DNA of 64,000 nucleotides from Phyllosticta citribraziliensis. Lineage: Eukaryota. The position numbers and the translations under genes were made by a program. A model generated the notes under the pieces. The model was not told where the DNA came from. It made no database searches and saw only the letters and a list, made by a program, of their open reading frames with translations. Of the stretch, positions 1 through 64,000 are shown piece after piece. Location of the stretch: contig NW_027117351.1 in the NCBI RefSeq assembly GCF_038025025.1, positions 310,001-374,000 of the forward strand. The letters are read 5' to 3'. How positions within the stretch are numbered: position 1 is the first letter of the stretch; every line of letters starts with the position of its first letter.

Positions 1-1504
1 AACGTGTTCAGGACTTCGCGGGCGGTGAGGAGGAGTTCGTTGCACAGCTCAACGGGGGCTTTGAGGGATGCTTTGATTTCGCGATCCAGCTCCACGAATA
101 AGAGGTTGAATGAAGCCGTCATGAAGCGGGGTTCCAGGTCCAACCTGTGCCAGGGGATCGGGCGAGACGCATGGACCAGGTTCTGGATGAGTCGCAAGCC
201 TTCACTTGCAGCAGCGCGCAGGTAGTTGTTGGAGAGTCCAATCTTAACGAGGCCAACAAGATCCTCGAGCTGGTCCAGTCCATTGATGAAATCCTGCAGG
301 ACAACTCCGGAACAAGCTGGGACGTCTCCGTCCAAGAGGTTCTTAACCAAAGCCCAGAACGGGACATCTTCCGAGCATTTGAAAAAGTTGGCCAAATTCT
401 TCATGTGGATTGGCGATACGAGGAGAGAAGTCTTGTTGAAAGAGGAGCCGGTTTCCTTCAAGTAGTCCAGCTCGGCGCGTATTATTTGTGCGGCGCATGT
501 GCTGTAAGCTCCCCACAAGTGAGTCAGGGCCACGTCTTCCGTTTCGTTCCTGGCCAGGTGGAACGATTCACCATACGGGACTTGTCGGTTAAGGATGCAC
601 TTGAACATTTTGCCAATGCACTCCCACGAAGAGGCCTCTTCGAGGTAGGCGGCTTGAGGGCTCACCACCTCGAACTTGACCATTCTGGCGACATTGTGAA
701 GCCAGCGTGTGATTAGCGTCAGCTCACCCTCGCTGTTTGGGTTCTGCACTGCAAGCAAGTCAGTATGCGCTCACCGGATCATGTTTTGAACGACTTACAT
801 GGCTTGGCAACGGCCTTGGAGATGACGACAATGGCAGCTTCCCGGCCATGCTCAAGCGCCCAAGGAAACTTGTCAAAGACATTCTCAGCCACCTGCTCGT
901 CATCATCGTCATCAGGAATCTCAACAATATTGTCCTGGTGGTCCTCCATGTCTTGGTCGTCATCGACGTCGATCTCAACGACGGCGGGCGAATGCGCAGA
1001 AGAGGTGGGGGAGTCGCCGGGACCAGCGGTGGTAGAGGGCGAGTCGGGCTTGGTCTTGGGAGAGGGTTGGAGGGGCGAGGAGAGCAGAGTGCCGCTCGAA
1101 TCGGTGTCGTGGTCGGCGTCCATGGCGTGGTCCAAGGAAGCAGAAGCGGCGGGGTGGGAGGAAGGCGCGCAATCGTTGGGAGGGGTAGATTGCTGGGGAG
1201 TGCGGACGTTGATTGTCATGCGGCTTGGAGTGTGTGGAGCGTGGGCGCCGTTGGCGGTGGTTTGCTCGTCGTCGTCGTTGTTGGGAGTGGTGGGCGCGGC
1301 GGCGTCTGAGAGGTCCAGCCTTGCGGCTTCGTCGTCGCTGTCGACGCTGGCCGACATGTTGCGGACTGCGCGGCTACCGCTGTCCAGGCGGGGTCGCTTG
1401 AATCTACCGGGGGAGGAGTTTGTGTCTTCCATAGAGTCGCGGCGTTCTTGTGTAGACTCCAGGGTCGGTGGCGGAGGGGTTTGCCTTAGGCTGGGAGAAT
1501 CCAT
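1..1504 (-). CDS. Large ubiquitin C-terminal hydrolase, USP34-like (N-terminal part only; runs off left edge)
   Basis: ATG at 1504 (MDSPSLRQ...KRPRLDSGS...SRMTINVR). Intron 749-798 (GTAAGT...ACTGAC...GCAG), after which the frame stays open toward position 1. The N-terminus resembles fungal USP34-like proteins from memory; the catalytic domain is not in the window. Confidence 0.6.
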
Positions 1505-1987
1505 AACATGGTGGATCTGGAGCTGTGAAGTCAGCAGCGGACGACGAGGGCGAGCAGCAAGCGCAGGAGCTGCAGAGAAGGGGTGGGGACGTGGAAGAGA
1601 GGGTGAGCGGCGGGCGGGCGTACGTGAAGCTGTGACAGGGTACAGTACGCACGGTTGCCTGCAATTGAATTTGAGCGGGTTCGCAGGGAGGAGAGGCGCA
1701 AGTGGTAGCGGCGGGGAGAAGAGGCTAGCTGGTGCAGCAGCAGGACAAAGGCCGTGTGGTGTGGGCAGGGCGGATTGGGCGAGGTGGTTGTGGACGATTG
1801 TCGAATCTATCATGCAGAGCGGTGGGTGCGGTGGGTTGTGTTGAACGCGTCTGTCCGCGGGGGAAAGTAAATCAGTGCGGGAGCGGGCGCTGTGCTGCTC
1901 TCCGCTGCTCTTCGCCTTCACGTCCGTTGGCGCCGCCCGCCTGCCCTGCATCAACGACGTCACAAAACACCACGGCTCAAGAACGCC

Positions 1988-2901
1988 ATGGTCGTCCACA
2001 AGCTCGATTCCCCCTACACTGCCACCAAATGGTTTGTCTTGCCGTCGTCTATGTCTCTGGCTGGGCGACGCGACTGATTGGGCCACATTCCAAGGCCGCA
2101 TGTTCCTCCAGCCGACCATGATATCATGCTCGATATGCTGCTCAGGTACGTCTTCATCTTCTCATTGGCTGCGGGCCTCCTTTTCCAGATTGCCACTGTA
2201 TCACGGCCCCTGTTTTTGAAGCACAAAAGAAACACCCCGGCGGCCGGCCCCTGCCCCTCTGCCCGACCTTTTGTTTTGCCACGAGCAAGAGAACATTAAA
2301 ATGTTGCTGACTGCGCAGCCTGCTGTCGCCCATTGCCCGCTATCGCACCCATCACATTACACCGTCAAAGGGCAAACGGGACAAGAAGCGCAAGAGGCGC
2401 CAGAGCCAGAGCCAGTCTGACCCGCCGCCACCACCACCGGCGCCCGCCATTGCCAACCACATCACCGTCGGCCTCAACAGCACCACGCGCCATCTCGAGC
2501 GCTTGGTCGCAAACGAGGACGGCGCCAGCGCTCTCCCCACCATGCCGCTCATCTTTACCTCGCAAAGCCCCTCGTCGCCGGTAGTCTCTCATCTGCCCCT
2601 CCTGTCTTCCGCCGCATCTCGCTCTCTGCCCCCCTCTCAGGCCACGCGCATCGTCCCGCTAAATCCCAACGTCGAGCCAAAGCTGGCTGCCGCCCTGGGG
2701 CTGCCGCGCGTGGGCGTGATTGGCATCAAAGCAGACGCACCAGGCGCCGCGCCGCTCATCGAGTACGCCCAGAGCAAGCTGGCAGCAGCAGAGGCGCCGT
2801 GGTTGCGAGAGGCGCGCGCCGCAGAGTACAAGCCCGTCAACATTCTGACCGTTGACCAGCCCCACGGACCAAAGGGCGACGCAAAGAAGAAGCCTTCCTA
2901 G
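1988..2901 (+). CDS. POP3: RNase P/MRP subunit Pop3-like protein
   Basis: Exons 1988-2031, 2095-2145, 2319-2901 splice to MVVHKLDSPYTATKWP...LLSPIARYR...SKGKRDKKRK...ITVGLNSTTRHLE...SHLPLL...LAAALGLPRVGVIGI, the typical Pezizomycotina Pop3 (L7Ae-like) motifs. Confidence 0.85.
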
Positions 2902-3339
2902 GAGTAGCAGAGACGCTAGCCATGGAACCAGCGAGCCAACGGCCAGCCAGCGACGGAAGAAATCAATCAACTCTTCCCCGTCACATGTAAATAACTTGCG
3001 AAATGACTCTTATCCTTCCCCTCGGGAAACCCAAAATAGCAAAAGAGACGACGCGACCAACGGCGCAACAGCACCACGCAGCGCGCTCCCCGGACGGCCC
3101 GCCGCCCGCTGCCGGGAGAGGCGGGGCGGAGCCTCAGAAAGCTAACGAGCCATCGAATGAGTAAGGTGGACCGGGAAGCCGCGTGTAACGGCCGCGCGTG
3201 AGGGTAGGGGAGGGCGCGGCAACGCAAGGTTTCAAGGCTGGCGGTGCCCCGCGTCGAGCAAAACAACAGCTTTTGTTCCTAGGGCTTGTTCGGTACGGAC
3301 GTAGCCGACGCCTCCAAGTGAGAAGAAGCTTTTTGATTC

Positions 3340-4012
3340 CTAGCCATCGCCTCGAGGTATGAAATTGCGAATGGAAGTAAACGCGACGAGCAAGCAGCCG
3401 CAAAACTTTGGTGATGGGGATACCACAGGAGCATGCGACTGGGTATGTACGCTGCCGTAGCGGTACGACCATGAGTCACTTCCATCATCCATCCCCAGAC
3501 CTCGTGCCCGCACCGCGCATCCATGCAAGCCAGCCTGCACCGCACCGCCACACAATCTCAACGTCCTTCCTTTCCAATAACCGTTGCTTTCCCACTCCTC
3601 TCCTCCCCCTTCCTTGCAACCACTGGCAATCAGCACAGACCAAACGACCGTCAAAAAGAAAACAATGTAAATGACAGTTCCCTAAATTCGCTACCGAACC
3701 CAGAATGCGACGACAAGCTTCGGCTCCTCTTCCTACCTTACCGTGACGTGACGGCTGTAGCTTCTACTTACTTCATTGCATGGTTGGTTGGTTGAACCTA
3801 AAAGTTGTGTCATGTCAGCTAGTCCGCGACGCCTATCCCGCTGTCACTGTCGCTGTTGCTGTCGCTGTCAGCCTTAGTTTCTTCCCATCCTCCTGATGTA
3901 GAGTTGACAGGCAGGCAGATCCGCGTGTCATAGGATCAAATGACATGAACTGCCTACATATCTTTGTACTTACCACGCATGCACAGCGCGACGCCATACT
4001 CAATGCAGTCAT
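3340..4012 (-). other. Candidate cryptic spliced transcript (orphan 115-aa ORF or lncRNA)
   Basis: Two consensus introns (3798-3973 and 3623-3771, both GTAAGT donors with GCTGAY branch sites) join exons 4012-3974, 3797-3772 and 3622-3340 into one open frame. No recognisable homology. Confidence 0.35.
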
Positions 4013-5075
4013 GGTGCGATCTTCTCTCGCAGGATAGCAGTTGCATCTCACGTGAACAATCAATCGAACAAGATACGTCAACAAGTTCAATTATCAAAAC
4101 AAAATACGCCTACATTATCAAACACTTCAGAATCCCAAGAGAGAAGAGAGAGAGAAACTTGTGTGGTTGTTTTCCACGCACCAGAGCTCTGCTCGGTTGG
4201 AGGTTGGAGAGAAGGGACGAATAGTGTATGAAACAGGAACAGATGGAAAGGGGAGGGCGCTGGGTGGGTGAGGTAACCAGGTGTGCTGAAGAAATTGAAG
4301 GTGGTATGTATAGAGGTGAGGAAGGAAGCAGTCAACCGACCGATTGAGGTGAAGAAGAAGGAGAAGCAGAAGAAGCTGGGGCAAGAAAGAAAAAAAGAAA
4401 GAAATAGAGAGTGCATGGAGGGAGGGCAGAGCAGTTCAGGCACATACAGCCAGACGGACGCACATCGTCGTCCATCATCCACACTGTGCTAACCCAACTC
4501 CAGCAGTCCTCGACTTCGACCAATGGGCACATCTGGGTTTGTGGGACGCTAGGCCAAACAAATGAGCGTGGTGAACCAAGCCAGGGCGCAGCAGCAGACG
4601 CAGAGAGAAGAAGCTCGATTCGACCTGACGGAAAGTGCAACGCTGTCTGGCTCGCGTGCGCCCATGCGTGCAAGCAGGAAGGGACAGAGCGTTCCTTCCA
4701 TTCGTCGTCGGCGTGGACAATGGCATGGCATGCACCCCTGCCCTCACGGCGTTGTGGAAAACCTAGATCGATCGAGAGCCGTTCCTTGATAAGGTACCAG
4801 GAAGGTGGCGAGGGGCAGGCACCGAGGGCAGCCAGAGTGTTTGTTTGTCCTTGCCAGGGCAGCCAGGCAGCCAGGAGACAAGAGCAAGAGACCCAACATG
4901 AGGTAGGCGGCTTTCTCTCCACATAAACGCTGCTCTTCATCCGTCGTCCACCGACCAACGCCTCGAACAGATGGCCGCTTGCAATCACTTTTGCTGCTGC
5001 TGCTGCTGCGGCAACAGACATCTTGAAGAGGAATTCAAACTCGAATTCTTGGTCAAGGCAAGTCTCAAGCCGTGG

Positions 5076-5113
5076 CGCATCGCATCGCATCGCATCGCAT
5101 CGCATCGCATCGC
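5076..5113. repeat. (CGCAT)7 pentanucleotide microsatellite
   Basis: Direct read of the sequence. Confidence 0.95.
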
Positions 5114-5964
5114 TCTGCCTCTGACCACTCACTCTCCACGCAACAAAGGAGCAAGAGCAAGCCAGCGCCACAGCCACAACCGCAGCCACAGACGCAAACA
5201 ATACGCAAGCGCAAGCGAGCACCGTCGGCAAGAAAAGCCCGCAGGCGCATAGCTTGTTGGTTGTGTGGTCGCCTACACCCGCGCTAGACAGCGCGGGAGT
5301 AACGCCGCCGCGACCCAGAGTCTGGCGCCCGCCCTTTGCACATTCAAGGGGCGACGATGGATGGCAGCAGTGCGGGGAAAAGAGGTTTGTTTATTGGATT
5401 GATTGATTGTTTGACTGATTGTTTGTTTGGCAACAGGGAGAACAGAATGAGCAAGAAAGAAAGAAAGAGTGGTGGCGCTCCAGAGCGCAGCACACAGTAG
5501 TGGTGGTGGTGAAAGTAGTAGTAGCAGTAGGTAATTTAATGTAGGTTGGTTTCTGAAGGATGTTGTGTCGTCTATGAGAATGGTATCGTTTGTTGGTGGG
5601 TCGTGATGGTTTAGAATGTAGGTGGGTCCGGTCCGCATAAGGTGTCAAAAGCTGTAGGTGGGGATTTCCAACGCCGTGTTCCGTATTCCGTTACCCAGGT
5701 GTTTCTTTTGTGTTGTGTTTTTTCAGCACGCTTTTGGTTCTGTTCGTCATTCAAAGATTTGCTGTCGTCGTCGTCGATCGCAGACCAGGAGAAGCTTGGT
5801 CGACCTCCAGAAACGTAGCGCTAGTTACGACGGCGCCTGCGCTTGAGTGAGGCACTATTCCCAATCGGAATGCTCCCACTGGCGCTACCCACACGTCCGT
5901 CGTGGTCAACCAAGACCTCACTGCCTCCGAATCGACACAACGCTTGGATCGAATGACAGAATGT

Positions 5965-6975
5965 CTAGACCACGCCGGCGGCGCCAAGCGGGGGGCCCGC
6001 CTTCTCAGCCAGGAGGACCTCGTCCTCGAGCGCAACAATGTCGCGCTTGCGGTCCGCCCACCAGACCTCAAACTCGCGAACGACGTCCGCGTCGGCGATG
6101 CTGCGCTTGCACTCGGTCCACTCGACGTCGACCCGGCGCGACGAGTGGCGCAGCCGCACCAGGCTGACGCAGCGCAGCTCCAGCAGCTCCGCCGCGTAGT
6201 ACTTCTCGTGCAGGTGGCAAGGCGGCGCGACGGGGTACGACGGGTGCAAGGCGAGCGGGGGCGACGAGGGCGTCATCACCGCCGGCAGTGACTGGGGGCC
6301 CGCGATGGGCGAGCACGGCGTGTCGTCGATGAAGCCGTCGTTCAGTGACGTGGTGCGGAGGCGAGCCGTGGAGAGGGCGCTTTCGGGAAGTTTCGTCGCG
6401 TTGGGAATGGCAATGGGGTGCATTTGAGTGGGAAGCGTGAGAGGCGTGTTGATGCCCGAGTCCAATGGAGTGTCTGCCTCATGGGCACGGCGAGGGCCGT
6501 CTGGGGACAGAGGCGGTGTTGAGAGTGGAGAGGCAACCGAGTCGTGACGGGCACGCGCACGCTTGGTCCCTTCAGGGTCCGCTCCGTTGATGACCTGAGA
6601 AATTTGCTCAATTGATGGTGCCTGGCCATTTCGGTCCAGGTCGAGCAGTTTGTCAAGCAGCGTCGTCCGAATTTCTTCGATCCGATCTAGTCCAGTCTGA
6701 ACGGCTGCGCCAGCATGTTGGACGCTGACAAGAGGAGAAGTCAACTGCTGTGGCAGCTGCTCCCAGAGATGCTGTGGCATCATCCATCGCTGGAGATGCT
6801 TCGGGTCGTAGCTGAATGCGTCGACGTCTTTGGGACAGTGAGTGCGAGGAGCAGAGACGCCGGGTCCGCTGCTGACCGGGGCTTTTTTGAACGATGGACG
6901 GCGCATCTGGTGACGAGGCGGTGAGCCGCCGATGGCGGTGGAGTATGATGCCTTTGCCGTGGCGGTGATGGCCAT
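5965..6975 (-). CDS. Hypothetical fungal protein (336 aa, single exon)
   Basis: Long ORF with good start context (AAAATGG) and coding-like codon usage. Folded-looking N- and C-terminal blocks (FSYDPKHLQRW...; YYAAEL...RLRH...FEVWW) flank a Ser/Pro-rich middle. Confidence 0.8.
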   Translation of the reverse strand: MAITATAKASYSTAIGGSPPRHQMRRPSFKKAPVSSGPGVSAPRTHCPKDVDAFSYDPKHLQRWMMPQHLWEQLPQQLTSPLVSVQHAGAAVQTGLDRIEEIRTTLLDKLLDLDRNGQAPSIEQISQVINGADPEGTKRARARHDSVASPLSTPPLSPDGPRRAHEADTPLDSGINTPLTLPTQMHPIAIPNATKLPESALSTARLRTTSLNDGFIDDTPCSPIAGPQSLPAVMTPSSPPLALHPSYPVAPPCHLHEKYYAAELLELRCVSLVRLRHSSRRVDVEWTECKRSIADADVVREFEVWWADRKRDIVALEDEVLLAEKAGPPLGAAGVV

Positions 6976-7656
6976 TTTGAAAGAGGTCTCAAAGGTACAA
7001 AGGAAAGGAATCGAAGAAGATGTCTAGGTCAACCAGTATTGTCACCGTCCCACGCGCGAGTGAATCCGGTCAGAAACAATGGGCCGTCAGATGTCTGAAG
7101 CCAGGTGAGCGGAAACGATGAATTGAAGAATTGCGGGTTGGATGGATGGAGGGATAAATAGATTCGGGTCAGGTTGTAGGGTAGCAGCGGTCGAGTCCCT
7201 GCAGTGGGGAAGAAGGACCGTGAGTTGCGGGGCAGGGTCGGGCATACAAATATGTGCCTAGCACCGTACACGGCATCTGATCAGAGGGTCGTCATTCAAA
7301 GAATAACATGGACGAAGCGGCGTCACGGTGGCATCCACACATCATCGATGTGAACGGTCTTGGACCAGAATGCTGGAGAGCGGACGCAAGGTCTGGCAGG
7401 CATCCGGATGCGGCTAGGCAGGGCAGCGTGTGACGGCAGAGTCCAGAAAGCTCGAGAAGGGCAAATGGGGCTTGCGGGCCGACAGCTAGGACGGTTCCCC
7501 AGCCATCTGGCATTTTTTTGCGTGTGATCATGCAGGGGCCGAGCAGGTGTTGGGCGACGGGTGCACGTTGCAGCGTCGCACTCGATGAGGCTGACCTGGC
7601 TCGGAATTTGTCGGATCGGCTGTTTGCTTGGGCAGGGAGGGAGGGATGGACGAAAG

Positions 7657-7673
7657 AAAAAAAAAAAAAAAAA
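7657..7673. repeat. Poly(A) homopolymer, about 17 nt
   Basis: Direct read; lies upstream of the minus-strand hypothetical gene. Confidence 0.9.
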
Positions 7674-8050
7674 ATTACTGCACGTTTGGAGTTGCCAGGT
7701 CAGACAAAAGGAGGAATCGAGAAACAACATGAAAGAAGACGGACGACTCGAAGTGAAGAGAAGCGAACATGAAACAAGGATGGACCCAACAGGAGCTTCT
7801 GCAGCCAACCCTGTCGCCCGACAAGGCGCATTCTTGGTGACGATGCACGCATGCCACAGCCAAATACCTGCCGTGGACGGGAGCAGATTATTCTCGAAAA
7901 CCGCGCAAACAGTCAACCTCTCAGTGCCATCCATTGACGTCGTCTTCTAGCCCCTTGCGGTCCTGTCTCCGGTTGTCCACCTGTCACCATCCTTCTTTGC
8001 CCCGGTGGCGGCTGTGGCTCGACAAGCTCGGAACGGCATTCTGCTGGCCC

Positions 8051-8793
8051 TCAAGCATTCAACCTGCAGACAAACAAGGCCAATTGTCAGAACCAACACA
8101 TGTTGTATGCTGCATCACCACGTGAGTCGCATGGCAAACACCAGGCGACACTCACCTTTCGATAAGGTGAAGGCCGGACGCAGTCTCCACCACTCCGCTA
8201 ATCTCGCCGGGTTGCAGCGCAAACGCTGCGTCCTCAAACTCGCGCTGCATGTCACCCTTCTTAAAGAAGCCCCTGTTCATAACGGTCAGCGCACCCGCAC
8301 CGCAAACCGCTGATGGCATCCTCGACTCACAGGTCGCCTCCCTTGCGCGCGCTGGTGCAATCGGACTCGGTCGTGGCCAGCTCCGCCAAGGAGGTTTCGC
8401 CAGCCTTGATCCTCCGCTCGTACTCCTTGATTATCTCCATTGCCTCGTCCTTGGAGCGCGTAATCTTGTTCTCGCGCCAGCTCGAGGGTCTCCGGCTGCC
8501 CTCGTGCTTGACCAAGAGGTGGGCGGCGCGAATCGCATCACCGCCGCCGCTGCCCTGGGAGCTGGTGTCGGCCTTGGAGCTGTGATACGAGGCCATGAAG
8601 ACCTTGAGCTTTTCGGGGTCGGTGCCTTCAGGAGAATCCCATCGCGACTCGAGCGACGCCGTGTTGAAGTAGTAGGGGAGGCCCTTGGACTTGGAGGTGC
8701 GGACTTCCCACCCCGGCGGCAAACCAGTCTCGGCCTGCGTTGGTGTCAGCACAGGAGGTAGCGTTGGATCGTGAAGGCGAGACGGCGCACCAT
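8051..8793 (-). CDS. ESS1: Peptidyl-prolyl cis-trans isomerase Pin1/Ess1 (WW + parvulin domain)
   Basis: Exons 8793-8791 (ATG only), 8734-8331, 8272-8156, 8063-8051. WW domain LPPGWEVRTSKSKGLPYYFN...SRW, and parvulin motifs HLLVKH..SRRPSSWR, SDCTSARKGGDLGFF..GDMQREFEDAAF, SGLHLIER. Confidence 0.97.
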
Positions 8794-9716
8794 GTTGATT
8801 GAGTGATGGGTGAAGGCTTGGGACAAGGTAGCAACGGGTTGAAAGAAGCCGACGCGCTGGTTGTGAGAAGCGGAGGATGTGGGTGGAGTGGCGGCGTTGA
8901 TGTTTACCCCACTAGCGCCCGCCTGTGCTCGTCAGGACGTCGATCACACGGCACGTCACTCTGTGATGTCGACTCAGGACTCAGGACTCAGGCCTTTGCC
9001 TTCCTTATGCTTTTCTGACCTGAGCCTCCCGTCCCGTCTGCCGCTGAGGCGCTGTCACTTCTATTTTCCCTGCTCACGTCGACCTCGTCCCGTGTCCCTA
9101 CCGACGGCAGAGCCCGAGTCGGCGCTGGTCTGTGGCCTCAGCACATGGTAGACCGGACGACTTGGCGAATGCCTCAATTACCTTACTGTCTCTGAATTCA
9201 CACGGACAAGATGGCGTCAAGCCCGCAAAATTGCCTTGCCAACACTTGCCAATGACGCACTCGAATTCCGCCCAAGACGCCCTATAGTTGGGTAGCTACA
9301 ACACCCATACCACCAGCACCGCCGCCGCAAACATGACGTGTATTGCGTCGTATAGCCTGAATGAACCTGACGCAGCGGTAAAAGAGCCACCACAGTTGCA
9401 TGTTGAGAGGGAAAAAAAGTCGACGTCTGGCTGCGCCTTAGCAACAGACGCCTGATCGGGCTAGCGTCCTTGGTCGTTCATTGGGTGCGCGTGCGTTTCG
9501 GTCCTCTCACGCTACTCCTGTAACAAGTCCAACCAAGGCACTCTTCCTGTAACTGAAGCTGGGTACAGCTTGAGCTCGTCGAGTCGTCACTCTTTGTTTC
9601 GCCATTTCATTGCCTCAACAAAATGCTCTCCATGGCCGCTTTGCAGGTCATGTTGTGTTTTTCTATACATCAACCACGGTTACTTCCAGGTTCTCAACCA
9701 TCAAAGTCTCTAGACA

Positions 9717-10930
9717 ATGCTCTATTTACCATGGAGCAAGAAGCATGCATACAGTCCCCTCATCCCCGTAGACGAACCTACTACTCGCTACGCAGTGCGC
9801 ACGTTTAGACGCCGCTCCCTGATTCGACTTGTGCGCATACCGATGGCTATTGTGCTATTGCTATCGATCTTGTAAGTCTGCTGCAAAACAGGCCTACTTC
9901 TTCTTGAACGTGTCCTGACGCGATTAAGCAGCCTATTGTTCCTCTTTCCGCAAGAAGGCCACGGGAAAAAGAAGCAGTGGCTGGACACTGTGGGCAACTG
10001 GAGAAGCCCTGTATATGGAGTCGAGCCCATACCGTGCCATTCTCATAGTGAGTCTAAAAAAGCAAGCCGCCCTGAGGCATCCAAGACTCACCTAATCCAG
10101 ATGACTACTTGCGTTCACCTCCTCTATTTGCTGCTCTAGGCACAGGGTGTGTCAGCGTCGAGACAGACATTTATTTCGATGGACAAGAGCTTTACGTTTC
10201 ACATTACGAAGAAGATCGCACGCAGAACGCAACTCTATCCAAATTGTACATTGAGCCGCTCACGGAAATCCTGAAGGCTGCGAATTCTGGTGGAGGCGAT
10301 GGCGCCAATAGACCACAAGCAGGCGTGTTTGGCGCAGCTCCATCGCAATCTCTCGTCTTGGTCATTGACTTCAAGACTTCCGCGAGCGAGGCATGGCCAC
10401 ATGTCAACGAGGCTCTGGAACCGCTCCGCCAACGTGGATGGCTTGAGCACTGGAACGGCACAAATCGTGTTCCCGGCCCCGTGACAGTCGTCGGCTCAGG
10501 CGGCGTGTCTTACAAGTTGGTCACTGCCAACAATACATACCGAGACATCTTTCTCGACGCTCCGTTGGATTCTCTCAAAGACAAGTCCGACTTGAAGAAG
10601 AAGTCAATGTTCAAGTACAATCCTTCCAACTCGCACTACGCGTCGGCGAAGCTGGACAAAGCGACGGGGATTGATATCACATGGATCGGCTTCAGAAACA
10701 AGGCTGGCATCAGAAAATTGAGGACACAAATCCATGAGGCCACGGACAGGGGTCTATTGCCACGGTATTGGGGCACTCCAGGCAGACCGCGCCTGTTCCG
10801 GAAAACTCTTTGGCAGGTGCTAATTCGGGAGGGTGTTGGGGTGCTGAACGTGGATGATTTGGCAGCTGTGAGAGAGCTGCGCTGGACGCTTCCTTGGAAA
10901 GAGCCGGCTGCTGTAACTTCGCAGCAGTGA
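9717..10930 (+). CDS. AIM6: Aim6-family PLC-like phosphodiesterase-fold protein
   Basis: Two introns (about 9872-9930 and 10048-10100) give an N-terminal hydrophobic anchor, then PIPCHSHNDY...GCVSVETDI...LYIEPL...LVLVIDFKT...RYWGTP...LNVDDL. Confidence 0.85.
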
Positions 10931-11332
10931 TAGGCAAAATGGAAATTCGAAGTGTTGCTGAATTGCCTTACTAGTCCAGGGGCTGGTTGTTTTGTGCATG
11001 TGACGATGGTCTGGGTCATGGCTGGTCTTGAAATGTGGCGTCATGGCAGATCTCATGACGGTCAACGTGACTTTTTGAGGGCGTGGGCAGATGACGCTGT
11101 GACTGAGACGCGAAAACCAAAGGTTGGTGAAGTCTTCTGGTTCGGAAAGTGGCGGGGGGCATGCAGCGGTTTGTCTTTGGACTGTGCGCCAAGCCAATCG
11201 CTCTCCCGGTCCCCGACTCCCGCCGCTCCATAACCAACACGACCTCTTGAACCTTACACCACACACCTTTCGACGAACAACACCCACCCACCGTCTCTTC
11301 ACGCCACTCGCCTCTCACATCTCCAACTCGCC

Positions 11333-12390
11333 ATGTCCGCGTACGCCAGCCCTGCGCCGTCGGATTCGAACAATGAGCCCAAGAAGATCACCTTTAGGTT
11401 CTGCGAGGACTGGTAAGCTCACCTGCGCGTCCACATCTTGGAACAATCACTGACAAGCCCAGCTCCAACCTGCTGTACCCGCGCGAGAACAAAGAGAACA
11501 ACACGCTCCAGTTCGCCTGCCGAACCTGCTCCTATGAGACCGAGGCTCAGTCGTCGTGCATCTACCGCAACGAGCTGAGCAACACAGCCGCCGAGACGGC
11601 GGGCGTGACGAGTGACTTGGGCCAGGATCCGACGGTTAGTAACACCTATGCTGGCAGCGCGATGCACCCCAACATCATGTCCACCACCAACACAAGCCCC
11701 AACCACCACCACCCCATGGACGACGACGACGAAGACATGGACCTGGATTCGCTGGCCGACGTGCCCTCGTTTTGCACCATGTGCGGGCAGGAGATATTCT
11801 GCGGCATGTGCGGCCAGGAGACCAAGGACGCGGGCCTGTTTATCGAGGCCGACGACGAGGAACCCGGCGTCCTCCACGCCAGCCGCCCGCCGCGCGAAGT
11901 CCACATGCCCGACGCTCTCATGGCAGACCACCGCTACTTCGACCTTGACGAGGATTACGACGTAGACGACGACGACGACTTCGATGCGACAGAGCCGCCC
12001 TACCATTCCCAGCAACACCCTCACCCCCAATGATCGTCCGCGCCCTCCATCACCATCCAGATTTCTTGCCTACTTGTACTTGTATACTTTGCTTTACAAA
12101 TCACCACCTGCACTACCACATGCAACAGTCGTTAGTCGCGCCGAGCTTCTCGTCGAGCTTTGCCCGCTAACTTCTTGCTCGTTGTACATAGCTGCCTAGG
12201 ACGAACCGCCCCTGTCCCAAGTGCGGCGAGACCGAGGCGGTGTTCTTCCAATCGCAGCAGCGAACCGCCGAGACTGGCATGGTACGTCTTCTCCCCGCGT
12301 CAGCAATGCCTTGCAGGACTGACTCGCGCGTGCCTTTAGAAACTCTACTACGTTTGCGTTAGCCCGAGCTGTGGCTACGTCTGGCAATAG
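11333..12390 (+). CDS. RPB9: RNA polymerase II subunit Rpb9 (canonical isoform)
   Basis: Exons 11333-11412, 11463-11634, 12192-12281, 12340-12390 give FRFCEDCSNLLYPRE...FACRTC...[27 protein letters not shown]...MKLYYVC..PSCG, i.e. both zinc ribbons. Confidence 0.97.
11635..12033 (+). CDS. RPB9: Putative alternative Rpb9 C-terminal coding region inside intron 2
   Basis: The frame of exon 2 continues 132 codons through the GTTAGT donor, with coding-like codon usage, acidic tracts and a CTMC-GQEIF-CGMC motif. TGTA elements follow the stop. Confidence 0.6.
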   Translation, partial: VSNTYAGSAMHPNIMSTTNTSPNHHHPMDDDDEDMDLDSLADVPSFCTMCGQEIFCGMCGQETKDAGLFIEADDEEPGVLHASRPPREVHMPDALMADHRYFDLDEDYDVDDDDDFDATEPPYHSQQHPHPQ

Positions 12391-12772
12391 GCGACTGTCC
12401 ACGGACCACGTCCATCCAGGGTGTGGGGAGATTGGTCAAGGATATCATAATGCCACGGAATTACCGAGATCAAAAATGAAGGGAAATGGAGTCTCAGCAT
12501 AGGACGGGAGTTTATTGCTCATTGGAGCGGGGAAATTTTTCATGTGTTTTTCTGGGAGGCTTTTCTACATGTTCTGTCTTCTTCTTGATGATGTCCTGGG
12601 AGGCGTTTTGGGTGCTGATGCAAAAAGAATCTGGCGGTGGGTTCCTGATACCCTGATTCCGAGCACTGCTGCTCTAGATGAGAATATGTCGTTGTTGTAC
12701 AATTGGATATGATACTCCTTTTCACTCCGATGCCCCTTTTGAATCGTCTCTGCGTGGTATATTTTGATTGGT

Positions 12773-13671
12773 TTATACGTGGGCCGGCGCCATGGAGAGA
12801 ATCTTGGACCACTGCGTTTTCCTGAGCTCGGCGCCCACGACACCTGTACGCAAGACAATGTCAGCCCTGACACCAAAGACTCCCATACATCCTTCTCGTC
12901 CAATGTCGTCCGCCGTCGTCCCGCCCCCGTCGCAGCTGAATGGGGAACCGACTCACCGTTCAAACGCGTGCCAATGGGCTCGCCATTCTTGTTGATGAGG
13001 ACGCAAGCGTTGTCGTCGAAGCGGACGACGCTGCCGTCGGGGCGCTGCAGCTTCTTGGCCGTGCGCACGACGACGGCGTGCCGTATGTCGCCGCGGCGCA
13101 CCTTGTTTGCGGCGCTCACGGCGACGCTGCCGCCGCCGGACTCGGGCCCGAAGCTGCGCTGCTTTTGCACGACGACGATGATGCGTTCTCCTGTGGGTGG
13201 GTAGCGGCTGTTAGCGTGGTTGTGTGGTGGATGTGCGTGGTGAAGCGCGGAGGCGCGCGTTTGGAGTGCGCTGTTGCGCCGCGTTGGGGGTGCGTTGGGA
13301 TGGGTGATTGCTCTTTGACGCGCTCGTCTGAGTGCTTGTTCGGAGGTCGTGCGGCGTCTAGATGCGGCGGCGCGCTGTTGGGACTTGGTATAAAGTGCCG
13401 CATACGAGCGGTGGTGCATGACAGGACAGGGCAGGGCAGGCGGAGGAGCAAAAGAAGTCGTCTCGTACCGATTTTGGCGGGCCGCTCGGCGCGCATGACC
13501 TTGATGCACTCGACAATGGCGGCGCCCGAGTTGTCGATGCAATTGATCAGCGACTGTGGTGAAGCGTCAGCTTGGAGGCTTCGTCGTGGGGGTGCCGTGT
13601 TCGCCGCATCGGTGGACGTCGAGTTTGACTGCGGCGGCGGTTGGGCTTGGGCGTACCTTGAGCTGAATCAT
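12773..13671 (-). CDS. MRPL38: Mitochondrial ribosomal protein uL14m
   Basis: Four exons give [16 protein letters not shown]...[13 protein letters not shown]...[15 protein letters not shown]...[10 protein letters not shown]...[23 protein letters not shown]. Confidence 0.95.
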
Positions 13672-14229
13672 GGTGACGGACGGAGCACGCCCTCGTCAGT
13701 CTGCGCTGGGGGCGATTGGGGAGAGGCGGCGTTTGAGGTAGTGTAGCAGTGGTGTTGGCGGAGAAATCCGCGCGGGAACTTGACTTTCTGAAAGGATGTA
13801 CCGTCCGGTAGCACATGGGCGTCGTCCGAGCTGGCGGTTCTCGGGATGCCTGACATGACCCCAGCCTTCTCCCCTCGACTCTCTCCTCTCAAAACCTACA
13901 TGTACCTACTCAGACGCTTTGCCTGTCCTCGCGCCTCTCGCCCACGCCAATATCCATGTCGTCTGCGCTACGGCGGTAGCGCCCTCCCTCCCGCTTCCCT
14001 GGCCGCTGCTCCAAGTCTCTTTCACTCCTCCTCCCATGCGTCCATCTGCTGTCGCTCTCGACTCTCTCCCTCGTGATCTTCTGCGCTTGCGCCCTGCAAC
14101 GCACGCTCCCCCTACGTCACCCGCTCTCCTATTCTCTCGCACGTCTGCTTTTCTTTCACTGGCGTCTCTCTCGTCCTTGGCCCACGCTTCCGTCCTCGTC
14201 TCGTCTGCGTCCGCTGGCAAGCTCGCAAC

Positions 14230-16904
14230 ATGTCCAAGCGGGACAAGGAAGCGCCCTTGAAGGAGGCTCTCGCGAAGAAGGGCGGCTTGACTTTGTCCCA
14301 GCTAGCTCACTACGACGATCTCGCAACAGACGCCCTCGTGGACAAGGTAAGACGCGCCGCGCCTTGCGCCGTGTCCCAACGTTTCGAGGCTGACACGGGC
14401 GCCCTCAGGTCTACTTTTGGACCACGATCCGCAAGAACCGCTTGCGCTACTCTTCGCTCCGTGGCCTCAATGACGAAAAGGTCGCCGACTTGCTCCGCCA
14501 AAAGGTCATCATCGGCAAGGACCCGGCCAAGGCGCTGCAGCTGCTCCTCGAGGAGCCAGCCTTGAAGAGGAATTTTCAGCGCCTCGGCACCAATGACGAG
14601 CGCGAGCATTTCAAGCGCCATTTGCGCAAGTACATTAACATTTACATGCCCGACTGCCCCTGGGAGGTTGCGACGACCAATCGCTACACCATCACGCAGC
14701 ACGAGGCCGCCGTCTACGCGAGAAAGGACATTCGCAAGCACGAAGTCATCAAGTACCTCTGCGGCATCCAAGTCGCCCTGACCCAGAAGGAGGAGGAGAA
14801 GCTCGACGTGAACAAGAGCGATTTCAGCATTGTGAGGAGCAGCAGGAAGAAGACGTCGTCACTGTTCTTGGGCCCGGCCCGCTTCGCCAATCACGACTGC
14901 GAGGCAAATGCCCGCCTCACCACCAACGGCCCCAATGGCATGACCATCGTTTCCGTGCGCGAAATCGAGTCTGGCCAGGAGATTACCGTTTCTTATGGCG
15001 ACGATTACTTTGGCGAGGACAATTGCGAGTGCCTGTGCGCCACGTGCGAGAAGTATCAGAGGAACGGATGGGATCCGGCCAGGAGGGAGGAATCAGAAGA
15101 AGCAGAAGAAAAAGAAGACGACGCCCAGGATGAGGAAGATGCGGTGGAAGATGAAGAGGCGGCCAAGAGCAAGGAGGTCGAAGAGACGGAAGCCGCCCCC
15201 GATGTGAACTCGGCCTCAGGAACCCCATATTCGTCAAGGAAGAAGAGAAAGTGCCCGATGGACGCCCAAGCAGACCCGCAGAATCAAGATTTGGGTGGCA
15301 AGAGGAGACAACTGGAGATGGCACCAAATCCGCCACCCAGGTCTCCCAGTTTCTCCCCCGTCCGGAGTAGAATCGGTACTGTTGTCGAAAGGCCGGACGA
15401 TTTTCAACTCATGGAGAATGTTTTCGGGTCTATGAAGTTCGATTTTGACAACGACATCTGGAGTCCGCTTTGCCCCCCAGGCATTCGAGATCGATATTGG
15501 GAAAATTGGAAATCAGTCGCTTGGCCAGACCGAGATACGGATTTGGTGGCGGAACGTGCCCGGAAAGAGCCAAGGTCGACGATGTGGCGAGAGTATATTG
15601 AAATATGTTGGAGCACCGTCCGTCCACCGGCCTGCTGGGACCATGCGAAGCTAGGGGACGTGTTCTTGCGCAGAGTTGATGAAATCTACCGCCACATGAA
15701 AAAGGTGGAGGAATCGAAACCGATAAAGGAATCGCCATCGACTCGCATCCACGGATACACTTCAACAAGCACGCAGACTGATGATACTACGACAAGCGCG
15801 CAGCATGTCTACACTACAACGAGCACGCAGACTGACGATGCGCTCTGGGGACAAGATCGGGGTCGCAAGAGGAGGAATTCCACGAACGATGGAATCAAGA
15901 AGGTTGCGCGGCCCAGACAGCGTCACAGTGTCTCGTCCATGTCTTTTCAAGAAGCACATGGAGCCGCCTACGCAAAGCTCACGACACTTCGAAATCAACA
16001 CAGATTCCATGGTTCTGTTATCTCGGAGTCCGATTCCTTAAGCACGGACTCACCCGCCTCTTACGACAGTTCGCCGCCATCTTCTGATTCGACTGCTGCG
16101 ACCTCCGCTGATGGTGAAGCTGCGGCTGTGGGTTTTCCTGCATCTCGGTCAAAGACGAGGCCTGGACAAGACGCTGCAGGCATCACCATCCACGTCGATA
16201 GCTCTGCCGCCGAAGGACCTTCGTCAACGCCCATCTCCACTTCCATCTCCGAGCTCAGCGAAATGTCTGACAACGTCGCCTTTGACGATGCCAACCAGCG
16301 GCTGGTCCACCACGAGCGGCCACGCACGCCGCCCCGCACGCGGTCCCGTTCGCACAACAAGGACCTCCCGCCCACGTCGCAGCCGGCCGCGCCGATCCCC
16401 ACGATCGAGAGCAGCAGCGGCTCCGCGGCCGCGCCCACCGCCTTCGACCCCAACCGGCGAGTCCCAGGCGACTACACGCTGACGCCACTCCTCCTGTGCG
16501 CCAAGTACAGCCGGTGGGTATCGTGCCGCACGTGCGACGGCGATTTCGTGCAAGAAGACGCGTACCTGACGCGCGCGGCGTGCCCGCGCTGCGAGCGGCA
16601 CTCGAAGCTGTACGGCTACGCGTGGCCCAAGACGGAGAAGGACGGCCGCTGGGACACGGAGGAGCGCGTGCTCGACCACCGCGAGATCCACCGCTTCATC
16701 CCGCCCGACGAGGAGCGCGAGATGCGCAAGGGGCGCAAGAACCTGGCGGCCGAGATGGTCCGGCGCCACGGGAGCGCGGCGGCCAGCGAGGCGCGCGAGC
16801 GCGATGGGTCGCTGAGGCTTGAACCGGACAGTGAGAGCGGCGAGGGCACGCCGCGGAGGGCGACGCGGCGCACTAGGAGTAGGCTGAGTATGGGAACGAA
16901 GTAG
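14230..16904 (+). CDS. SET9: Histone H4K20 methyltransferase Set9 (Suv4-20 family)
   Basis: Intron 14347-14408. Motifs [29 protein letters not shown], SET domain LFLGPARFANHDC...EITVSYG..YFG..NCECLCATCE, and a C-terminal CRTC...CPRCERHSKLYGYAWPKT block. Confidence 0.96.
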
Positions 16905-18533
16905 GCGCGGCGGTAGACGTAGAGGTAGAGGTAGCGACGTCGTTTTTTGGGCGTGGTGGAGGCATGCGTGATGGGACAGTCGAGCACGACTATTGGTGCA
17001 ATGGACACAACCTATGCAATCGATGCAATGGATGGAATGGCTTCGGTAATCGCGAAGAACGGTTTGACCACATCTCCCTGTCTCTTTCTCTCTCTCTCTT
17101 TCCTCTCTTCCTCTTTCCTCTCTTCCTCTTCACTCTCTCCTCTCCTATCACCTCTCCGCCAAGGAAAGGCGTGTGGCATAGCATAGCACGGAGTACATGT
17201 AACATTTCCAGCTTCTGCTGCGGTGGAGATGGAGTCCGGGGGTGGCTTGCTTGCTGGCTGGGAGTACATACACACAGAAGCATATACATAGGGTTCTTTT
17301 CTTCTTCTTCCTCCTTCCCTTCTCAACCGTCTCCTCCGCTTCCTTTTCATCCGTTCAATCATCGCCTCATCCAACTATTTTGCTACGGTCCATCGATAGA
17401 GGGAGAGTGGGACTAAAAGCAAGGAGTGAAGTAAAAGGGAAAAATACGCGTGTAGACTTAGTGTAGTACTGCTCAGTGAAGCGTAGGCCAGGCCAGTTCA
17501 GTTTTCTTGATTGCCCTTAATAGTCCTTGGTCAATTGAGCGGGTAGGGTACTTGTAGCTACAGCAAAGGAAAAAAGCAAGAGAGCAAGGAATATGCGAAT
17601 CGAGGAGGTAATAGACGGCGGATAGCGGGGTGTAATGACGAGTGCATGTGAGTAGTAGAGGAGGGTCATGGGTACAAGTTCAGAAGGAGAGGCGCAGATT
17701 TAGTCTTTAATCAGTAATCCCTCGCGCGTGCATATATCTCTAGCAGTTTCAGTGTATCAAAATTTGTCCTCTCCCCTTTTCTTCTCTTCTGTTCTTGCCG
17801 TGATGTGACGAAGGGGTGGTTTAGAACGACACTTTCTAGTCACTGCTTACTTTGCATGCATACGACAGCGGTGTAGTTTCATACACAAACCATCAAGCTC
17901 CCGGTTACAGAAAGACAAGATGGAGAGGGGGGTTTGATCGCAGTGCTCCGATCTTTGGTTTGGAATGTAAGGTAGGTAGGTGAGTACCTCAGCAGCGAAG
18001 GTGGGAGTGCAGAGTCACCGTGCCATGCCAGAGGATCGTATGAAGTCCCAGCACAGCACACCACGCCACGGCGTCTCTGCTCTGCCATGTCCGCTTCAGC
18101 ATCAGATAGACAGACAGTCCAAACGGTCAGGCAAAATGCATCAATGCATCAATCAATCAGTACCAATCTAGGTACATCCACTTCCCGGTCCGTCCCCAAA
18201 ACAACAACCGTATAGCCCTTGTCCCGCCTGCTCGCCTGCTCAATGCAACCAGCCAGCCAGCCCAGCCCAGTGCTCTCCGTACGCCATGCCACCATCCATC
18301 CATCCATCCATCCATCATGGAATCATACGGTATAATATAAGTGATGAACAAAAACAAGCGGACGGGCGTTTGCCAACGCCACCCGCCGCCGCCGTGAAGG
18401 GAATAGAAAAAAGGGAGAAAAAGGACATGCCTGCAAAGGAAAAGAAGAAGGACTAGAAGAAGGTGTAGGGGTGATAAAGGCAAAACACCACGACAGCAAC
18501 AACAACGACCGAAAAGAGTGGACAAAACAGCGC

Positions 18534-20260
18534 CTATCCCACACCCACCCCCGCAACACCATTGACGCCGCCCATGCCCGCAGCATTCAAGCTCGTCTTT
18601 CGACTGCCTCCGCCTGCTCCTCCACCTCCTGCGCCACTACTACCGCCACCTCCTCCCCCTCCAGACGTATTGGGCGACGGCCCAGGCAACTGGCCGGGGA
18701 GAATCTGGCGCGGCCCACCGCCGCCGCCACCGCCCACGTTCCCCATATTGGACTGCCGGCGCGCAGCCACCGCGGCAGCGTTGGCAGACGACAAGCCCAT
18801 GGCCGCCACGTCGTCGCCCGCGCCGAGTCCCATCGCGGAGCCGGGTCCCGCGGCGGCGGCTGCTGCGGCGGCGGCCGTTGCGTTGGCAGAGGACGACGAG
18901 TTTGTGCCAGCGCCGCCGGGCGTCATGAGGGGAGGCGGCTGGTGCGGTTCACCAAATATGGCACCGAGGAGGCCGAGGCCGCGGTAGGCGGCGGGGGGGA
19001 AAGTAGATGAGGACGAGGACGAAGGCATGGTGTGCGGGTCTGTAGATGCGGTCGACGGGGGCGGCGGCGGCGCGCCGGTGGAGAAGAGGCCGGAGCCGTT
19101 GCGGCCGCCCATGCTCTGCTGCAGCATCTCCTTGATGCGGACGTTCTGGTATTTGGAGCGCGTGGCGATGAGCGGGCGCGTGACGAGCGGCGCCGGGCGC
19201 GAGCGCACAATGGCCGCCATGATGGCGTCCTTCTCCTCGTCCGAGTCGATGGGCGCGTGGTTGTCGAAGTCGTCGGCCAGCGGCGCGTTGGCGTCGATGG
19301 CCGCGCGCTGCTGCTTGGCTTGGTTCTTCTTCTGATACTGCGCCAGCAGCATGTCGTAGGGCAGCGAGCGGCCGGGCACCGCGCGCTTGGCCCCCATCGA
19401 GTGCGATTTGCACGTCAGCGAGCGCGCGCACATGCTGCCGTTGGGGAGCAGCACGCCGCACTGCTTTTCCACGTCGACCGGGCCCTTGGCCTTGGCCTGT
19501 TTGGCCTTGGGCTCGTCCTTCTTCTTCTTCTTAGTAGCCGGCGCCTTCTCCGCATCGCCATCTGCCTTGCGCTTCTTCGTCTTCTTTGCCCCTGTGTGAT
19601 CTTCCAGCGCTCCCTTGGCGCTCTTCCGCGCGTTCTTGGGCGGACCCTCATCCTCCGACGGGAGACCCTTTTCGCGGCGGATGGCGGCTTCCTTTGCCTC
19701 CTTTGCCTCCTTCTTCTTCTTGAGCTTAGCCTGCTTCTTGTCCAGGCAGTCCCTGATATGGTCCTTGGCCGACGTGCGCAGGACGGGGCGCCGACAGTGG
19801 CGGCATTGGACCGTGTCGAGCTGGTCGTCCAAGGGGCGGTTGGTCGTGAAGGCGGCGAGGATGTGTTCGTTGAGCGAGTTGACTAGCGGCGACGTCGAGC
19901 CTCCCGGGGCCTCAATCTTCTTATTGTTCGCATCTAGACATCAGGGTGTCAGCATGCGGCCATGAATAGCAGCGCGCGCGCAGGCAAGCGTACCGACAAT
20001 CTCGCTCTCCTTCCAGTTCCCCGGCTGCGTCTGCCTCGCCGCCGACTGCTTGAGCTTGATCTTGAGAGGCTTCCTCTCCTTGTCCTTCAAGACGGCGTCG
20101 GCGGCGTGTGCGTCGACCAAGCCCTGCTTGCCCATGGAGCCCGGGGCGGTTGGCGCTGTGTCCGACTTGTCAGCTCGAAGCCGTCGCAAGTGAGGCGAAA
20201 GCACGCGAGTGCGGGCAAAAGCAGGTGCGACGTACTCTTCCGGGCGCCGTTCGCCACCAT
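18534..20260 (-). CDS. SGF73: SAGA deubiquitination module subunit Sgf73 (ataxin-7/SCA7 domain)
   Basis: Introns 20156-20235 and 19934-19993. N-terminal zinc finger CRHCRRPV...HIRDC, SCA7 domain VDVEKQCGV...CARSLTCKSHSMGAKRAVPGRS, and a long Gly/Ala/Pro-rich tail. Confidence 0.95.
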
Positions 20261-21827
20261 GATTCTAGCGAGATGCGTATGTGTTGGGCGTACAAAGCGG
20301 GCTCGGGGGAGCTGCTGCGAAAGTTGGATGGTGTAGGAGGTCGTGTGGGGGAGATGGATCATCGGCCAACCCCAGCCTTCCATTCCGCCCGGGAGCGCCG
20401 CCGCCTGACGCCACGCCACGCCACGCCACGGCCCTACCTACCGTGCCTCCAACAACAAACTACTGAAGACAAAGCTACGTAGGCATGAATTGAATGTCTG
20501 TTTTTTCCATTTGCTATTTAACTAGGGTTTAGCGTCATGGTAGTGGTTCACTAATATGATGAATAGCGGAAATGCACGCATTTATAAAGTGCGGACATAA
20601 TAGGGCACAGTAGTGACTACCTTAAGGCTCAGAAGCACAAGCAGCAATCACTCGCGAACAAGTGTATAAATACTCTTTACCACTGTCCCTGACATACGCA
20701 CACTAAAATACTCCGAAATTCTTCTAAACCTCTCACCACAACTAAAACAGCGGCAAACAATTGCAACCTCGACACGACACTCAACCCGTAAATATCACCG
20801 CACCACAACGAGGAGACACAGAAAAGAACAACACTCAGGCACCACGCAACGCCATCAATTGCACTCCATAGCATTGCACTCCATTCAGTTCAATTCTATT
20901 CCATTCCCTTTCACTCCCTAGGTACCTCCTGTCATAGGTAGACGACCCAAAACCTGTCTGTCCACCCCAGGCACAAAGGCGTATACACGTACGCACCGCG
21001 TCCAAACACCCAGCAGCCCAGCGCCAAAGACACACACACCCACACACGCCACCCTTCTACACCCTCTCTGCCTTGTTGAGCCAGTCATCACCACCGCCAA
21101 GCGTGCGTGCGCACGTGCATCCGTCATGATACGTGGGAAGACAGTTTCGCGACCGTAATTCGAGCCGATTCATTCAGCTAGACTCGCAGCTCCCTCGCGT
21201 TCACCACTGGCTCCACATCACCGCTCGCTCGCCCGCCCGAGATACGTACATACACGCGCCGTAAAATGCTCATGAGGAGGAGAAAGTAGCGCAAGCAAGC
21301 AAAGAGAAGAAGAAGGGGAAAAGGGAAGAAGAAGAAGAAGCAGCAAGACAAAAGATCTTTGCATTTATGACACGAGCGAGCACACACAGACGAAGCGGGG
21401 ATTGAGACGACTGATGAGCACGGTATACGCGCTTTCGTCGATGCTCGTAGTCTGTGCAGGAGGGAGGAATGGAGAGAGGCAGTGGCCCGTCAGTCGTCTG
21501 AACGGTGGCGAGGTTGCACAATGCACGTGCCCGAGCTTCTCTACGTGGATCTATCGTTTTGTGAAAAGGGCCGGTCAATGGCGAGGAAGAGTCTCCACGC
21601 CGGGGCTGGCGCAGTAAAGTTTCGAGAAGAAGTGGAAGAGCGCCGCGTCGGCTGCGTCGGGTAAGAATTGTAGTCGGGTCGGGGCATTTTACAGGTACGC
21701 AGGTCGGGCGACAAGCTGATTTTCGCGTCATCCAGGGTCGTGTATCGTGGCAGGCTAACAGCGCTCGCGCGGACGGCTCATTCGGCAAGCCAGCGTCGAA
21801 GGAGGGTCGGGTTCAAGATCGCCTCCA

Positions 21828-24800
21828 TCATCGCTTCTTGCCCTTCGTCTTCTTGTTCTTCTTCGGCGGCTCCTCGCTGTGCAGGTGGCCCAGCTCGTCC
21901 ACGGCGTAGCTGTTCTCCCACCGCAAGCACCAATACCTCGACGCGTCGTTCTCCGCGTGCGTCGCCTTTTGCCGCGTCTTGATTTTCTTGTCTTCATCGC
22001 CTTCGGCCAGCTTTTGGGCCTCCATGTCTTCCATGTGCGCCCTCCAGTTGACCATGTACTCGACAATCTGATCCTGCCAGGCGGTGAGCTCCTTTTTGAG
22101 CTTGAGCTCGCGGCTGCCTCGGTCGTCGAGCCACTCGAGAAGCTTCTGCACGTCCTCTGGGTCGTCGTAGTAGCCCCACTGGTCCGCACTGGAGAGCCGG
22201 ACCCGCCCCTCTTCCTCTTCGCGCCGCTGCGCCATGGTAATGCCAAGCTCAGACTCACGCCTGCTCCTTGCCTCTTCTTCCGGTGACTCCTCCTCAATCA
22301 AGCCCTTGCTGAGTTCCGGGGGTCCTTGGATCCAGAGACGGCCGCTGACGTAGTTGTATTCGGCGGTAGAGCTCGTGGGCAGGCCGCCCAGTGGCATTCC
22401 CCATCGCTCAAGCCACCAGTATTGGTAGCAGAATCTGTCAGAACCCAGCGGGCGCAGCTGTTGACACTGGTTCTCCCGAAGCTCCTCGTCGTACTTTTTG
22501 ATTTCGTTTTCGCACGCCTTGATAGCAGCGGCAGTCTTTTCAATCTCGTTGAGGAGCATGCGGAATTTGGCCCTTTCAGCTTCTTCCTTCTCCCGCTTCT
22601 CGCGCTCTAGACGCGTCTGTTCGTCTTCGACAAATTTTCGCTTGCGAGCATTGGACTTGCGCAGCTTGCGCCCGCGGTTCGGACTTGCGTCTTCTTTCTC
22701 GTCCTCCCCATTCGCGTCAGGATCAGTGATTCCGGACATGCTGACGTCGCCATTGGCTTCGGGCTGCGGCGAATGGGATGGTTGCTTGCCCTGCTCAATC
22801 TTTCTTTGTTGCTCGAGACCAGCCATCTTCTTGAGCCTGAATTTCATTCTGTTAGCAAAATGGCGATTGGATAAGGATATACTTACAGCTCCTTTCTTTC
22901 CCTCTGCTGCACAATCTTCTGGTTGCGAATGACTGTCATGTTCGCATTGCAGTTTACCATGTATTCGCGGAGGGGTTCAGTGGCAAGGGTGTAGCTTTTG
23001 AGTGTGTCGAGAATGGCGATGCGGAGGTTGATGTCCAAGCTGTTGTACTGCTCCCGCACCGTCTCAAGCTCAGGCTCCATGTCCGAAGGAACGAGGTGCG
23101 CAAGGATCTCGTCGCAAGTGGGCCTCTTGGACGAGGTCTTTGGTATTTGCTTGAGCACGCCAACGACAATCGCCTGCCACTTGCCCTCTTGGAAATCCCG
23201 GCGGGCGAGATGGTCCTTCCAGTCGAAATCCGACAAAAGTTCCGAAGCGCGGTTGGTGTGGCGTGGCGGGACCGGCTTGGTGGGAGTAGTCTCGACATCT
23301 TTGCTGCTGACCTTACTTCGTGTGCGCCTGGCAGGGGGGGTCTCGGACCGAGCTGGACTGGGCGACCTGCTGCTCTGGCTTTCTGCTCTAGATGAACCGC
23401 CGTCCCATTCGGAGAAGTTTTCGCTGTGCACGAGAATCTCGCCCTGATCGTCGACGAGCAGTTTCAGCAGTGCACAGTGAATCTCGGTGAGGAGTTGGCA
23501 GTCGTAGGCATCCCCGGGATAAGCCAAAGCTTCGATGAAGTCGTCGAGAGTAAACGAATCGAGAATGTACACTTCGGCGTGGACATTCAGCGTCTGCCAA
23601 ACCGACAACATTGGTCCTACACTCTTCATCTGGATGCCCAGGTCCTCCTTGGGTGGCTGCGCGTCTTTGGGAATGTCGTTCGCCAAGAATTTGGGTGGAG
23701 GTCTAATTACGCCGTTCAGACGCATCGGGACCTCCGTATCCTCAATGGGATACTTGATAGACGGAAGCCGCCGTATGACCTGTAGGGGGGGCGGTCTTGG
23801 CGGAGCCATACGGTTGGGTGCTGGCATGGATTGGCCGTTCGGTGGCGCCGGGACAGGGACGATGGGGACACCACCCATGGGAGAGCCGAAGTTGGCATTC
23901 GGCGGTTGCGCTTGAAAAGGCGGTGGTCCAGTGCCTCCCGGGGGTGGTCGAAACGGGACTTGCGGTTGAGGTTGGATGATTGTGTTGTGGAACGCAAACT
24001 GTTGGGGGGGCTGTTTGTGCAGGATGTTGTCTGGGCCGCTGTAGTAGTTGTAGAAGGTTGTGGGCTGTTCTGTCTTGACAGTCTTTTTGGCCTCGGCGAT
24101 ACCCTGAGGAGTGAGGCTCCAAGGGACCTCCTTTGGCAGGCGGAATTCTGCCACCAATTCAGGCTTCACCTGCCACGGCGCGCCCTTGTAATTTTCAGAG
24201 AACGCAATGTTGCGGATGAAGCTGCGCAGGATTGATCGCGAGTAACTTCTCCGATCGCGCCATAGCTTTTTGCTGTCGAGAAGCGCGTCGGTGTTGCGGC
24301 CGTTCTCCTCCTTCACGGTAACAAAGTATCGAGACATGGGTTTGATCTTGCTCGGAGAGATTCCAGAGTCCGCAGATGGCGCAAAGGTGACTTTATCACG
24401 GACGATGCCCGGCAAGCGCTGTTCGGAATCCTCGTCGAGTTTGGCATTGACATGCTCGCCAGGGTAAAAGTCTTCCTTCAATTCCTACAATGACTTAGTA
24501 TTGTCCTGTGCCAGCGTGAGGTTAAACCTACGGCATAGATCCTAGTCACTTTGGACGAAAGTTAGCAGCTGGCGTGGTGCCTGCCATTCATGACATTTGA
24601 CATACCAAGTTCTTCAAGTCTGGGAACAGTCGAGTGATGGACCTTACGGCAGACGTGGTACCGCAGCGGCTTGGGAAATATGCTTCGAATCTCGCGCGCG
24701 TCCTCATCCTGAATTCGTCAGTGTGCGGACGAGACGACCAGCCTGGCGCATACATACCTCTGCCTCGAGAGCATCGAAAAAGGACAGGTTACCCTGGCCG

Positions 24801-25204
24801 GTGATTTGATTGGTGAAATGCTTCTGCTCCAAGTCAGTCTTGCGCCGGCGACATGCGGTGAATGCGGCAAACTCGCCTTTCTGTAAAAGTCTAACCTGCT
24901 ACGCGTTAGCAATGGTACCCATTAGATTTTGGAGGTGAAAGAGGGCGCACCTATGGGCGTATTTTTCATATTCGACAAAGACCTCGCCCGTCTGTCTTAT
25001 CATCCACACCTGGAACCACGTCAATACCAGCCCGAATATGCCGTGTTTTCGCAGAAGCAAGCTCGCCGTACCTGTGTGTTCTCGTCGGAAATGTGCGGGT
25101 CCGCGACATACTGGACGGGCGACCTCTTGTAAAAAACCTTGACCGATTAGCAAAGCTCGACCGCGGCGGCAGCGTACGCGGGAGGGGAGAGATGTGCTCA
25201 CCAT
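21828..25204 (-). CDS. ITC1: ISW2 chromatin remodelling complex subunit Itc1 (WAC, DDT, WHIM/WSD domains)
   Basis: Multi-exon. WAC domain MVFYKRSPVQY...VWMIRQTGEVFVEYEKYAHRLDFYRKKHFTNQITG, DDT domain IKYPIED...LSVWQTLNVHAEVYILDSFTLDDFIEAL, and WSD LGSDRFCYQYWW...WGYYDDPEDVQKLLEWL..RGSRE. Confidence 0.93.
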
Positions 25205-26193
25205 GATAGGCGGAGCCGTTCGTCCTGGCACTGCGGTGGGCAGCGGCAGGTTGAGCTGGCTCTGGGTAGACGAGTGTGGGCCAGGGCCCAGTCTGTCCTT
25301 GTATTTCTACCCTCTTCAGCCCTACGAGAAGCTGTCCGCAAGACGGAGTTAAGCGCGGCGGTACAGCTTGAGCGTCGAGAAGCAGTGGTTGGCGAGGAAT
25401 TGAAATGGCGCGGTCGATGGGGGTTGGTCCTGGAGGGACGGCGACGGTCGAGGTAGGCGGCAGCTCGCGGAGCGACCAGGCGGAGGGTGGGTGGGGAGGT
25501 TGTGGTGGTTGTGGGCGGAAAGCGTGTGGGAGCGGGCAATCTATAATTCGTAGAACGCGTCGAGTGGGCGCAGACGCGTAGCTCGTGGCGTTTGTGGGGA
25601 GCGACAAATGGTGAGGCGGGCGTGGTGGTGGTGGTGGTGTTGTGCGCGGCAGAGGCAGAACGTGGAGATCGCCTGGGAGGAAAAGGTAGAAGCTCTGAAG
25701 GTAGAGGAGACAAGGTAGGTGGGTGCTGTTCCTCACGCTATGCTGCTCTGCGGAAAGGTTCTTGGCGCTGCCCCCTGCTGGCACACCTGCAGTACCCTTC
25801 ACCATCCCAATCCACCTTGTCGCCTCCGACACCCCATCCACCTCCCACAACGGCCGTGTTTGGGCTCATTCGAATCCTCCCTACGAGGCCGTCTCAACAG
25901 TACCATGTTCGCATCATTCCAATTCCATCTTCTCCAGTCCCTGTCCGACATGTCAAACCCTGGACCATCGATATCCCCGAATAGGGTCCGAAGTCTGTGT
26001 GCTTCGCTACGTCTCCCGCCGCCACCGCTCTGCCATGTCTGCAATGTGCTCTCCAGCGACATGACGTGCCTCCTGACCCGCGGAGACGAGATAAAAATAA
26101 TGTTCCTGATTTCCATCCCCGTTTTTCGAGCATTTCCAAGCTGATGCTTGGCGGCGCAGCGGGTGTAGAAAGAGATGGGACACCCTGGGTCTA

Positions 26194-26325
26194 GCTGCAG
26201 CAGCGCATGAATGCTTCCTAAGCGCAACTGTAGCAGTGAATGGATGCTCCCTAAGCGTGACTATAAAAGCAGATTATGGCTCCTAAATAATAGCTGTAGC
26301 AGTGAACGAATGCTCCCTAATCGCA
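26194..26325 (+). repeat. 33-nt minisatellite, four degenerate units
   Basis: Units start at 26194, 26227, 26260 and 26293; consensus about RCTGTAGCAGTGAAYGRATGCTCCCTAAGCGCA; unit 3 is the most decayed. Confidence 0.85.
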
Positions 26326-27790
26326 TTCATTTTGCTAGGAAGTCTTATTTCTTTCGACACCCATTGTGGCGGCTTGTCCAACTGCCAGTGGGATGCTTTT
26401 GCTGCTAAAAACCATGGCGCACACCTCAGGCTTCTCAGACATCCTCCTGGAGGACTGTAATACCCATTACATCTCCATTTCCTTGGGATTGGATAAATCC
26501 CACTACTACACCGTGAGAGGGTTGACCTATTTAATCAACAACAACGCTACTCCCTTTGACCCCATTTTCCTTTTTATACGCGCCGTGACCCATGGCAAGA
26601 GCCTTGAATCGAGATGATTGACACCATCAAGCTCGCATGCTCCAGGATCAAGGAGATACCTCAGCACCGAACGCCATCCACGACAGGTGCCGGCCGGCAA
26701 TCTCCCACCTGCTGTCCAACTCATCGACATAGGGAAACCCATCTCACGAATCAAACACACGGCACGCAAGTACCAAAAGTATCCAGTCACGTTGTACGCT
26801 CCATTACTATTCTCGAATCTTGACATTTGCCCCCCTCCACCTCCTCCATCACTTTTTTTTCCTTTTCTCCCCATCTTTCCTCTCCCATTTCCCCGACTCT
26901 CATTGATGGGGGTTTCTTTCTCTGCCCTTTCGACCAGACTCGATCGAACTCAGTGTATCGTCATCCCCGCATCCCCGCAACCCCAGAGGAAACACAACCA
27001 AATTGGGCGGAGCCCTTGGCCTTGCACTTTGCTAGCAATCTCCTTTTTGCTCCTGTGCTCCGTAACCAAACCCTAAGCACGGCACCCTGGCTATTAAGTC
27101 CATCATGTCTCCCCCTCCCCCCACGCATGCATACAATCTGAGTATCTCAATCACACAAGAGAGAAGAGAAAGGAAGAAGAGACAAGGAAAAGGTAAAGCG
27201 AGAAGGGAAAGAGGCAAAGCAAGTCAAAAAGAAAAAGAAAGGCAAAGCAAGAATTAAGGTGCAGTCTCAAAATCTCTCGTGCGCGGGGGTGTAAAATCAG
27301 AAAAAAGGGGGGTATGGTTTGGAAGTGTAAGTTCCGTCACTGGATTCCAGCAACCAACCAAAAAAAGACGTGATTGAAATGAGATTGCGATTCGACAAAT
27401 TTCAAAAGAGAAAAGAAGATGAGCGAACGTCGTAACACGCAGATACCCTACATTCATCCAGCACGAAACATGAAAACCCCGTCGCGTGCAGTGCGTCGCC
27501 AGTAATACAAAAGGGTGTGGGTAGTACATATCGTATCTACGCACCGGCGCAACTAGCAGCTACGCGATGCTTTGACACGGGGATGAGTGAAGCGACGAAG
27601 TGTGAGAAACTATCCACAGTAAGAAGGAAACGGAGTCCGACGATACGAGCCCCAAACGTGGAGGTAAATGGCAATAAATCAAAGAAAAAAAAAAGAAAAA
27701 GATGAAGAAATGGTTCGATGTGGACGGCCGTCAGCCGAACACGTGCCATCAGCCGGGACCGATTGAGCAAAGGAGCCGACCCGGAGCGTC

Positions 27791-30322
27791 TTACTGCGCG
27801 CCAGCTTCCTCTTCCGCCCAGCCGGGCAGCCCGCCGTGCTGATCCTGGATGGCAAGACCGAATCCGTTGCCGGCGCCGAAACCGCCAAGACCGCTAGACA
27901 GGCTGCCAAAATTCTGGTTCTGCGCCTGGCTCGTGGCGGCACTGCTGCTGCTCGGCTGACCAAAGGGGCCTTGCGAAAACACTGGCAGACTGACTGCGCG
28001 AGCGTGCTGCGCGCTCCTCGTTCCCAGGTTGGTCGGGGCGAGAAGGCCGCCAATCGTAGTAGAACCAGAGTTGGAGTTGGACACCGAGTTGCCGTTGGTC
28101 AAGCTAAAGGAGCTGCTGGGACCGTGGTGCGAGTGTGCCGGGCCGGCGTTGGCATTGTCGGCGGCGTAGAAAGCGGCCTGCGGGCTGGGGAATTGACTCT
28201 GCGAGCTTTGCGATTGGTGCGACTGCTGGGCGCTCGAAAAGGGATCCAGGCTCTGCTGCGACTGGTGGTACTGTTGCTGCTGAGCTTGCTGCTGGGCCTG
28301 CTGTTGCTGCTGCTGTTGCTGCTGCTGGGCCTGCAAGTACATGATCAGGGGGTTGTTTTGGTTCTGGTAAAGAATGTTTGCAGGGGCGGGCGCCTGCAAC
28401 GCATTGAAGCCGCTGTTTGACGTGCCTGAACCGGTGGGCGAAATGTTTTGGGCCCTGTTAGGACCCATGCCGTTCAACGGAGATGGGGAGCTCAGGTTCT
28501 CCTGTCCGCCATTTTGCTGGGCCTGCTGGCTCAAATTTGCTAGCTGGCGCGGCTGGTTCCCGCAGCGATCTTTGCCAAAGTTGATCTTGAACCTCTTGTA
28601 CTCGTCCTTCTGACGAACGGCCTCGATTGCCTTGATGGCGTTTGCAATGTTGGTAAAGTTGACAAACGCGCAGCTCTTTTCGCGCAGCGTGTTGACCAGT
28701 TCAATCTCGCCGTATTCGGAAAAGTCCTGGCGCAGGCGTTCCTCGGTCCACGACTCATCCAGGTTGCCAATGTAGACGTTGCGCGAGGCACCGCCGCTGA
28801 CGGCGAGAGCAATCGCGGGTGGCAGGGCTCCAGAGTGCTTTCCCCATCCAATCTTGAGGCGCCTGTTGTGGATCATCAATCCCTGGAGATTGCTGAGCGC
28901 GTAAAACGAAGCAGCCGAGGTCGGATCGATGAAGGTGACGAAGCAAATGTGCTTGTCGGGAATGTAACGGATATGATGCAGGAGTCCGCCCCTGACAACG
29001 TTGCAGATTTCCTCGATGGTCGTCTCAGGGTGAATGTTGCCAAGGTAAACGGTCCTGTTTCCGAGGTTGTTGGGTCCGCCAGCGGATGTAGCGACGGCGG
29101 CCGCAGCGACAGACTGCTGCGCCAATGCGTTCGAAATCAAATCCCTGTCGGCGCCGTTGAGGACATGGGCGTACCCAGGAGCAATGCCAAGGTACTGGGC
29201 CGCGTTTTGCTGTTGCGTCTTCGAGACGTACGCGCAACGGTCTTTGCCATAGTAGACGCGGCGCGGAGGCTGCCACTTGGGCTCCTGGGGGAGTTGTGCG
29301 ACGGCCTTGATGGCGTTGCCGATGGAGAGAAAGTGGACAAAGGCAATGGCCTTTTCGCGCACGATCTTGACCGTGTCAATGGGCCCAAACTTGCCCAAGT
29401 CTTCGCGCAGCTCTTCCTCGGAAATATCTTCGGGCAGATTGCCCAGGTACACGTTCCTCGAGGCACCCGACTGCTGAACGGCGAGGGCGACCGACGTCGG
29501 CACCTGCGACGGCTTGCCCCAGCCAATCTTGATATCCTGGCCCCTGATGGACAACTTTTTCAAGATTGCATCAGAGTGGAAGTGAGTGGCAGAGCTGCTG
29601 TCGAGAAACGAGATGAAGGCGCAGTTCTTGTCGGGCAAAAGCCTGACCGACTCGATCTGCCCGCTCCTGACGTGGCCAAGAATCTCCTCGGCAGTCGTCT
29701 CTGGAGGAATGTTTCCCAGGTATACCGTCCTGCTCGTGCCAGAGACCAGCCCCGGGGCCATGTGCATCTGCGCACCCAGACCACCCAGACTCTGGTTTGC
29801 GAGGCTCGGGTATGCCGTGGGAGGGGATTGCGGGCCGGCGAAGAAGGAAGGGGGGCTGATGCCGGTGGGCGACATGATGCTCTGGTACAGCTGCGGCGAC
29901 ATGGGCTGCTGGATCGGGCTGCCAATCTGAGGTTGCTGGTGCTGCTGCTGCTGGGCGCCATTGGTCTGGAAGCTTGAAAAGTTTTGGAACTGTGGAGAGC
30001 CAAAGGCGTTGGGGGAGCCGGGCTGGAAAGGGGAGCCCAGAAGCAGCTGCGAGGGCAGCAGCGGCGTAAAGTTCATGTCGAAGGCGGTACCTGGAGTCTG
30101 CATGTCGGGGCCCGTCTGGTTGATGGAACCTATTCTGCTCGTCGAGATGGAGGGCAGGTTCCTCTGAGGATGGCGATCGCCGTAGCCAGAGATGGAGGGC
30201 TGGTTCGAATGGAAGGCACCGTGCGAGAAGCCGGTCGAGTCGCCGCCGTTAAGGGAGGTTTTTGAGAAGGAGCTCAGGCGGGAGGCGCTGGGGCCGGTGG
30301 GGGTGGAGTCGGAGGGCTGCAT
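27791..30322 (-). CDS. MRN1: Four-RRM RNA-binding protein Nrd1 (S. pombe)/Mrn1 (S. cerevisiae) family
   Basis: Single coding exon with four RRMs (SRTVYLGN, SRNVYLGN, NRTVYLGN, SRNVYIGN; KIGWGK, YYGKDRC, INFGKDRC) and a Q-rich low-complexity tail. First in-frame ATG is at 30322. Confidence 0.95.
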   Translation of the reverse strand: MQPSDSTPTGPSASRLSSFSKTSLNGGDSTGFSHGAFHSNQPSISGYGDRHPQRNLPSISTSRIGSINQTGPDMQTPGTAFDMNFTPLLPSQLLLGSPFQPGSPNAFGSPQFQNFSSFQTNGAQQQQHQQPQIGSPIQQPMSPQLYQSIMSPTGISPPSFFAGPQSPPTAYPSLANQSLGGLGAQMHMAPGLVSGTSRTVYLGNIPPETTAEEILGHVRSGQIESVRLLPDKNCAFISFLDSSSATHFHSDAILKKLSIRGQDIKIGWGKPSQVPTSVALAVQQSGASRNVYLGNLPEDISEEELREDLGKFGPIDTVKIVREKAIAFVHFLSIGNAIKAVAQLPQEPKWQPPRRVYYGKDRCAYVSKTQQQNAAQYLGIAPGYAHVLNGADRDLISNALAQQSVAAAAVATSAGGPNNLGNRTVYLGNIHPETTIEEICNVVRGGLLHHIRYIPDKHICFVTFIDPTSAASFYALSNLQGLMIHNRRLKIGWGKHSGALPPAIALAVSGGASRNVYIGNLDESWTEERLRQDFSEYGEIELVNTLREKSCAFVNFTNIANAIKAIEAVRQKDEYKRFKINFGKDRCGNQPRQLANLSQQAQQNGGQENLSSPSPLNGMGPNRAQNISPTGSGTSNSGFNALQAPAPANILYQNQNNPLIMYLQAQQQQQQQQQQAQQQAQQQQYHQSQQSLDPFSSAQQSHQSQSSQSQFPSPQAAFYAADNANAGPAHSHHGPSSSFSLTNGNSVSNSNSGSTTIGGLLAPTNLGTRSAQHARAVSLPVFSQGPFGQPSSSSAATSQAQNQNFGSLSSGLGGFGAGNGFGLAIQDQHGGLPGWAEEEAGAQ

Positions 30323-30491
30323 GGCCAGCAAGTGTGGTGGCAGGACAAAGCCGTCCCGCGCACTGGTAGAGAGAACAGCCGTGATGGAGTATTACAGCGT
30401 CCGGTGCCTTTCGTACCGGACCAGAGCAAATATTAGAGGAGCGCACGGGGCGGTCGAGGGTCGCAGGGAATTACAGTGGGATCGAGGCGGG

Positions 30492-30568
30492 CTGGAAAGC
30501 AGACGTTAGCCACGAGTGCGACAGGCGGCGGATATGAGATCTGCAGGACAGGGGCGGAGAGGACGTAC
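30492..30568 (-). other. Probable 5' UTR intron of the Nrd1/Mrn1 gene
   Basis: GTACGT donor (30568), GCTAAC branch site, TTTCCAG acceptor (30492); 77 nt. Confidence 0.6.
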
Positions 30569-31174
30569 TCGTTACAGAGGGGGGCGCGCGCGCAGGAGAC
30601 GAACAGGTCAACCAAAGCGCCGGGCGGGGATTACGATAGCGAGCGTCGCGGTGTTGGCAGGGCGGAGACAGAGATTTTGGCCGGTGGGGAGGAGAAGGAG
30701 AGGAGTTGGACAGAAGACGAGAAGTCTTGGACGGGGAGGGAGATGAGGGCGAGTCAGCTGGCGGTGTGAAAGGCCAGAGTAGTGGTAGGCAGAGTCGCGG
30801 GCCCCTTTTCCTATTATTTGCGGAGCACGAGGGCACGAGGGCAACGAGCGTGGGCGTCGCAAGGGTGTCGAGGCGGGCTTCTTGACTTCTGGCGAGAGGG
30901 CGGGCAGATTGATCAATATGTGGAGTTGGAATGCGGCCGAGGAAGAAGCGTGGTCGGACAAACTGCGAGGAGGGATGTTGAACGAGCGACGGTCAAGCGA
31001 ATGACGGTGGTATTGACTTGAGCGAAAGACGCAGCGGCGAGCAAGGGACAGACTGGGGACAAAACGATGGACGATGGGCGATGGACGAAGGGGGGGGATG
31101 GGGGATGGAGGAGGAGGAAGCGGGTGGTGAGGTGGTGGTGAGAGGAAGAGCAGCGGGCGACGTGTGGGGAGAAA

Positions 31175-31320
31175 AGACGACAGGACAGGACAGGACAGGC
31201 AGGCAGGCAGGCAGGCAGGACAGGAAGGGTCAAGCCCAGAGGCGGCTCTGGGATGGCAGCCCAGGCTAGCGGTGCTGCAGCGGCGGCGGCGGCGGTGGTG
31301 GTGGTGGTGGTGGTGGCTGC
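31175..31320. repeat. Compound microsatellite (GACAG)n/(GGCA)n/(GGC)n(GGT)n
   Basis: Direct read in the divergent region between MRN1 and ALG8. Confidence 0.85.
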
Positions 31321-31760
31321 TAGTTTGGTTTGGCCGTCCGGGGACAGGGCAGGACGGGAGGCACCAGGCAGGGTTCTCAAATGAGCCTGCCAGTCTGCAC
31401 TGCACAGCACAGCACAGCTTCACTTGACTTGACTCTCTCAGCATCTCGGTCGGGTTGCATTCTGGATACATGTACCTCAGCAGGTCAAATACCATCTCAT
31501 TGCCTACGACCACCCACGGCCGTTTGTTGCTGTCTCGTCGCGGTGGTGTGGTGCATGATGGCCTGCCAACTGGAACCCTGCCCTGCCCTGCCCTGCCTGG
31601 GCTGGCGCCGCTGTTCCTGGAGCTAGGCCGTTTCGGGCACCATCACACATGTAGTCATAGGGGTCGAATGGAAAACTTTCCGACGGCATCCTTGCTCCTT
31701 GCTCCCGGCCTTGGTGCACTGCCATCGGATGGTCTGCAAATGAGCCACTCTTCGCGACGC

Positions 31761-31822
31761 CCCATCCCCATCCCCATCCCCATCTCCATCTCCATCCATC
31801 TCCATCTCCATCTCCATCTCCA
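31761..31822. repeat. (CCCATC)/(TCCATC) hexanucleotide microsatellite
   Basis: Direct read. Confidence 0.85.
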
Positions 31823-32067
31823 CTCCCGCCCTGTCCCTGTCCGCCTCCCGCCGTCCACTCAACTCCTGCACTGTCGACCGAGTCTCAGCATGTGTGCAGC
31901 CATGTAAATTCATCTCGACAAAAAGTCCCACGCAACGACTCCCGGCCCAGCCAGCCCTGCGCTTCCGCGGCGCTTCCAATTTTGGACGCACGTGACCCGC
32001 CCAGCCTCACCCCTGGCCGAAACCCTCCCGGACCACCTCACCTCGACTCCGCTGCATGTCCTGCAAA

Positions 32068-33890
32068 ATGGTCGGCCTTTACCCTTCCATAAAACAGTGT
32101 GCCATAGTCGCCGCTGCCCTCAAGGTCTTGTTGTTCCCGGCATAGTGAGCTGCCCCCTTTCTGTCTCAGTCCTCAATCCACGTAATAACAAAACAGCAAA
32201 TCCACCGACTTCGAGGTTCACCGCAATTGGCTTGCCCTCACTCACTCGCTGTCTCCCAAGGAATGGTACTATGAAGTGAGACTCTGCATCCGAGACACCA
32301 ACCCCAAACACCACAGCTGATGGAATGAAAGAACACTTCGGAATGGACGCTGGACTATCCGCCGTTTTTTGCCTTTTTCGAATGCGCCCTGTCGCAGTTT
32401 GCCCGCTTCGTTGACCGGGCCATGTTGAATGTCGAGGCTCTTGGCTACGACTCGTGGAAAACCGTCTACTTTCAGCGTGCCACTGTCATCTTGACCGAGC
32501 TAGTTTTGGTTTATGCTCTCCATCTGCACGTCCTCCGGCCCAAGCTCAAGCTGCAAACCTCTAATTGTCCAGCAGCTACGTCAAGCAGTCCAGCTCCAAG
32601 AAACTCGCCCATGCCGCAGCTCTCTCGGTTCTGCTCTCCCCGGGCCTGCTCATCATCGACCACATCCACTTCCAGTACAATGGCTTCATGTTCGGTATCC
32701 TTGTGCTGTCCCTGGTCCTGGCACGGCAGCGGTCCACCCTGCTCCTCAGCGGCTACCTCTTTGCAATCTTGCTGTGCTTCAAGCACCTCTACCTATACGT
32801 CGCCCCAGCCTACTTTGTCTACTTGCTACGCGTATATTGCCTGAGCCCGCGCTCCATCTTCCGCATCCAATTCCTCAACTGCGCCAAGCTGGGCCTGGGT
32901 CTCGCGGCCATCTTTGCTGCCGCCTTTGGCCCCTTTGTCTACTGGGATCAAGTGCCCCAGCTGCTGACCCGCCTCTTCCCCTTTGACCGCGGCCTCACGC
33001 ACGCGTACTGGGCGCCAAACTTCTGGGCCATGTACTCGTTTGTCGACCGCGTGCTGCTGTTTCTGGCGCCGTACCTCAAGCTCCCCGTCGATCAGACGGC
33101 CGCGACCAGTCTGACCCGCGGCTTCGTGGGCGACGCGTCGTTCGCGGTGCTCCCCAACGTCCCCAAGCAAGCCACCTTTGCGCTAGCTCTGCTCTTCCAG
33201 ATTGTGCGTCTCCCTCGTCGCTCTCCACACAGCCCCAGCTAACCTCCACCTCCAGATCCCGCTCATCAAACTCTTCATCAAGCCCACGTGGGACGCCTTT
33301 GTCGGCGCCGTGACGCTGTGCGGCTACGCGTCGTTCCTATTCGGCTGGCACGTCCACGAGAAGGCCATCCTGACCGTCATCATCCCCTTCAGCCTCATCG
33401 CGCTCAAGGACCGCCGCTACTTGGGCGCCTTCCGCCCGCTCGCCGTCGCCGGGCACGTCAGCCTCTTCCCGCTGCTCTTCACGCCCATGGAGTTCCCCAT
33501 CAAGACCGTCTACACCATTCTCTGGCTGGTCGGCCTGCTGGTGGCGTTTGACAAGGTGACGCCGGCGTACGTCTCCCTCCCGTGCCCTTCCCCAAATCTC
33601 TTCCCCTCTTCGCTCTCCGCCCTCCGCTTTCTCTAGACAGGCAAAGGAAGCCAATGCTAACGCAAAACCGCCCTCGCAGCCCCGCACACCCCCGCTTCTT
33701 TCTCCTCGACCGCTTCGCGCTGCTGTACATCGCCGTCGCCATCCCGCTCATCGCGTACACGTCGCTGCTCCACGGGGTCGTCTTCGGCAGCCGGCTTGCC
33801 TTCCTGCCGCTCATGTTCACCAGCTCCTACTCGGCCGTCGGCGTCTTTGGCAGCTGGCTCGGCTTCATGAATGTGTACTTAAGCGACTGA
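32068..33890 (+). CDS. ALG8: Dolichyl-PP-Glc1Man9GlcNAc2 alpha-1,3-glucosyltransferase
   Basis: Five introns. Motifs [26 protein letters not shown]...[54 protein letters not shown]. An in-frame ATG also lies at 32056. Confidence 0.97.
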
Positions 33891-35068
33891 TGCAGATAGC
33901 GTAGCTGGCATTTCCTGCCTACCTGCTCCTGGTTGTGAAGGCTGGGAAGCAGGCAGGCAAGCAGGCGTGTGGGCAGTGAGCTACTTTCGAACAAAACCAG
34001 ATGCGATATAGCGTTGCAAACAAAAAAAAAAGCCTTGAATGTAGGCACTGCCTGCACCTTACATTTATCTCACCATGCCTAGCAGCACCACAGTACCACA
34101 AAATGTAAATCAAAATAGAACAGCGAGCCAAGCTTCGCAATACAGTGCAGCCTTTGATTGCACCCCGCTATTTTTAGCCCAGCAAAACAATCGGGTCGAT
34201 CCCATATCCTTGAACCCTGACTTGCCCCTGAACCTGGACCTGGAACCGAACTGAACCCTGAGCTCAGTTGGTCGGCACTTGTGTATGTATAGTGTTCTAC
34301 ACTGTACTGTACGCACTGCACTGTATGCACACCGATGTCAGTCATTGGCATCAAGGCAGCCGTGTACGCTGTTCTCAACCGCGCAAGCACGCACGCATAC
34401 TGCGTCGAGACCGCGTCCGCTCACGTGTAAACTGGCGAGCGACACCTACGCGATCAGGACACGGCGCACACAGCATGTACTGTACAGCAAAGTAGACAGA
34501 CCAACCCTGCGCAGCCGCCGGCGCCCGGGAGATGAACGCTCTGCGGCAGGGAAGATGCCGACGTCTGTCTTGTTTTCCATCGAACTCTTCTGCGTGTGTA
34601 CGGCACTGCCTCGCGTTTGATCGCCCTTGTATGATGGGTACAGTACGGCATTTGTGCGGAGTGTTTGTCCATCTTCATGCACGTAATAAATAGGTAGGTG
34701 GATGCCTAGGCCAGCGTGCTTCCTTGAGGCTACGGTGTTGCACTGCACTGCCTCAGGCTGCAATCTCCTCATCACCGTCATCATCTCCGCAGGAAATATG
34801 ACGCCTAGAGCCAGACGGCAGAGACAGATGGGACGAGAAGGGACAGGATGGCGAGATGACGCCAATTCGCCGCGCGGGTGCAAGGCTAGAGCGAGCGTTG
34901 CCGCGCTGGTCGTTTACCGCTGCTGCGTGAGGAGAGTGCAGAGGTTGGTTCGGGAGAGGTTTGTGGGACCGGACGGACCAGACGTGTAGACAGATGATGT
35001 CAACACCACAAAACGCATCCGCTTGATGCTCCATTGCTGTTGGTGTTGGTATCTTCGATCGCACCCAT

Positions 35069-36308
35069 CTAGCACTGAAACGCCACGCCCTTCTTCTCCA
35101 CCACGGCCTTCCCACCCCCCGCAAACCCCGTGCCCTCGCAGCGAATCTCGACCAACCCCGGCTTCAACCCGCCGTCCTTCTTCTTCCTGTCCTTATCCTT
35201 CTTGTCCTTGCGCTTCGCCTTCGCTTCGCTGACGACCTCCTCGCAGACGTAGCAGCGCACGACGCCGGCCTCTGGCTGCTGCTCTGCCGCTGCCGATGCG
35301 GACGTCTGGTGATGCGGATCCAGCGGCTCGGGCGTCAGGAACTGCTTTGCGCACGGCTTGCACACGACGTGGCCGCACGGCACCGCCAGCACGGCTTTTG
35401 TGGCGTTGGACAGGCCTTTGCGGCAGGACGGGCAGGTGCGCAGCTTGTCGTCTGCGCTGCCGCTGCCGCCGCCGCCGCGCGGTGCCGCTGCATCTTCGGT
35501 GAAGCGCACCGTGACGAGCGTCTTCAGAGAGTAGGGGTGCGGCGCGGCGTCGTCGGAGCCGGGGCAGATGGGGTGGAGCTTTATGGGCGCAGAGGCAGCA
35601 GGCGTGGCGGTGGTGGTAGAAGCGGTTGGGGCTTGCGAGGGCACCCAGAAGGAGGGCAGCTGTTTTGCGGCGAGGGATTGGTTCTGTCGTGGGGTTAGTG
35701 GTGGTGGTGGTGGAGAGCATCGTCGGTGGTCAGCGCACCTGTTCTTCCTCCAACGCTTTGCGCGCCTTGGACCGCTCCTCCAGCGCCGCACGCAAGATTT
35801 CCTCCTCATCGACCTCGAATCTCCGCTTCGTGCCTCTCTTGCGCTCTTCAACCTCAGCCTCGCCGCCGCCATCCTCCCCATTTCTCCTCTTCTTCGCCTC
35901 CCACCCCATCTGCACCCGCTCAAAGTCCAACACGGCCTTTTTCTGCTCCTCATCCTCGGCCCTGCCCCTCTCCTCCGCCTCTTCCTTTTCCCGCCGCTCG
36001 CGCTCCCGCTCTAGCCGCGCAATCTCCTTGCGCTGCGCCAGCAGGTTCGCGACGGCGCACTCGCGGCAGAAAATGTCGCCGCCCGTCGCGCACGCCACCG
36101 GGTCCCGGCTGGGCAGGAGGCAGAGCCGGCACGAGGCGAACGGCAGGAACGAGTCGCGCGCGAGTCGCGTCCGCTGCGAGCCCCAGGTCGACTTGAGCTG
36201 GTCGCGCTCGTACGAGGTGAAGAAGGCGAGCGAGGTGTTGCGCTTACCTGAGTTGCGAGTTAGCCATGTAATTTGTGTAGTATTGAGGCAAGATATACTG
36301 TGCGACAT
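35069..36308 (-). CDS. NOSIP-like RING/U-box protein
   Basis: Introns 36248-36298 and 35684-35738. [18 protein letters not shown]...[23 protein letters not shown]...[18 protein letters not shown]...CGHVVCKPC...[13 protein letters not shown]...AFQC. Confidence 0.92.
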
Positions 36309-36849
36309 GTCGGCAGCGGAATTGAGATGGCTACGCCGGAGTACTGCTGGAATTGCGCCAGGCGGAGTGAAGAGAATGGCAATGTGAGCGGTAGTGTTTG
36401 GACGATGCAGACGAGCGACGCGACGAGACGATGACGCCCCCGGCCATGTCTTCTCGAGCACGGACCCTGGCTGGACTCTCAGGCCTCTCAGGTCTCGGAG
36501 CAAAAAGTTGCAGAACTCATATCTGCAGCATTCCACCGGGATGTGGTCCTATGTTCCATGAGGGACGTTGAAGATAGAGAAGGAGAAACACTATCCATCC
36601 TTTGCACAGCAAGACTTTGTCTCCAGCCCCTCCCGATCCCGATGCCGCTGGAGGAAAACGCGGCCCGGGCTCAAGCTCCAAGTTGTTGGCAGCGTGCAAG
36701 GGCCCCCCTCGCGCCCATCGCCGCCAGGTCGAACCGTCAGCTCCACCGATTTTTCCCAACCGTAAACTCTGTCTCCGTCTCTATCCCCTTTCCTTTTTTC
36801 CCTCCCTCCCATGCCTGCGTCTCCGATGCGTCGAGTCTGAGGGAGCGAG

Positions 36850-38282
36850 ATGCCGCCGGCCGATGACCACCCCCAACATCACAACCACAACCCGCCGCAC
36901 GGCAACAACAGCGGGAATGCTGCCGCAGCGTCGCAGCTCCAACACCACCCGCCGGCGCCCAGCCTCCCGTGGCGATGCGGCTCCGTCGCGACCATGGGCA
37001 TCGTCGGGCTGCTGTGTCGCGGCTTCTTGTCGGGCCTGAGCAACCTCGAGGTCAATGGCATGGACAATTTCCTGCGTCTGCTCGACGAGCGGCGCAGCGT
37101 CGAGGGCAGGGAGCGCGGTTTGATTACTGGTTCGTTCGTCCCCGCCTCTGTTGACGCAGCGGTACTCGTGGAAAAGACAAAAGCTAATGGCGCCGCTTGC
37201 GATCAACAGTTAGCAACCATGTGTCCGTTGTACGTATGTACGCCTTGATGCCGGCGCCACCGTTGTCGTCGCCGCCGTCTGTTCGCTGCGCTCTGCCTGG
37301 CTAACTGCCCGCCGTTGCGCTCTCCAGCTGGATGACCCGCTGCTATGGGGCTCGCTGCCTCTCTCCTACATGTTCAATCCCGACAACCTGCGCTGGAGCC
37401 TTGCAAGCCACGACCTGGCTTTCCCCAACAAGTACACGCCGCCCGCCTGCTGCTGGCGCGTTGGACGCCGCTGACACTGCTGCCAGGACGCTCTCGCTCT
37501 TCTTCTCTCTCGGCCAGACGCTGCCCTGCCACCGCCTGGCACACTCGCCCCATGGCGGCCTCTTCCAGCCCACCATGACGCAGGCCATCCGGCTGCTGTC
37601 GCGCGCGCCCTTTGCCAAACCACCGCCACCAGCGGAGAAGGCGCCGGCGGTTGACAGCCGCGACATCCCCGACCCCTTCTCCTCCGCCGCCCTGACATAC
37701 ACGACCAACGGTCACGACTCGTTCCCCGCGCCGGCAGCCTGGCTCTCGCGCCGGCACGCCTGGGTGCACATCTTCCCGGAGGGCAAGGTGCACCAAAAGG
37801 ACGACCGCACGATGCGCTACTTCAAATGGGGCGTGGCGCGGCTGATACTCGAGAGCGAGCCCTGTCCCGACGTGGTGCCCATGTGGGTCGAAGGACCGGA
37901 CCAGATCATGCACGAGTCGCGCACCTTCCCGCGCTTCCTGCCGCGCGTCGGCAAGACGGTCAACGTCACGTTCGGCGACAAGGTCGACACGGACGCCGTG
38001 TTTGGCGACCTGCGCGCGCGCTGGCGCCGCCTCAAGGAGCGCTACGACGGCGGCGACACCCTCGAGGTCGGCGTGCTGAACGACGGCCTGAAGCACGCCA
38101 AGGAGGCCGTCGAGCTGCGCAAGGAGTGCACCATGCGCGTCAGGAACGAGGTGCTGAAGGTGCGCAGGGCGAGGGGCCTCCCCGACGAGGATCCCAAGGT
38201 GGGCTTGGTTGAGACGTGGGCGTTGGAGGGCCCGGGACAGGAGGGCAAGAAGAAGGACGATAGCTGGGTCAAGGATGTGTAA
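36850..38282 (+). CDS. TAZ1: Tafazzin (cardiolipin transacylase)
   Basis: Three introns including a 20-nt exon (37210-37229). Motifs GLITVSNHVSVLDDPLLWG, WVHIFPEGKVHQ, RYFKWGVARLILE. Confidence 0.96.
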
Positions 38283-39889
38283 GAAGGGCCTTGCTGTCGC
38301 ATATATGAGCTGCGTTAGATGAGGGACATGGAGATGGCTAGAGTTTTTCTTTTGTAAAGACTTGGTGGGGCAATAGGAGACGAGTCGAAAAAGAAAATGG
38401 TAGTTGGTTATGAAATGTAAACTCTGACCGTCAAAGAAGCAATTGTTATGCGCATTGTAATATATGCATCTACAGAGCACCCATCCATCACCTCATCTGC
38501 ACCCTTATAGCACCCCCTTCATCTGTCACCCACCATAACAAGCGCCGCACCTTTAAATCCAACCTCTAACTAAATAACGACGCCAACTTGTTACATGCAT
38601 ACACATACACACAAAGAAAGAACGGTGGCCCTCAAATTAGCTCTCTTGTTCTCACCGACAACCACAGCGGCGGCGCGGCGCATGGGGAAGCCCTTAAAGG
38701 TCGCCCACCACACGCACGCGCACCAGACCGGGCTGCCTGCAACTTTGGCTTGTTCTCATCATCGGGCAAAAGATAAAACTGCCTCTCCGTCTCATCCGTC
38801 TGTTTGTCCGTCTGTCCGTCCGTCGTTTCAACGCTTTGAACGCGCGCATCACCTCCTCCGTCCCCCCAATTCTTCTTCTTCTTCTTCTTCTCCGCCGCTC
38901 CCCCTCCTCCTCGCGAGCAGCCACCCAACGAACAAACAAACGAACGAACGACCCCACCACGACGACAGCAGCCCCCCACCCACCCACCCACCCAGTTGCT
39001 CGACGGAGCAAAAAACGCCCTGGCCTCCGATTGAAAACTACATGTGCACTCTCACTAGCGCGCTGTATTGCACGTATGCGGCAAGGGACAGCAGGCAGCC
39101 GGCGACCAACTGGCCAAACCGAACTGCGCGGCGATGCCTCCTCTCCCGCTTACATGCGTGGCGGCTTCGAGGCGAAGTGGTGTCGTCATTGGCCGCGCCC
39201 ACCCCGTGGGTGTGTGCTGCGACGACGAGCGGGCTGTGTGGATGGCTGGATGGCTGGCTGGCTGTTGAGGAGATGGACGAAGCTGTGAGGCAAGGTCGAT
39301 CCCGTGGGGGAGTAGGTGGGTAAGCAAGCAAGTGAGAAGACTGCAAAGAAAGAAGCAGGCGACGCGAAGGAGAAGAATAGAGAGAAAGGGAGAGAGAGGA
39401 AATGAAGGAAATGACGATGAGACGAAGCTAGGCCGAACGAAAGACAGAAAGACAGACAGACAGACAGAAAGATCGAAAAGACTCCTCCACTCAACTCAAC
39501 CGCCACAGCACGCCGCCGCGCCCAACGTCGCCTCCGATCTCTGTTCTTGAGCACCCATGGCCGGCCAGCCAGCCAGCCAGCCGGCGAGCGAGCGAGCGCG
39601 CAAGCGCTCAGCTGCAGCGGCGGCGGCGGCGGCACGGCTGTCGTGTAAGCTCGGTGATGGTTGTCGTCACTGACGACTTTTTGCTGGGGCGCGACGTGCT
39701 GCTTTGGTTGAAAGTTGGGGATGGATGGGAGAGGGAGGGATGTAGGTGCAGGCTGGGAAGATGTCGTTGATGAGAGGGTGTGGTCTGTGCGGGGGATGAG
39801 CCTTCAGGGCAGGGAATACCTGGCTCGTGGGTGTGGCTGGTGAGGGGTGTTGTGGCGTAAGTGTTCACTGGTCGATATCAAATCCCTCG

Positions 39890-39948
39890 GCTGTGGTGAA
39901 GTGATTCCCTAGCTTTATCCGTGGTAGTGGATGCATTCTCCCTAGGTG
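39890..39948 (+). repeat. Degenerate copy (two units) of the 33-nt repeat family
   Basis: 39919-39948 matches unit 2 at 26228-26257 at 22/30 positions; a shorter decayed unit precedes it. Confidence 0.55.
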
Positions 39949-40168
39949 ATGTTGCATAGAAATAGGACCATCTCACGGCTGTCTATGCGTCACTTCAATT
40001 ACTCCTCGATATCAGGCCTCGCACGCATGCTACTTCGCCATACAACTTGCATTCTATGCTTTCAGATCTATAGGAAAAGGTGAAAGAGCTTTAAACAGCT
40101 CCGTAACCCTGTCTTGACATTTCTTCGTGTCAGTCATTGTACATGAAGGCCCTCCACGTGCCGCGCGG

Positions 40169-41183
40169 CTACTGCTTCCCCAGCTTAAATGGAGCGTTGA
40201 CCGGCTTGACAACAACGCGTTCTTTCGGGTCATGGATGAACGGGATGCCGATGGTAGTCTTGGAGCGGTAGTCCTGATACTCGCCCTTAAAGATGACGTT
40301 GACCAGATACGTCTCCTCGTCTGAGCAAACAGTTAGCAAGGGCTTGTAAGCTCTGGCTGGACAACTCACGATGAATCCTCCTATTGAAAAAATTCCACAG
40401 CACCAGCGCGTAGCCGACCAGACAAACTGTGTTTCCGAGCAGCAGTTGCGTGCCCAGTCCCCACCAAAAGAAACCAAAGTAGCTGGGGTGTCTTAGCCAA
40501 GCATAGATGCCCGTCCTCACAAGCTGGTGGCCGTCATTCTTCTTGCTCTGCACCATGTGATTGAAGTTGGTGCCGGCCTGCGCCATGGCAATGGTCCTGA
40601 CCACTTGCCCGAGTAGGACGAGGAAAAGTCCCAGGACGAGCCTCAGACCCCCAAGCTCCAGCTTGTACTGGAAGTTGGGGAAGTAGTAGCGAGTGACCAG
40701 GTGCTCAAAGCATGCGGCCGTGTGGGCAATCTGGTACTCTCGGCCGTTTGTGAGCAGAAACGACGCCGTCTTGACGGCGGCCGTGTTGTACCTGGCCGTG
40801 ATCCAATACTCGAGAAAGTGAAAGACGCAGAGCACGGCGAGGAAAAAGGGCGCCCGCCAAACGGGGTCCTGCTTGACCTGGGCGAGGTACAGGGCGCCAG
40901 CGATGCTCAGGCCCAGCGTCTGGCCGATCAGAAAGGCGCGGGTGCCGATGCCCGAAAGCGAGCGCGGCTGTCCGGGCAGCAGTTCCTTTGCTTCGACGGC
41001 AAAGGTGGCCCGTGGGTCTTGATTTGCCTGGAGCGTTGCCTGCTCGCGCTCGCGCATCTCGGTATCTAGTTCTTTGGTGTAGGTGCCCTGACTCGGGGGC
41101 CGGTTGACGGGCCACGAGATGGGCGCGTCGCCGTTGGATGAAGAGACACCATTGCCGTTGGCGTGATGGATGCTGTCGGCCAT
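40169..41183 (-). CDS. STE14: Isoprenylcysteine carboxyl methyltransferase
   Basis: Intron 40321-40369. FHFLEYWITA, AMAQAGTNFNHMVQ...HQLVRTGIYAWLRHPSYFGFFWW.LGTQ, RIHHEE...GEYQDYRSKT.IGIPFI. Confidence 0.96.
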
Positions 41184-41749
41184 GGTGGTGGAAGGACTCG
41201 AGGGTAGAGGCGTCTAGATGCGAGGAGGTTTCATTTCGAGGCTGGGACGACAGAGGCGCGCGCGTCGCTATTAGAAGCGGGACAAAGCGACGAGCGAACA
41301 ATATCAGAGCCGGAGGAAAAAGAAACGCCCACAAAAGGCAGGCTACAGCGGCGTGGTGTTGCGCGCCGCATGCGGGACGGCGGTCTGAAAGGCGGTGAGC
41401 AGTTTGATCGGCAGCCTTGTGCCAGAGCAAAGCAGTCCGCAAAAGAAGGGTGCACTTGAAGCTTCTGAGGTGGACTTTGATGAGATCTACTCATCATCTG
41501 CGTCGGCGTCGGCAGCATCCAAGTCGCAATAGACACCAGTTGCCAAAGCGATTCCACCTGCCACATCCATTGCACAGCCACCAGGACCAGCCTTACGGGA
41601 GATCAGATAAGATGATCTAGACCGTGCGGGACTACCCCCTGCCCTGTCACCACGACGTCGATCCTCCAAACTGTCCACGTCTCTTCTCTCGTACTCACTC
41701 CCCAGGCCTCTGTTTTACTGTTTGGATTCAAATCTGCAAGGAGAGCAAC

Positions 41750-42723
41750 ATGTCAGCACCAGCGGAGATTGACGAGGTGGAAAACCACAAAAAGATGCTC
41801 CGTGGGGAGCTCTACCACGCCTTTACCCCTCAATTGACTGCCTTGCGCACACGCTGCCAGCATGCTTGCAAGCGCTACAACAATGCAGGCGAAGTCTCAC
41901 GCCGAAAGCTGGTTGAATTGTTCAGGGAGTAAGTTCAGCTTTCATTCCCGTCCCATGAACCTCCCACACGACATCACGAACACCAACTCTTTCCCTATTC
42001 AACCATGTCTAACACTTGCACAGCGTCCTCCACGACTCAACGCCACTCCCTGCTGAAGCCGAAACGCCTGAAGCAGACGCCGCCCTCTTTGAGGACGAGC
42101 CATGGGTCGAGGCCCCTCTGCACTTCGACTACGGCACAAACATCAGCATGGGCAAAAACGTCTTCATCAACTTCAACTGCACCATCCTCGACACGTGCAA
42201 GGTGACGGTCGGCTCGCGCACGCTGATGGGCCCCAACGTCTCGCTCTACAGCGGCACGCACCCGCTCGACCCGGCCATCCGCAACGGCACCCGCGGCCCC
42301 GAGTCTGGTGGCGAGATCCACATTGGCGAAGACTGCTGGATCGCCGGCAACGTCACCATCCTGCCCGGCGTCTCCATCGGCCGCGGCAGCACCGTCGGCG
42401 CCGGCAGCGTCGTCACCAAAAACGTACCCCCCTTCACCGTCGTCGCCGGCAACCCCGCGCGCATCATCAGGAAGATTGAGACGCTCATGGACCCCGAGCA
42501 GGCTGCTGCCAAGGGCGTCGGCCCCGTCGTGTTGGGCGATGAGACCGCCCCTGATTCCCAGGCCCGCCTGAAGAGGCAGGAGACGCCAAAGGTGGATCCT
42601 TCCCTCACTCAGGACCATGACGAGGACGGCGAGAGGAGAGACTTGCAGGCAGAGGAAAAGTTTTGGCGTGCGTTTGCGGCGAGCGAGAAAGGTGCCGCAG
42701 AATCCGGAGCTTACCAGAAGTAA
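41750..42723 (+). CDS. Maltose/galactoside O-acetyltransferase (hexapeptide-repeat LbH family)
   Basis: Intron 41929-42023. KKMLRGELYHAF (Mac domain), PWVEAPLHFDYGTNI...FINFNCTILD...THPLDP...IGEDCWIAGNVTILPGV.IG.GSTVGAGSVVTKNVP...AGNPAR. Confidence 0.93.
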
Positions 42724-43777
42724 CCACACAGCAGCTTGCCAGAATATCGGGCGGCGAACAGACGCATTTTTCCGCGGCATCACACGGCGTCTGAGCGCAG
42801 CATGAGGACCATAGAATGAGTTCTTACCTAGACCATCAGCAGACCGAATTGCATTTTCCCTTTTCTCCAACCCGCAGTGAAAAGCCCTCAAAGCATGCAG
42901 GTAGTGGATAGGAAGCTTTCTTTCCACTGCGCGTCCAACGCCTCTCTGAGGTTCCTGACGCGCGCTGATCTTTCCGGGTCTTTGAACAATGGGTGCTCCG
43001 AGGCGACACCGCGCATGTTGGAGATGCCCGAGCGGATGCTCCTGATTTGCTGCGTCAAGGGAGCAGCCATGGTCGGTGATCGCAATGGCTTGCTTGCTTG
43101 CTTGGGGTTGTTGGGTGAGGAGTGGAAGAAGGCAGGCGTCTTGGGGGAGATTGGAGACGCTTCCGAAGAGGTGGATGGTTGATGTCTCGCGTGGCTGTTG
43201 AGTCGCCTTTGAAGTACCTACCTTGCGCGTGGCAGCCTTGCGCAATCAATACCGTCGCGGCTTGTTTGTGCGTCCTTGATGGAGGCTCTTTTCACACTTG
43301 TTTGCTACGAAAGCACCGCTGAGGCTGACAGCTTCACGGTCGACGGCTACACGGAGTCTCTCGCTGCTGACGCGAGCAGGTACGAGGAGCATTCACAAGC
43401 TCAGCGGCGGCATGTCAAGGAGGCTTCGCCAACTTGCATAGGAGTCACGAAGGGACGCACGCAATGTTGGTAAGATGTATTTTCATTTCTTGCTCAAGAG
43501 CAATTGACTGTCTAAGCAAACGTTCCATCCCGTCGACCATCCTTGAAAAGGTCCTCCACCATATCAGCTCCCTTGTCGAAGTTGTACACAACCGCTGTCC
43601 CATCCCGTCTCGTATTACCCCAGGTGAAGCGGTCGACAGTTCCGACTTCGTGTCGTCGCCTTCGCGCGGCTTTTACTGTACAAAGTTCCTGGGAGAAGTC
43701 AATTTGAAGTGAACTTTGGAAGAAGGAAGGAAGACTTTGCTTACCTGAGGACCGGCCAACTCATACCCAGAGTTCTC

Positions 43778-44721
43778 TCAGCCTGCTTCGGAGAAGACGT
43801 CTCGGCGGCTGCGCATGGCGGTGGTGGCCGGCTTTTGGGTGTTGCTGGTCTTGTTGGCGTACGCGAAGTCCTTGACCTTGACCTCGCCCTGCTTGCTGTC
43901 GGTCCACCTGACCAAGGCCATCTTCTTGCGGGATGTGCTCTTGTGGATGGGGAGGCTCTTCTTCTTGGTGTCGTAGTTGTATACGGCGAAGTCCCTGACT
44001 CGGACTCCGTCCTGGTAGCCATTGTTCCCACCGTCCTTCTCGCCGGTGACGCGCTTGACAGAGGACACCTTCTTGACGGGGATGGTCTTCTTCGTGCGAG
44101 TGAACTGCGTCGCGGGAGAGAAGTTCTTCGGAGGGAAGAGCTTGTCCGGAGTACGCTTGGTGACAGGGCGAGTCTCCTTGACAGCGGGAGTCTTCTTGTC
44201 GTCGGTCGTCTTGACGTCCGACTCGGAACCACTGCTCTCGACGGCGATCGCAAAAAACTTGGAGTGAATTTTGTTCCGGAGCCTGTAGCGAGGCTTCATC
44301 GCCATCTCCCCAACCAGTCTTCCGTCCGCACCGATGAAGGATTCTGCAAGGTATTAGCTATGATCTCTTTCGTCGCGTCATTTCCCTCACCTTTTTCGGC
44401 GTGGCGCCGCTGGCAGTCCTTGACCCAGTATACCAGGTCGTCGAATTTCCTGCACCTCTCCTCAAAGGTCAGGTCGTGGGTCATGGCCGGACTCGAGCAT
44501 TCGCTGGTCTCCTGGCACTCGGTGCCCAGGTCAAAGCGCTCCTCCACCTGATCGCAGAGCTTGTCGATGGATTCGCTCGCCTCCACGGTCGGGCAGTTTT
44601 CGTTCCTCCAGACCTTGGGTCGCGAGGAGACCGGAACGTCGACAGAGGATGAGAGAGGCGAGGCGCATCTCATCGCCTCGGCGAACTGCTGGACAAGGGC
44701 GAAGGTGTTGTAAGCAGACAT
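43778..44721 (-). CDS. Hypothetical protein, Lys/Thr-rich
   Basis: Good start context (ACCATG at 44721). Intron 44344-44390 (GTGAGG...GCTAAT...GCAG) joins the two ORF-track frames; coding-like codon usage; no family recognised. Confidence 0.7.
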
Positions 44722-45186
44722 GGTGAGTGATTGAGGAGGTATAGAGGTATAAGTGTTGAATGGTTTGAGAGGGTGTAAAGGTATAAGTCTCGAGTCGTTT
44801 GAAAGAGGTTGAGAAAGGCCGGGTGGTGAAAAGTTGAAGTCCAGAAGGTTGCAAAGACGCCTTTTAACACCACCAGAACCACCACCGCCGCCGACGCCAA
44901 CCCAGCACGCGCCATGTGAATGTGAATGTGAATCACATCCATTACCACCACCGGCGGCAGCGGTCCGTGCAATACCCTCGGCGATGCCAAAATATACCGT
45001 GGTGTACAAAAAGGCAGACACCTGCCCGCATTGTTTACAAACACCACTCCAGTGTCAACACTTCCTCTTCTTTTTACCCCTTTCTCCACGTCCTGGAGGC
45101 CTTCTGCCGACGTTCGTATGCCCTTCTCTGACGCGTGGAGTAGACTGTTTTGTCTAGTCGATTGTTTTGCTGATGCTTGACCGCAG

Positions 45187-45591
45187 ATGCCTCCGTCCAT
45201 CACGCTGCCGCTGCGTCCCAAGCACAACACCAAGCCCATCCTCAAAGCGCCATCGCCATGCAACGCACTCGGCACTCCCTCCACCACTCCCTCCATCCCC
45301 AGCCCCAACACCGCGGCATCGGCATCAGCAGAACCAAAGAAACCCACCCTCACGCCGCACCAGCTCAAGCAGCTCGACGAGCACCTGGCGCCGTACCAGC
45401 AGGCCAAAGCCACCGCCGTCCGCGACCTCGACGCCGCCATCGTCGCCATGCTGCGCCGCCGCTGCCGCGCCGTCAAGTACAACACGCGGTACAACGTCGC
45501 GGCCGAGCGGTACTTTGTCGCGTGCCATCGGCTGGAGTGGGTTGAGAAGCGTTTGGTGGTGTTGCTTCTGGAGGAGGGTGAAGGGAACTGA
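45187..45591 (+). CDS. Small hypothetical protein (134 aa; 3' end uncertain)
   Basis: Strong C/G-ending codon bias over 45340-45530. A branch site and acceptor at 45647-45669 suggest a further downstream intron. Confidence 0.55.
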   Translation: MPPSITLPLRPKHNTKPILKAPSPCNALGTPSTTPSIPSPNTAASASAEPKKPTLTPHQLKQLDEHLAPYQQAKATAVRDLDAAIVAMLRRRCRAVKYNTRYNVAAERYFVACHRLEWVEKRLVVLLLEEGEGN

Positions 45592-46623
45592 GGGGGGTGA
45601 GGTGAGGCAAGGTTTTTGTGGTGGGGGTTGGTGATGATGATGATGTGCTGACTGTTGGTTCTTGAGTAGGTGGTTGAGGAGTGGTTGTGGAGTGCGGGAG
45701 AGACGCATCTACCGTGCCGCGAGGACGGCTGGTGTCGTCGTCATCGTCTCGCCTTTCGACTCCTGGCGCAGGGCAGGCAAGCAAGCTGCAGTGAACAGTC
45801 TCTACGGCACCATCGAGAACGAGAACGGCGGCGTCGGCATCATCAAGCTCAGCACGCTCGACCAGACAAAAAAGGCCCAAAGATATCCTTAGCAATTGGC
45901 TCAGCCTTGGACGCAATGAACGGTAAGCGCCGCTGCTCCATCCCCAAACGACGACGACAACCCACCACGCCCTTCTTCGAGCTAACGACGCTTTGAACCA
46001 GACAACGAGCATTTTTGGGTAGGCAGTTAGCGCGGGCTCGGCTTGAAAGAAAGAATAGGGCTTTTTTTCTTGGGAAGAACTTGGACATTGGATAAGAGAG
46101 CACACTAGTGATACAGAACATTGGCTAAACGAAGGCGAGGATACACACGAGTGCTGCGCTGTCGAAAACCTGGCGGTCATTGATGTCGGGAATTGGGTAA
46201 CGTACAACCCATTGCTACAACATTTGGTGGTAGCCACCACAATGGCGTGGGAGGATGGTAGGAGTGCGTAGCGGTATGCGGCATATATATATGTATGTGG
46301 GAGTAGTGCGTGCTCCTAGCAACAGCGTAGGTACCTACCTAGCCAAACCAAACGAAACGGAAACATAACAGAAACAAGATCAATCACATTAGCCCCTAGT
46401 CCCCGCCCCACAAACCACCGTTCCAAACGGCCTCGCAATGCCAATCCACCCGCCGCTCCAAACACCCACCACCCACATCGACCAGCTCGTTCAATCATAA
46501 CTCAATAACCCATGACGCGTAAATCATCAAGCATACCCGGCCTACCCCTATTCCAAAGCCCACCCCAAATCCAAACCCTCTCCCCTTCCCACCGCCCCCA
46601 CTCCTTTCTTCTCGTTTCAAAAC

Positions 46624-49600
46624 CTACAGCACCCGCACGTATGCCCCCGGGAACAGCCCCTTCGTGCCCGCATACACGCCCCAGAACCAATCGCCGTTGA
46701 TGTCCTCGGCCTCGCGTATCTCGGCGCCCTTGGGGAAGGCGAGCTCGTCGCGCACGTGCGGCGCCGGGTAGTAGCTCCACAGCGCGACGGCGCGCAGGCC
46801 GAGGCCGCCGTCGGGCGGGAAGGCCTGCGGCTGGTGGTGGTGGTGCAGGTGGTGCGGGTGCTTTGGGGGAATGGAGGGCGCGCCGCTTGTCGAGGTTGGG
46901 GCGGGCGGGTTGGACGTCGCGTCCGTTGATGAGGACGACGAGGTTGATGGTGGCGTGGCGCCTGTTGCTGTTGCTGTTGTTGCCAGTGTGGGCACGGCGG
47001 TTGACGATGATGCTGAGCCCCCGGACGACGTGCGCGACAGGGTTGCGCTGGAGACACCAGCAGTAGCAGTGGCGGCAGCAGCGCGCGGCCGCGCTTTGCG
47101 AACTGTCCCGTCTGTATCACGCCACGACCAAGAAGGCGTGCCACCCCGAGCGCTCGCCACAGTCCCATCAAGGCTCGAGCGGGTGGTAACCACCATCGAG
47201 GACCCGCCAGGAGAAGCAGGCGTGTCATCGTCACGCAGGGCAAAGCCACCGACAAGGTCGCGCGTGACGATGCGGCGCTGGCCAGCGTCGCGGTCCTCGA
47301 AGCCGACAACGATCATACGGTGGCCGCGCGGGCAGCGTCGCCAGCCGTTGGGCCCGTTTTCGTGCGAGACGGCGCCAGACGTGACGAGCCCGTGGTAGCA
47401 TGAGTTGCAAATGTCGCTGTTGCCGGCGTAGCAGCGCGGGCAGTGGAAGCGCGTGTGGCTGGGCGGGATGGGATACGTGCAGCGGTCGCAGTCGGTGCTG
47501 AAGGTCAGCGGCCGGAAGAGCTTGTTGGCCAAGGGCACGGTGCCAGGCCCGCGGATCAGGGAGGCGGACTTGGGTGTAATGGCCGGGGTGTTGGCGGTGG
47601 ATGGCGGTGATGTTGGGTTGCTTCGAGAGGAGGCAGATGCACCGTGATGGAGCGGGAGGAGGGGATGCGTGCAATGTCTGCCTTGGTTTACGCAGTCGTT
47701 GCAGAAACCCCATGCCCCTTCGTTGCACACATCGCACTTCCAGTAGCAACCGTTGGCAAATGCATTGCAAACGTCGCAAAAAACGCCAGACTGAAACCGT
47801 TTTGAAGGATCCTCGTCCGTCAGACGGCTTTGAGGATCACCCCAGGCGGGCCTTGAAGGCCGCAAATAACGTTGCCCACTGAGGATGTGGGGCTGTTCGT
47901 AGCCAGGACGATATCCGCCAGGGGGAGCTCTTTGCTCGTACTTTGCCCAAGCCGCAGAGCCAAAGCCAAACCAATGCTTGCAACCTGCGCCGGAACGGTA
48001 GCACTGAAGGCAAATGCTGTGTTTGGCTCCATCATCCGCACGACACCTCTCACAACTGTAGTGCAAATCGTACTGGATACCAGTCGTCTTGCAGCTTTGG
48101 CAGCTTACAAACGGCTCGGAATGCAGGGTTGACTGACGTGCTGAGGCATCGGACGATGATGGTCTTGATCTTGGTACGTCAGCACTGTTACGAGCCCGAG
48201 AAAGTGACGACGAGCTGTCGTTTGTAGGCCTGGCCGGTCTTGCAGCAGCCCCGAGATCTGACATGCGGCGGGGTGGAGCATGCGGACTTGCGGCTTGTGA
48301 AGGGCTAAGGTGCGGTCTCGTGGCATCTGGGAGGAACCCTGCACGTCGGGGAGAAGGTTCATGAGAACGATTGGGAATGACAAAAGTGTGACCACCCTGG
48401 GGATCAGTTGCCCGCCGGTCGTCTTGGGATGGACGGCGACGTCTTTCGACGACAGAAGTCCCCTGAACAGTCTGAGGTCGATTGCTCAAATCAGTGGCTG
48501 ACCGTGCGGCCGGTCGTTGAGCTGTGGCCTCGACAGACGAAAGCTGACGATGATGATTCCGCCGTGACGAGCTCCTGTCTTCCTGGCTGGAGGATCTTCT
48601 GCGATGGCGAGTCCCCTGGTTCACCGCGTCGAAAAGGTGAGGTCTGGATGCCGGTGGTCTAGAAGCTTGCGACTGAGACGAATTTCTCTCAGCCATGGCC
48701 TCCCGAGTAGCAGCACTTTCGGCCCTTGGACGAGGTCGCCTTTGTGGTCTTTCTTCCCCTTCCGAATGGTGTACGGCTGAGCCAGCAGCAGAGCTCGAAG
48801 GCGTGGCACTCCTGGACCTATGATGCCTAGCTCTTGCTCTATCCCTATCTCTCTGCCTTCTCCTAAATGCCTCTGCAATTCTTTCGGTGATTTCTTCCTC
48901 TTGCGATACGTCGATATTGTCAAGATCAATGCCGTCCAGCAACCCCTCTTCCCGGATTTGGCGCATAATTTCATCCTCCATCTCTTGCGTGTCTATATCC
49001 GAGGCGCTGAGCAAAGATCGCAAGCTGGACTGATGCTCCACGTGTCTTGGTGGGGGTGGAGATCGCGGCGACTCAGTGCTGCCAAGTTGCGCTGCTCTCG
49101 AGCCATCCCGCTCCCTGCGTCTCCTGTCGCGATCCTGACTTCGCTCTCTGCTTTGCTCTTGACTCCGCAACCGCCTCCTGCGGTCCGGCGGCGGGCTCAG
49201 GGTACTACTATTGCCGACTCCAGCATCTTCGAGGCTCAGTAAGCGCACTTGGTCCATGAGCCTACGGTCCTCTTCATCGCTCGAGTCTTGCCTCCGTCTC
49301 AGCTTGGGCATGACATTGTCGCCCGGCTTGTAGACCTTGCGCATGTCATCCTTTTCGCGCTCCGTCTTGCCCCGGCCAGGATTTGTCTGGAGGAACATGT
49401 CCAAGAGAGTCGTGACGGTGGCATTTGGCTGCGTGGCGCGGACCGAGGCGCGGCACGACGGGCAGGTGTACGGGTGGAGGGAGGTGGCGCTCTGAGCCTG
49501 CCATGAAAACCATTCTTTCAAGCAGGCGCCGCAAAAGGTGTGCAGACAGTCCAGCAGGGTGAGCGGCTGGTACAAGACGTCGGTGCAAATCTGGTGCAGC

Positions 49601-49799
49601 CAGAGGCGCGCAATGATTAGCCTGGGGAGAGGAATGGCGGGGAGGTGTGGTGGGCAGAGCGGGTGCGGTGCGGAGCGGACGCGCCGCCGAGCGCTCTGAC
49701 GCTTGGTGCCTCAACCACGCGCGGCAGCTCAGAACTTACCGAGCACGACAGCTCCTTCTCCAGACTTTCCAGAGGCCCGGAGCGCGACGCCTCAGCCAT
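46624..49799 (-). CDS. RING-finger E3 ligase with three ZZ-like zinc fingers and a C-terminal SH3 domain
   Basis: Intron 49591-49739. RING CSICTDVLYQPLTLLDCLHTFCGAC...CPSCR, three Cys clusters, and SH3 AVALWSY...DELAFPKGAEI...DWFWG...KGLFPGAYV. Confidence 0.9.
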
Positions 49800-52700
49800 G
49801 ACGGACGGCCAGGAGTTGGGTGGTGTGAGAGCGAGACCAGCAGCGGAGAGCGGCAGCGGTTAAGGTAGGGAGACGCTCGCCATTCGCCCAATGTCAGCTC
49901 AGCTTCGGCGGCTCCGTACAAGGCGAGCTTCCTGGTTAGTGCAGCGTCTATTCCCCGCGGCAACGGCTGTGATGGTGCTGACAGGACGGCGATGACGGGA
50001 CGGCTCCTCTCCTGGCCCATGACTTGAAGAGGACAAGTCGTTCAAAAGTCAGCTGGATGGCGGCTCTGTTGGCACGTATCACGGCAGCCAGAGCGGAGTC
50101 GTCTCTGCCCCGCCAGTCAGGCACCCGGCATCATGGCTGGACTGCGCTGCTACACAACGCTTTTTCATCCTATCCCATATTGACTTGAGTCGCTCTGCTA
50201 TGCCTCCAGCGCGTCTATTGGCTCCTCCCTGCCACCGGCCTTCCAATCACTGTTCCATACCCGAAATCCGGTCCTCAGGTTCGACGCAGGAACGCTTCGG
50301 CACGTGCATCCTTCAAAAACACTACGGGGGTCATCCTAGACCCTTAACCATCTTTTCAGCTGTCCCCTCGCCCGCTTACCACGTCATCAGAGCTCGGCAT
50401 TTGGCTGCAGCAGAGAACGACAGTTCCCGAGATAGCTGTGGTGGCGAATGAAAGCTGCCAAGGCACAGCCGTGGCAGTAAACCACAGCTCCCAAGAGTGA
50501 AGATGTGCTTCTTGATGCATCCACAGTACCGGGATGTACCATTCATCTTGGCACCTACCATGGTGGGGCAACGAACAAGTTGTTGCGGGAACCAGCACGA
50601 GGAAGAAGCGATTATCGTTCCCCAATACTCTGAGATCGAACATCATTCAAGCTCACAGCGTGGATAGAGGTGAAAAGCATGCAACCTCTGGTTCGCAAAG
50701 ACCACAATCGTGTATCCCGACTCCTTGACGCCTAGCCCCGAAAACCATCTCGAGTGACGTCATTGACCAACAAGGACATACCTGGTCGAAGATGAAGATT
50801 TTACAACGGCCTCACCGAAAGAGCTGGAAAAAAACTCCAATAGACGTGACGAGTTCGGCCAAGAAACCGGAGACACCGATGGAATCACCTGGGAAGACAA
50901 TATTACTCACGTACAGGGCCCAATGGCGTAAGACGTTCCAATCCTCCTGAGTGTGGTTCCAAACTTCGTTCTTCGCCTGCTCCATGACAAGAGAGGACTG
51001 TGGCGTATTGACAAGGTCGAAACCCGAGCAGCGTGGGTCGTAAATTTAGACCCAGCTGAACGATAGACGCTGTACGGTGGGCATACCCGCCCAGTCTCTA
51101 ACGACCTTGTCAAGGACGGATGGATGGTTCCGATTGATGGTCGGATCTCGATTCAGGTTTCTCACCAGGCATCGAAGAAGTGCTTACAACTAGGAGGCTC
51201 GGTTGACGACGCCAATGGCGGTTGGGTTCGAAAGGGCTCCGGGACAGTGATATTGACGAGGATTGGAGATGCGCCGGACAGTCCACCCGGGGAGCGTTGA
51301 GAAGGTCGTGAGAGTGTCGTCGGTAAGTTTCCTTGGTGCAAAGCATGACGCGGAGTCTACATAAGAGTGTCGAATGACTTAACCTCTGGCCATGGAAGAG
51401 TCGGGAAGCCAGAGCCAGAGGAGTCGAACAATCTTCCGGCCCCGCACAACGGCAGACAGGAACCGTAATCGGGAAAGCCGAACCAGATCACGCTTCCCCA
51501 CCCCCTCAATCCCGTTTATGCCCCCTGCAGATCCCCCAAAGCAGCAATTTTCCAACAACTTCCAACGTAGTCGGCAAAGTGCGGACCTCAATTCCGGCTC
51601 ATTTTCAGAGCAAAGGTCGGAAACTGGCGGCCGAGTGCGAAACGCGGAGCGACATATGGCCACAGTCGTACCACTGGCGGGTCGAAATCACGAGGTTGTG
51701 GACTGGCGCGGCGGGAGTGAGGGCGCAAGGGGCGCGCACAACAGGTGAGCTATCAGGCGAGGGGTCGGGAATGTCAGGGCGGCGGGAGCTGCCAGGGAGA
51801 ACGGATCCCGAGGTGGACTCCCGAGTTCGGCATGAGACGGATCAACGTGGGAGAGGGAAGATGGCAATTCCGCGCCGTGTCATGGTGGGAGGAACGGCAT
51901 TGTCGCGCGGGTGTGGTCCAGCAGTTGGAGCACTGCAAAGGGCGGAACGGCCCGCAAACGTCCGAGATGCAACAGAGCCGGGAGTCACAGGAGCGGGGTG
52001 GTCGCTGCGGTGGTGGTGTGAGATGGGACGGGGAGGCGGTGGGTGGTTCGATGGTCTGATACATATACGGCATTGCCGTGTGGTGCGGAAGCGGGAAGCC
52101 GAAGAGTCTCGTCTCGCAACTCCCGTCGGAAGAAAGCCGACGCGGAACCTCGGGCGCGCCCAGGGCGGAATGGCCGACGGTCAGCCCACCTCAGCAGACA
52201 CTTTGTCGTTTGTTCCGGCGGGATTTTCTTCGCCATGTTCAATTCTATGCGGCCAGCTCTTTTGGGCTCTCGCCGAGGCTCGAAGAACCCGTTGCCGCTG
52301 CTCTCGTTGGCCGACGACAAATTCCGCCGCGTCTTGGACTTTTTCCACTCCATCTTCATCACACCACCTCTCCCTGTCCATCACACTTACTCTTAGCCGG
52401 CTTCAGTTCAACGCTTGGATGACCGTTTTTCAGTTTCCGCTTTCTGGAATTCCTGGAGCCGACAATGCAACCCGATGCAAACTGTACTGGCCCAAAAGCT
52501 GACACGACTCCCCTCTCAAGCACCTGCACATTTCTCGCTATTCCTCAACGACGCCTTTTCAAACGAGATCAGAACTCGCTGAGACCTTTGCATCTGCCGC
52601 GGTCACGAATCTGTCTAGTCTCCATTTGATGGCAATGGAGCCTCCCCGTCGGCATTCCGTGGCTTCTCGTCCAGGACCTCCCATCTCAACCCTCGGTCGG

Positions 52701-53931
52701 ACTGAGTTTCCCTTCGCAAACACCAACCACGACTGAGTCAAAGGACCGCATACGATTCGTCCCTTTCCATCAGTCGGTTCATCACGTGAAGGAGCAATGA
52801 CGTGGAACGGATATCTCCGGACGAGTTTCGACTCGCACCCAACGCACTGGATCGCTGCGACTGACGTCGGATTTGCACCGGGTTCGAGACGTCCTTCCAG
52901 ATTTTCGGAGGACCCTTATCAGTGATGCTACACCGTACTCCGTGGAGCCTCACATATTTCGTACCGCCTGGCAACCTTTTGCTTGTTCTACTCTGCAGAG
53001 GCCATCAGCAAGTTGGGCCAATGATTGCCACTAGCTTTGGCAAGATTACTGAGGCGTACCGTTTGTATCGTGCTAACTGACCAGTAAGGAAAGGGCCTGC
53101 GTAGAACATGCTGGATAACCTCCGCCGGCACCTTCGGAACCGCTGTTGACAAGCTGCATGATTAAGTGGCGACAAGCGTGCGCTTACAGACACCGCAAAA
53201 TCACGAGATATTCGTAATCATGACCGGCGTGTCTCTCAGATGCCAGTTGTCTGATACTTGCATGTTCTTATCTGTAAGTGGGTTCTAAATGCAAGCAGTC
53301 TTGTTTTCGCTTAATGAAAACGGCTCCACGACAACTTCCGGTCTCTAGCAATGTCCGTAGAACGGCGCTCTGGTCCATAGGATTGACATTAAAGCCGTTT
53401 CCTCCGTCTCTGCGGTTCATCCCGTGGCTGCTGCGCTTGCGGGAGATCTTCTGCGAAAACTCGGTCCGAAGCGAACATGGCTTTTTTGGTCCACTGTGAT
53501 GTCAACTTTACAATCTTCGTATCTGGCTACGAAATGTGCTTTGCTGAAAAACGCAGCAGAAAGCCAAATCGCCAGTCTACGAATGGCATTCAAGAGACGG
53601 TACTTTGAACGGCTTGTCCATGGATATTTTGACTTTGCCACCATCTCCAACCACGAGTGGTGAAAATAATATCGCCGAACGGCCTTGGCTACAGCCACAG
53701 CACGCGCATCGCGGGTAGTGATGCAATGATGCTTGGATCAGCAGTAACGTCATACCTCTTTCTCCCATGAAAGATGGAGCAAAGAAAGTCGTTTCCCTGT
53801 CTGGAGAAGACTGTTAAAACTACTTGCACCTCAAGGTCCTGGTGCTTCCCCTACCTTCATCAACTTGTATCTTCCTGCTTTGATAGCGCCACACCCAGTC
53901 CCTGAATCCTGGGACATCCCAACCGAAAAAT

Positions 53932-56190
53932 ATGGCAAAAGACGAGATGCCAGACGTTGAAAGGGCTGAGACCGTCCGGGATCGCCCCCAACCCTCGAAT
54001 CGTGTTCAGCTATGTTAGTAGCCTGGTCAGATGCGCGATTGCTTTCGGTGGCTGACAACTTCCCAGCTGCACAACCTACCGCGGACAGACAAGCACACAA
54101 GGAAGAGCGAGAACGAGGACGCTCGCCCACCAAGAAAGACCTCAACGTTGAGATCGTAGACTGGGAAGGACCAGACGACCCAGCGAATCCGTATGTTAGA
54201 CAGTGTCCACGGACAAACCAATTCTGACAAAGACAGGTTCAATTGGTCCCTATCGAAGAAATGGATCTTGACCATTACCGTGTGCTTCATGTAAGTCCCA
54301 CGCTGGCCGTTCCAAGGAGCTTTACTGACAAGAGCAGTTCTATCTTGACCGGCCTACCTGCAGGAGCCTACGGTGGCGGCAACACGCAAATGGAGCAAAG
54401 ATTCAACATTAGCCAAGACAACTTTCCCTGGCTCTTTTGGGCAACGACCTCCTGGAACATCGGAGCCGCCCTCTTCCCCCTAATCTTCGTCCCCCTGACC
54501 GAGACGAGCGGCCGCATGCCGGGCTACTTTGGCGCATACATTCTGTTCCTCATCTGGCTGATTCCTTCGGCTACTGCGCCCAACTTTGCGACCCTGATCG
54601 TCACCCGTTTCTTCGGAGGAGGCGCCTCCTCTGTATCAATCAACATTGTTGGTGGAACGATTACAGATATTTGGAAGGGCGACCGCGCCCGCAGTATCCC
54701 CATGAGCATCTTCGGCTTGACCAGTGTCGTTGGTATCGCTCTTGGACCATTCATCGGATCGGCCATTGCTTCGGAGATGTACTGGCGCTGGATTTTCTGG
54801 ATCCAGCTGGCCTTTGACGGTGGAATGCTCCCCATCTTTTGGTTTATTCTGAACGAGACCAGAGGAGATCTAATCTTGGCGTAAGTTGCAGTCAACTGCT
54901 TTTTGACCGTCGGACACTTGCTCACAGTCTCACCAGTGCCAAGGCAAAGAAGCTGCGCAAGCAAGGCAGGACCAACGCCTACGCCAAAGCCGAGCTCGAC
55001 AAACCCAAAATCTGGGACTCGCTCAAGACGTCGTTCAAGCGGCCGACAAAGATGCTGTTCACCGAATGGGTCGTCTTCAGCTTCACCATGTGGATTGCCT
55101 TTGCCTGGGGCATCCTATTCCTCTTCCAGAGCTCCGTCGTCCAGGTCTTCCAGGAGTGCTACAACTTTGGCGTCATGTCGACGGGACTGGTCCAACTCGC
55201 GCTGTCGGCCGGTGCGCTCGTCGGAACTATTATCAACCCGCTTCAAGACATGCTCTACCTGCGGTCTGCCAGCTCGAATAAGGAGCGCCCCGGCAAGCCG
55301 ATTCCGGAAGCGCGTCTTTATTTTGCTGTCCCTGGTAGCTTGATCTTTACTGCTGGTTTGTTCTGGTATGGCTCTCCCTCGGTTCACGTCGTTGGACAAA
55401 GCTAACTGCCCGCAACAGGTACGGATGGTCCAGCTACCCCGACGTCCACTGGATCGTGCCCACGATCGGAATCGGTGCCGTCGGTCTCGGCATCTACGAA
55501 ATCTACATGGCCGTAAGCTCCCCATCCCTCTCTACTCTCCACCACAAAAACTAACTCCGCACGCAGGTGGTAAACTACCTCGCCGACGCCTACGAAAAGT
55601 ACGCCGCCTCGGCCCTCTCAGCAGCATCACTCGGCCGCAACGCCTTCGGCGCCTTCCTGCCACTCGCATCGCAATCGTTGTACACGAACCTCGGGTTCCA
55701 ATGGGCGTCGTCGCTGCTGGGCTTCATCGGGCTGGTGCTGTCGCTGGCGCCGATCCTGATCCTGCTGCGCGGCGAGGACATCCGCAACCGGTCGCCGTTC
55801 ATGCGCGAGGCGACGTACGACACGGACGAGATGGAGGCGCGCAGCAAGAGCCGCGCCACGTACGAGAAGAGCGTCGAGGAGCGCAGCAAGAGCCGCGCCA
55901 ACAGCGCCCGCTCTCGTGGCAGCAGGCCCGGCATGGGCTCCCGCGCGACCAGCTACATCGATGCCATGCGTGGCCATTGGGGCGCCGGCGGTGGCAGGGG
56001 CAGGGCTACCCCCAGGGGCTCCAATGCTGCTACCCCCACTGGCGTCTTGAGTCCCGTGTCTATGCGCTCGCCCGCCCAGACGCCCGCGCACAGCGTGCGT
56101 GATATGGCGATGACGAGCGCGCCGGGCACGCCGGCGCGTGGCAGGTCGCCAACAGGCGAGGCCAGCGGCCGGGATAAGACGTACTCGTAG
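53932..56190 (+). CDS. MFS transporter, DHA1 drug:H+ antiporter-like
   Basis: Six introns. VDWEGPDDPANPFNWS..KKW, PLTETSGRMP, LIVTRFFGG, PEARL, NYLADAYEKYAASALSAASLGRN. Confidence 0.93.
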
Positions 56191-56417
56191 ACTGGTTGGC
56201 TGGCTGCAGTCAGTGAACGAGCGGGCGAGCGAGAAGTGCTTCCCCGTCTTTTGCATTATTTTGCATTGCATTGTTTCGATTTTTTATGTCTCCGTATAAT
56301 GGCACATTTATACGCGTCGCATCTGCATCTTCTCTGGCGTTTCTATATCATTCGACGAGTCCAGGTTGCGGCAGGGTTGGAGTTCCGAGAAAAAAGGGAT
56401 GGAGTGGGATAGAAATA

Positions 56418-56540
56418 GATGCGAAAGAAACGAGACTGCCCTACGTCTAGCTGCAGTAATGAACGATATAGCTCTCTAAGCCCAACCATCATGGCTGACG
56501 GGGCGCGACCATCGCGGTGAATTAATGCTCCCTTCATCGG
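56418..56540 (+). repeat. Degenerate copy of the 33-nt repeat family with shared upstream flank
   Basis: GAAAGAAACGAGACTGCCCTACGTCTAGCTGCAG aligns to GAAAGAGATGGGACACCCTGGGTCTAGCTGCAG at 26168-26200; units at about 56450 and 56508. Confidence 0.65.
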
Positions 56541-57680
56541 CGTCCCTGTCTCTGGCGGGGAAACTCCACCCCTAACCCCCAATAAACCCCACACCAATCT
56601 CCCTGCCCTTCCCCTCCTCCCCATCTTTCTACAGCCCATGGGTGTCGAAACAAACTAGGCCGCCCGGCAATGACAGTGCGCCTAGTATTATTTATGAAAT
56701 GTTTGTTTATCCACTTCTGCTACATATGCCTGCGCCTAACGGGCATCCAATGACTACATACCACTACAACATCGCTGTGGTTGCGACCAGGAAGTGTCCA
56801 TGTATTGCTGCAGCCAAACCATAGCGTGGGTGTTGAGGGAAACAACATGCCTACCTATCATGCAAGGGCGAGGAGGACGAGAGTGAAACAAATCCCAAGG
56901 GCCAACAACCCCTTGCCAACTGCTCCCTCCCTCCCTCCCCTTCCCTCCACGCAACAGAGCAATAGACAGCATCACTCCCATGCCATCAAAATCACAATCA
57001 CACAAACCCAGGCATATAAAGAGGTAGATAATAGATGTCTATGTTGATGAATTCGATTCCACCCGCGCGCGCCAGTAGACTAGACTAAACTGTACTGAGC
57101 TAAACTGAGCTGAAGTGAAATGAAATGAAATGAGCTGCACCAAACGCTCGAGGCAAATGAGAGAAAGATGGAGGGAGGGGCGGAGTATGAGAATAGAGAT
57201 GAATGATGTAGACGGATATGACTATGGAGAGAAATAGATAGATATGTGGTTTGCACACAGTGATGGGACAGCGGCGTCATCATGTGGCAAGGTAAATAGG
57301 TAGGTAGGTAGGTAGGTACGTTGATACATCGTCAGGTAAGGTAGGTGTTGCCTGCGAAAGAAGAGGATAAAAGGGACAATGAAGAAGAAGACGGAGAGAG
57401 AAAAGGATGACGACTAGGTAGGTGGTAGGACGCAGACGCAGACGATGACGAGGACAAGGACAACCCAAGACGACGTAACCAGACCAGAAGACAGACAGAC
57501 CCACGGTGCGCACAGTCGAGTAATATGAATCCGCATCAATACCTCGATGTGTTGGCTGGCTGGCTCGCTCGCGCACTACTACCACCTCGTTGAACGGAGG
57601 CTAGCGCTCGCTGCCCCAACACTCGACTGCCGCGCCATGGCACCGCTTTGTAACCACACAATTCAGCACAGCCACGCTCA

Positions 57681-59161
57681 TCAAGCGCCGTTCTTAGTAG
57701 CCGCCGCCCCATTACCATTCCCATTGCCATTACCCTCAGCCAGCGGCTGCTCGTCCGGCCGCCTCGCGCCGCAATCGGCCCAATTGCGCGGCCTATCACC
57801 CCACTGCTCAAACTTGGCGCCATCAAAGCTCCACACGCCGTTGGTCTTGTCGGCCTCGACGGGCTCCTCGATGACCTTTGCCAGCTTCTCGAAGACGGGG
57901 TTCTGTTCGGCCTTTGTGAAGTAGCGCCGCTCCCACTCGCGCCCGTCCTCGCGCTCCTTGCGCCGCAGCTCGCGCTGCTGGTTCTCGATGAACGACTTTT
58001 CGCGCCCCGTCGTGTCCATGTCGCCTCGTGCGATGGCTTGGGCGACCTTTTGCCATGCCCGGCGCGACTCGAGCTCGCCTTGCTGCTCGACGGGTGCCAC
58101 GGACAGCGGCGTCGTCTTGCTGGACTTGGCGTCGTACGTGTCGATTACGTCCTTGGACTTGCAGCTGCCCTTGCGGATGGTGAATTGGTCGGTCCATTGC
58201 CCGTCGATCGAGTACACGGCGTCCTTTTCCGTCTTGTCCGAGGGGTACAGCGTTGCGATGAAGCTGTTTCTCTTGCCGCTGATCCAGCCCTTGCCGCTGT
58301 AGTCGATCTTGGCCGTGTAGCCCGAAGACGAGGTGATGTAGGATTTTGAGTTGAGCTCGACGTATGGCGAGCCCGTGATGAGGCCTTCGATGTGCAGCGA
58401 GGGTAGCGTGATTAGGTAGTCTTCGTCAAAGGCGTCGAGGTGCAGGAGCGCGTGGCCGACTTGCTTTGTGACGAGTCAGCGCCATGGTGCGGATGCAGGT
58501 ACGGAAACAATTACCTTGATGTTGATGGTCCGCGAAAAGGAAGCTTTTTGGCCGCAGTAGCCAGACAGGCGCACGCCGTGCTGGTCGTTCCAAATCGAGT
58601 ATGCCGTCACGGGTGGGTGGTGGCTGACGCCATAGTCAGCAACATGACCCCTCCTTCACGAGTGGAATTCGGGGCTGCGTACCTGACCTGCTCGCTGATG
58701 AGCTGGGTTGTTCCTGCATCATCCTCCCACTTTCCCAGGAACAGCTCGCCCAGAAAGGGATTCAGCGGCTTCTTTTCGCTGCCCAGCTTCTCGCTCCGAC
58801 TGGCGTATTGTTGCTTGAGGGTGCTGAGGAACCACTTGAGGACGAGGAGGGCGCGCTCGGCGGGGTCTTGAGCGCTGGCCGGGGCGACGAATAAGCGCGG
58901 GTGCTCTGCCCAGTAGCTCGAGAATTCGGTGAGGGAGGTGGAGCTCAAGATGAAGGGCGGCGCCGTCATGGACGACAAATCGCCGTTGAATGAGGCGACA
59001 GACTGCGAGAAAAGCCATGGTCAGCAAGCATGGTCCAGGTACATGAGTGAGAGCAAGGCTCGGCAAAGACAAGTATCTAGGTGCGCCCTCACCTTGAGGA
59101 ATGAGGACCAGGACCCCCGCGACTGCGGAGGGACGGCCGAACCTGTATCGGCTGAGGACAT
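57681..59161 (-). CDS. KES1: Oxysterol-binding protein Kes1/Osh4
   Basis: Three introns. [44 protein letters not shown], signature [19 protein letters not shown]...KSFIENQQR. Confidence 0.96.
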
Positions 59162-60141
59162 GGTGTTGTGATTTCTTGGAATTGGCGGAGGGGGAGAGTT
59201 GGGAGGAGGGCGTAGAGGAGGACAGGCGGTTGAAATCGAGGGGCAAAGGTGAGATGATGTTGAGGGACCGACCGAAGTGGGTGTCCGGGTGGCTTAGGTA
59301 GCCATAGTCGTCATTACTTCGGACAAGCTATCCAAGGATAAACACCTCATGCGGCCAGGGTTCAGGTTCACTCGCCCACCTGAACGGCCATCATCCCGCC
59401 TTTGTTTCTGCTCAACTTCACTTCTTCACGCTGCCCTGTCATGCTGCCGTGGTCCCTTGGCCTCGTCCTGCGCGCTAAAACAAACGCACGTCGCCGTCAC
59501 TCGACAAGTACACACTACGCTAGCTGTTCCACCGCCCGCAGCTCCGCAGCTGACAACATTACCCGAAATCTCATTACCGTATCCAGCTTTGGCTTTTTTC
59601 TTTTTTTGCTTTTGCTGTGCCTCTCCCCCGCTGCCCACCAAGACGAAGCACTGGACAAGGCTTGGGCAAAAGGCGTGGCAGGGGACAGATGCTCAAAATC
59701 TCTTGCAAATGAGCACACCTCCCCTTTCGATCAACTACTCCTTCTGAGCACCCCCGTGATCATCACCGTCCCCAACCCGAAATCGCTCCGACCATCTCAC
59801 GATCCACCGACTGATCGCCTGGCTCACACGTGATGCATCTAGGAAGTCAGCACAAATTGAAGAATGCGCTCAAGGCGCAGTTGCGAAGCAAAAGCCCGAG
59901 TCATCTCCTCTGAAAACATGTGGAGCATTCGACCTCCCCAAAGGATAGACACAGGGAGTCAAGTGGTTGTGCATGCACGGCTTCGGTGACTAAGCGCGGC
60001 TCTGGGGTTGTATGACGTCTTATTTTGTTTTCAGCTGGGTAGGCGGCCCCCCACGTGCCAAGCTCCTCATGGTCCTAGATACAATGCAAAAGCACTCTGT
60101 CTGTATGCTCGCAGTCATCATTCGTCACAGTCCGAAACAAT

Positions 60142-62100
<1,959 letters not shown>

Positions 62101-63230
62101 GGTGATTGCTTGGGAGGTAAACGAGGGTACGATGGTGGGAGAGACGCAGGAGAGGAGTGGGTGTAGTTGTGAGTTGAGAAGAAGGAGGCGGGCGAGTTGG
62201 TACGGTGGGAGGACGAGGGAGACGTCCAAGCTCATGTCCGGGCGCCCGCCGCTGCAGACCCCCTGTCACCGCGTCAACCCCACCGTCTCTGCCCTCTTGG
62301 AACCCCGACGAACCTTTCCCGTCAACCAATCAAGACCATCGCGGACGACATCCTGTTACACGCGCGACTGTTGAGAGGCCATGGAGCATGATCCTCTGCA
62401 CGTCGAGACGCCAACCCTGCCACCCGCCACGTCTCCAACTCTACCTCAGTCAGGTCACGACTGAGTCTTCCGCGTGCTATTTTTGACACCATGATGCCAC
62501 TGAATCTCGACAGCTCCCGGTGCCATTCCCATCCATCGAACATGGTGACTTCAGGATCATCTTTCACAACTACAGGGAGCTGGAGTGATTCCGCTCCTTT
62601 CCCACTTCCTCGAGAACATTAGTCTTTCATATTTCCTGCAGGAGTATCACGGCTTTTGCTTTCCAGCCACCAACAAAGTCTCGGTCATTGAGTAGCCATC
62701 GCTGTCGCGAGTCTGTGGATTATGAAGAGATCAGTATGAAGATCTTTGAACACCACTCCTCTCTCTCTCTTTTCCAGTAAACTCTTCTAGCAGTCATGCC
62801 TTTTTTGATCTGTTATCCTTGTGTCTCGTGGGCTGATCGTAGGTATGAGTCTACGCCAGATCTTTCTCATTTCTTTCACTATTTCTCTCCTGCCTGTTGG
62901 TGGCTATATCTTGCGGCACGCGCTGGCTATTGCCACACGTGAGCCACTCCCATGCTGCTCTTTGGGCGCAGTCACCAACCGACGGAGTTGGAAAAGAGAG
63001 CCTCCCGCAGGATGTTTGTCGGCGGCCGCTCTAGAAAACACCACGCCATCGACTTGCCACAAACCAACATCGCTCAACACTTATCGTTGGAATTGCTTGT
63101 TGGCAAACGCCACCAACCGCGAACTTGATCCACGACCTCAGCTTAAATGAGAGCCTTTGAAGTTCTCGGCTAGGTTCTCCCACTACTCTCAGAGCCCGCC
63201 AGCCTCATCACTTGAGCCATCACCATCGGC

Positions 63231-63774
63231 ATGGACGACCTTCGTATTGGATTCGTTTCCCTGGACGTCGCCGCTCCCCCGACAGAAGATGTCGACGCTG
63301 AACCACACCGACATGCTCCAGCCCAGTCCATTCCCTTCATCTTGGTCGAAGACACAAGCCCAGATTCTCACCCGCTCATCGAGGAGGAAGGATCCAAGAA
63401 CAAGGTCTTCATCTACCTGGCCGGAAACAAAAAGAAGCAGGGGTTTGTCCGCCTCGTTGGGGCCATCGACTCCCACTTCACGCAGCAATTGGCGGAACAA
63501 GTGGCTGCGGAGGTCAAGAAGCCGAAATTCCTCAACGACAAGCAGAAAGCGCAGCTCAAAAAGATTGTCGTCCAGCGGTATTCGGCGGATATCGCCAGCG
63601 TCCATTTCTTTGGGAGCAACAAGAGCCTGTTGATCGCTCGCGACATCCCCTTGAATATCAGCAAGGCGTAAGTTGAGACTCGCGCAAAGATCACCCTTAT
63701 TTGACCTAACACGAAGATACAGCGAAGATGGCGAGGAGAAGCCAGAGGCCAGCACAGTGGATGCTCACCATTAG
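63231..63774 (+). CDS. Hypothetical protein (about 165 aa)
   Basis: Coding-like ORF from 63231. A GTAAGT donor at 63668 with CCTAAC branch and acceptor at 63716 or 63722 (both in frame) leads to a stop at 63774. Confidence 0.65.
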
Positions 63775-64000
63775 ACTTGTTGCGTTGAAGGAGCGAAGGG
63801 GGGTTTCCTAGACATTTAACACTGAGACTGCCCATCAGCACACCACTGGGTTGAGAGCAGTTATCCAAAGATTGATATTATCGAATTGCAAAACAGGAGC
63901 TTCTCAAGCAGGCCCATTTGCTTCATTGCCAGACGTTCAAGACATCGCTTTCCCTTCCTGAGCCCAAAGTGCAGTTCACATTCACATTCACATTACCATT

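Follow-up and report, generated by a model that had tools for sequence, protein, structure and literature searches.

Retention of a conserved intron in RPB9 very probably yields a second form of an RNA polymerase II subunit in Dothideomycetes

Results

RPB9 in Phyllosticta citribraziliensis, and in Dothideomycetes generally, is likely to be one gene with two protein products, the choice between them being set by the splicing of intron 2. Conservation across relatives suggests that a second Rpb9 is very probably made in these fungi, one that keeps the N-terminal zinc ribbon (Zn1) and the linker and has the C-terminal ribbon (Zn2) swapped for another tail. We describe the gene as it stands in a 64,000-nt stretch of genomic DNA, referred to below as the window; all features given are on the + strand.

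RPB9 gives rise to a spliced and a retained message

The coding part of exon 1 (11333..11412) opens with an ATG at 11333 and is followed by a 50-nt intron 1 (11413..11462; GTAAGC..AG). Exon 2 (11463..11634) encodes the remaining part of Zn1 and the linker, ends in ..GQDPT, and matches Pfam PF02150 above the gathering score (E 1e-7), so an N-terminal RPB9-type zinc ribbon is present. Intron 2 (11635..12191) is 557 nt long, so that introns 1 and 3 are each about a tenth of its size, and runs from a GTTAGT donor to a CTAAC branch point (12167-12171) and a TACATAG acceptor. Exon 3 (12192..12281) encodes the first half of the canonical TFIIS-type Zn2 (Pfam PF01096, E 3e-9); after a 58-nt intron 3 (12282..12339; GTACGT..AG), exon 4 (12340..12390) supplies the end of Zn2, KLYYVCVSPSCGYVWQ, and the stop TAG (12388-12390), and its C-terminal ending is identical to that of an Aplosporella model, P0012. 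The spliced product thus carries a TFIIS-type C-terminal ribbon that begins in exon 3 and is completed by exon 4, whereas the frame through intron 2 closes before exon 3 is reached and its product has no Zn2.

In a comparison with solved structures, Rpb9 gave the best matches both for the isoform (E 1e-24) and for the canonical relative P0012 (E 3e-38). For P0012, Rpc10 (1e-8) and Rpa12 (9e-4) were both far behind, and the isoform matched Rpb9 chains only (13/13). By these scores the gene is nearer to Rpb9 of Pol II than to the paralogues Rpa12 of Pol I and Rpc10/C11 of Pol III.

Transcripts were examined in RNA contigs from four public runs (X1, X2, X3, and X5). The joint 11412->11463 was seen in all four runs, introns 1 and 3 were skipped in all four, and depth bins over intron 1 fit an absence of cover. 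Because introns 1 and 3 are skipped and the upstream spacer is uncovered (X1, X3, X5), the contigs derive from RNA and not from DNA. Intron 2 is indeed retained in a sizeable share of transcripts: A retained unitig (11605-12220) was present in 4/4 runs, with a depth of 326.6 in X1, 807.5 in X3, and 12.3 in X5, and of ∼2900 for the pieces in which it was recovered from X2. The spliced joint 11634->12192 was seen in X1 (depth 461), X3 (1832), and X5 (41.2), and X2 showed a spliced loose end only. Both RPB9 mRNA forms exist, the joint having been found in three of the four runs and the retained form in every one. In X1, X3, and X5, intron 2 stood at a third to three quarters of spliced-joint depth; the retained share came to roughly 15%–40% by unitig depth, which, with one depth figure per unitig, is a rough guide and no measurement. 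The RPB9 contigs start at ∼11245-11247, which is a contig end and no mapped transcription start. Splicing to exon 3 from other donors within the tail was considered and set aside: No such joint is among the three listed, and there is no conserved Val codon.

Intron 2 carries an in-frame alternative C terminus behind a weak donor

The sequence-only reading had described a 557-nt intron with an off-consensus donor (GTTAGT, 11635..11640) directly after DPT and an unspliced frame running 132 codons past that donor to a TGA at 12031-12033, and the sequence agrees on each point. This alternative C-terminal coding segment (11635..12033) is read only when intron 2 is retained, in which case the donor doubles as Val-Ser codons. 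An NCBI model from Phyllosticta citribraziliensis shows 100% identity to the protein that this retained message would encode. The reading had also called the frame coding-like in composition, and it does show the periodicity of coding sequence: GC at codon positions 1/2/3 is 0.667/0.371/0.826, with a GC3 of 0.877 in exon 2 and an overall GC of 0.50 in intron 2 outside the frame. In one species alone, an open frame of this length could arise by chance without being very rare, since 346/20000 mononucleotide shuffles of the intron stay open for at least 132 codons; its conservation in relatives goes far beyond chance.

The conserved tail core (11764..11865) reads P-x-F-C-T-M-C-G-Q-E-I-F-C-x-x-C-G...G-x-x-x-E-x-D-D in its invariant columns, with the first bases of its four Cys codons at 11773, 11782, 11800, and 11809. 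It encodes the proposed CTMC-GQEIF-CGMC, and the duplication claimed for this region, 27 nt apart, can be seen in two 27-nt units (11770-11796 and 11797-11823) identical at 21/27 positions. An origin of the knuckles from an internal 9-residue duplication is suggestive at most: Identity is 7/9 residues in the window (21/27 nt), and the median is 4/9 across 120 tails.

The non-coding rest of intron 2 (12034..12191) contains the tandem TGTA claimed behind the stop, at 12075 and 12081, then the branch point and the acceptor, which ends at 12191. We found no AATAAA or ATTAAA behind the stop in intron 2. The 158 nt of this post-stop segment make it the longest of all loci; the stop-to-acceptor distance was 24-124 nt, branch point included, in 24 related loci.

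The frame and its surroundings are conserved across Dothideomycetes

We searched for relatives of the tail among proteins and, independently of gene callers, in DNA. The tail alone as query matched seven proteins and led to 15 representative clusters, of which 14 consisted of the Rpb9 N-ribbon plus tail. A profile search recovered 178 proteins among 1501 candidates; 120 of the 178 were listed, and the statistics on tail proteins rest on 120 sequences. C-x2-C-x5-C-x2-C was found in 118 of the 120 listed profile matches and in two tails from the representative-cluster search, the spacing between the two CxxC was x5 in 120/120 tails, and the four Cys were invariant in 120 tail sequences. The 23 named fungi among the matches are all Dothideomycetes, from nine orders and one genus of uncertain order. 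The sequence-only reading had mentioned similar tails in automated annotations of other filamentous fungi, and these models verify the point.

The DNA scan yielded 33 metagenome loci. Exon 2 and the tail share one open frame in all 33, and each frame completed on its contig stops inside intron 2. The retained intron encodes 52-132 codons across loci, and intron 2 lengths of 0, 1, and 2 mod 3 all occur. In 24 of the 33 loci, exon 3 was also found, preceded by a CTRAY branch point and an AG; among the remaining nine, eight contigs end ≤351 nt past the donor. Zn2 may be in decay in some lineages, L009 among them. Consensus-type donors (GT[AG]AG or GTA[CT]G) were used by intron 2 in 0/34 cases (33 related loci and the window) versus 22/25 for intron 3. 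Four of the 34 intron-2 loci had a GCAAGT (GC-AG) donor; GTAAGT likewise encodes Val-Ser, yet none of the 34 used it. The architecture as a whole is conserved, from the weak donor through the in-frame tail and its stop to the branch point and exon 3.

Substitutions and indels point to selection on the protein. Across eight related loci, dN/dS was 0.075-0.31 for the tail versus 0-0.05 for exon 2, over 28 pairs that share one tree and hence are not independent; by tail part it was 0.031 in the core, 0.19 in the spacer, and 0.35 in the end. For the pair L010/L020, the whole tail gave a Fisher p = 4e-12. Inside the ORF, the length of every pairwise gap run (36/36) was divisible by three, versus 11/56 behind the stop. 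At closer range, one related organism (B) had two 1-nt deletions behind the stop (12036, 12054) versus +9 and +6 nt inside the ORF, and of the eight substitutions listed in the window's tail for related organisms, seven fell at codon position 3 and six were synonymous. A comparison with relatives had been proposed for a conserved frame, CxxC-x5-CxxC, and a dN/dS below 1, and all three were found, with every metagenome locus in frame and the core the most constrained part. These patterns show that the retained frame is a conserved coding sequence under purifying selection as protein.

The tail is an acidic, largely disordered segment around a four-Cys knuckle

The suggestion that the C-ribbon is swapped for an acidic four-Cys tail held up: The four-Cys core recurs in 120 tails, there is no PF01096 match, and the segment behind the Cys knuckle is net acidic in 120/120. 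AlphaFold2 assigned a pLDDT of 82-95 to isoform residues 21-60 (the N-terminal ribbon), of 74-88 to the tail core, with 76-88 for the four-Cys unit, and of ∼50 elsewhere in the tail, so that the predicted knuckle has only moderate model confidence. Zinc would plausibly be bound by its four Cys.

We conclude that the tail consists of an acidic and disordered segment that holds a four-Cys knuckle, and that it has no detectable relative. A Pfam search with the tail gave only sub-threshold zinc-ribbon matches (E 0.095-0.12) and no PF01096, its profile had no matches among PDB sequences at E ≤ 10, the best Foldseek hit had an E of 2.0, and a wide VIA-align search returned nothing at Z ≥ 2. In the ESM Atlas, only Ascomycota Rpb9 clusters were found (scores 0.77-0.83), which serve as leads only. 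One ESM Atlas row pointed to a 217-aa cluster with both ribbons. Among the 120 tail proteins, none had a Zn2 motif (proteins up to 237 aa covered), and no stand-alone tail gene was seen among proteins up to 237 aa. An origin by duplication of exon 3 found no support, hhalign of the tail profile against a canonical Rpb9 giving a probability of 11% over 12 columns. That figure, the missing PF01096 match, and a spacing of x5 and not ∼24 also led us to reject a TFIIS-type ribbon identity.

Discussion

We propose that splicing at the conserved weak donor after ..DPT would give the canonical Rpb9 of 130 aa, made up of Zn1, the linker, and a TFIIS-type Zn2, and that retention of intron 2 would give a 216-aa protein that keeps Zn1 and the whole linker. 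Zn2 would be replaced in the longer form by a variable acidic spacer, a small knuckle of the form CxxCGxEIxCxxCG with G..LE.xD after it, and a disordered terminus that is likewise acidic. We infer that this tail protein is translated from the retained mRNA. In yeast, Zn2 serves TFIIS-linked cleavage and fidelity. Residues 3-70 of yeast Rpb9 have their counterparts in the isoform by alignment, and yeast Rpb9 1-52 (Zn1 and linker) is described as sufficient for ATG1 activation and autophagy, Zn2 being dispensable there (PMC9638876). By analogy with such yeast truncations, the isoform might use its Zn1 and linker to take the place of Rpb9 on Pol II. The outcome would be a pool of polymerase in which the functions of Zn2 are missing and a new acidic module lies near the jaw.

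How the retained message ends and what becomes of it bear on this proposal. The sequence-only reading had placed a poly(A) site near 12100, so that the same alternative protein would come from transcripts that retain intron 2, end there, lack exons 3 and 4, and escape decay. The two TGTA elements and the long post-stop segment of the window (158 nt) are consistent with such a site, and there is precedent in budding yeasts, where a retained FES1 intron contributes sense codons and a stop and also carries a poly(A) site, and an L. starkeyi MDH case is described as likely coupled to intronic polyadenylation (PMC7491326). The RNA does not support the site, however: The retained unitigs of X1, X3, and X5 are continuous from exon 2 across ∼12100 into exon 3, though contigs cannot show 3' ends; there is no A-rich loose end near 12100 among the loose ends listed, and neither AATAAA nor ATTAAA occurs. 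Since the 24-124 nt behind the stop in 24 loci are mostly branch point and acceptor, such a site cannot be general among these loci. We regard this version as unlikely, though a minor or lineage-specific site may exist. Under retention with both downstream exons, the message could use its normal 3' end and no intronic poly(A) site would be needed. In filamentous fungi, a stop upstream of a spliced junction could mark an mRNA for nonsense-mediated decay, and in the retained mRNA the junction left by intron 3 follows the stop at a distance of ∼250 nt. Retention might accordingly be regulatory only, the weak donor yielding a share of unproductive mRNA that is prone to decay and thereby adjusts the dosage of Rpb9. 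The tail would then have no function. The weak donor in 34/34 loci and the premature stop both fit, and a feedback loop is conceivable from the effects of RPB9 level and polymerase errors: Pol II fidelity is reportedly set by RPB9 expression level, and polymerase errors reportedly cause intron retention (10.1101/026799). Dosage control would have no need of an open frame, yet one is kept in 33/33 loci, with a core dN/dS of 0.031, four invariant Cys across 120 tails, and frame-keeping indels in 36/36 cases, and an early stop would regulate equally well at lower cost. A regulatory role on its own strikes us as improbable; the two could well coexist, in that a regulated message may also encode a tail with a function.

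Another possibility is that the tail protein is made and acts away from Pol II, for example as a decoy for partners of Rpb9 or in some unrelated capacity that depends on zinc or acidity, as might suit a mostly disordered tail with no known relatives. We think this improbable, as the tail is fused in frame to a complete Zn1 and linker in 33/33 loci, and it is by these parts that Rpb9 is held on Pol II in the solved structures; in yeast they are also enough for several functions. It is barely credible that the whole signal is artefactual, a chance open frame in a GC-rich intron that was taken up by gene callers, with intron reads that stem from genomic DNA or nascent pre-mRNA. Intron shuffles do stay open for 132 codons at the rate given above (346/20000), and many database models come from automatic callers, but the 33-locus scan was independent of gene calling, the selection signatures are strong, and in X1, X3, and X5 introns 1 and 3 and the upstream spacer are uncovered, with intron 2 at 1/3 to 3/4 of the depth of the spliced joint. 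Our preferred reading, a second Rpb9 made by retention of intron 2 and carried on Pol II, could be extended further. Dothideomycetes may run two kinds of Pol II, one with normal Rpb9 and one with an acidic zinc-knuckle tail at the jaw, by the downstream-DNA cleft and the TFIIS funnel. That tail could act as a gate, nucleic-acid mimic, or TFIIS competitor and alter start-site choice, pausing, or fidelity, and feedback of Pol II properties on the weak intron-2 donor of RPB9 could set how much of each kind is present. We offer this as a speculation that is unlikely to be right as a whole.

Core Pol II subunits are usually taken as single and invariant. The putative second form of Rpb9 bears strong protein-level selection signatures, and it is conserved across a whole fungal class rich in crop pathogens. 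We found no published description of an Rpb9 tail isoform in those parts of the literature that our search covered. If made, the isoform would be a natural separation-of-function allele of Rpb9, with which the long-debated division of labour between the ribbons could be tested in a natural setting, and it would add a rare and deep instance of proteome-diversifying intron retention in filamentous fungi. A practical consequence concerns annotation. Of the 10 closest RPB9 gene models, seven have the tail form and three the spliced form, the last exon being correct in one of those three; two isoforms from one gene would explain why automated RPB9 models disagree in these genomes.

Compared with canonical Rpb9 or POLR2I (yeast 1i3q chain I, human, bovine), the isoform comes from the same gene and has an identical Zn1 and linker up to DPT, whereas its 132-aa tail is unrelated to the TFIIS-type Zn2 (PF01096) found there. 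The tail does share with the ribbons of TFIIS, Rpb9, Rpa12, and Rpc10/C11 a four-Cys site with CxxCG knuckles behind the same linker, and in short-spacer relatives its first Cys lies 6-10 residues past DPT, near the canonical-ribbon position; the arrangement C-x2-C-x5-C-x2-C differs from the ∼24 residues between knuckles in TFIIS-type ribbons.

Human RPB11 (POLR2J) and its family have variant C termini via gene duplicates and exon choice in primates. Like RPB9, this family concerns a core Pol II subunit, whereas in RPB9 the variation would arise by intron retention, extend across a fungal class, and come with measured purifying selection. Two retained introns in yeasts offer closer parallels (PMC7491326). 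FES1 in Saccharomycotina likewise has its C terminus changed by retention and an intronic stop behind a shared N-terminal body, over hundreds of millions of years; its retained intron holds four codons and a poly(A) site, whereas that of RPB9 holds 52-132 codons with a core that is under selection and probably folded. PTC7 is another case of translation through a retained intron, with a frame that different species have kept, as seems to hold for RPB9; the PTC7 intron is a stop-free multiple of three that adds an internal segment, whereas RPB9 intron 2, when retained, would always end the protein.

Structure of RPB9 and its retained frame

RPB9 occupies 11333–12390 of the window on the + strand, with four exons (exon 1, 11333–11412; exon 2, 11463–11634; exon 3, 12192–12281; exon 4, 12340–12390) separated by introns of 50 nt (intron 1, 11413–11462), 557 nt (intron 2, 11635–12191), and 58 nt (intron 3, 12282–12339). 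Pfam assigns exon 2, which ends in ..GQDPT, to the RPB9-type ribbon (PF02150) and exon 3 to the TFIIS-type ribbon (PF01096); intron 2 between them has the donor GTTAGT, a branch point CTAAC at 12167–12171, and an acceptor ending in TACATAG. The gene is a plain Rpb9; a canonical relative matched solved chains of Rpb9 at E 3e-38, far ahead of Rpc10 at 1e-8 and Rpa12 at 9e-4. When the intron 2 donor is left unused, the frame stays open for 132 codons to a TGA at 12031–12033. Exon 1, exon 2, and this alternative C-terminal segment (the tail) together encode 216 aa, identical in every letter to an NCBI model from Phyllosticta citribraziliensis.

A sequence-only reading had proposed that this retained frame gives Rpb9 a second C terminus, and the details on which it drew were all present: the intron length ratio, the motif CTMC-GQEIF-CGMC, the 27-nt repeat (21/27 identical), and the TGTA pair 3' of the stop. 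The length of the open frame is by itself only mildly unusual (346 of 20,000 intron shuffles opened as long a frame). Its codon usage is coding-like, as the reading had stated: the periodicity matches neighboring exon 2 (GC3 of 0.826 vs. 0.877), with a GC2 of 0.371 and a GC content of 0.50 in the remaining intron.

The tail is conserved across Dothideomycetes

A search with the tail only returned seven proteins among 21 candidates, including two more Phyllosticta species, Lasiodiplodia, and Macrophomina. An exhaustive phmmer search against 1.84 billion representatives gave 15 clusters, of which 14 consisted of the Rpb9 N-ribbon, ..DPT, a variable spacer, and then a common cysteine core; the other (P0015) was rejected as an unrelated repeat protein. 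A profile (A1) built from 18 tails, covering proteins of up to 237 aa, matched 178 of 1501 candidate proteins; 120 of the matches were listed. C-x2-C-x5-C-x2-C was present in 118 of these 120, and in two more from the phmmer search, and the alignment of 120 tails had as invariant residues the four cysteines, one glycine, and one glutamate. Among the listed proteins, 24 carried an organism name; 23 were fungi and all 23 were Dothideomycetes (taxonomy was looked up for 21, the other two being Phyllosticta), in line with the similar tails that the reading had placed in automated annotations of other filamentous fungi. They span Botryosphaeriales, Phaeotrichales, Eremomycetales, Venturiales, Mytilinidiales, Pleosporales, Aulographales, Mycosphaerellales, Microthyriales, and the unplaced Coniosporium, and the names that happen to be recorded suggest a restriction of the tail to Dothideomycetes. 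A 93-aa protein with the fungal core (P0032) is filed under a bacterial metagenome-assembled genome (Terriglobus roseus); its 2998-nt contig is probably fungal and mis-binned.

A search with the N-ribbon gave 10 matches, seven of them models with the tail and three spliced at intron 2, of which one, from Aplosporella, had the correct last exon. In the models of Phyllosticta citricarpa (P0010) and Diplodia seriata (P0011), both spliced at intron 2, translation carries on through intron 3 into a terminus of unrelated residues; errors in public RPB9 annotation are thus of several kinds and not limited to intron 2.

Because database proteins depend on gene callers, we also scanned metagenome DNA directly with the back-translated tail core, obtaining 33 loci (31 distinct over the junction). 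The reading had held that a real isoform should show an open frame and a CxxC-x5-CxxC motif shared by relatives; the motif recurred in the listed proteins, and exon 2, DPT, and the tail lay in one open frame in 33/33 loci. All frames complete on their contig stopped within intron 2, with tails of 52–132 codons in introns of 198–557 nt. Intron 2 length was 0, 1, or 2 modulo 3 across loci, so read-through into exon 3 is no conserved option. Exon 3 followed an AG and a CTRAY branch point (−17 to −30) in 24 of the 33 loci; eight of the other nine were on contigs that stop ≤351 nt past the donor. In the ninth, L009, exon 3 (∼330–430 nt past the donor) is shorter, divergent, and devoid of FFQ.QQR, with an intact tail and a normal-looking last exon; the C-terminal ribbon (Zn2) may be decaying in this lineage, or the contig may be wrong here.

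The tail forms a predicted zinc knuckle outside described families

AlphaFold2 runs with 102 and 120 aligned sequences gave a high pLDDT for the N-ribbon (82–95), moderate for the cysteine core (74–88), and ∼50 elsewhere. Since the core was moderate and the remainder ∼50, the tail is predicted to be a small knuckle within a disordered chain. Behind the knuckle, 120/120 tails were net acidic, as was the spacer in 94/112. No Pfam family scored above threshold for the tail, no relative was found among PDB sequences at E ≤ 10, and fold comparison gave no match (best Foldseek E of 2.0; none at Z ≥ 2 with VIA). Aligned with the canonical Zn2, the tail showed no significant likeness (hhalign, 11%), and the retained-intron product lacks the Zn2 expected of the Rpb9 family. 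By these comparisons the tail belongs to none of the described families.

Purifying selection acts on the tail

Among eight closely related loci, whose 28 pairs share one tree and so are not independent, dN/dS was 0.075–0.31 for the tail at dS of 0.05–0.72, below 1 as the reading had anticipated, and 0–0.05 for adjoining exon 2. By tail part, it was 0.031 in the 33-codon core, 0.19 in the spacer, and 0.35 at the end. For the pair L010/L020, the contrast of non-synonymous and synonymous changes over the whole tail gave a Fisher p = 4e-12. Pairwise gap runs had a length divisible by three in 36/36 cases within the tail vs. 11/56 between the stop and the acceptor. Compared with the window, organism B (a relative sampled by RNA) differs by +9 and +6 nt within the frame; just 3' of the stop, it has two 1-nt deletions. 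Of the eight tail substitutions listed for the window's relatives (the listing stops short of 49 further differences), seven were at third positions and six were synonymous. In L010, L015, L017, L018, L020, L027, L030, and L031, pS was 0.10 over the last ∼25 tail codons (core, 0.32; spacer, 0.50); this unusually low value behind the core hints at an extra RNA constraint there, for example, on splicing.

The intron 2 donor is weak throughout

GTTAGT had been called suboptimal, and the donor directly after DPT departs from the usual pattern in the window and all 33 loci (GTTAGT, 10; GTGGGT, 10; GTCAGT, 5; GTTGGT, 4; GCAAGT, 4; GTTTGT, 1). The usual GT[AG]AG or GTA[CT]G kind accounts for 0 of these 34 but for 22 of 25 intron 3 donors in the same loci. 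GTAAGT, which would encode the same Val-Ser codons, is used in 0/34. We infer from these patterns that the weak donor is kept by selection. The GCAAGT donors (a GC-AG intron; L002–L005) belong to one lineage, whose tail starts with Ala-Ser and not Val-Gly or Val-Ser; the DPTAS start also occurs in proteins P0013, P0029, P0030, P0033, P0036, and P0043.

Both mRNA forms are found in public RNA data

Four public runs were examined as Logan contigs: X1 and X2 from organism A, X3 from organism B, and X5, a plant-metagenome RNA-seq library. Introns 1 and 3 were skipped with GT..AG in all four, depth bins being incompatible with cover of either intron, and the spacer upstream of ∼11245 was without cover in X1, X3, and X5; on these grounds, the four runs behave as RNA. 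The spliced joint 11634→12192 had depths of 461 (X1), 1832 (X3), and 41.2 (X5). Retention of intron 2 in transcripts, as proposed, was seen alongside it: a single unitig, 11605–12220, carried the whole intron between both exons in X1 (326.6), X3 (807.5), and X5 (12.3). X2 had the retained form in three pieces (depth of ∼2900 vs. 18,867 for exon 2) and the spliced form only as a loose end matching the end of exon 2. The retained share is something like 15%–40%, a figure from rough unitig depth in contigs that are blind to RNA ends, strand, and true levels. By unitig depth, retention of intron 2 is far above that of introns 1 and 3 of the same gene.

A probable second form of Rpb9

The proposal of an Rpb9 variant with a swapped C-ribbon stands insofar as both mRNA forms occur, the tail frame is conserved and under selection, and the surrounding architecture, weak donor included, is conserved; its intronic polyadenylation part is not supported. 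Translation of the retained mRNA would give a 216-aa Rpb9 keeping everything up to the equivalent of yeast residue 70, which would include what yeast work calls Zn1 and the linker. From this kept part we infer that the isoform would occupy the Rpb9 place on Pol II without Zn2, putting an acidic knuckle near the jaw. Zn2 of yeast Rpb9 is tied to TFIIS-stimulated cleavage and fidelity. In yeast, residues 1–52 suffice for ATG1 activation and autophagy, for which Zn2 (C75/78/103/106) is dispensable (PMC9638876).

That retained transcripts end at an intronic poly(A) site is not supported, nor is it needed. Such a site may still occur in Phyllosticta, which has the longest post-stop intron stretch (158 nt), and FES1 of yeasts is a precedent for retention with an intronic poly(A) site (PMC7491326). 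However, the retained unitigs, from contigs blind to RNA ends, run to exon 3, there is no canonical hexamer, and the post-stop stretch in relatives is 24–124 nt. In a retained mRNA with the normal 3' end, a spliced junction would come after the stop. Such a stop may expose an mRNA to nonsense-mediated decay, which is the main reason to keep alive a regulatory reading of the retention beside that of a second Rpb9.

The mechanism at RPB9 intron 2 is of a known kind, in which conserved intron retention diversifies a protein, as in FES1 and PTC7 of Saccharomycotina; RPB9 occurs 0 times in the text we had of that study (PMC7491326). The tail isoform was not found in the accessible portions of PMC13300194, PMC13451438, and PMC9638876, or of the open literature on Rpb9 with intron retention, alternative splicing, splice variants, fungi, or Dothideomycetes; the combination of RNA polymerase II subunit, intron retention, and Dothideomycetes gave no match there.

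Neighboring genes

Upstream of RPB9, a 284-codon open frame (10076–10930, + strand) had no Pfam match at E ≤ 0.001, and a 2532-nt contig of X2 covers 10900–11302. Downstream (12391–12958), RNA contigs of exons 3–4 extend to 12844 and resume near 12958; the ∼113 nt that they skip probably represent an intron in the convergent neighbor. This neighbor, on the minus strand from ∼12840, has a Ribosomal_L14 domain (PF00238, E 1e-21), and its transcripts and those of RPB9 seem to overlap tail to tail.
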